A stretch of DNA of 38,640 bases from Spirochaetota bacterium (GTDB taxonomy: Bacteria > Spirochaetota > UBA4802 > UBA5550): contig JAZRYV010000097.1 of the NCBI GenBank assembly GCA_045600925.1, positions 1-38,640 on the forward strand, read 5' to 3'. Position 1 is the stretch's first letter. Every line of letters starts with the position of its first letter. Made by a program: the position numbers and the translations under genes. Below the pieces are notes generated by a model. That model was not told where the DNA came from and searched no databases. It worked only from the letters and a program-made list of their open reading frames with translations. Positions 1-38,640 of this stretch are shown piece by piece.

Positions 1-96
1 TATATAGCCAGATACTGCACCTGCAAGCACAACAAGCACAGCCGCTGCAGTCAGAAATATCTTTTCTATTTTAGGGAGTTTTTCTTTATTATTCAT
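1..96 (-). CDS. 5' end of a membrane-protein gene running off the left edge (partial)
   Basis: The complement ATG at 94-96 opens MNNKEKLPKIEKIFLTAAAVLVVLAGAVSGYI, which stays open to the window edge. It has a Lys-rich N-terminus followed by a hydrophobic helix. There is no clear SD and the fragment is too short for a family call. Confidence 0.3.
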   Translation of the reverse strand, partial: MNNKEKLPKIEKIFLTAAAVLVVLAGAVSGYI

Positions 97-213
97 ATAT
101 AAGGATGGCTCAAATTTTAATTTACCGGCAAAGACAGTTTATTTTATATTTGATGAATAATAAAAATATACTCTCTTTTAAATCAAGAATTATTTTTGAT
201 TATTCTCAACGGT

Positions 214-402
214 TTACAGGATGTATTTATGAACAAGATACCATACACCATAGGCAGCCGCCCCTGCAAAAATTCCCCACAGAAGCACATATACTGCCAG
301 ACTGATAAAGGAAAAAACCGCCGGCAGAATAAATCTGACAGTCAGAAACAGAATCAGAATAACCGCTGCAGCCAGCAGAACTTTTTTTAGAGTAACGTTC
401 AT
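214..402 (-). CDS. Small hydrophobic membrane protein (62 aa, about 2 TM helices)
   Basis: Track ORF with an ATG start 16 nt downstream of the htrA stop. The sequence MNVTLKKVLLAAAVILILFLTVRFILPAVFSFISLAVYVLLWGIFAGAAAYGVWYLV is almost entirely hydrophobic. The SD is weak and I recognise no family. Confidence 0.4.
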   Translation of the reverse strand: MNVTLKKVLLAAAVILILFLTVRFILPAVFSFISLAVYVLLWGIFAGAAAYGVWYLVHKYIL

Positions 403-417
403 ATAAAACAGACAGCA

Positions 418-1560
418 TCAGTTGACCGGACGTTCCTTTACTGTCACGTAAAGGCTTATCTGCTGTCTTTTCCTCCAGACTGTTAATTTTATTTTAGTGC
501 CGGCAGGAATCTGTCCTGCCAGATTAACCGTTTCCCGCACATTCTTTGCCGGGACTCCGTCTATTTCCAGAATCACATCCCCAACCTTAAGTCCGCCTGA
601 ATCAGCAGGACTTCCGGGAGTCACAGAGCCAACCAGAACTCCGCTGCTGCTTTCAAGCCCAAGCTCCTCCGAAGTCTTTCCGGATATGTCCAGAACATTT
701 ATCCCTATGTAGCCTCTCTTTACAGCATGATAATCCCGGAGCTGGGCCAGAACAGTTCGGGCAGTATTTACAGGTACAGCAAAACCTATGCCCATATATC
801 CACCGCTGCTGGAATAGATCATCCTGTTTATGCCGATCACTTCCCCGTATATGTTGATCAGCGGACCGCCGGAATTACCCGGATTTATGGAAGCATCGGT
901 CTGAATATGGGATGAACCTGCCATATCCACATCACTCCTTCCTACTGCACTTACCACACCTACTGTAAAAGTCCTGTCCAGTCCGAAAGGATTTCCAATA
1001 GCAACAGCCCAGTCACCAACCTGAACATTATCAGAATCTCCAAGAAAAACCGGCTGAAGGTTATCAGCATCAATCTTCAGAAGGGCAATATCCGTCTGCC
1101 TGTCCATGCCTACAACAGAAGCCTGATAATTCTTTTCCTGAACTTCAACAAAAATTCTGTCCATGCCGTCCACAACATGGAAATTTGTGCAGATGTATCC
1201 GTCCTTTGAAAGCACAAAGCCAGAACCAAGACCTGTCCTTGTTTCCACTTTGGAACCGTCCCCGCTGAGTCCGAAAAACTGACGCAGCAGCGGATCACTG
1301 TAAAAAGGATGCCCCTTAACTCTTACAGTCTGTTCTGTAGTTATATATACAACCCTGTCCCTGTAAAGATCATATATTTTACGGAATGAATTCTGAATCT
1401 CACAGGCTCTGTCCGCATCACCGCTGTCCCTGAGAGGAGAGACCTCCTGATTTCCAAAAAGAGATGCAGAGGCTCTTCCTGTTCCTGAACAGGACTGAAG
1501 CATAATAAAAACCAGCACTGCAAGAACAGCTCCAGCAGCTAATATTCCGCCCTTTTTCAT
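418..1560 (-). CDS. htrA: HtrA/DegP-family periplasmic serine protease with one PDZ domain, probable lipoprotein
   Basis: Track ORF 418-1668 was trimmed to the ATG at 1558-1560. That start gives MKKGGILAAGAVLAVLVFIMLQSCSG, a signal peptide with a lipobox-like LQSC, and it abuts the upstream stop at 1562-1564. The catalytic triad motifs are TNFHVV (His), DIALLKI (Asp) and GNSGGPL (Ser). The C-terminus is PDZ-like (GVLVGSVTPGSPADSGGLKVGDVILEIDG). An alternative ATG lies at 1572. Confidence 0.88.
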   Translation of the reverse strand: MKKGGILAAGAVLAVLVFIMLQSCSGTGRASASLFGNQEVSPLRDSGDADRACEIQNSFRKIYDLYRDRVVYITTEQTVRVKGHPFYSDPLLRQFFGLSGDGSKVETRTGLGSGFVLSKDGYICTNFHVVDGMDRIFVEVQEKNYQASVVGMDRQTDIALLKIDADNLQPVFLGDSDNVQVGDWAVAIGNPFGLDRTFTVGVVSAVGRSDVDMAGSSHIQTDASINPGNSGGPLINIYGEVIGINRMIYSSSGGYMGIGFAVPVNTARTVLAQLRDYHAVKRGYIGINVLDISGKTSEELGLESSSGVLVGSVTPGSPADSGGLKVGDVILEIDGVPAKNVRETVNLAGQIPAGTKIKLTVWRKRQQISLYVTVKERPVN

Positions 1561-1561
1561 T

Positions 1562-1834
1562 TTAAAAACCATCCCTGTCCCGTGCTTCCTTTTTTCGTCT
1601 GTCTTTATCAAGAAATTCCCTGAACAGTTCCTTTTCATTAAGCGTGCCGTCCGGATTGATATATTCAAAATCCAGCTTATTAGGATCAGGCACTGTCTCC
1701 CTGCAGAATTTTACAACGTAGTATACACCTATAACCAGAGCGAAAAGGACACAGAGCTGGACCACAGAAATTATCAGCTTTCTGCGGTCCATCTTCTTAA
1801 TGTATTCAAGTACTGCCTTAAGATTCATTGGCAT
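1562..1834 (-). CDS. Small single-pass membrane protein (90 aa), unknown function
   Basis: Track ORF wedged between the trxA stop (1839) and the htrA start (1560). It has one hydrophobic helix (LIISVVQLCVLFALVIGVYYVV) and a charged C-terminal tail. An alternative ATG lies at 1828. There is no SD and I recognise no family. Confidence 0.45.
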   Translation of the reverse strand: MPMNLKAVLEYIKKMDRRKLIISVVQLCVLFALVIGVYYVVKFCRETVPDPNKLDFEYINPDGTLNEKELFREFLDKDRRKKEARDRDGF

Positions 1835-1838
1835 CTGA

Positions 1839-2150
1839 TCAGGCCAGCTTTACCTTCAGGGAATCCTCAGTCTGAAGGCCCACCATACGCTCTATCTCCT
1901 TTCCGTCTTTAAAAAGAATCAGCGTTGGAATGGATGATATTCCAAGATCTGCTGCCAGTTCCCTGGCTTCATCTGTATTAACTTTGGCAATTCTGCCGGA
2001 AATCTGACCTCCTTCTGCCAGTCTTTCAAGAATAGGGCTCTGCATACGGCATGGTCCGCACCATGGAGCCCAGAAATCAACCAGCACAAGGCCTTCTGCT
2101 GTTTCTGCGGCAAAATTATCTTTATTAAGATCTGCTATTTTCCCTGACAT
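1839..2150 (-). CDS. trxA: Thioredoxin
   Basis: 103 aa with the canonical WCGPC active site in VDFWAPWCGPCRM and PTLILFKDG (cis-Pro loop). A strong SD (AGGAGG) lies about 6 nt upstream of the ATG. Confidence 0.93.
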   Translation of the reverse strand: MSGKIADLNKDNFAAETAEGLVLVDFWAPWCGPCRMQSPILERLAEGGQISGRIAKVNTDEARELAADLGISSIPTLILFKDGKEIERMVGLQTEDSLKVKLA

Positions 2151-2353
2151 AATATCCTCCTTTATATAATGTTTCAGTTAAAGAAAACCGGCCTCTCCGT
2201 CAAACATTAATTGCCTGTTTTCTGCAGTCCGGTTCAGGAATCCGGTATGAAAAATTTCTGTATTCCGTCAGAACCTGTCCGATAATATAAAGGGGTTCTT
2301 TTACAGAAACGTATTGAACTTCAGCAGAAAATAACGGAAATCCGAGGTCATAA

Positions 2354-2941
2354 ATGAAAAAACTCATACTTCCTGCAGTGCTTCTGTGTACGGCAGCTCT
2401 CTTTGCCGAAGAAACAAAAACTCCTGTCCCGGAAGGATACGGGAATCTTACCTGGGGTACATACATAAGCGATGCAAAGGATAAGACAGAAGGCAGACTC
2501 TACTATTCTGATGATAAAAAGATCATCATCACCCGTAATGAAGAACTGGAATACCAGTACGGCTTTTTCTACATGGATCCGGCCAAAATGCCTGTCCGTG
2601 AAAATACAGAGGCAGAAAAGGATTCCGGAAATATAAAGGATGAAGGGAAACTCTTCTACGTTTCACTGAAATTTCCATATCTTACCATGGAAAGCGTAAA
2701 AACAAAACTGACAGACAAATACGGAGAGCCTTCTTTCGAGGATATAAACAAAAACCGCGGAGCCCTTGCCTGGACTTCAGATAAAACCATGATTATTATG
2801 TGGGTGGATGAATACGAGAAAAAGCCCTTCTGCCGTAAAATCAACTACATCAGCCGTGATACGGTAAAAGAGCTTAATCAGTACGTATATACCATGTTCA
2901 ACAGACAGGAGCTGGATATAATAAAAAGACTCAACCCCTGA
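2354..2941 (+). CDS. Secreted protein of unknown family (195 aa)
   Basis: ATG preceded by a GAGG SD. The N-terminus [20 protein letters not shown] looks like a type I signal peptide. I see no recognisable catalytic or domain motifs. Its stop codon (2939-2941) directly abuts the stop of the convergent giant ORF (2942-2944). Confidence 0.6.
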   Translation: MKKLILPAVLLCTAALFAEETKTPVPEGYGNLTWGTYISDAKDKTEGRLYYSDDKKIIITRNEELEYQYGFFYMDPAKMPVRENTEAEKDSGNIKDEGKLFYVSLKFPYLTMESVKTKLTDKYGEPSFEDINKNRGALAWTSDKTMIIMWVDEYEKKPFCRKINYISRDTVKELNQYVYTMFNRQELDIIKRLNP

Positions 2942-5900
2942 TTATCTGGTTACAAAGACAGGAATAAGTGCAATACCGTCAGACAGACCGTCCAGAGCCT
3001 TTCCCACAACTGTTCCTGTCTTTTCAAAAGAATCTATCTTCCCAGCCATCCCGCAGCCCGGAGTATCAGATGAAACAATAAGATCCCCTGGTTTAACTGA
3101 CTGCTTTCTGGCATCAACTCTGCACATTACAGTTCCGCACAGTGCAACCGGATACAGTTTTTCACTTTTTCCTGTATTATTGAAGACAGCCAAAGGATTT
3201 CCGGAAACTATTCCGATTACGGAACTGTCATAGGCTTTTCTGGATCTGGACAAAACAGATTTTCCGGCAGGAGATACAGTCAGAAGATCCCCTTCTGCAA
3301 TAAACTCAGCATCATCAGCAGCAAACAGCTCAGTAATGCCTCCCGGAACTGCAGTTTTTTCCGATTCAAAAGAAAGAGTCCCTTTAAAAAACGAACGGCC
3401 GTTTACCAGAAGGGCATTGCCCTCTCCTTTAAGACGGACAGAATCATCATACCTTTCCACATCGCCGTAGCCGTCAGCCACAACTGAAAAGCCGTGTTCG
3501 CTTACAAAAACTCCTCCTGCACCAAAACGGGAAATTCCCATAACTCCGCAGCCTGAACCGCTGCCGGAATCACCTGCTGCCTGTCCCCTTACACCCACAT
3601 GAGTACTGTGCCCAACTACTCCGTAACTGGATGCTGACGGATACTTCTGATCACCGCTGATTCCTGCAAGACCAATGGATCCGTTCTCCGGAGATGTATT
3701 CCGTCCATATATTACTGCCGAATCAGAAGAAGGAGGCGTCACTTCTCTGAAAACTTCATTCTTTGCTTCTGTAACAGAAATATCGCCGAAATGGCTGTTA
3801 AAACTGTGCTTTTCAGGAGCATATGGATGTTCATGAGGAAGAGCCTCCCTTGCATCCGACAGTCTCGGATCAGAGGCCTGAACAACAAAACCAGGACGGG
3901 TCTCACCTTCACCGGCAAGTCTTACAATGCCCGGATTATCATGATCTGCCATCTTAAGACGTCTGTCGTTTCCCTGAACTGCTGTTCCCGGAGTAGTCTC
4001 CCCGTCATCAGCCAGCTCAACTATTCCCTTTGCGGAAACTGTTGCATCCTTAAGACGCCTGTCATTACCCTGAACTGCTGTATTTCCAAGGACTTCACCG
4101 TCTGAAGCAAAACGCATAATTCCCGGAGTCTGTTCCGTAGCCTTTTTCAGCCGGCTGTCATTTCCCTGAACCGCTGCCCCGGCCTTGTCCTCACCATCGC
4201 AGGCAAACCGGACAATTCCAGGATCAGCCTCTGTTGCCTTTCTCAGACGCCTGTCGTTTCCCTGAACTGCGGCATCTGCTTTATCTTCACCGTCAGCAGC
4301 AAGACGGACAATTCCCTTTGAATATACAGACGCATCCTTAAGTCGTTTATCACTGCCCTGAACTGCTGTTCCGCTTTCAGTTTCCCCATCCTTTGCAAAA
4401 CGTACAATCCCCATCCTGACTTCGGTTCCGTCCAGAAGACGTCTGTCATTTCCCTGAACTGCCACTCCGGCACTGTCTTCCCCATTGCGTGCAAGACGGA
4501 CAATTCCTCTGTCAGACTCTGTTGCATCTTTAAGACGCCTGTCGTTTCCCTGAACTGCTGCATCAGCCTTATCTTCACCGTCAGCAGCAAGACGGACAAT
4601 TCCCCTGTCAGACTCAGTTGCATTCCGCAGACGCCTGTCATTTCCCTGAACTGCTGCTCCGGCCTTAACCTCGCCGTCTTCCGCCAGTTCCACAATCCCT
4701 TTTGACAGTGTGGTTGCATCCATAAGACGTTTATCGTTTCCCTGAACTGCAGCCCCTTCAGCATTTTCTCCGTCCAAAGCCAGACGAACTATTCCCTTTA
4801 CAGAAACAGAAGCATCCCTGAGACGTCTGTCATTTCCCTGAACTGCTGCTCCGGAACTGTTTTCTCCGTCTTCAGCAAGGCGTACGATACCGAAACTTCC
4901 GACAGTAGCCTTTTTCAGCCGGGAATCGTTTCCTGTAACAACAGCTCTGGAAGAACTGGCTCCGTCCTCACACAGGCGGACAATCCCGGGTGTTCCGGTT
5001 TCTGCTTCCTTAAGCCTTGAATCATTTCCCTGAACAGCTGTTCCCTTTCCGGTTCCGTTATCACCTGCAAGAATCACAATCCCCGGCTTCAGCTCCGTGG
5101 CAGGCTTAAGTCTTGGATCCGAAGCCTGAACAGCAAGTCCTTCGGAACTGTCCCCGTCTGCAGCAAAACGTGTAATTCCTTTAAAAACAGTAGATGCATC
5201 CCCAAGCCTGGAATCATTTCCCTGAACAGCAGCACCTGCCTCATTCTCCCCGTCCCTGGCCAGTTTTACAATTCCCGGAACAAAAACAGAAGCCGAAGGC
5301 ATAGCCTTATCTTTTCCAGGGACGCAAATATCAGCACATATATCCATTCCGGCAAGATACAGTCCGTACTGTCCGTTTTTCAGCTGTGGAGTTCTGGCAG
5401 CAAGACGTATGTATCTGGCAGACACAAGGGCCGTATCCCAGTAATATGATTCTCCTGGCTGTGCCCTGAATCCCTGGACATCAATAAGCGATGTCCACAG
5501 GTCACTGTCCGTGCTGACCTCAATATGAAAGTTTTCCGGGAACCCGTCATCTCCGGAAGAAAGAATCATACGGCTTATCATAAAAGACTGCCCCATGTCG
5601 GCAAAAATTACATGCTCGGAAGGAAGAAATTCCGTAACAGAGGACCATCCCTTTCCTTCCAGAAGACCTGCAGCTGAAGCCCCATCCTGTCCTGTCCAGC
5701 ACTTCTGTGCACCGGAAATTCCTGTTCTCAGAGAACCTACCTGAGAAAAATATCCATTCTCCGAAGCACCCGGATCATTTATGACAAGCTTCATATACCG
5801 GAAAACAGCAAGAGGGAAAAGAAGCTGCCAGACCTTACTTTCCGGCTCGCAGTCTTTCTCCCTGTGAACAACTGTCCAGGAAGAGGAATCGGAACTGACC

Positions 5901-6148
5901 TCAATGGCAAAACCTTTCGGGAAGTATTTCCCGGAAGGAGAAATTTCAAGTTCAGCATAATCAGCAGCAATTTCCTTTCCAAAATCAATGACTGCATATT
6001 CAGGAACGGCTTCTTTTCTGTGGGAAGTTTCCCAGTAGCCGCTATTTTTTACAAGACAGGAAGAAGACTGGGCTGTGCCGTGCTCTCCGGAAGATGCTGA
6101 AACTGAACCTGTATAAAAAAACTGTTTACTGATAACTGTATAATTCAT
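2942..6148 (-). CDS. 1068-aa fibre-like repeat protein with two discoidin (F5/8 type C)-like domains, 15 x 32-aa tail-fibre-like repeats and a Gly-rich C-terminal knob
   Basis: ATG at 6146-6148 with a GGAG SD 5 nt upstream; the reading frame is open for 3.2 kb. Residues about 28-125 and about 165-255 read as discoidin-like (AVIDFGKEI...FAIEVSSDSSSW; VIFADMGQSF...FHIEVSTDSDLW). Residues 286-765 are 15 units with consensus AT....GIVRLA.DGE...G.AVQGNDRRLKD. Residues 815-935 are a Gly/Val/Ser-rich segment. Residues about 938-1068 form a compact C-terminal module. The N-terminus MNYTVISKQFFYTGS has no signal peptide or lipobox. Confidence 0.85.
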   Translation of the reverse strand: MNYTVISKQFFYTGSVSASSGEHGTAQSSSCLVKNSGYWETSHRKEAVPEYAVIDFGKEIAADYAELEISPSGKYFPKGFAIEVSSDSSSWTVVHREKDCEPESKVWQLLFPLAVFRYMKLVINDPGASENGYFSQVGSLRTGISGAQKCWTGQDGASAAGLLEGKGWSSVTEFLPSEHVIFADMGQSFMISRMILSSGDDGFPENFHIEVSTDSDLWTSLIDVQGFRAQPGESYYWDTALVSARYIRLAARTPQLKNGQYGLYLAGMDICADICVPGKDKAMPSASVFVPGIVKLARDGENEAGAAVQGNDSRLGDASTVFKGITRFAADGDSSEGLAVQASDPRLKPATELKPGIVILAGDNGTGKGTAVQGNDSRLKEAETGTPGIVRLCEDGASSSRAVVTGNDSRLKKATVGSFGIVRLAEDGENSSGAAVQGNDRRLRDASVSVKGIVRLALDGENAEGAAVQGNDKRLMDATTLSKGIVELAEDGEVKAGAAVQGNDRRLRNATESDRGIVRLAADGEDKADAAVQGNDRRLKDATESDRGIVRLARNGEDSAGVAVQGNDRRLLDGTEVRMGIVRFAKDGETESGTAVQGSDKRLKDASVYSKGIVRLAADGEDKADAAVQGNDRRLRKATEADPGIVRFACDGEDKAGAAVQGNDSRLKKATEQTPGIMRFASDGEVLGNTAVQGNDRRLKDATVSAKGIVELADDGETTPGTAVQGNDRRLKMADHDNPGIVRLAGEGETRPGFVVQASDPRLSDAREALPHEHPYAPEKHSFNSHFGDISVTEAKNEVFREVTPPSSDSAVIYGRNTSPENGSIGLAGISGDQKYPSASSYGVVGHSTHVGVRGQAAGDSGSGSGCGVMGISRFGAGGVFVSEHGFSVVADGYGDVERYDDSVRLKGEGNALLVNGRSFFKGTLSFESEKTAVPGGITELFAADDAEFIAEGDLLTVSPAGKSVLSRSRKAYDSSVIGIVSGNPLAVFNNTGKSEKLYPVALCGTVMCRVDARKQSVKPGDLIVSSDTPGCGMAGKIDSFEKTGTVVGKALDGLSDGIALIPVFVTR
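3854..5293 (-). repeat. In-frame tandem repeat array, 15 units of exactly 96 bp (32 aa), inside the giant ORF
   Basis: I counted the units from the translation. Unit k spans 5293-96(k-1) down 96 nt. Boundary codons were checked against the DNA: GCT for Ala286 at 5291-5293 and GAT for Asp765 at 3854-3856. The DNA core recurs as gtc(a/g)tttccctgaac(t/c)gc. Units 8 and 11 share a 36-nt identical block (4569-4604 and 4281-4316, offset 288 = 3 x 96). Confidence 0.9.
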
Positions 6149-6172
6149 CTTAACTCCATCTCCCTTTACGGA

Positions 6173-6694
6173 TCATTTTTTCTTCAGTTTAAGAACAGGC
6201 TCAAGATAGCCTTCGGAACTGCTTCCGTCAATAACAGTCTGAACAGGACGTACTGTAAGCTTACGGTCCTTTCCTTCTCCGGAAACAGCACACTTCATAA
6301 GAAACCAGGAAGATTTTGCCTTAACAAAACCTCCGGAAGTGCTGACATTCCTGACTTTACTGCTTCTTTTCATATCACTGACATTTACCCGGAGCCTGTT
6401 TCCGTCTTCCAGTATATATATACCTTTAAACAGAAGGGCATGATTTCCAAGATAAAGAATAATCACAGCACGGTAGTTTTTATAAAAACGAAACTCGTAG
6501 CCCAGACTGTGGCCGTAATCAAGCACCCATATTCCGGCAAGATCCGCTGCAGTCAGGGGAGAAGCAGGTTCCTCCGGAGCAGGGATCTGTACTTCCTTAG
6601 ACATGTCAGGACTGCTGTCCGTATTCAGGCTGCTGTCACTGCAGGAAAAAAGACATATCACAGACAGCAGCAGAATTAAAGCTTTTTTCTGCAT
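6173..6694 (-). CDS. Lipoprotein of unknown family (173 aa), immediately upstream of the giant ORF
   Basis: Track ORF 6173-6847 was trimmed to the ATG at 6692-6694, giving MQKKALILLLSVICLFSCSDSS, a textbook lipoprotein signal with lipobox LFSC. Its stop lies 24 nt before the giant-ORF ATG on the same strand. The SD is weak and an alternative ATG lies at 6718. Confidence 0.6.
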   Translation of the reverse strand: MQKKALILLLSVICLFSCSDSSLNTDSSPDMSKEVQIPAPEEPASPLTAADLAGIWVLDYGHSLGYEFRFYKNYRAVIILYLGNHALLFKGIYILEDGNRLRVNVSDMKRSSKVRNVSTSGGFVKAKSSWFLMKCAVSGEGKDRKLTVRPVQTVIDGSSSEGYLEPVLKLKKK

Positions 6695-6871
6695 AACAAA
6701 AATCCAGTATATAATCATAAACAGTCTGTCATCATATTTAATATGTGTCAAATCATTTTGACTGGCCGACTTTCCCCGCCGGAACCAGCCGTTCAGCCTC
6801 TGTAAATTTGCTTTACATTTTTCTTTTCTGTAAAAAATCTGCAGCATAACATAAGAGTATTTACAGGAAAA

Positions 6872-7765
6872 ATGAAAACAAAGGGAGCAAATTTACAGCC
6901 TGTCTGCCTCATCCTTGCAGCAGGAATCTGCTGGGGAATCATAGGACTCTTTTCCAGACCGCTGGCATCGGCTGGAATCAGTCCGGCAGGCATAACCATT
7001 CTCCGCTGCCTGACCGTCTCCGCAGGCCTGTTTCTGTGGCTGCTTGTTAAAAACCGACAGCTGCTGAAAATCAGGCTTAGGGATATATGGATGTTTGCCG
7101 GCACAGGCCTGTGCAGCATAGTCTTTTTCAACATCTGCTACTTTCTGACAATCTCACGGGCCTCCCTTTCCTTTGCTGCAGTTCTGCTGTACACAGCTCC
7201 TTTTTTTGTCATAATCCTGTCAGCACTGCTGTTTCACGAAAAAATAAGTCCTGTAAAAACAGCAGCCCTTGCTGCAGCCTTTGCCGGCTGCGTACTTGTA
7301 ACAGGGCTGGGGAACGGGGAGCCAGACTTCACTGCTGTTCTTACCGGTCTTGGTTCAGGCTTTGGCTATGCACTTTACACTGTTTTCGGGAATCTGGCTC
7401 TCCGGAAATATGAGACAGAAACTGTAACATTCTACACTTTCCTTACCGCATCTGCTGGGCTTCTTCCCTTTACAGATTATTCAGAAATGTCTGATGTGTT
7501 TCTGCTTCACCGGGATCTTATTCCAGCCATTGCAGCTCTTGGAATCTTTTCCACCATGATTCCGTTTTTGCTTTATACAAAGGGACTCCGCAGGCTGGAA
7601 CCAGGAATGGCTGCGATTCTTGCCTTCTCTGAACCAATGACAGCCACAGTGGCAGGAATAATCTTTTTCGGAGAAACACTCACAGCCGCCTCCCTGACCG
7701 GAACACTGATGATTTTCGCCTCTCTTGTCCTCATCAGCCTGAAAGACATCAAAAAAAGCTCATGA
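6872..7765 (+). CDS. EamA/DMT-superfamily permease (297 aa, about 10 TM helices)
   Basis: ATG with an AGGAAA SD. The protein is hydrophobic throughout and has the two-halves organisation typical of drug/metabolite transporters. It is divergent from the lipoprotein gene. Confidence 0.7.
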   Translation: MKTKGANLQPVCLILAAGICWGIIGLFSRPLASAGISPAGITILRCLTVSAGLFLWLLVKNRQLLKIRLRDIWMFAGTGLCSIVFFNICYFLTISRASLSFAAVLLYTAPFFVIILSALLFHEKISPVKTAALAAAFAGCVLVTGLGNGEPDFTAVLTGLGSGFGYALYTVFGNLALRKYETETVTFYTFLTASAGLLPFTDYSEMSDVFLLHRDLIPAIAALGIFSTMIPFLLYTKGLRRLEPGMAAILAFSEPMTATVAGIIFFGETLTAASLTGTLMIFASLVLISLKDIKKSS

Positions 7766-7791
7766 AAGCCCAGTGTTTTAAATAATAATTA

Positions 7792-7820
7792 TTGACATCA
7801 CATAAACAGCCATAATAAAT
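7792..7820 (+). promoter_or_regulatory. Candidate sigma70-type promoter for the EIIA-like gene and leuS
   Basis: There is a perfect TTGACA at 7792-7797. An A/T-rich -10 candidate (ATAAAT at 7815-7820) follows after a 17-nt spacer, about 30 nt upstream of the ATG at 7849. The -10 match is poor. Confidence 0.3.
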
Positions 7821-7848
7821 ACAACAAAATCTGTCCCGGGGGTCTTTC

Positions 7849-8304
7849 ATGTCTCCAGTAGTAACATATACCAGCGAAAAATTTATAAAAAAACTCGAAG
7901 CAGCTGATAAATTTTCGGCTCTCGAAGAGCTGGCAGGCGTTTTTAAAGATACAGACGTCTGTTCAGATGTCAATACTCTTATAAAGGCCATCAAGGAAAG
8001 AGAAGAAATCATGAGTACAGGAATCGGAATGGGCATAGCGATTCCTCATGCGAAAGTAAATGCTGTCCAGGAAATGGCTTTTGCCATAGGCATTTCAAAA
8101 AGAGGAATCAACTTTGATTCCCTTGACGGAAATCCTACAAAACTTGTAATTCTGGTGGCAGCAGGGGAAAAACAGCATAAGGATTATCTTCGCCTGCTTT
8201 CCAATATCATGGCCATTCTGAAAAACGAGAAGACCAGAAATACGCTTATAGATGCCGACTCACCGGCCACAATAATGAAAATTCTTAAATCAGAGGAGAA
8301 CTGA
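7849..8304 (+). CDS. Stand-alone PTS EIIA domain protein (fructose/mannitol/Ntr class, PtsN-like)
   Basis: 151 aa. [13 protein letters not shown] carries the phosphorylatable His motif of the EIIA-2 family. The downstream [22 protein letters not shown] is typical of the family. No EIIB or EIIC domains are present in the window. Confidence 0.72.
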
Positions 8305-8309
8305 TTCCA

Positions 8310-10772
8310 ATGGAAGAAAGAGAATATAATTTTTCCGATATAGAAGTCAAATGGCAGAAAAGATGGGCAGACAGAGAACTTTTCAAAGCCATATATGACC
8401 CTTCAAAGAAAAAATACTATGTGCTGGAAATGTTTCCGTATCCATCAGGTCGTCTGCACATGGGACATGTCCGCAACTACACAATCGGAGATATAATTGC
8501 CCGTTTCAAAAAAATGAAAGGCTTCAATGTCCTGCACCCTATAGGATGGGACTCCTTCGGACTTCCTGCAGAAAACGCTGCAATCAAGAACAACATTCCT
8601 CCCCAGAAATGGACAGCAGAAAACATTGCTTCCATGAAAAAGCAGCTCAAAAGGATGGGCTTCAGTTATGACTGGGACAGGGAAGTAACCACATACAAAC
8701 CTGATTATTACAGATGGAATCAGTGGGTTTTCCTTAAACTCTATGAAAAAGGTCTTGTTTACAGGAAAAAATCCCCTGTAAACTGGTGTCCATCCTGCCA
8801 GACTGTTCTTGCCAATGAACAGGCAGAGAACGGTGTATGCTGGAGATGCAGTTCCCAGGTCGTTCAAAAAGATCTGTCCCAGTGGTTCTTTAAAATTACA
8901 GCCTATGCAGACCGCCTGCTGAAAGGACATGAGGAGCTCAGAAACAGCTGGCCGGAACAGGTTCTTACCATGCAGAAGAACTGGATCGGCCGCTCCACAG
9001 GACTCCAGATGAACTTTAAACTGGAAAACGGTGAAAACTTCCCAATCTTCACTACAAGACCAGATACTGTTTTCGGCGTAACTTTCATGGTTGCAGCACC
9101 GGAACATCCTGTTTTTGAAAATGTAAAGGATCCAGCTGTAAAAGAATTCATTGAAAAAATGAAAAATCAGCCCATGGCCGAACGTACAGCCGAAGACAGG
9201 GAAAAGGAAGGAATCGATTCAGGCATAAAAGTCGTTAACCCTTTTACAGGCGACAAAGTGCCTCTGTATGCAGGAAATTTCGTTCTCATGGAGTACGGTA
9301 CAGGTGCAATCATGGCTGTACCGGCTCACGATACAAGAGACTTTGCCTTTGCAAAAAAATACAGCATTCCGATAAAGGTCGTTATAGACAATCCGGGACA
9401 GCCTCTTGCAGCCGACTCTATGACAGAAGCCTATACAGAACCAGGAGTCCTTGTAAACTCAGGAAACTTCTCCGGTCTTAAAAACGGTGATGCCAAGGAA
9501 AAAATTGCTGAATATGCAGAACAGCAGGGCATAGGAAGAAAAACTGTTAACTTCCGTATCCGTGACTGGGGCATATCCAGACAGAGATACTGGGGCTGTC
9601 CGATACCAATGATCCACTGCGACCACTGCGGCGATGTACCTGTACCGGAAAAGGATCTGCCTGTAATTCTTCCTTCTGATGTTGAATTTAACGGAGACTC
9701 CAGATCCCCCCTTGGTTCCATGCCGGAATTTCTTAATGTAAAATGTCCGAAATGCGGTGCTCCTGCAAAACGTGAAACGGACACAATGGATACATTTGTG
9801 GATTCATCCTGGTACTATGCAAAATATACATCTCCTGAAACAAAGGACATGATAGACAAAACTCAGGCCGACTACTGGATGCCTGTTGACCAGTACATAG
9901 GAGGAATAGAACATGCAGTCCTTCATCTTCTCTATGCCAGATTCTTCTCCATGGCACTGAAGGATCTGGGGCTCCTCCGTGACAGTGAACCTTTTACAAA
10001 ATTGCTCACACAGGGAATGGTTCTCAAAGACGGCAGCAAAATGAGCAAATCCGTAGGAAACATTGTGGATCCGGATGAAATCATTGCAAAATACGGTGCA
10101 GATACTGTCCGTCTTTTCATCCTTTTCGCAGCGCCTCCGGCAAAGGATCTTGACTGGTCTGACAAGGGAGTTGAAGGAAGCTACAGATTCCTCACCAGAA
10201 TCTGGCGTTTCGTCAACAAATATTCAGGTCTGTATTCAGCTGACTGCATAACAGCTGATGTATCCGATAAAATGAAGAAAATCCGCACTGAGCTTCACCG
10301 GACAGTAAAAATCGTATCATCCGACATAGAAGACAGAATGCAGTATAATACAGCTATCGCCAGAATGATGGAACTTATGAACACTATCAATCAGGTTCCG
10401 GAAGAAGACTGGAATACGCCTGACGGAACTTCCGTGCTTTCCGAAATTTTCAGCAAGTTCATACCTCTGCTGTTCCCCTTTGTTCCCCATATCGCCGAGG
10501 AGCTTTGGGAAATCCTTGGACACAAGGAATCCCTTGGAACCGTTCCATGGCCTGAATTTGATGAAGATCTCAGCAGACGAGATGAAGCCGAAATTGTTTT
10601 TCAGGTCAACGGAAAGATCAGGGCAAAAGTAAATGTTCCGGCAGACATCACAAAAGCAGATATGGAAAAACTTGCTCTGTCCAATGAAAAGATCAGGGAC
10701 ATGACGGAAGGAAAGGACATCGTTAAAATCATTTCCGTTCCCGGAAAACTTGTAAACATTGTAGTAAAATAA
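8310..10772 (+). CDS. leuS: Leucyl-tRNA synthetase
   Basis: 820 aa with class I signatures HMGH ([15 protein letters not shown]) and KMSKS ([10 protein letters not shown]). It has a CP1 editing insert and CxxC pairs (CPSCQ..CWRC and CDHC..CPKC). The ATG lies 5 nt after the upstream stop. Confidence 0.97.
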
Positions 10773-10790
10773 ACAAAAAACAAACCAAAT

Positions 10791-10821
10791 AAAAAGGCTG
10801 TCATTTACTGACAGCCTTTTT
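10791..10821 (+). terminator. Rho-independent terminator after leuS (bidirectional geometry)
   Basis: aaaaaggctgtca/tttac/tgacagccttttt forms a 13-bp perfect stem including the A/T flanks, with a 5-nt loop. It begins 19 nt after the leuS stop. Confidence 0.8.
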
Positions 10822-10851
10822 ATTTTAAACAAAACAGGCATACTGTAAAAT

Positions 10852-10881
10852 AAAAAAGCCTGCTTAAAAGCAGGCTTTTTT
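10852..10881 (-). terminator. Rho-independent terminator after rplQ, the end of the ribosomal supercluster
   Basis: aaaaaagcctgct/taaa/agcaggctttttt forms a 13-bp perfect stem with a 4-nt loop. It begins 20 nt downstream of the rplQ stop on the minus strand and is followed by a U-run. Confidence 0.8.
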
Positions 10882-10901
10882 ATAAATAACTGTTCTCCAG
10901 A

Positions 10902-11333
10902 TTACTTATCAGCTTTTTTGTCAGCTTTCTTCTGTCCTGCAGGAGCAGGTCTGTCAAGAAGCTCAACAATTGCCATTTCTGCATTGTCTCCGGCTCTTGT
11001 ATCAAGAAGATACATTCTTGTATAACCGCCCTTTCTGTCTTTAAATCTTGGTGCAAGCTCATCAAAAAGCTTTTTAACTACATCAAGATTCTTTATTGAA
11101 CGCATAATCTCTCTTTTATTGTGAAGCTTAGCCATTTCAGCTTCAGCAGGAAGAGCAAGATTTCTTTTTGCACGTGTAATCATCCGTTCAGAAATCTGTT
11201 TTAATACTTTTCCTTTCTGTTTTGTAGTTACAATCCTTTCATGTTCAAACAAAGAAGTAACCATATTATCAAACATTGCAGATCTGTGGCTGGATGTTTT
11301 ACCAAGCTGCTTAACACTGTTTCTATTTCTCAT
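10902..11333 (-). CDS. rplQ: 50S ribosomal protein bL17
   Basis: 143 aa. MRNRNSVKQLGKTSSHRSAMFDNM matches the L17 N-terminal signature. It is the last gene after rpoA and has a Lys-rich C-terminal tail. Confidence 0.96.
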   Translation of the reverse strand: MRNRNSVKQLGKTSSHRSAMFDNMVTSLFEHERIVTTKQKGKVLKQISERMITRAKRNLALPAEAEMAKLHNKREIMRSIKNLDVVKKLFDELAPRFKDRKGGYTRMYLLDTRAGDNAEMAIVELLDRPAPAGQKKADKKADK

Positions 11334-11348
11334 AGTTTAAAACCTCTT

Positions 11349-12305
11349 TTAGTCTTTTATACCCAGGGAATAACCTAATTTCTCCAGTGTAGCCTTGATC
11401 TCCTTAAGTACTGCTTCACTGTAATGTTTTGATTTTTTCAGCTCATCTTCAGTTTTATTAATCAACTGTTTTACAATAGACACATCCAGCGTTCTAAGAG
11501 TGTTATATGTACGAACAGAAAAATCCATTTCATCTATAGACTTATCAAGAACAGGATCAACTGGAGGTTCTACTGCAGCAGCAACTTCCTCCGGCTTTTC
11601 TTCAAAGTTAATGAAGATAGTCATATGATCCTTAATAATCTTTGCAGCATGGGCCAGAGCATCATCAGGTGCAATGGAACCGTCTGTCCAAATATCAAGA
11701 ATCAGTTTATCATAGTCAGTCCTCTGACCGACTCTGGTATTTTCTATCTTAACATTTACTTTCTTAACAGGTGAAAAAATTGCATCAATAGGAATAACAC
11801 CAATCGTTTCAGTGTTGCTCTTATTCATTTCAGCAGGAATATATCCTCTGCCCTGCTCAACCTGTACTTCCATATCTATGGCAGCAGATGCATTAAGATT
11901 ACAGATAACAAGATCCTTATTCATTACTTCAACATCAGAATCAAGGTCAAAATCTGCACCTGTCAATGTTCCCGGACCATTCTTTACTATATGAAGTACT
12001 TTAGGATACTCTCCTTCATACTTAAAGCAAAGTTTTTTAAGATTCAGGATAATTTTTGTTACATCTTCATATACGCCTTCAATTGTTGAGAATTCATGCT
12101 GAACACCTTCTATTTTTATAGCAGTTATTGCAGCACCTTCAATTGAAGATAAAAGCACACGTCTGAGAGAGTTTCCTATAGTAAGACCATAACCCTTTTC
12201 AAAAGGTTCTGCTATAAATCTTCCATAGAAAGGATTCAGTTCGTCATGCTCAAATTCAATTTTTCCAGGTCGTTTAAAGCCCTTCAAAAGGGATTTTGGG
12301 GCCAT
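11349..12305 (-). CDS. rpoA: DNA-directed RNA polymerase alpha subunit
   Basis: The track start at 12320 is a TTG. I trimmed to the ATG at 12303-12305 because GGAGG (complement of 12311-12315) sits 5 nt upstream. This gives MAPKSLLKGFKRPGKIEFEH. The protein has the NTD dimerisation fold and a CTD (DEMDFSVRTYNTLR, helix-hairpin-helix). Confidence 0.95.
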   Translation of the reverse strand: MAPKSLLKGFKRPGKIEFEHDELNPFYGRFIAEPFEKGYGLTIGNSLRRVLLSSIEGAAITAIKIEGVQHEFSTIEGVYEDVTKIILNLKKLCFKYEGEYPKVLHIVKNGPGTLTGADFDLDSDVEVMNKDLVICNLNASAAIDMEVQVEQGRGYIPAEMNKSNTETIGVIPIDAIFSPVKKVNVKIENTRVGQRTDYDKLILDIWTDGSIAPDDALAHAAKIIKDHMTIFINFEEKPEEVAAAVEPPVDPVLDKSIDEMDFSVRTYNTLRTLDVSIVKQLINKTEDELKKSKHYSEAVLKEIKATLEKLGYSLGIKD

Positions 12306-12364
12306 TCTTACCTCCGTCAAAAATAAAACGAAAACCTTGAATAATCTGAATTTCTGTTAAAGAA

Positions 12365-12389
12365 GGGGCTGCAAAGGCTTTACAGCCCC
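12365..12389 (-). terminator. GC-rich stem-loop in the rpsD-rpoA spacer (possible internal attenuator)
   Basis: The minus-strand RNA GGGGCUGUAAAG-CC-UUUGCAGCCCC can form 11 bp including one G-U pair, with a 3-nt loop. It is followed by UUCUUUAAC. It lies in a 107-nt gap that is otherwise A/T-rich. Confidence 0.5.
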
Positions 12390-12412
12390 AAAAGAAACAA
12401 ACAGAAACAAAA

Positions 12413-13045
12413 CTATTTTGAGTATAATTCAACAACAAGCTGTTCATTGAATTCAGAAGAAACATCTGATCTCAACGGCAGTCTTACAATTTTTCCTGTC
12501 TTGTTTTCAAAATCAACTTCAACCCACTCAGGAACTGAATCTGTTGCTTTTGAAAGTTTAATTGCATCTTCAAGAAGAGGGTTGGACTTAAAATCTTCTC
12601 TGATTGCCACTGTCATACCATCTTTTACAAGGAAAGAAGGAATATCAACGGCTCTGTCATTTACAGAAACATGTCCGTGATTAACAATCTGTCTTGCCTG
12701 GCTGCGGGATGTTGCGAATCCCATACGGTAAATAACATTCTCAAGTCTTCTCTCAAGAAGAGAAAGCATGTTAGCACCTGTAACACCTTTCATTCTGTTA
12801 GCTTCATCAAAAGTCTTTACAAACTGCTTTTCAAGAAGTCCGTAACTGCGTTTAATTTTCTGTTTTTCACGAAGCATGACAGCATAGTCAGACATTTTTG
12901 CACGTCTCTTTTTAGGAGGTCCTGGAGGGTATTTTTTATCACCTTTAAGCGGACATTTATCTGTTAAACAACGCTGACCTTTTAACATAAGAGGCTGCAT
13001 TTCTCTTCTGCATAATTTACATACTGGTCCGGTATATCTTGCCAT
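12413..13045 (-). CDS. rpsD: 30S ribosomal protein uS4
   Basis: 210 aa. MARYTGPVCKLCRREMQPLMLKGQRCLTDKC is the S4 N-terminal zinc-finger form. An S4 RNA-binding domain is also present (RLENVIYRMGFATSRSQARQIVNHGHV). Confidence 0.97.
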   Translation of the reverse strand: MARYTGPVCKLCRREMQPLMLKGQRCLTDKCPLKGDKKYPPGPPKKRRAKMSDYAVMLREKQKIKRSYGLLEKQFVKTFDEANRMKGVTGANMLSLLERRLENVIYRMGFATSRSQARQIVNHGHVSVNDRAVDIPSFLVKDGMTVAIREDFKSNPLLEDAIKLSKATDSVPEWVEVDFENKTGKIVRLPLRSDVSSEFNEQLVVELYSK

Positions 13046-13059
13046 TTTCTATTGCTCCA

Positions 13060-13446
13060 TCAAACTCTTCTGCGTTTTTTCGGGCGACATCCATTATGTG
13101 GAACCGGGGTAACGTCTTTAATTTTTGTAACATTTATTCCTGACTGGAATAAAGATCTGATAGCAGCTTCGCGGCCAATACCAGGTCCTTTTACATAAAC
13201 TTCAACACTCTTAAGTCCTGCTACATCAATTGCCTTTGTTGCTGCAGTCTTTGCTGCCATCTGAGCTGCAAAGGGGGTAGATTTTCTTGATCCCTTAAAA
13301 CCTTCACCGCCTGCAGTTGCCCATGATACAACATTTCCCTGCATGTCTGTCAGGCTGATGATTGTATTATTATATGTAGCTCTGATAAAAGCCTTTCCTA
13401 TTGGAACATTCTTTTTATCTTTCTTATGAACTCTTTTCTGTTTCAC
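13060..13446 (-). CDS. rpsK: 30S ribosomal protein uS11
   Basis: 128 aa. The start codon is GTG (complement of cac at 13444-13446) with an AGGAG SD 9 nt upstream. [18 protein letters not shown] and [13 protein letters not shown] are classic S11 motifs. Confidence 0.96.
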
Positions 13447-13458
13447 AGCTGATAGCTC

Positions 13459-13830
13459 CTATTTCTTTTTCTTTCCAGCAGCAATATGTCTGTTACCCTT
13501 TCTTGTACGGGCATTATTCTTGGTGTTCTGTCCTCTGACAGGCAGGCCTCTTCTATGCCTTATACCGCGGTAACAACCGTTATCCATCAGTCTTTTAATA
13601 TTAAGATTAATTTCACTTCTCAGATCACCTTCAACCTTTAATGTGCTGTCGATAATCTTTCTCAGTTCATTAACTTCATCATCAGTAAGATCTTTTACTC
13701 TTTTCTCAGGATCAACCTTAGAATCGGCTACTACTTTTTTTGAGGTTGTCGGACCAATTCCATAAATATATGTCAGAGCAACTTCTATCTTTTTGTTATT
13801 AGGTAAATCAACACCTGAAATACGTGCCAT
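13459..13830 (-). CDS. rpsM: 30S ribosomal protein uS13
   Basis: 123 aa. [26 protein letters not shown] and [27 protein letters not shown] are S13 signatures. Confidence 0.97.
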
Positions 13831-13844
13831 AATTCCTCTTCACC

Positions 13845-13979
13845 CTAGTGTTTTTTTAATGTTCTGATTTTCTGTCTCTGTTTATGTCTGGGATTTGAGC
13901 AGATAACACGCAATACCCCGTGACGCTTTATTATTTTGCATTCACTGCAAATCTTCTTAACTGAAACTCGAACCTTCAT
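13845..13979 (-). CDS. rpmJ: 50S ribosomal protein bL36 (44 aa, zinc-binding form, C-terminally extended)
   Basis: This gene is not in the ORF track (under 60 aa) and I translated it by hand as [44 protein letters not shown], ending at TAG. The ATG is the complement of 13977-13979 and the stop is the complement of 13845-13847. A GAGG SD lies upstream. The C-x2-C-x12-C-x4-H zinc motif is present. Confidence 0.9.
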
Positions 13980-14042
13980 TCTTCGTATACCTCAAAATTC
14001 TGACCCAGGCAAAACACAGGAGTCAGTTTTCATTCATACAGA

Positions 14043-14261
14043 TCACTTAGATCTGTAAACAATCCGTCCACGGTTAAGATCGTAAGGAGACAGCTCAACC
14101 GTAACTTTATCACCGGATAAAATTCGGATATAATGCATACGCATTTTCCCGGAAATATGCGCAAGTACTATATGTCCGTTTTCCAGCTTTACTCTAAACA
14201 TCGCGTTGGGAAGAGGTTCAACAACTGTTCCCTCAACCTCAATTGGTTCCTCTTTTGCCAT
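14043..14261 (-). CDS. infA: Translation initiation factor IF-1
   Basis: 72 aa. The S1-like OB fold reads [63 protein letters not shown]. Confidence 0.97.
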
Positions 14262-14286
14262 TTAAACAGTTCAACTCCAAATATTA

Positions 14287-15621
14287 CTATCTGCGCCCCT
14301 GAATCCTTTTACTGGTAAAACCATCATAGTGCCGCATCAGAAGCTGAGATTCAATCTGCTTAAGTGTATCCAGAGTAACACCTACGATAATCAGCAGTGA
14401 AGTTCCTCCAAAAAGATATGCCATTTCAGGATCAACCTGTTCAGGCCATATCTTCAGAATAAAGTCCGGAACTATAGCAATCACAGCAAGGAATATAGAG
14501 CCAAATAATGTAATTCTGTTAAGAACATACATAATATATTCTGCTGTGTTCTGTCCAGGCCTTATACCAGGTATAAAACCACCGTATTTCTTCAGATTTT
14601 CAGCTATATCATTCGGGTTAAAACGGATAGCTGTATAAAAATAACAGAAGAAAATAATTAATCCGGCATAGATTACCACATAAGGTGTCTGTCCAGGTGA
14701 AAGCCAGTACTGAAATTTATTGAGAATTTCATACTGTCCTCCACCAAGCATGCCTATTATCTGTGACGGAAACATTAAAAGAGCCGAGGCAAAAATAATA
14801 GGAATAACTCCTGCAGCATTTACCCTCAAAGGAAGGTAAGAACTTGTCTGCTGAGCTATACCTCCAGCCGCCATTCTTTTGCCATATTGCAATGGAATCT
14901 TTCTTGCTCCCAATGTCAACAAAATTGATGCTGCAATTACTAAAATAAATAAACCTGCAAGAATAATACCGACAATCGGTTCTCCGGTATCACCTATCTT
15001 TTTAAGAGTCTGAGCGACAGCCTGAGGAGCTCTTACAACGATACCTGCCATGATAATCATGGAAATACCGTTTCCGATCCCCTTTTCTGTTATTCTTTCA
15101 CCAAGCCACATAAGTATCATTGTCCCGGTTGTTATAGATACAACTGACATTAAAACAAAAGCTATACCTGCACCATCAGGAACAACAGAAAGCCCTCCCT
15201 GAGTCTTCATGGACTGCATCCAGGAAGTAAGAGCAAAAGCCTGAATAGCACAGAGAATTACTGTCCCGTATTTAATATACTGGTTAAGTTTTTTCTGTCC
15301 TTCAGGCCCCTCCTTTGAAAGACTTTCCAGATATGGAAAAACAATCTTTAAAAGATCTATAATAATTGATGAAGAAATATAAGGCATTATACCAAGTGCA
15401 AAAACGGTAAAACGTTTTAAAGCCCCGCCTGAAAACAGGTCAAAGAAATCCATAAAACCTGAGGACTGTGCTTCAACAAAATAAGTTTTCAGTGCTTCAA
15501 CATTTATACCCGGAATAGGAATATGAGCCCCAATCCTGTAAACAACAAGAACAGCTATAGTAAAAAGAATCCTTTTACGTAAGTCAGGAATTCTGAAGAT
15601 GTTGGTAACAACATTTGCCAT
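14287..15621 (-). CDS. secY: Preprotein translocase subunit SecY
   Basis: 444 aa with about 10 TM helices. LGIMPYISSSIIIDLL and the position after rplO are diagnostic. Confidence 0.96.
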   Translation of the reverse strand: MANVVTNIFRIPDLRKRILFTIAVLVVYRIGAHIPIPGINVEALKTYFVEAQSSGFMDFFDLFSGGALKRFTVFALGIMPYISSSIIIDLLKIVFPYLESLSKEGPEGQKKLNQYIKYGTVILCAIQAFALTSWMQSMKTQGGLSVVPDGAGIAFVLMSVVSITTGTMILMWLGERITEKGIGNGISMIIMAGIVVRAPQAVAQTLKKIGDTGEPIVGIILAGLFILVIAASILLTLGARKIPLQYGKRMAAGGIAQQTSSYLPLRVNAAGVIPIIFASALLMFPSQIIGMLGGGQYEILNKFQYWLSPGQTPYVVIYAGLIIFFCYFYTAIRFNPNDIAENLKKYGGFIPGIRPGQNTAEYIMYVLNRITLFGSIFLAVIAIVPDFILKIWPEQVDPEMAYLFGGTSLLIIVGVTLDTLKQIESQLLMRHYDGFTSKRIQGRR

Positions 15622-15659
15622 TACTGAAACCTTTATAAAACTATTCTTTTATACAAATC

Positions 15660-16118
15660 TTATTCAGCTTTTGCTGATGATAATGCTCTGATCTCTGCAC
15701 TTCCGCCTGCTTTTTCTATTTTTTCCTTTGCAGGAGCTGAAAAAGCATCGGCAAATATCTTTACAGCTCTGGTTAAATCACCAGATGCAAGAATTTTTAT
15801 AAGCTTGTTCTGGTCATCAATTAAACCAGATTTTTCAAGAAGTGCCGCATCAACAGTATCTGCATTTAACTTCTCAATCTGTGAAAGATTTACTATCTGA
15901 TATTCATTTTTGAAAATATTATTGAATCCGCGTTTAGGGATTCTTCTGGCAAGTGGCATCTGTCCGCCCTCAAAACCAGGACGGAATTTTGTGCCAGAAC
16001 GGGCACCAGCTCCGTTCTGACCTCTTCCGGAAGTCTTTCCGTGTCCGCTGCTGTCACCACGACCTACACGTTTTCTGCTTTTTATAGATGCAGGTTTTTT
16101 CAACTGATACAGTTCCAT
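15660..16118 (-). CDS. rplO: 50S ribosomal protein uL15
   Basis: 152 aa. It has the Gly/Arg-rich N-terminus RKRVGRGDSSGHGKTSGRGQNGAGARSG typical of L15. Confidence 0.96.
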   Translation of the reverse strand: MELYQLKKPASIKSRKRVGRGDSSGHGKTSGRGQNGAGARSGTKFRPGFEGGQMPLARRIPKRGFNNIFKNEYQIVNLSQIEKLNADTVDAALLEKSGLIDDQNKLIKILASGDLTRAVKIFADAFSAPAKEKIEKAGGSAEIRALSSAKAE

Positions 16119-16135
16119 CTTTAAACACTCACTAT

Positions 16136-16318
16136 TTATTTAACTTCAGTAACTTCAACAAGATGCTGAACTCTTCTTATCATACCACGAACAACCGGTG
16201 TATCTTCGTGTTCACGGACACTTCCTATTCTTCTAAGACCAAGAGCCCAAAGGTTAGCCTTCTGATTTGGATTTTCTGTTATAGTACTACCTGTCTGTTT
16301 TACCAGTATCTTTGCCAT
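16136..16318 (-). CDS. rpmD: 50S ribosomal protein uL30
   Basis: Track ORF 16136-16405 overlaps rpsE, so I trimmed it to the ATG at 16316-16318. This gives MAKILVKQTGSTITENPNQKANLWALGLRRIGSVREHEDTPVVRGMIRRVQHLVEV (60 aa). Confidence 0.93.
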   Translation of the reverse strand: MAKILVKQTGSTITENPNQKANLWALGLRRIGSVREHEDTPVVRGMIRRVQHLVEVTEVK

Positions 16319-16328
16319 AGCTTTACCT

Positions 16329-16841
16329 TTATTCCCAGAGCTTGCCAACAGTAATATCACGAATTCTTGAAGCTTCTTCAAGATTACGGAGCTGTTTAAG
16401 ACCATCTATAGTGGCCTGTACGAGATTTATCGGATTTCTTGATCCGTGAGCCTTTGTCAGTACATCAGAAATGCCTGCTCTTTCCAGAACTGCTCTTACT
16501 GATGCACCGGCAATAATTCCGGTACCTGGAGCAGCGGGTTTAAGCATAACATATGCAGATTTATACCTTCCGATTACTTCATGTGGAATTGTAGTTTTTC
16601 TGAGATATACCTTATAAAGATGTTTCTTTGCATCTTCCTTGCTTTTATCAATACATTCCGGAACTTCATTGGCTTTTCCAAAACCAACACCTACATGTCC
16701 GGCTCCGTCACCTACAACAGCTAATGCATTAAAAGAAAATCTCCGTCCGCCTTTTACAACTTTAGCAACACGATTTATTGTTACTATCTTTTCTGTTAAT
16801 TCAATTCCTTCAGGATTGATTCTTTTTCTGACTATTTTCAT
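16329..16841 (-). CDS. rpsE: 30S ribosomal protein uS5
   Basis: 170 aa. [36 protein letters not shown] is the S5 dsRBD signature. Confidence 0.97.
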
Positions 16842-16853
16842 AAAGCCTCTCCC

Positions 16854-17219
16854 TTAAAACTCCATACCACTTTCTCTGGCAGAATCTGCAAAAGCTTTAA
16901 TCTTGCCATGATAAAGATTCCCGTTTCTGTCAAAAACAACCTTCTTTAAGCCAAGAGAAAGAGCTTTTTCAGCAAAAAGTTTCCCAAGTGCTTTTGCAGC
17001 TTCTATATTTTTTTTGCTTTTAAGATCTTTAAAACTCTCGGATAATGTAGAAATTCCAAGAAGAGTCTTTCCTGTTTCATCATCTATCAGCTGAGCATAA
17101 AAACTTGTATTGCTCTTGGAAATACAAAGTCTGAGATGACCTTTCTGTGCACGGATTTTATTTTTAATACGAAATTTCCTTCTGAGAAGAGTATTCTTTC
17201 TGGCTGTATTTCTATCCAT
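16854..17219 (-). CDS. rplR: 50S ribosomal protein uL18
   Basis: 121 aa. LRLCISKSNTSFYAQLIDDETGKTL and FDRNGNLYHGKIKAFADSARESGMEF are L18 motifs. Confidence 0.96.
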   Translation of the reverse strand: MDRNTARKNTLLRRKFRIKNKIRAQKGHLRLCISKSNTSFYAQLIDDETGKTLLGISTLSESFKDLKSKKNIEAAKALGKLFAEKALSLGLKKVVFDRNGNLYHGKIKAFADSARESGMEF

Positions 17220-17221
17220 TT

Positions 17222-17758
17222 CTACTTACCTGTCTTTCCAGCTTTTTTCCTTACATTTTCGTCCTTATAACGAATACCCTTTCCCTTATATGGTTCAGGT
17301 GCTCTAAGCTCTCTGATATTTGCAGCAGTCTGACCAACAAGATGCTTGTTAACACCTTTAACCTTTATCTTTGTCGGTTCAAGTACCTGAAGAGTAATTC
17401 CTTCCGGGGCTTCAAATGTAATATTATGAGAATATCCCAGCTGGAATAAAATATCTTTTCCCTGCTGAGTAGCACGATAACCAACACCGATGATCTCTAA
17501 ATCCTTTTCAAATCCCTGTGTTGCTCCTAAAACCATATTATTAATCAAGGAGCGGAAAAGGCCCTGACATGCAACAGTATTTTTATCAGCAAATTTTGGT
17601 TTTACTAAAACTGCATTTCCTTCTTTGACCACTTCAACACAATCGAGAAATTCAACACGATCTTCGCCTAACGGTCCTTTTGCAGAGATTACATTCCCGG
17701 AAATGCTGACCTGGACATTATCCGGAACAATAATTGGCTTATTTCCTATTCTTGACAT
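17222..17758 (-). CDS. rplF: 50S ribosomal protein uL6
   Basis: 178 aa. MSRIGNKPIIVPDNVQVSISGNVISAKGPLG and PEPYKGKGIRYKDENVRKKAGK are L6 signatures. Confidence 0.97.
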   Translation of the reverse strand: MSRIGNKPIIVPDNVQVSISGNVISAKGPLGEDRVEFLDCVEVVKEGNAVLVKPKFADKNTVACQGLFRSLINNMVLGATQGFEKDLEIIGVGYRATQQGKDILFQLGYSHNITFEAPEGITLQVLEPTKIKVKGVNKHLVGQTAANIRELRAPEPYKGKGIRYKDENVRKKAGKTGK

Positions 17759-17784
17759 GATTACTCACTTCTGTCTTAGTATTT

Positions 17785-18189
17785 TTACGATATTTCGCAG
17801 ATTATTTCGCCACCTACATTCAGCTTCTTTGCAACTTTGTTAGTTACAACGCCTTTGGATGTAGACAGTATCCAAATTCCAATATTGTTAAGAACAGGCT
17901 TCAGATCTTCTGCCTTAACATAAACTCTTCTTCCCGGCTTGCTTATTCTTTCAAGACTGAGAATAGAAGATTCAGTTGCAGAAGGATATTTAAGATAAAC
18001 TCTGAGCGTCTTCTGCTTATTAGGAGACTCTATAATTTTAAAATTCTTTATAAAGCCTTCATCTTTCAAAATCTTTGTTATAGAAACCTTCAGTTTTGAA
18101 GAAGGTATATCTACTTTTAACTGACCGGCCTGTATAGCATTTCTAATTCTGGTCAACATATCTGATATCGGATCTGTAACAGCACTCAT
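17785..18189 (-). CDS. rpsH: 30S ribosomal protein uS8
   Basis: 134 aa. TDPISDMLTRIRNA and STSKGVVTNKVAKKLNVGGEIICEI are S8 signatures. Confidence 0.97.
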   Translation of the reverse strand: MSAVTDPISDMLTRIRNAIQAGQLKVDIPSSKLKVSITKILKDEGFIKNFKIIESPNKQKTLRVYLKYPSATESSILSLERISKPGRRVYVKAEDLKPVLNNIGIWILSTSKGVVTNKVAKKLNVGGEIICEIS

Positions 18190-18223
18190 CTTCCTATTGC
18201 TCCGCTTATAAATTCTCTAATTA

Positions 18224-18409
18224 TTACCATGATGATTTTGTAACGCCTGGAAGCTGACCTTCACTGGCAAGCTTTCTAAAACATAATCTGCACATATCAA
18301 ATCTTCTCATATAGGCTCTTGGACGCCCACAGATCTGACAACGATTATATTCACGAACACCAAATTTCCCAGGTCTCTGCTGCTTGGCTATCATACTTGT
18401 CTTTGCCAC
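18224..18409 (-). CDS. rpsN: 30S ribosomal protein uS14, short zinc-binding type Z form
   Basis: 61 aa. The start codon is GTG (complement of cac at 18407-18409) with an AGGAG SD 7 nt upstream. [22 protein letters not shown] carries CxxC..CxxC. Confidence 0.95.
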
Positions 18410-18419
18410 AATATATCTC

Positions 18420-18965
18420 CTACTGTTCCCTGAAAGGCATATTAAATTCTTTCAGCAGAGCAAAAGCTTCTTCTTTTGTTTTTGCTGAAGTAACAATAGT
18501 GATGTTGATACCATGTATCTTGTCAACTTTGTCAAAATCTATTTCAGGGAAAATAATCTGTTCCATTACTGAAAAATTATAATTGCCGAAATTGTCAAAA
18601 GATTTTCTAGAAATTCCCTTAAAGTCCCTTACACGAGGAAGAGAAAAATTAATCAGTCTGTCAAGGAATTCATACATTCTGTCGCCACGAAGGGTAACTC
18701 TGCATCCTACATCATATCCTTCACGAATCTTAAAGTTGGCGATAGCTTTTCTGGCTACAGTTTTAACAGCCTTCTGACCTGCAATCAGAGACAGTTCATC
18801 AACTGCTGCACTGAGAGCAGCAGTATTAGCATGACCGTCTCCCATTCCAACATTAAGAACTATTTTCTCAAGCTTTGGAACCTGCATTATTGTTGAACAG
18901 TTCAGATCTGCTTTAAGCTTATTTTTAATTACATTGTTATATTGTTCTCTTAATCGTGCTGCCAT
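18420..18965 (-). CDS. rplE: 50S ribosomal protein uL5
   Basis: 181 aa. [43 protein letters not shown] and [16 protein letters not shown] are L5 signatures. Confidence 0.97.
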
Positions 18966-18979
18966 CTCTTTCTTCCTGC

Positions 18980-19297
18980 TTAATCAAGGCTCTTGCCGCA
19001 TTTCAGGCAAACCCTGCTCTTTGCTTTATCAGCGGCAATTGAACTTTTAATTTTAACACCTTTATTACATTTATCACAAAAATACATTACATTGGATAAA
19101 TTAATCGGGAACTCCCTTGTAACAGCATGTCCGCTTGGATTTTCCTGATTCGGACGCATAAATTTAGTCCTTTTATTTATTCCTTCTACTATAACACGAC
19201 CGCCTTTGGCATCCAAGTGAAGGACTTTTCCCTTTCTTCCACGCTCAGCTCCGCTGATAACAACGACATTGTCGTTTACTTTAATTTTTGTTTTCAT
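18980..19297 (-). CDS. rplX: 50S ribosomal protein uL24 with a four-Cys C-terminus
   Basis: The track start at 19339 is a TTG that overlaps rplN, so I trimmed to the ATG at 19295-19297. This gives [25 protein letters not shown], the KOW motif (105 aa). The C-terminus FCDKCNKG...[11 protein letters not shown] carries CxxC-x19-CxxC. Confidence 0.93.
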
Positions 19298-19310
19298 TAT
19301 CCTTACCACT

Positions 19311-19703
19311 CTATAATACTTCAGGAGCCAGTGAAACAATTTTCATAAAGTTTTTATCACGAAGCTCACGGGCAACAGGCCCGAAAATACGTGATCCTTT
19401 AGGCTCTCCCTTTGCATCAATGATAGCTACTGCATTATCATCAAAACGAATATAAGTTCCGTCTTTTCTTCTGACTGCATTTTTTGTTCTTACAATAACT
19501 GCTTTTAAAACAGATTTGGAATGAACCTTTTTCCCGGTAGAATCTTTAAGACCGTAAGCAGGAAGGGAATCCTGTACGGCACATACGATTATATCCCCGA
19601 CCGTTGCATATCTTCTCTTGGATCCGCCAAGAATTTTTATACACTGAACCTTTTTTACTCCGGTATTATCGGCTACATCAAGTATAGTTTCGACCTGTAT
19701 CAT
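19311..19703 (-). CDS. rplN: 50S ribosomal protein uL14
   Basis: 130 aa. [15 protein letters not shown] and [26 protein letters not shown] are L14 signatures. It contains an insertion of about 8 aa compared with my recollection of the E. coli sequence. Confidence 0.96.
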
Positions 19704-19713
19704 CGCTAAACCC

Positions 19714-19965
19714 CTATTTCACTTTCTCAATAATCTCAGCAAGTCTGTAGTGTTTTTCCTTTGACAGAGGTTTTGTTTCTATCATACGTACAATATCACC
19801 CACAGAGCACTCATTTCTCTCGTCATGCCCTTTTACCTTTTTTGTACGATGAACAGATTTCTTGTACAATGGATGCATAACCAGTTCTTCAATTTCTACA
19901 ACAATGGTTTTATCCATTTTATTGCTGACTACTTTGCCCGTTAACTGTTTTCTATTAGAATTCAT
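19714..19965 (-). CDS. rpsQ: 30S ribosomal protein uS17
   Basis: 83 aa. [40 protein letters not shown] matches the S17 pattern. Confidence 0.96.
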
Positions 19966-19992
19966 GTTACTTTTCCTGAGTATATGTTAAAA

Positions 19993-20193
19993 CTATCTGC
20001 TTCTGATACCAAGTTCATACTGACGCTGAACCGTCAATATTCTTGCAGCATGTTTTTTTAACTCTTTAATTTTTTTAGGATTTTCAACCTTGCTTGTAAC
20101 GGCTTTAAATCTTTCTTTTCTTAAAGCAATCTTTGTTTCCAAAAGACTCTTATTAAGCTCTTCGGAAGTAAGTTCTTCAATTTTCCCTTTCAT
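19993..20193 (-). CDS. rpmC: 50S ribosomal protein uL29
   Basis: 66 aa, helical and Lys/Glu-rich, with ELTSEELNKSLLETKIALRKERF. It sits between rplP and rpsQ. Confidence 0.93.
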   Translation of the reverse strand: MKGKIEELTSEELNKSLLETKIALRKERFKAVTSKVENPKKIKELKKHAARILTVQRQYELGIRSR

Positions 20194-20210
20194 TCTGCTT
20201 CCTCAACTGA

Positions 20211-20621
20211 CTATTTTTCACAAACGATAAACTTGGTTTTGAGCGGAAGCTTGTGAGATGCACTTAAAAAAGCCTCTCTTGCCAGAGCTTCATCAACACC
20301 GGCAATTTCAAACATAACTCTTCCAGGTTTAACACGAGCTACATATAATTCCGGATCCCCTTTACCTTTTCCCATTCTTGTTTCAGCCGGCTTCTTTGTT
20401 ACAGGAAAATCAGGGAATATACGGATCCAAAGTTTTCCGCCTCTTTTAACTTTTCTTGTTATAGCAATACGAGCTGCTTCTATCTGACGAGATGAAATTT
20501 TTCCACTTTCAGTTGCTTTGAGACCGAAATCACCAAAGGAAACATCAGTTCCCCTTCCTGCAATCCCAATCATACGGCCTCTCTGAACCTTTCTGTGTTT
20601 TACCCTTTTTGGCATTAACAT
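20211..20621 (-). CDS. rplP: 50S ribosomal protein uL16
   Basis: 136 aa. [17 protein letters not shown] and [30 protein letters not shown] are L16 signatures. Confidence 0.97.
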
Positions 20622-20645
20622 AGCAATTACCTTACCTGTACAAGA

Positions 20646-21326
20646 CTACTTGGTTTTTCTTTTGACAGTATATTTGTCTTCTTCGTTTTCCTGAGCATTA
20701 GATAAAATGTTTCCATTATAAACCCAAACTTTAACTCCTATCAAACCAAATGTTGTAAGAGCCTCAGCAAAACCATAATCAATATCTGCTCTTAAAGTAT
20801 GAAGAGGAATACGTCCTTCCTTATATACTTCAGTTCTGGCCATTTCAGCATTATTTAAACGACCGGAAACCACAATTTTTATTCCTAAAGAACCACTTCT
20901 AAGTGCATTAGTAATAGCCTGCTTTACAGATCTGCGATAAGGGAAACGGCCTTCGATCTGATTTGCAATCTGCTCTGCAATTAATTTAGAGGTTTTTTCA
21001 GGTTTCTTAACCTCAACAATATTGATATAAACATCCTTTGTTGCTATCCCCTGAAGTTCTCCTTTAAGCTTTTCAATATCAGCACCTTTCTTTCCGATAA
21101 GAACACCAGGACGTGATGCATGAATGTTTACATTTATACGATCAGGAAAACGTTCAATAACTACCTGACCGATTCCTGCATTCTTTTTATTTGCACTGAT
21201 ATACTTTTTGATTTTAAGATCTTCATGAACATTTTTGGCATATGACTTCTTATCTTCATACCAGATAGAGTCCCATGTACGGGTAATGCCAACTCTGATT
21301 CCTGTAGGATTAACTTTCTGCCCCAT
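20646..21326 (-). CDS. rpsC: 30S ribosomal protein uS3
   Basis: 226 aa. [23 protein letters not shown] is present, together with the KH domain [15 protein letters not shown]. Confidence 0.97.
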
Positions 21327-21344
21327 CTATAGTCCCTTCTCTAA

Positions 21345-21683
21345 TTAATTTTCATCAGATAAAACAATAAAAATATTGCTTGTTCTTTTACGAACTCTGC
21401 CAGCACGTCCTCTTGCTCTAGCCTGGAAACGTTTAAGAGTAGGACCTTCATCTATTGCTATCTTTTTAACATAGAGATCCTTTTCGATAATGGAAGGATT
21501 CTTATATTTAGCATTTGCACCTGCAGATGTTAAAGTTTTAAGAATTAATCCTGCTGATTTCTGAGGCATTGCTTTTAAAGTATCAACAGCCTCAGGTAAT
21601 GAAATACCACGGATTTCATCTGCAACAAGACGAGCCTTCTGAGCTGATACTCTGTTTGTTTTTGAAAGTGCCTTTGATTCCAT
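21345..21683 (-). CDS. rplV: 50S ribosomal protein uL22
   Basis: 112 aa. SAQKARLVADEIRG and GPTLKRFQARARGRAGRVRKRTSNI are L22 signatures. Its ATG overlaps the rpsS stop by 1 nt (TAATG). Confidence 0.96.
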   Translation of the reverse strand: MESKALSKTNRVSAQKARLVADEIRGISLPEAVDTLKAMPQKSAGLILKTLTSAGANAKYKNPSIIEKDLYVKKIAIDEGPTLKRFQARARGRAGRVRKRTSNIFIVLSDEN

Positions 21684-21970
21684 TATTTAGTCCTCTTAGC
21701 TGTTTTGTCATCCTTGTTGCTGTGACCTCTGTATGTTCTTGTAGGAGCAAATTCGCCAAGCTTATGTCCTACAATCTGTTCTGTCACATAAACAGGGATA
21801 AATGTTTTTCCGTTATGAACCATAATTGTATGACCGATCATTTCAGGAAAAATTGTAGATCTGCGTGACCAGGTTTTAATACTTTTTTTCTGATTATTTG
21901 CATTCATCTCTTCAATATTTTTGAAGAGCTTTGTATCAACAAATGGACCTTTTTTTATAGACCGTGCCAT
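21683..21970 (-). CDS. rpsS: 30S ribosomal protein uS19
   Basis: 95 aa. [37 protein letters not shown] and [12 protein letters not shown] are S19 signatures. Confidence 0.97.
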
Positions 21971-21974
21971 ATAA

Positions 21975-22799
21975 TTACTTCCTTCTCTTCACGATTAATT
22001 TATCGCTGTATTTAGTCTTCTTCCTGGTTTTATAACCCTTTGTAGGCTGACCGGTAGGAGAAACAGGATGGCGTCCTCCTGAAGTCTTTCCTTCACCACC
22101 ACCCATAGGATGGTCAACAGGGTTCATAACAACACCACGAACCTTCGGACGTCTTTTAAGCCATCTTGTACGTCCTGCTTTTCCAAGGGAAATATTGGAG
22201 TGTTCCTTATTTCCAACAGTTCCTATTGTTGCATAACATTCAGCAAAAATCCTACGGATTTCACCTGAAGGAAGCTTTACAAGACCATAGTTTCCTTCTT
22301 TTGCTGCCAGAACTGCAGTAACACCTGCGGATCTTACCAGCTGTCCTCCTTTGCCTTTGTTAAGCTCAATATTATATATTTCTGTTCCTACAGGAATATT
22401 TTTTATTGGAAGACTGTTTCCTGCTTTAATGTCAACATTCTCACCGCTGATAATTGTGTCACCAACTTTTATGTCAGCAGGTGCTATTATATATCTTTTT
22501 TCTCCATCAAGATAACTAAGAAGAGCGATATTAGAAGTTCTGTTAGGATCATACTCTACAGAAACTACTCTTGCCTCTATATTGAATTTATCTCTCTTAA
22601 AATCTATCACACGGTAACGTCTCTTATGTCCACCGCCTCTTCTTCTGACAGAAACCTGTCCTTTGTAACCACGACCAGCAAGTTCTGTTTTACCATGAGT
22701 AAGAGGCTTATATGGTTTTGAAGCTGTTATCTCAGAAAAATCGAGAACAGTCTTATATCGTGTGGTCGGTGTAATTGGTCTGTATTTTTTGATTCCCAT
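21975..22799 (-). CDS. rplB: 50S ribosomal protein uL2
   Basis: 274 aa. [17 protein letters not shown] and [26 protein letters not shown] are L2 signatures. Confidence 0.98.
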
Positions 22800-22840
22800 A
22801 TTTAAACCCTTTTTCTACCGCATCTAAAATATTATTATCT

Positions 22841-23122
22841 CTAAGACTCGAAAATTTCAATTTTATCGCCAGCTTTAAGAGTGACGACAGCTTTTTTCCA
22901 GGCTGCAGATTTTCCGAATCTGTATCTGAGTCTGCGAAGTTTACCACGGACAACAATGATATTTACACTTTCAGGCTGCACCCCGAATGCTGATTTTACA
23001 GCCTGTTTTATCATTATTTTATTAGCCCTCATCGGTACTTCAAATACATACTTGTTCGCTTCCATAAAACCGGTGGATTTTTCAGAGATAATCGGACGGA
23101 TTATAACATCATTATAATTCAT
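22841..23122 (-). CDS. rplW: 50S ribosomal protein uL23
   Basis: 93 aa. IIRPIISEKS and KIMIKQAVKSAFGVQPESVNI match L23. Its ATG directly abuts the rplD stop. Confidence 0.95.
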   Translation of the reverse strand: MNYNDVIIRPIISEKSTGFMEANKYVFEVPMRANKIMIKQAVKSAFGVQPESVNIIVVRGKLRRLRYRFGKSAAWKKAVVTLKAGDKIEIFES

Positions 23123-23749
23123 TTACTGTGCCACCTTTGAATATTTTTCATTAAGAATCTGAACTGCACTTTCTGTAATTATCACATTTTTGGAATAAAA
23201 TAAGTCTCTTCCTGATAATCTCTGAACATTATTATGAAGAAACCATGGAATATTTCTGAAAGCACGCTTAAGAAGTGAATTTTCAGAACCAGTAATAAGA
23301 ACTCCTTTCTTTACATCAAGTGCCTTTCCTACTGCTGCAGCCTCTTTTGTTTTTCCGGTTGTTTCAAAATCCTCAACAACCTTAATTGCTCCTTCCTGAG
23401 CTTTTATTGTGAATATTGAACGATAAGCAGCCTGTTTCATTTTCCTGGGCATGGAGATGCTGTAGTCTCTCGGTCTCGGACCGAATACCGTTCCTCCGCC
23501 AACCCAGATAGGAGAACGGGAAGATCCGGAACGGGCACGGCCTGTACCTTTCTGCTTCCACGGCTTTACTCCGCCACCGCTTACATCACTTCTTTCCTTT
23601 GTCTTATGAGTGCCCTGACGAAGATTTGCGTTTGCTGCCTTAATGTATTCATAAACAAGAACATCATTAACTTTTGCATCAAAAACTTCATCTGCAAGTT
23701 CAACCTGCCCAACTACTTTTCCATCAATAGAATATTTATCTACCTTCAT
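23123..23749 (-). CDS. rplD: 50S ribosomal protein uL4
   Basis: 208 aa. GGGVKPWKQKGTGRARSGSSRSPIWVGGGTVFGPRPRDY is the L4 signature. Confidence 0.97.
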   Translation of the reverse strand: MKVDKYSIDGKVVGQVELADEVFDAKVNDVLVYEYIKAANANLRQGTHKTKERSDVSGGGVKPWKQKGTGRARSGSSRSPIWVGGGTVFGPRPRDYSISMPRKMKQAAYRSIFTIKAQEGAIKVVEDFETTGKTKEAAAVGKALDVKKGVLITGSENSLLKRAFRNIPWFLHNNVQRLSGRDLFYSKNVIITESAVQILNEKYSKVAQ

Positions 23750-23768
23750 TTCTCTTACCTGCTGATGA

Positions 23769-24392
23769 CTATTTTTCCCGAATAGTAATGATGGAATTTC
23801 TTCTTCCAGGAACAGCCCCTGAAATCAGAACAAGGTTCTTATCCTGAAGAATCTTAACAACCTTGAGATTTTTTACAGTTACCCTGGCTGTTCCCATGTG
23901 TCCAGGAAGTCTTTTTCCTTTCCATACTTCACCGGGATAAGCGCATGCACCAACTGAACCTGGAGCTCTGTGGAAATGAGAACCGTGTGTTTTACGTCCA
24001 CCACCAAAACCATGTCTTTTAATTACACCGGCATATCCTTTACCTTTTGATATACCGCAAACATCAACTGTATCATTTTCTGCAAAAATTGTGCAGTCAA
24101 CAACACTTCCTACATCAAGACCATCATCAAAAACCTGAACTTCACGAAAAACCCTTTTCATAGGGAGATTTTTCTTTTTAAGGTCCTTAGCTACAGGTGA
24201 AGAAAGGTGACTTTCCTTAACATCCTGGTATCCAAGCTTTAATGCATTATATCCATCGTTTTCAACTGTCTTTTTCTGAACAACAACACAGGGACCAAGT
24301 TCACAGACTGTTACAGGAACAATATTTCCATTTGCCTCTGCAACCTGTGTCATCCCTATCTTTTTTCCAATAAGTGCTTTCTTCATCACCAT
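23769..24392 (-). CDS. rplC: 50S ribosomal protein uL3
   Basis: 207 aa. LIGKKIGMTQV and GKGYAGVIKRHGFGGGRKTHGSHFHRAPGS are L3 signatures. The true start may be the second ATG at 24386 (MKKALIGKK). Confidence 0.96.
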   Translation of the reverse strand: MVMKKALIGKKIGMTQVAEANGNIVPVTVCELGPCVVVQKKTVENDGYNALKLGYQDVKESHLSSPVAKDLKKKNLPMKRVFREVQVFDDGLDVGSVVDCTIFAENDTVDVCGISKGKGYAGVIKRHGFGGGRKTHGSHFHRAPGSVGACAYPGEVWKGKRLPGHMGTARVTVKNLKVVKILQDKNLVLISGAVPGRRNSIITIREK

Positions 24393-24466
24393 AACCCATT
24401 CATAGCAATAGTATATATCTACTACATTCGTAGCTATTTTTCAAAAAACCAGTTTATTAACAACCG

Positions 24467-24784
24467 TCAAGATTTTATATCTACTGAAACGCCGGCAGGG
24501 AGTTCAAGCTTCATCAGAGCGTCTACAGTATTTGAATTTGGATCAATTATATCAATTAAGCGTTTGTGAGTACGTATTTCAAACTGTTCTCTGGATTTCT
24601 TATTGACATGAGGAGATCTCAATACACAAAATTTTTCAACCTTAGTTGGTAAAGGAACAGGCCCTGCAATCTTTGCTCCACTCCTGTTGGTTGTTGCTAC
24701 TATTTTCTCAGTTGACTGATCCAGAAGCTTTGCATCAAAGGATCTCAATTTTACCCGTATCCGTTGTCCTGTTATCTTTGACAC
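24467..24784 (-). CDS. rpsJ: 30S ribosomal protein uS10
   Basis: 105 aa. The start codon is GTG (complement of cac at 24782-24784) with an AGGAAAGGA SD region upstream. [25 protein letters not shown] and [12 protein letters not shown] are S10 signatures. Confidence 0.96.
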
Positions 24785-24815
24785 TGTTTTTTTCCTTTCC
24801 TGTACAAATTAGTAT

Positions 24816-24850
24816 AAACTCAGGTCATCTTTTCAGGATGACCTGAGTTT
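24816..24850 (-). terminator. 14-bp perfect stem-loop between tuf and rpsJ (attenuator or processing hairpin)
   Basis: aaactcaggtcatc/ttttcag/gatgacctgagttt. On the minus strand it begins about 29 nt after the tuf stop and ends about 32 nt before the rpsJ GTG. The trailing U-tract is short (UUUAUACUAAUUU). Confidence 0.5.
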
Positions 24851-24878
24851 GTCGAGAAAATTTCTATTAATTTTCTTT

Positions 24879-26093
24879 TTACTCTATAACCTTAACTACT
24901 ACACCGGCTCCAACTGTTCTTCCACCCTCACGGATAGCAAAACGAAGCTCTTCTTCCATAGCAACCGGAGTAATAAGTTCAACAGTAATATCAACATTAT
25001 CACCAGGCATTACCATTTCAACACCTTCACCGAGATGAATTGTTCCGGTAACGTCAGTTGTTCTGAAATAAAACTGTGGTCTGTAGTTATTCTGGAAAGG
25101 AGTATGACGTCCGCCTTCTTCTTTCTTCAGAATATAAACATGTCCTTCGAACTTTGTATGAGGAGTAATAGAACCGGGTTTAGCAAGAACCTGTCCACGT
25201 TCTACATCTTCCTTTGCTGTTCCACGAAGCAGACATCCTACATTATCTCCTGCAATACCTTCGTCCAGAAGCTTTCTGAACATTTCAACACCGGTACATA
25301 CAGTCTTCTGAGTTTCTTTGAATCCGATAATTGCGACTTCATCACCAACATGAACAGTACCACGTTCAATTCGCCCTGTAACAACTGTACCACGTCCCTG
25401 AATTGAGAAAATATCCTCAATAGGCATAAGGAAAGGCTTGTCACGGTCTCTCTGAGGCTCAGGTACATATGTATCAAGAGCTTCTCCGAGTTTCAGAACG
25501 GATTTAAACCATTCGTCTTCTGTATCTCCTTTGTCTGCAGCTTCAAGAGCCTTAAGGGCAGATCCCTGAACAACAGGAACATCATCTCCCGGGAAGTCAT
25601 TCTTGGAAAGAAGTTCACGGATTTCCATTTCTACAAGCTCAACCATCTCTGCTCTGTCTGCAGGATCAAGCATGTCTACCTTGTTAAGGAATACAATTAT
25701 GTAAGGAACGTTAACCTGATGTGCAAGAAGAACGTGTTCTTTTGTCTGAGGCATTGCACCGTCTGTTGCAGCTACAACAAGAATAGCAGCATCCATCTGT
25801 GCAGCACCTGTAATCATGTTCTTTACATAGTCAGCATGACCAGGACAGTCAACATGTGCATAGTGTCTGTTTGGTGTTTCATACTCCTGATGAGAAGTTG
25901 CAATCGTTATTCCTCTTGCCTTTTCTTCCGGGGCATTGTCGATCTGGTCGAAATTAACTGCTTTACCTGTACCATATGCGAGATGAAAGCATTTGGTAAG
26001 AGCAGAAGTCAAGGTTGTTTTACCATGGTCAATGTGGCCGATTGTACCAACATTTACATGTGGCTTGGTTCTTTCAAATTTCTCTTTAGCCAT
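24879..26093 (-). CDS. tuf: Elongation factor Tu
   Basis: 404 aa. GTPase motifs are [17 protein letters not shown] and NKVDM, and the C-terminus is [16 protein letters not shown] strong AAGGAG SD is present. Confidence 0.98.
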
Positions 26094-26241
26094 TTTGATA
26101 CTCCTTTATAAATTTCCCTGGTTCCTGTTAAAAAAGAAACTCATGCAGCATACTGATAAGTCAGCAGCTGCCATTTATTTTTACAGATTAAATAATTTGT
26201 ATTATTACTGCAAACTGCTAAAATAAGGCGGCAGTTTTTGA

Positions 26242-26270
26242 AATAAAAAAAAATATGCATATTCTGTCAA
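26242..26270 (-). promoter_or_regulatory. Candidate sigma70-type promoter in the fusA-tuf spacer
   Basis: The minus strand reads TTGACA (26270-26265), then a 17-nt spacer, then TTTATT (26247-26242). This lies within a 240-bp A/T-rich gap, about 150 nt upstream of the tuf ATG. Confidence 0.3.
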
Positions 26271-26333
26271 GTAATTAATCAATTTTTCCTTTTAGAGTCA
26301 AAAATTAATTTATTAAACGACATAATCAGTCTA

Positions 26334-28424
26334 TTAATAGGACACAAGCCCTCTGATTCTGGCTACAAGATTCTCTGTAATGCCTGCAGGAACGTTTTCA
26401 TAATGAGAGAACTGCAGAGTATGTGTTGCCCGGCCCTGTGTAACCGATCTCAGATTTGTTGCATATCCGAAAACTTCTGCCAGAGGAACAAAGGCATCAA
26501 CAACCTTCAGTTCACCAAGCATTCCTATATTTTCTATCCGGCCTCTGCGGCTGTTAAGATCGTTTATTACATCTCCCACATAATCATCAGGTACAACGAC
26601 CTCCAGTTTCATCACCGGTTCAACAAGAGCAGGTCCTGCTTTTTCAACAGCCTCACGGAAGGCTATGTTTGCAGCAATACGATAGGCTACATCCACAGAA
26701 CGGCTTTCATCAAACTCTGCCCCAGTAAGTTCAGCCTGTATATCGTCCATCTTATAACCGGCCAGAACACCTGATTCCATGGAATCACGAATACCGGATT
26801 CAGCGGCTGCAGCAAAAAGTTCAGGCAGCACTTCTGAAGAAACCCTGTTGATAAAAACCAGCCCGCTGCCCTTTTCAGCAGGAGATACTGTAAGAGAAAC
26901 ATTCCCGTACTGTTCCTTTCCTGAAACCACCCTTTCGTAGGCATGAGAAGCAGAGGCAGAACCTGTAACAGTTTCCTTGTATGTAACAACCGGCTTCCCG
27001 ACATTAGCCTGTATGCTGAATTCCCTGATAAGACGGTCGACAATAATCTCCAGATGAAGCTCTCCCATACCATAAATAAGAAGCTGACCTGTTTCATCAT
27101 TTATGCTTGATCTGAAAGTCGGGTCTTCATCTTCAAGACGTCTGAGAGTGGCCACAAGTTTTTCCTGATCGGCCTTCGTTTTCGGCTCAATAGCCACAGA
27201 AATAACAGGATCAGGAAACTCCATCTTTTCAAGAAGAACAGGAGCATCTTCTGAACAGAGAGTATCTCCGGTCCTGGCGTTTTTCAGACCTACAACTGCA
27301 GCAATATCTCCTGTATATATATCGGCTATATCTTCTCTTTCGTTTGCATGCATTCTGAGGAAACGGTTGATTCTCTCCTTTTTCCCCATGGTTACATTAT
27401 AAACAGATTCACCTGCCTTAAAATGTCCAGAATATACCCGGAGATATGTGAGCTTCCCCACATATGGATCTGACATTACTTTAAAAACAAGTGCACAGAA
27501 AGGTTCCCTGTCATCGGCATTTCTGACCACTGTCTTTTCCTGATCTGCAGGATCCGTCCCTTCAACCGGCTTAACATCCTTTGGAGATGGAAGATAATCA
27601 ACAATGGCATCAAGGACAGCCTGAACACCTTTATTTTTCAGAGCAGATCCGCAGAAAACAGGGAAGAGAACCGTTTCTACAGTCTGTCTTCTGATGGCAG
27701 CTTTGATTTCCTCCGGTGTCAGATCCTCCCCGTTGAGATATTTTTCAGCCAGATCATCATCATTGTCTGCAAGAGCTTCTATCATTTTTTCCCTGGCAGA
27801 CAATGCAGAAGCTTTAAGATCTTCAGGGACTTCCTCTTCATTAAATACCTTCCCGTCAGCATCCTTCCAGAAAAAAGCTTTCATTGTAATGAGATCGATC
27901 ACTCCCATGAATCTGTCTTCTGCACCTATGGGATACTGAACAGGCAGAGGTTTTGCATATAGTCTCTCTCTGATCATGGAAATACAGCGGTCAAAATCAG
28001 CCCCTACCCTGTCCATCTTGTTGATAAAACATATTCTCGGGATGTTGTATCTGTCCGCCTGTCTCCATACAGTTTCAGACTGAGGCTCTACTCCTGCAAC
28101 ACCGTCAAAGACTGCAATGGCAGAATCCAGAACCCTCAGACTCCTTTCAACTTCCACTGTAAAATCAACATGACCGGGAGTATCAATGATATTAATACGT
28201 GTATTTTTCCAGCTGCATGTAGTTGCCGCTGCTGTAATTGTGATGCCCCTCTCCTTCTCCTGAACCATCCAGTCCATCTCGGCATTCCCGTCATGGACTT
28301 CTCCAAGTTTATGAGTCTTCCCTGTATAGAAAAGAATTCTTTCTGTCAGAGTTGTTTTTCCGGCATCTATGTGTGCCATAATTCCTATATTACGGGTTCT
28401 TATAACAGGCAGTTCTCTTGCCAT
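26334..28424 (-). CDS. fusA: Elongation factor G
   Basis: 696 aa. GTPase motifs are [17 protein letters not shown] and NKMDR, and domains II-V are present ([13 protein letters not shown]). It sits in the str-operon position after rpsG. Confidence 0.96.
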
Positions 28425-28530
28425 ATGGTACCTTCAAAATAAAGTTTTATTTAAATATACAGGACTACTGAATTACGGTAATTCAAAACACGGTTCCCGT
28501 CAGGGAATGACTTTTCAGGAGAGAAACAAA

Positions 28531-28557
28531 GGTCCGGATACTGAAAGCATCCGGACC
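28531..28557 (-). terminator. Stem-loop plus U-rich tract between rpsG and fusA
   Basis: ggtccggat/actgaaagc/atccggacc forms a 9-bp perfect stem (10 bp with a G-U pair). On the minus strand it is followed by UUUGUUUCUCUCC. It starts 14 nt after the rpsG stop and lies in a 146-nt gap. Confidence 0.5.
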
Positions 28558-28570
28558 CGTGAACATTCTT

Positions 28571-29038
28571 TTAGAATTTAAAATGTGCAAATGCCTTGTT
28601 GGAATCTGCCATTTTATGAGTATCTTCCTTCTTCTTTATTGATGAACCTGTATTGTTATAGGCATCCATAAGTTCAGCAGCAAGTTTCTCAAACATGGTT
28701 TTCTCTGAACGTGCTCTTGAATATTTGATAATCCACTGAATTCCCAGAGCCTGTCTTCTTTCAGGACGAATTTCAACAGGAACCTGATATGTTGCACCGC
28801 CAACACGTCTTGATTTAACTTCGACAGAAGGCTTTACATTTTCAAGAGCCTGCACGAAAACTTCTATAGGATCCTTGCTTGTCTTCTGAGCAAGAATTCC
28901 CATTGCATCATAAAATATTGTTTCAGATACTCCCTTTTTTCCGTGAAGCATCATACAGTTGACAAATTTTGTCACCAACTTGCTGCCGTATTTAGGATCT
29001 GGCAGAATATCTCTTTTGGCTGGTCTCCTTCTACGCAT
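28571..29038 (-). CDS. rpsG: 30S ribosomal protein uS7
   Basis: 155 aa. [19 protein letters not shown] and [22 protein letters not shown] are S7 signatures. Confidence 0.97.
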
Positions 29039-29075
29039 TCTATTTCCTCGTTTATTTCTTAAATATCAGTATTAA

Positions 29076-29450
29076 TTAAGCTTTAGGCCTTTTTGCACCG
29101 TATTTGGAACGGCTGCCCTTTCTGTCTTCAACACCAAGAGTATCAAGAGCACCACGGATAATATGATATCTTACTCCGGGAAGGTCCTTTACTCTTCCTC
29201 CTCTGATCATAACAGCGGAGTGTTCCTGAAGATTATGGCCTACACCAGGAATATATGCTGTTACTTCTATACCGTTTGTAAGTCTTACTCTGGCAACCTT
29301 TCTCAGAGCTGAGTTAGGTTTTTTAGGAGTAAAAGTCATAACACGGGTACATACTCCTCTTCTCTGCGGGCACTGCTGAAGTGCAGGAGATTTTGATTTT
29401 TTCTGCTTAACATTACGTCCTTTGCGGATCAGCTGATTAATTGTAGGCAT
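29076..29450 (-). CDS. rpsL: 30S ribosomal protein uS12
   Basis: 124 aa. [29 protein letters not shown] and [17 protein letters not shown] are S12 signatures. Confidence 0.98.
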
Positions 29451-29560
29451 TGCTTTATATCCTTATTTTAATCTCTTTTTCTATACTGCGAACAGCATCA
29501 GAAGACTTTTCTTTCAGGTATGCTGTTTTCGCCTGTTTTTTTGTCAACTAATTAATTTCT

Positions 29561-29588
29561 CAGACAGAGAACTAGTGTTCTCTGTCTG
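29561..29588 (-). other. 12-bp perfect inverted repeat straddling the rpoC stop codon
   Basis: cagacagagaac/tagt/gttctctgtctg. The TAG stop (complement of 29572-29574) sits at the loop edge. No U-tract follows it on the minus strand. Confidence 0.4.
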
Positions 29589-32500
29589 CTGCAGCCTCTG
29601 CAGAGGCCTTTTCCTGAGTCTGCTGTCCATCGCCCGGTTCTGCAGTGGTGTCATCCTTACGTACCGCTTCCAGGTCACCGGGAACATTCTGATAAACACT
29701 GACTGTATTATAAGCCCTCACTCCTGTTCCGGCAGGAATCAGGTGACCTATAATAACATTTTCCTTAAGACCTCTCAGATGGTCAACTTTACCCTTTATG
29801 GCAGCATCTGTAAGAACCTTGGTTGTTTCCTGGAATGAAGCTGCCGAAACAAAAGATTCCGTGTTAAGAGCTGCTTTTGTTATACCCATAAGGACAGGTG
29901 TTGAAGTTGAAGGCTTTCCACCCTGAGCAAGAACTCTTTCATTTTCTTTCATCCAGTCGAATTTGTCCACGATCTGTTCGATGACGAAATTAGAGTCTCC
30001 CTGCTCAGTAATATGAACCTTCCTGAGCATCTGGCGGACAATGATCTCTATATGCTTATCATTGATTGCAACCCCCTGGAGCCTGTAAACTGCCTGTATT
30101 TCATTAACAAGGAATTTCTCAAGCTCTCTCGGTCCCTTGATTCTGAGTATTTCATGAGGATCAATAGGACCATCATCGATCTTGTCGCCTTTTGCAATAA
30201 AGTCACCGTCCTGAACACGAAGGAACTTGGATACAGGAATAGAGTATTCCTTTTCCGTTCCGTCTTCGCCCTTAACGGTAATCTTTCTCTTGTTCTTTAC
30301 TGTATCTCCTATGGATACGGTACCATCAATAGCTGTTAAAGTAGCAGCATCCTTTGGTGTTCTGGCCTCAAAGAGTTCGGCAACACGGGGAAGACCACCG
30401 GTAATATCCTTTGTCTTTGCAGCACTTCTGGGGATCTTGGCCAGAACAGTACCTGCAGATACGGCTTCTCCGTTCTCAACGGTAAGATGAGCCCCCTTCG
30501 GGAGAAGATACTTGCTGACCTCTCCGTTAGCTCCCTTAATATTGATACTTGGCTGAAGCTTTTCTGTTTTATATTCTACTATGATACGCTTTACATTTTT
30601 AGACTGAGGATCAACTTCCTCTCTGAGACTCTTGTTAAGCTCAATATCGACGAACTCAACAGTACCGTTGATTTCTGTAAGAATAGGTTCGAACCACGGG
30701 TCTGAAGAAATCAGAATCTCTCCTCTGTCATAGAAGCTGTCATTCTTTACTCTGATCTCAGTTCCTACGTTTACAGGGATGGAGTTTTCCTCTCCGAGGA
30801 CATAATATCCTTTTTTGGTTATTTTAAGAATACCTGCCTGAGATGCTGTTGTTTCCCCTGCATCAGTCTTTGCGATTCTGGATCCGGCATAAACCTTTCC
30901 TCCGTCCTCAATCAGGTATTCAATATCACCCTTGATCTTCTTTTCTTCGATTACTCTCTGAACAATCATGTATCCGCGGCGGACAGCAATGATTTTTGTC
31001 TTCTTTTTACCAGCTTCATCAACACCGTCATCAATTTTGATGCGTTTAGATGTTATATCATTTATGTAAACAGGATAATCGAATTTAATATCTGTTTCCT
31101 CAACAGAGCTGCTTGCAATACCACCGATATGGAAAGTTCTCATGGTAAGCTGTGTACCAGGCTGACCAATGGACTGAGCTGCAATTGTACCGACAGCTTC
31201 CCCTATTTCCACAGGTCTCGATGTGGCAAGATTCCTTCCGTAGCATCTTGCACAGACACCATGTCTGGCCTCACATGTAAGAACAGAACGGATCTCTATT
31301 TTATCGATCTTAAGGTCATCAATGATTTTTGCAACCTTTTCATCAATAACATCATCTGCCCTGCAGATAAGCTCGCCTGTTACAGGATGAATGAGATCAT
31401 ACAGCAGAGTTCTTCCGAGAGCACGGCTTCCAAGGGATTCAATGAGATTATCACCGTCCTTGATGGCCTTCAGCTCTATGCCCACAGTAGTTCCGCAGTC
31501 TTCCATCGTAACAACAACATCCTGAGCAATATCAACAAGACGTCTTGTAAGATATCCGGCATTAGCTGTTTTCAGAGCAGTATCTGCAAGTCCCTTACGG
31601 GCTCCGTTTGTTGAAATAAAATATTCAAGAACAGTCAGACCTTCCTTGAAATTTGCACGGATCGGAACTTCGATAATTTCACCGGTTGATTTGGCCATAA
31701 GACCGCGCATTCCTGCAAGCTGCTTTATCTGCTGCTTGCTGCCTCGAGCTCCTGAATCTGCCATGGCATAAATAGGATTATGACCACCCTGGGAAAGCTT
31801 CAGGTTGTCAAACATCCTGTCTGCTATTGTATCGTTGGCTTTATTCCATACATTGAGAACACGGTTGTATCTTTCTTCATTTGTAATGAAACCGTTACGG
31901 TATTCATTTTCAATGTCCTCAACTTCTTTGTTCTTTTCATCAACAATTTCCTTCTTTTCTTTCGGAACTATAATATCGGAAATGGAAATTGTAGGACCAA
32001 ACTGAGTTGCATAGAAATATCCTTTTTCCTTGATGCTGTCAAGCATGCTTACAGCTGTTGTAGGACCATGCTCATACAGAACATCTGCAATGATTTTGGA
32101 AAGCTCCTTGTCACCTACAGGTTTGTTAATAAAAGGATAATTTTCCGGAAGCAGACTGTTGAAAATCAGTCTTCCCGGAGTTGTCTCAATCCATTCTCCG
32201 TCCTTAAGAAAGTGAATCATGGTTCTCAGTTTAACATATCCGTACTGAACATGACGGAGAACATCTTCCTGATCATCAAAATATTTTCCTTCTCCTGCAC
32301 TTCCTTCCAGAAGAGTTGTAAGATAGTAAATACCGAGAACAATATCCTGGCTTGGGGAAACTACAGGGTGCCCGTTTGCAGGAGAAAGCATATTGTTTGT
32401 AGACAGCATCAAAGTCCAGCACTCAAGCTGTGCTCTGGGAGACAGAGGGACATGTACAGCCATCTGGTCACCGTCGAAGTCAGCATTGAAAGCGTGACAT

Positions 32501-33846
32501 ACCAGAGGATGAAGTCTGATGGCTTTCCCTTCCACCAGTATTGGTTCAAAAGCCTGAATTCCGAGTCTGTGAAGAGTAGGAGCACGGTTCAGGAGAACAG
32601 GATGTTCTGCGATAACCTCTTCCAGAACTTCCCATACTTCGTTTCTTTCTGTTTCCACCATTCTTCTGGCAGATTTGATGTTCTGAACATAATCTTTGTC
32701 CACAAGGCGTTTCATTATAAACGGCTTGAACAGCTCGATTGCCATTTTCTTCGGAAGACCGCACTGATGCAGCTTAAGATCAGGACCGACAACAATAACA
32801 GAACGTCCTGAATAGTCGACACGCTTTCCAAGAAGGTTCTGACGGAATCTTCCCTGTTTTCCTTTCAGCATATCACTGAGGGATTTAAGAGGTCTGTTGC
32901 CTTTTCCTTTAACTGCACGCTTTCTTCTGTTATTATCAAAGAGTGCATCCACAGCTTCCTGAAGCATGCGCTTTTCGTTTCTGACAATGATTTCAGGAGC
33001 ACGGAGCTGAAGGAGTCTTCTGAGACGGTTGTTTCTGTTTATAACCCGGCGGTAAAGATCATTAAGGTCAGATGTGGCAAAACGGCCGCCGTCCAGCTGA
33101 ACCATAGGTCTGAGTTCAGGAGGAATAACAGGAATAACATCAAGAATCATCCATTCAGGCTTATTGCCTGATTCCTTAAAGGACTCAAGAAGCTCAAGAC
33201 GCTTTATGAGCTTCTTGTCAATCTTTACATCTTTGGCTGATTTGCTGAGTATTTCATGTCTTATGTTTCTGGCTTCTTCATCAAGATTAATGTCTGCAAG
33301 AAGTTCCTTTATGGCTGCAGCACCCATTGCTGCACGGAAGGTATCCCCGTATTTTTCATAAAGCTCATAGTATCTTTCTTCATCAAGGACGTCACACTTC
33401 TTAACGTCTTCCTCTTCTGCTTCCCCCGGATCCAGAACTATAAATTTTTCATAGTAAAGAACCGCCTTAAGATTTGTAACAGTAATATCAAGAAGAAGAC
33501 CCATTCTTGAAGGAACTGATCTGTAATACCATATATGTGCAACAGGAGTAGCCAGTTCAATATGACCGCCCCTTTCACGTCTGACTTTATAATGTGTTAC
33601 CTCAACTCCGCAGCGGTCGCAGACAACACCTTTGTACCTGATGGATTTAAACTTGCCGCAGTAACACTCCCATTCTTTTGTGGTACCGAAAATTTTCTCA
33701 CAGAAAAGACCGTCTCTTTCCGGCTTGAGAGTTCTGTAGTTTATTGTTTCAGGCTTCTTTACTTCACCATGAGACCATGTATCTCTGATAAGATCCGGAG
33801 AAGCCAGCTTTATCTGCATTGAGCTGAAATCGTTAAAGTCTCTCAT
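29572..33846 (-). CDS. rpoC: DNA-directed RNA polymerase beta' subunit
   Basis: 1424 aa. The N-terminal zinc site is [23 protein letters not shown] and the catalytic motif is [12 protein letters not shown]. Trigger-loop and bridge-helix regions are present. Confidence 0.98.
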
Positions 33847-33886
33847 ATTTATCCCTTTAACCTTAGTTAATGATTTTATTGCTCTC

Positions 33887-33905
33887 CGGGGTCATAAAGA
33901 CCCCG
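33887..33905 (-). promoter_or_regulatory. Short GC stem-loop in the rpoB-rpoC spacer
   Basis: cggggtc/ataaa/gaccccg forms a 7-bp stem. It lies 4 nt after the rpoB stop on the minus strand with no U-tract. It may be a processing or stability element. Confidence 0.3.
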
Positions 33906-33909
33906 CCTT

Positions 33910-36900
33910 TTAATCATTCAGAAGCGTATCGAGCTTCATTTTTTCTTTAGTGGGCTTTGAAAAATCATCGCTCCATTCTGCAAGACTTATTTCCTTTTCA
34001 TTCTTATCGAAAACACGAACATCCAGTGCAAGACCTCTCAGTTCCTGAATAAGAACATTGAAAGATTCCGGTATTCCGGGAGATGTACTGTTGATTCCTT
34101 TTACTATGGCTTCATAAATTCTTGAACGTCCTGCCATATCATCAGACTTAACAGTAAGGAGTTCCTGCAGAGTATAGGCAGCACCATATGCTTCCAGTGC
34201 CCATACTTCCATTTCTCCCAGACGCTGACCTCCGAACTGAGCCTTTCCTCCGAGAGGCTGCTGAGTAACAAGAGAATAAGGACCGGTTGAACGGGCATGC
34301 ATCTTGTCATCAACCATGTGAGCAAGTTTGAGCATATATACACATCCCACCATAACCTTGTCTTCAAATGGCTCTCCTGTACGTCCGTCATACAGCACAG
34401 TCTTGGAATCCTCCGGAAGTCCGGCATCTTTCAGCAGACCTCTTATATCATCTTCCTGGGCTCCGTCAAAAATAGGAGTCTCCATGAAAATTCTTGTATT
34501 ATTCTGAAGTCCCAGTTCCTTTGCAGCCCATCCAAGTTCTGTTTCCAGAAGCTGACCGATGTTCATTCGGGACGGAATACCAAGAGGATTGAGTACAATG
34601 TCAACCGGTGTGCCGTCAGGCAGATAGGGCATATCATACTCAGGAAGTACTCTGGAAATAACCCCCTTGTTTCCGTGACGTCCAGACATCTTATCGCCGA
34701 CCTGAATCTTTCTCTTGTCTGCTATGTATACTTTTACCAGCTCTTCAACCCCGGGAGCAAGCTCATCTCCGTTTGCTCTGGTAAATTTCTTAACGTCAAT
34801 TACGATACCTTCAACTCCGTTGGGAACTTTAAGAGAAGTATCACGAACATCCCTGGCTTTTTCACCGAAAATTGAGTGGAGAAGCTTGTATTCAGGAGTA
34901 AGTTCCTGCTCTCCTTTCGGTGTAACCTTTCCGACAAGAATATCTCCCGGTTCAACATAGGCGCCTATACGGACAATACCTTCTTCGTCCAGATCACGGA
35001 AAGCCTTTTCACCAATATTCGGAATATCTCTTGTAATGGATTCTGTTCCCAGCTTGGTTTCCCTTGCTTCAATCTGGAAATTTTCAATATGAATGGATGT
35101 GAATACATCGTTTGCCACCAGCTTTTCTGAAAGCAGAATAGCATCCTCAAAGTTATATCCCATCCAGGGCATAAAGGCAACAATAATGTTTTTACCGAGA
35201 GCGAGACGTCCGTGTTCAGTTGCAGGACCGTCTGCTATAACATCACCGGCCTTGATTTTCTTTCCTTCTGTTACAACAGGTTTCTGGTTAAAACAGGTAC
35301 CCTGGTTTGAACGTTTGTACTTCTGAAGATCATACTCATCTTCTTCCCCGTTGTTTGCACGTACGACGACCTTTGCGGCATCAGCATAAATAACTTCCCC
35401 GCCTCTGTCAGCCTTAATGAGAACTCCGGAGTCATATGCTGCATGAGGTTCCATTCCGGTACCTACAAGAGGAGCCTCCTCAACCATCAGAGGAACCGCC
35501 TGACGCTGCATGTTGGATCCCATGAGGGCACGGTTGGCGTCATCATGCTCCAGGAAAGGAATAAGACCTGTGGAAACAGAGAAAACCTGATTAGGAGAAA
35601 CGTCCATATACTGGATTTCCTTTGGTCTCTTGTACGGGAAGTTTCCTCTGTTTCTGCATGGGATAAGATTTCCCTTAAAACTTCCGTCTTCGTTGGTTTC
35701 TGCATTGGCCTGAGCTATGAAGTACTTGTCCTCTATATCTGCAGTCAGATAGTCAACCTTGTCTGTAACCTTCCCTTTTTCAACAACCTTGTACGGAGTC
35801 TCCATAAAACCGTATTTGTTGATCTTTGAATATGCACTGAGAGAAACTATAAGACCGATATTCGGACCTTCAGGAGTTTCAATAGGACACATTCTGCCGT
35901 AATGTGACGGATGAACGTCACGGACATCAGCCCCTGCTCTGTCTCTTGAAAGACCACCTGGTCCGAGTGCATTCAGACGTCTCTTGTGTGTCAGTTCAGC
36001 AAGAGGATTTGTCTGATCCATAAACTGTGACAGCTGGCTGGATCCGAAAAATTCATTGAGAACAGCAGTAATTGGTTTAATGCTGATGAGTGACTGAGGT
36101 GTAATACCGGAAAGGTCCGGTGATGCCTGCTGCATTCTCTCTTTGATAACTCTTTCCATACGCTGGAAGCCTGTCTTAATCTGATTCATAATCAGTTCAC
36201 CGACAGAACGGACACGTCTGTTTCCAAGATGGTCGATATCATCAACTATTGTAAGAACTTTGCTCTTTTTCTTTTCTCCTGTTACAGGATCTGTAATTTC
36301 AACAGGATAGCTGTCTGCCTCTGCAATAAGGTACAGCATATATTTAATAGATGAAATAATATCATCATTTGTAAGAGTCTGTACTTCTGTATTAAAACCG
36401 AATTTGTTGTTGATCTTGTATCTTCCCACAGCTCCGAGAGCATAGCTCTTTGGACTGAAGAACATTCTGCTCCATTCATTCCTTGCATTATCAAGGGTTG
36501 TAGGTTCACCAGGCCTTACAACAGAATGTATTGCAAGAAGAGCAAGGTCTGAAGGTGAAAGTCTGCTGAAATCCTCATCACTGATGAGAAGTTTTTTTCT
36601 TTCAAATTCCTTTTCATAGGCAATTGTGTTGGCAAAGAAAGCATCATCTTTGCTGTTAGGGAATTCAATAAGACTTACTTTCTTTACAGAAGCTTCTCTC
36701 AGCTGGTCTATTGTATCGGTATTGATACGATCTCCTACCTCACAGATTATTTCGCCTGTTTCAGAGCTTATGACATCAGAAGCAAAACGTCTGCCGTTCA
36801 GGGCCTTGTAGTCTTCTTCTGATTTAAGGTCATAATCCTTTACTTCATAGAAAAGCCTGGCCAGTTCTTCGTTCTTTTCATAGCCCATTGCCCTTACAAG

Positions 36901-37542
36901 AAGGGTAACCGGGAATTTGGATTTTCTGTCTATTCTGGCTACAATATGCCCCTTGGCATCCATTTCAAATTCAAGCCAGGATCCCTTATCCGGGATAATA
37001 CGTGAATTATAAAGACGCTCTTCCTTGTCAAAAAAGAAGAAAATTCCGGGAGATCTGTGCAGCTGGTTTACAACAACCCTCTCTGCTCCGTTTATAATAA
37101 ATGTTCCGCGACGGGTCATGAGAGGAATATCTCCCATATAAACCTGCTGTTCACGGACTTCCATTGTTTCCTTGGTAATAAGTCTGATAGTTGCTTTTAA
37201 AGGTGCAGCATAGGAAACATCACGATCCTTGCATTCATTTTCAGAATATTTAGGATCGCCTATTTCATATTCAATAAATTCAAGAACCACATCTTCATGG
37301 GGACTTTCAATAGGAAAAATTTCTTTGAAAACAGCCTGAAGCCCCTGATCTGCCCTTTTGGAAACTTTATCCTGAAGGAACCAGTCAAAAGATTTAATCT
37401 GAACCTCAATAAGATCAGGCAGCCACTCTTCTGACTGTATCTTTCCGAAATTTTTAACTAAACTCCCGTCAGACCAGACTTTGACGCCGTTTCCTGAATC
37501 AAATTTGCCGGAATTCTTGGTTTTGTTCTCTTGCACTTGCAT
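33910..37542 (-). CDS. rpoB: DNA-directed RNA polymerase beta subunit
   Basis: 1210 aa. Diagnostic motifs are [28 protein letters not shown] and [37 protein letters not shown]. About 25 aa of N-terminal lead precede the conserved [13 protein letters not shown] region. Confidence 0.98.
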
Positions 37543-37735
37543 GAATAATAACCTTAAAGTGATTTTTTACAGGGATATGGATATAATAGTGAAATATACA
37601 CAGAAGGATGGTGTCCTTCATGCATCATCTTTTTACAAAACAACAAGGTATAAGTATAAGTGCTGATATTTTGTTTCAATATTATTATTGTATGAGACAA
37701 TTAAAAAGGTTAACGACAAAAACTGCATAAACACA

Positions 37736-37779
37736 AAAATCAATAGTTCCGGGCAGTCCTGACCGGAACTATTGATTTT
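37736..37779 (-). terminator. Intrinsic terminator or attenuator between rplL and rpoB
   Basis: aaaatcaatagttccgg/gcagtcctga/ccggaactattgatttt forms a 17-bp perfect stem. On the minus strand it is followed by UUUUUGUGUUU. It starts 37 nt after the rplL stop and leaves about 190 nt of A/T-rich leader before rpoB. Confidence 0.7.
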
Positions 37780-37815
37780 CTTTATTAAAACTGATGACAG
37801 TGCAGAAGAGGGTAA

Positions 37816-38199
37816 TTACTTAACCTCAACAGTTGCACCTGCATCTTCAAGCTGCTTTTTGATTGCTGCAGCTTCTTCTTTGGAAACTTTTTCCTTAACA
37901 GCTTTGTTTCCAGCTTCAACAAGTTCTTTGGCTTCCTTAAGTCCAAGACCTGTAATTGCACGAACTTCCTTAATAACACCGACTTTGGCATCGCCAAAAC
38001 CTGTAAGGATAACATCAAATTCTGTCTGTTCGTCTTCAGCTGATGCTGCTCCGCCTGCTGCAGGGGCTGCTGCTACTGCTACAGGTGCTGCTGCGGAAAT
38101 ACCGAATTTGTCTTCCATTGCTTTTACAAGGTCAGCTGCTTCAACAAGTGTAAGGCTGCCTATTGCTTCGAGAAGTTCTTCTACTGAGAGTTTTGCCAT
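37816..38199 (-). CDS. rplL: 50S ribosomal protein bL12 (L7/L12)
   Basis: 127 aa. It has the Ala/Pro hinge [16 protein letters not shown] and the C-terminal domain [14 protein letters not shown]...[20 protein letters not shown]. An AAGGAG SD is present. Confidence 0.97.
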
Positions 38200-38355
38200 T
38201 TTAATACTCCTTTATACTTAGTGAATTTCTTCAAGTTAATACAGACCTGCTGTAAAAACCTATAAAGGGAAAAGTCATTCATCTGAAAAAAGCACCTCTG
38301 CTTTCTTTGAAGATGAAAGCCTATATACCCTTATTTTCTTTTTTATATAAAAAAA

Positions 38356-38640
38356 CTATGCGTTTTTTTCTGCAACTGCTTTGATGCCACGTGCAAGAGA
38401 AGCCATGATCTGGTTCATTCCCATTGCAATTCCGGAAGCCGGACCGTTGATAAGAGACATTGACTGAGCAAGAAGAACTTCCTTTGAAGGAAGATCTGCA
38501 ATTCTCTTAACCTGTTCATTTGTATAAAGAACAGAATCAAGTACGGCTACAGAGTAGCTGAATTTTTCCTGTGCTTCTTTAAATTCCTTTAAAGCCTTGG
38601 CTGTTTCTGCAATTTTGTCGGAAACAAAAGCAACAGCAAC
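38356..38640 (-). CDS. rplJ: 50S ribosomal protein uL10, C-terminal 94 codons (5' end lies beyond the right edge)
   Basis: Not in the ORF track because the window contains no start codon. Hand translation, in frame from 38640, gives VAVAFVSDKIAETAKALKEFKEAQEKFSYSVAVLDSVLYTNEQVKRIADLPSKEVLLAQSMSLINGPASGIAMGMNQIMASLARGIKAVAEKNA, ending at TAG (complement of 38356-38358). The pattern and the position upstream of rplL fit L10. Confidence 0.85.
   Translation of the reverse strand, partial: VAVAFVSDKIAETAKALKEFKEAQEKFSYSVAVLDSVLYTNEQVKRIADLPSKEVLLAQSMSLINGPASGIAMGMNQIMASLARGIKAVAEKNA

Follow-up and report, generated by a model that had tools for sequence, protein, structure and literature searches.

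What does a protein built from phage-type and lectin-type modules do among the housekeeping genes of a spirochaete, and how would it leave the cell? The question arises from one gene in the window (the whole 38,640-nucleotide stretch of Spirochaetota DNA analysed here). The open reading frame is complete, and its start is supported by full-length homologs, in which M..INIS is conserved. From N- to C-terminus, the product consists of two discoidin domains, fifteen 32-aa units, a His-rich HxH linker, a Gly-rich stretch and a compact C-terminal domain (Table 1). No characterised family spanning the full length was found, NCBIfam and PADLOC gave no match, and a literature search returned nothing on the family; a survey of polymorphic toxins was set aside, as its subject was not this family.

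Table 1. Positions in the window of the fibre gene, its encoded modules and the two adjoining genes
Feature	Position	Strand	Basis or remarks
Fibre gene, complete	2942..6148	minus	ORF list; stop codon 2942-2944; product 1068 aa
Discoidin domain 1, residues 16-125	5774..6103	minus	Pfam PF00754 F5_F8_type_C, E 2.9e-15
Discoidin domain 2, residues 167-249	5402..5650	minus	Pfam PF22633 F5_F8_type_C_2, E 1.4e-11
Shaft, 15 tandem 32-aa units, residues 284-771	3836..5299	minus	Consensus K.AT....GIVRLA.DGE...GAAVQGND.RL
His-rich HxH linker, PHEHPYAPEKHSFNSH	3749..3835	minus	H772, H774, H781, H786 invariant (family alignment)
Gly-rich region, residues 801-925	3374..3748	minus	G.G/GV.G motifs; glycines strongly conserved
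Tandem beta-barrel ('beta-tulip') domain, residues 926-1068	2945..3373	minus	AlphaFold2 pLDDT 90, pTM 0.85
c8, lipoprotein, ~173 aa	6173..6694	minus	Signal and LFSC lipobox; upstream of fibre gene
c1, secreted orphan, 195 aa	2354..2941	plus	Convergent, downstream; stop codon abuts fibre stop codon

Discoidin domains, shaft and linker

A first-pass annotation, made from the letters of the DNA, had read residues ~28-125 and 165-255 as F5/8 type C domains. Pfam confirmed both with adjusted bounds, at 57 bits against a gathering cut-off of 28.2 for domain 1 and 45.3 bits against 27.8 for domain 2. PF00754, which had been expected twice, was assigned to the first domain, and the second belonged to PF22633 instead. 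Both families were present in all 120 relatives listed. When the PDB was searched with a family profile, the discoidin region matched neuropilin b1b2 and CBM32 structures, with 4lks (E 2e-6) among the CBM32 modules matched by domain 2; the single fibre sequence returned only noise (MAGE proteins, E ~0.6). By Pfam membership and profile similarity, the domains are like the CBM32 or F5/8 type C modules of bacterial glycosidases, but here they occupy the extreme N-terminus of a protein with neither a catalytic domain nor a secretion signal. Discoidin/CBM32 modules are, to our knowledge, extracellular and bind glycans or lipids, and the pair presumably forms the ligand-binding end of the fibre, glycan being the most likely ligand.

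The annotation had also counted 15 units of exactly 32 aa at residues 286-765, and the count held. The anchor G[IV][VMT].[LF][AC] recurs at residues 292+32n (n = 0 to 14) with zero indels, so spaced that the units cover residues ~284-763 and trailing conserved residues reach 771. Six of the 32 columns in the unit alignment are invariant and four nearly so, with a mean column identity of 69%, and Tandem Repeats Finder reported a period of 96 with 67-75% matches in the DNA. Given this divergence in both DNA and unit alignment, the array is old and diverged, and is neither a recent amplification nor a chance pattern.

The suspected kinship of the unit with phage tail-fibre shafts was borne out by several searches. 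In PHROGs, the shaft matched phrog_910 (tail collar fibre, E 5.6e-20) and phrog_972 (long-tail-fibre proximal subunit, E 8.6e-11); tblastn found gp34 of RB16-like phages (E 2e-8); and the sole matches of the unit profile in the whole PDB were 9f4b and 9f4a (E 0.005), which are the gp12 short tail fibre and the long-tail-fibre proximal subunit, both T4-type. On viral contigs, the 32-aa unit was seen in one to three copies within tail-fibre or tailspike ORFs. Judged by these alignments, the unit and the repeats in T4-type gp12/gp34 tail-fibre shafts are homologs, with the motif A[ST]....G[IV]V[RK][LF]A...E...G in common. Units of T4-type fibres vary in length and number, whereas the spirochaete unit keeps to 32 aa exactly through 15-17 indel-free repeats, and its second half (AVQGND.RL) has no T4-type counterpart. 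Also unlike T4-type fibres, the spirochaete protein lacks a baseplate-binding N-terminus and its gene lacks a surrounding phage genome.

An HxH motif, as carried by T4-type gp12 and gp37, is found after the repeats in 110 of the 116 relatives, and a second such site lies ahead of the repeats in most of them. In trimeric phage fibres and spikes, HxH motifs are Fe/Zn sites on the threefold axis (PMC6116203), and by analogy the motif is a putative metal site here. For the Gly-rich region, the AlphaFold2 monomer model of residues 766-925 gave pLDDT <50. This would be expected if folding requires a trimer; it is compatible with, and no proof of, the interdigitated trimeric beta-structure that the region probably forms. 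In unrelated proteins (P0141, for example), the C-terminal domain likewise follows a Gly-rich segment of this kind. A model of residues 766-1068, built from a shallow family alignment, reached pLDDT 48 and was excluded from the fold search.

The C-terminal domain

The compact C-terminal module that had been proposed corresponds to the last 143 aa, for which AlphaFold2 gave a confident model of a tandem beta-barrel. Using Foldseek against the PDB, this model matched the phi29 gp8.5 fibre base, domain D4 of phi29 gp12 (3suc and 3gqh; E 2-3e-3, TM 0.62-0.66) and capsid decoration proteins. In BFVD, it matched the C-termini of long phage proteins and 'preneck appendage' proteins (E 2e-12, TM ~0.8), models named 'preneck appendage protein' scoring E ~1e-10 and TM 0.76-0.80. 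The predicted fold thus agrees with that of two phi29 modules, the gp12 autochaperone and the head-fibre base, and with that of capsid decoration proteins; the model is confident and the PDB scores are moderate (TM 0.6). Direct searches were silent. The isolated C-terminal 297 aa matched nothing in Pfam or PHROGs; of the two peptidase families suggested earlier, PF11962 (Peptidase_G2) was matched neither by the whole protein nor, even at E ≤ 5, by this isolated region, and there was no match to PF13884 (Peptidase_S74) on either the region or the whole protein; and tblastn of the domain against cultured-phage genomes gave only E ≥ 0.2. Kinship with the gp12 autochaperone emerges only by deeper profile and fold comparison.

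According to published work, the beta-tulip fold forms trimers and gp12 D4 serves as autochaperone (bioRxiv 10.1101/216911; PMC3357383). The spirochaete domain resembles D4 in its C-terminal position, its tandem beta-tulip fold and the trimeric beta-structure, here a probable one, ahead of it. The profile alignment, which is marginal (E 0.003), begins exactly at the N-terminal D4 motif DFAEYFE, where the released phi29 gp12 fragment starts according to the PDB chain start and secondary papers. Phi29 D4 has an Asp in this D-x-A-E motif and the spirochaete family never does: among 100 scorable relatives, the position is held by N (57), G (39), S (3) or T (1), and by D in none. The Glu is invariant (E940; GGITE in the window sequence). 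Compared with other parts of the protein the domain is rather well conserved, which is not what one would expect of a pro-domain that is thrown away.

The best E-values in the PDB Foldseek search belonged to the N-terminal base of phi29 gp8.5 and lambda gpD-type cement proteins, trimeric modules by which a fibre or a trimer is anchored on a surface lattice. These have the beta-barrel fold in common with the fibre C-terminus at an identity of only 12-17%, and they are N-terminal or stand-alone and bind capsids, whereas the spirochaete domain is C-terminal and has no linked capsid genes. Such matches bear on one alternative, in which the protein would be the receptor-binding or head fibre of a domesticated tailocin, gene-transfer agent or eCIS, the rest of which is encoded at other sites of the genome. 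It would be assembled in the cytoplasm, docked via its C-terminal beta-barrel base and released by lysis, which would explain the missing signal peptide in every family member. All modules bar the lectins are of phage structural type, the tandem beta-barrel fold is that of the phi29 head-fibre base on the capsid and of capsid decoration proteins, and the C-terminal domain also ends VgrG-type spike proteins. On the other side, the fibre has no recognisable baseplate- or collar-attachment domain.

Genomic context and distribution

Full-length homologs number more than 400, at 45-57% identity, and at least 220 Spirochaetota genomes, counted at species level, carry the family; those listed are all MAGs or single-cell assemblies. 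The exact protein of the window returned no record when looked up in public assemblies. The array is conserved unit by unit, with indels of whole units only. In the window, the gene lies among htrA-like, trxA, small exported protein, EamA permease, leuS and ribosomal/rpoBC cluster genes, in agreement with the neighbours listed by the first-pass annotation; c1, trxA, dtd and htrA are conserved neighbours across loci. The gene is chromosomally fixed, with conserved synteny, in an uncultivated Spirochaetota clade, and the suggestion that it is domesticated fits this distribution. Identity to the same MAGs is ~70% for LeuS and ~50% for the fibre, as would fit vertical descent with the fibre evolving faster.

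The lack of phage context noted for the window extends to the family: only housekeeping or orphan genes were seen nearby, and no phage genes were detected in the window or in 86 related loci. Tail-fibre genes as a class sit next to virion, tail or baseplate genes; this one does not. For the particle fibre described above, no particle gene was present within 10 kb of the fibre gene in any locus examined, the recurrent neighbours had no PHROGs match, and no full-length member occurred among 2.9 million viral contigs. In the Rhodobacter gene-transfer agent, fibre and head-spike genes lie away from the main cluster, a precedent for such an arrangement. The loci examined, extending up to 10 kb around the gene, weaken the case for a particle, which we consider unlikely.

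Could the gene instead have no host function and be the cargo, or a remnant in decay, of a prophage or tailocin just past the window edge? Its phage-type modules and a G+C content of 0.48-0.52, against 0.42-0.44 in the flanks, would agree with this, but the G+C excess comes from a repeat rich in Gly, Ala, Asp and Arg. The reading frame is intact across 1068 codons, the full-length orthologs in at least 220 species keep their units one by one, and the same host genes recur as its flanks in distant relatives (beyond htrA, one such locus continues with metallophosphatase, PBP1 and CarD). An identity of 45-57% rules out one recently spread mobile element. We therefore give the remnant reading almost no credence.

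Two neighbours are tightly linked to the gene, and both carry export signals. The start of c8 listed at 6847 is probably spurious. A gap of only 25 nt separates its gene from the start of the fibre gene and a GGAG ribosome-binding site is present, so the two are probably co-transcribed; in 24 of 64 loci (38%), c8 is the next gene upstream on the same strand. It matched nothing in Pfam, NCBIfam, PHROGs, PADLOC or the PDB. Being convergent, c1 is not co-transcribed with the fibre gene. Of 63 loci, 50 (~80%) have it in convergent orientation no more than 1.3 kb away and 58 have it somewhere in the locus, and the two genes have adjacent locus tags in public MAGs. Of the 168 members of the c1 family, all those named come from Spirochaetota or from a 'bacterium' MAG without classification, and no known domain was detected in Pfam, PHROGs, NCBIfam, PADLOC or by PDB profile. 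Note that c8 and c1 may simply be syntenic with the fibre gene. In a distant 867-aa relative, the upstream gene is unrelated to every neighbour family.

Export, polarity and proposed assembly

The missing signal peptide proved to be family-wide. By N-terminal hydropathy, no signal peptide or lipobox was found in 116 full-length relatives, whose first ~40 residues had a maximum 12-residue hydropathy of 1.28 (median 0.23), and neither a transmembrane segment nor a recognisable secretion signal was detected in them. For the window protein, the 19-residue Kyte-Doolittle mean peaked at 1.31 overall and 0.22 in the first ~50 residues. The N-terminus is conserved in the family without an extension, discoidin domain 1 beginning at residue 16. 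A ~230-aa gene recurring upstream in related loci (c11) was considered as flagellin-like, which would have pointed to flagellar type-III export of the fibre, and was dropped because its PDB profile and Pfam matches were generic coiled-coil noise.

These same 116 relatives could be taken to indicate an intracellular structural or scaffolding fibre, its discoidin domains binding a ligand in the cytoplasm or on the inner membrane face. The cytoplasm is where phage fibres fold, and HxH metal sites would be compatible with that location. The PDB relatives of the discoidin/CBM32 modules are, so far as we are aware, extracellular, however, both conserved neighbours bear export signals, and we know of no precedent for an intracellular scaffolding fibre with discoidin domains; we regard this reading as quite improbable. 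In the reading that we think most likely, the place of action would be outside the cytoplasm, where the fibre would bind glycan and be either associated with the envelope or released.

The inverted layout that had been remarked on, with lectins at the N-terminus, was upheld and extends to conservation. Mean pairwise identity is 35% in discoidin domain 1, the least conserved part, 38% in discoidin domain 2, 63% in the shaft, the best conserved, and 59% in the C-terminal domain. The variable end is thus N-terminal and the conserved end C-terminal, the reverse of the N-terminal attachment domain and C-terminal receptor tip of the tail-fibre class.

Of the three findings that the first-pass annotation had named as refuting its view (full-length homology to a characterised family, a prophage or tailocin cluster at the left edge, a monomeric solenoid unrelated to fibres), none came up. 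We give an even chance to the reading that the protein is a phage-derived, vertically inherited homotrimeric fibre with its N-terminal lectins as the ligand-binding end, the homotrimeric state being predicted from homology. The expected metal and glycan binding, polarity, location and partners would be combined as follows. In the cytoplasm, the C-terminal tandem beta-barrel domain would align three chains in register, by analogy with the phi29 gp12 autochaperone domain, which has this role and the same fold. The Gly-rich segment and the fifteen gp12/gp34-type units would then zip into a long thin trimeric shaft, clamped by the His-x-His metal site after the repeats. Six discoidin (CBM32-like) domains would form the variable ligand-binding end at the N-terminal end of the trimer, most likely for glycan, and the conserved C-terminal end would serve in assembly or docking. 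The fibre would be exported by a route needing no Sec signal and work outside the cytoplasm, maybe alongside the co-inherited c8 and c1. A bolder version, which we hold to be doubtful, is that a captured tail fibre was turned round as a cellular appendage of the whole spirochaete clade, its C-terminal base docked on an envelope partner (c1 or c8, for instance), its six fast-evolving lectins facing outward and the folded trimer leaving by an undescribed Sec-independent route.

If the homotrimeric fibre reading is true, the gene is a clear example of a viral receptor-binding fibre that hosts of hundreds of species have fixed as a gene of their own, with its polarity inverted so that the lectin is N-terminal and the docking or assembly domain C-terminal. 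It would pose an export problem, namely how a ~115-kDa chain that is probably already a folded trimer in the cytoplasm gets out of a diderm cell with no signal peptide, and would open a way into the envelope biology of a Spirochaetota lineage not yet in culture. Attention would also be drawn to the C-terminal domain family, which has no Pfam entry and caps fibre-like and VgrG-type proteins in ~11,000 clusters; its fold now ties it to the phi29 autochaperone and the decoration-protein beta-tulip. The last ~130 aa of the fibre belong to this unnamed family, found nearly always at the C-terminus in 11,087 representative clusters (50% identity; E ≤ 1e-3), with the motif ..DxAE.F...PGD....YD..V.GV.S....VAL.G.V.CKVDA...I.PGDLLTTS.TPGHAMKA. 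Its members cap bacterial fibre-like proteins and proteins named T6SS VgrG. The spirochaete fibre differs from the wider family by its own signature (NIVE.FEVDD, TPGCGM), and its N-terminal architecture of two discoidin domains and a 32-aa array is unique.

Architecture of the fibre protein and its kinship to phage fibres

The first-pass annotation had described the open reading frame, its discoidin pair, the repeats, the missing signal peptide and the housekeeping surroundings; these were confirmed with the ORF list, Pfam, a repeat anchor and hydropathy (see the table). Along the whole chain, hydropathy revealed no stretch with the hydrophobicity that a signal peptide or membrane segment requires. 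The anchor G[IV][VMT].[LF][AC] recurs every 32 residues, 15 times, with zero indels. Mean column identity among the aligned 32-aa units is 69%, and the DNA copies of the unit are merely 67–75% alike. Because this divergence coexists with an exact 32-aa register, we infer that the array is ancient and maintained by selection on the protein. G+C content is 0.48–0.52 at 3001–6000 (the fibre gene), compared to 0.42–0.44 in the flanks and 0.36–0.40 in the ribosomal cluster. The repeat is rich in Gly, Ala, Asp and Arg, so the raised value need not signal recent transfer.

Features of the fibre locus in the window
Feature	Position	Strand	Evidence or remark
Fibre ORF, 1068 aa	2942..6148	-	ORF list
F5/8 type C domain	residues 16-125	-	Pfam, well above gathering cut-off
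Second discoidin-type domain	residues 167-249	-	Pfam, well above gathering cut-off
4-residue deletion, HTHN missing	residues 271-291 (~5276-5338)		versus columns 301-320 of family alignment A1
Widespread C-terminal domain	2945-3373, residues 926-1068		no Pfam entry
c1, convergent gene for a secreted protein	2354-2941	+	stop codon touches fibre stop codon (2941/2942)
c8, lipoprotein gene	6173-6694	-	conserved protein starts at Met 6694 (MQKKALILLLSVICLFSCSD); lipoprotein signal

Three independent sequence comparisons relate the 32-aa unit to phage fibre shafts, and the likeness drawn in the first-pass annotation is therefore correct. Among PHROG profiles, the unit is matched by “tail collar fiber protein” at E 5.6e-20 and by “tail fiber protein proximal subunit” at E 8.6e-11. 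When 50,697 phage genomes were searched with tblastn, the sole matches were gp34-type proximal long-tail-fibre subunits of RB16/Cronobacter-type T4-like phages (27% identity, E down to 2e-8). A single-unit profile run against 177,635 PDB sequences gave exactly two matches, the gp12 short tail fibre and the long-tail-fibre proximal subunit, in each of which A[ST]....G.V[RK][LF]A recurs several times. On viral contigs, 1–3 copies of the unit (second half VQGNDSRLSDAR included) are found in large tail-fibre or tailspike ORFs.

Residues 772–1068 were used in an exhaustive search, from which the final ~130 aa emerged as a very widespread domain, nearly always C-terminal, with 11,087 representative clusters (50% identity) at E<=1e-3. 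Its host proteins range from 130 to 2262 aa, include fibre-like proteins and T6SS VgrG-type spikes, and span many phyla, candidate-phyla-radiation bacteria included (relatives P0127–P0268). A profile built from these relatives matches the phi29 pre-neck appendage protein gp12 (E 0.003), with the alignment starting precisely at the DFAEYFE with which the crystallised C-terminal fragment D4 opens. AlphaFold2 with the alignment of relatives modelled the domain confidently, at pLDDT 90 and pTM 0.85. Foldseek matches of the model in the PDB were phi29 gp12 (3suc, 3gqh; TM 0.62–0.66), the phi29 head-fibre base gp8.5-N, and capsid decoration proteins of Pam3, Borrelia phage BB1, TW1, T1 and lambda-like SHP. 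Within a viral model library it matched the C-termini of long uncultured-phage proteins (E about 1e-12, TM about 0.8), “preneck appendage” proteins and a Campylobacter phage tail fibre. The predicted fold is a beta-tulip. This fold trimerises, and in gp12 D4 it is an autochaperone for an interdigitated trimer (bioRxiv 10.1101/216911; PMC3357383); in gp8.5 a beta-tulip base fixes the trimeric fibre to the surface (PMC6542822). AlphaFold2 gave no usable monomer model of the Gly-rich segment that precedes the domain, as would be expected of an intertwined trimeric structure.

Most members of the widespread domain keep a D-x-A-E motif, whereas the spirochaete fibre family has lost it: the Glu is invariant, and the Asp is replaced throughout by N, G, S or T. 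Pfam gave no match of the fibre protein to Peptidase_G2 or S74, a check that the first-pass annotation had named. Given the replaced Asp and this silence, the C-terminal domain was not classed with the self-cleaving peptidase family.

An invariant His-x-His (His772 and His774 in the window protein) follows the last unit in 110 of 116 relatives, and a second (HTHN), missing from the window protein, precedes the first unit in 102. In trimeric phage fibres and spikes, three chains contribute such motifs to an Fe or Zn site on the axis (PMC6116203).

Family and chromosomal setting

Full-length relatives number more than 400 proteins of 1050–1120 aa (45–57% identity), annotated only as “discoidin domain-containing protein” or “hypothetical protein”; wherever a source is named, it is a Spirochaetota metagenome-assembled genome (MAG). 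In a one-genome-per-species scan, 220 stretches contained relatives; the 80 of these that were listed are all Spirochaetota MAGs or single-cell assemblies, some with contigs of 3–5 Mb. Complete genomes that carry the gene include OW818666.1 (4.95 Mb), OY760686.1 (3.16 Mb) and CALOBT010000025.1, and the MAGs derive from groundwater, sediment and digester samples. No full-length relative was found on 2.9 million viral contigs. In the family alignment the N-terminus M..INIS is conserved and lacks any extension, indels are solely whole 32-aa units, and different species share position-specific signatures of single units. All 116 full-length relatives examined lack a hydrophobic N-terminus. The modal in-register run is 16 units, compared to 15 in the window. 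The LeuS of the window, the gene for which is confirmed by Pfam domains, is 70–76% identical to LeuS of the same uncultivated lineage (e.g. HGW-Spirochaetae-1, RBG_16_49_21 and ADurb.Bin218), which places the window in that clade. The large ORFs of the window other than the fibre gene fit a housekeeping cluster, made up of leuS together with rpoA, secY, ribosomal proteins, tuf, fusA and rpoBC, the latter called from ORF size, order and translated sequence alone. The fibre gene is chromosomally fixed and vertically inherited. That it might be the remnant of a dead prophage is effectively excluded because of the conservation of the family.

A distant, shorter relative of 867 aa is encoded at 1006–3609 of locus L116 (Logan SRR17886269). 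It has two discoidin domains and ~9 units; its C-terminal module is the same one, but bears the commoner TAGHAM signature. Its setting is also housekeeping (adk, rnc, acpP, fabG, plsX, rpmF and che genes); its upstream neighbour differs, being a membrane protein.

For comparison of gene context, all ORFs from 86 loci were clustered. The most constant neighbour is c1 (~200 aa, secreted): of the 63 loci with sufficient sequence, 50 have it convergent and <=1.3 kb downstream, and 58 have it at some position in the locus. Note that in the window the abutting stop codons leave no intergenic space to house a terminator, so both transcripts must terminate within the opposite gene. A c1 profile search returned 168 proteins only; every named one is from Spirochaetota or an unclassified “bacterium” MAG, and c1 locus tags adjoin those of fibre genes in public MAGs. 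In many loci, the window included, trxA, D-Tyr-tRNA deacylase and htrA come next. The ~170-aa lipoprotein gene c8 lies upstream on the same strand in 24 of 64 loci (38%); in the window its end lies 25 nt from the fibre start codon, and a GGAG ribosome-binding site is found in that interval. The listed start of a 224-aa c8 ORF at 6847 was rejected as too far upstream of the conserved start. Neither c1 nor c8 has a match in Pfam, NCBIfam, PHROGs, PADLOC or the PDB, and c8 is an orphan lipoprotein family. None of the loci compared showed a phage gene, and the recurrent neighbours have no PHROG match, bearing out, in the window and in related loci, the earlier remark that nothing phage-like flanks the gene.

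Proposed working of the fibre

Taken as a whole, the protein is most likely a phage-type fibre. Mean pairwise identity is 35–38% in the discoidin domains, 63% in the shaft and 59% in the C-terminal domain, a gradient opposite to that of a normal phage fibre. Since variability peaks in the discoidin domains, the lectin end would, by the usual logic, be the specificity end, and the C-terminal end that of assembly or docking. The C-terminal domain would trimerise the chains, the Gly-rich segment would intertwine between it and the shaft, and a long gp12/gp34-type shaft with its axial metal site(s) would bear six discoidin domains at its N-terminal end.

An export signal of any known kind is absent from the fibre protein. 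The main alternative, a fibre that serves a phage-like particle encoded elsewhere in the genome, would account for the missing signal peptide. An envelope-associated or released glycan-binding fibre is favoured, because of the chromosomal fixation, the vertical inheritance and the two linked exported neighbours; a purely cytoplasmic role is less likely.

Every part of the protein is of a known kind. The combination (two N-terminal lectins, a strict 32-aa array of 15–17 units and a non-canonical beta-tulip cap) and its setting (no export signal, housekeeping context, clade-wide in Spirochaetota) are undescribed; a literature search found nothing on the family, for which public annotation stops at “discoidin domain-containing protein”.

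Many relatives (L001, L003, L004, L017, L024, L028, L071 and other loci) have a same-strand string of orphan genes 0.1–4 kb upstream of the fibre gene, in the order c11 (~230 aa, helical), c12 (~265 aa), c32 (~210-aa lipoprotein), c8, c9 and c10; the window has c8 alone. An alpha/beta hydrolase, c9, lies between c8 and the fibre gene in other genomes. Directly before the fibre gene, c10 (~130 aa) has several hydrophobic stretches; it is probably membrane-spanning and could be a candidate for a part in exporting the signal-less fibre.
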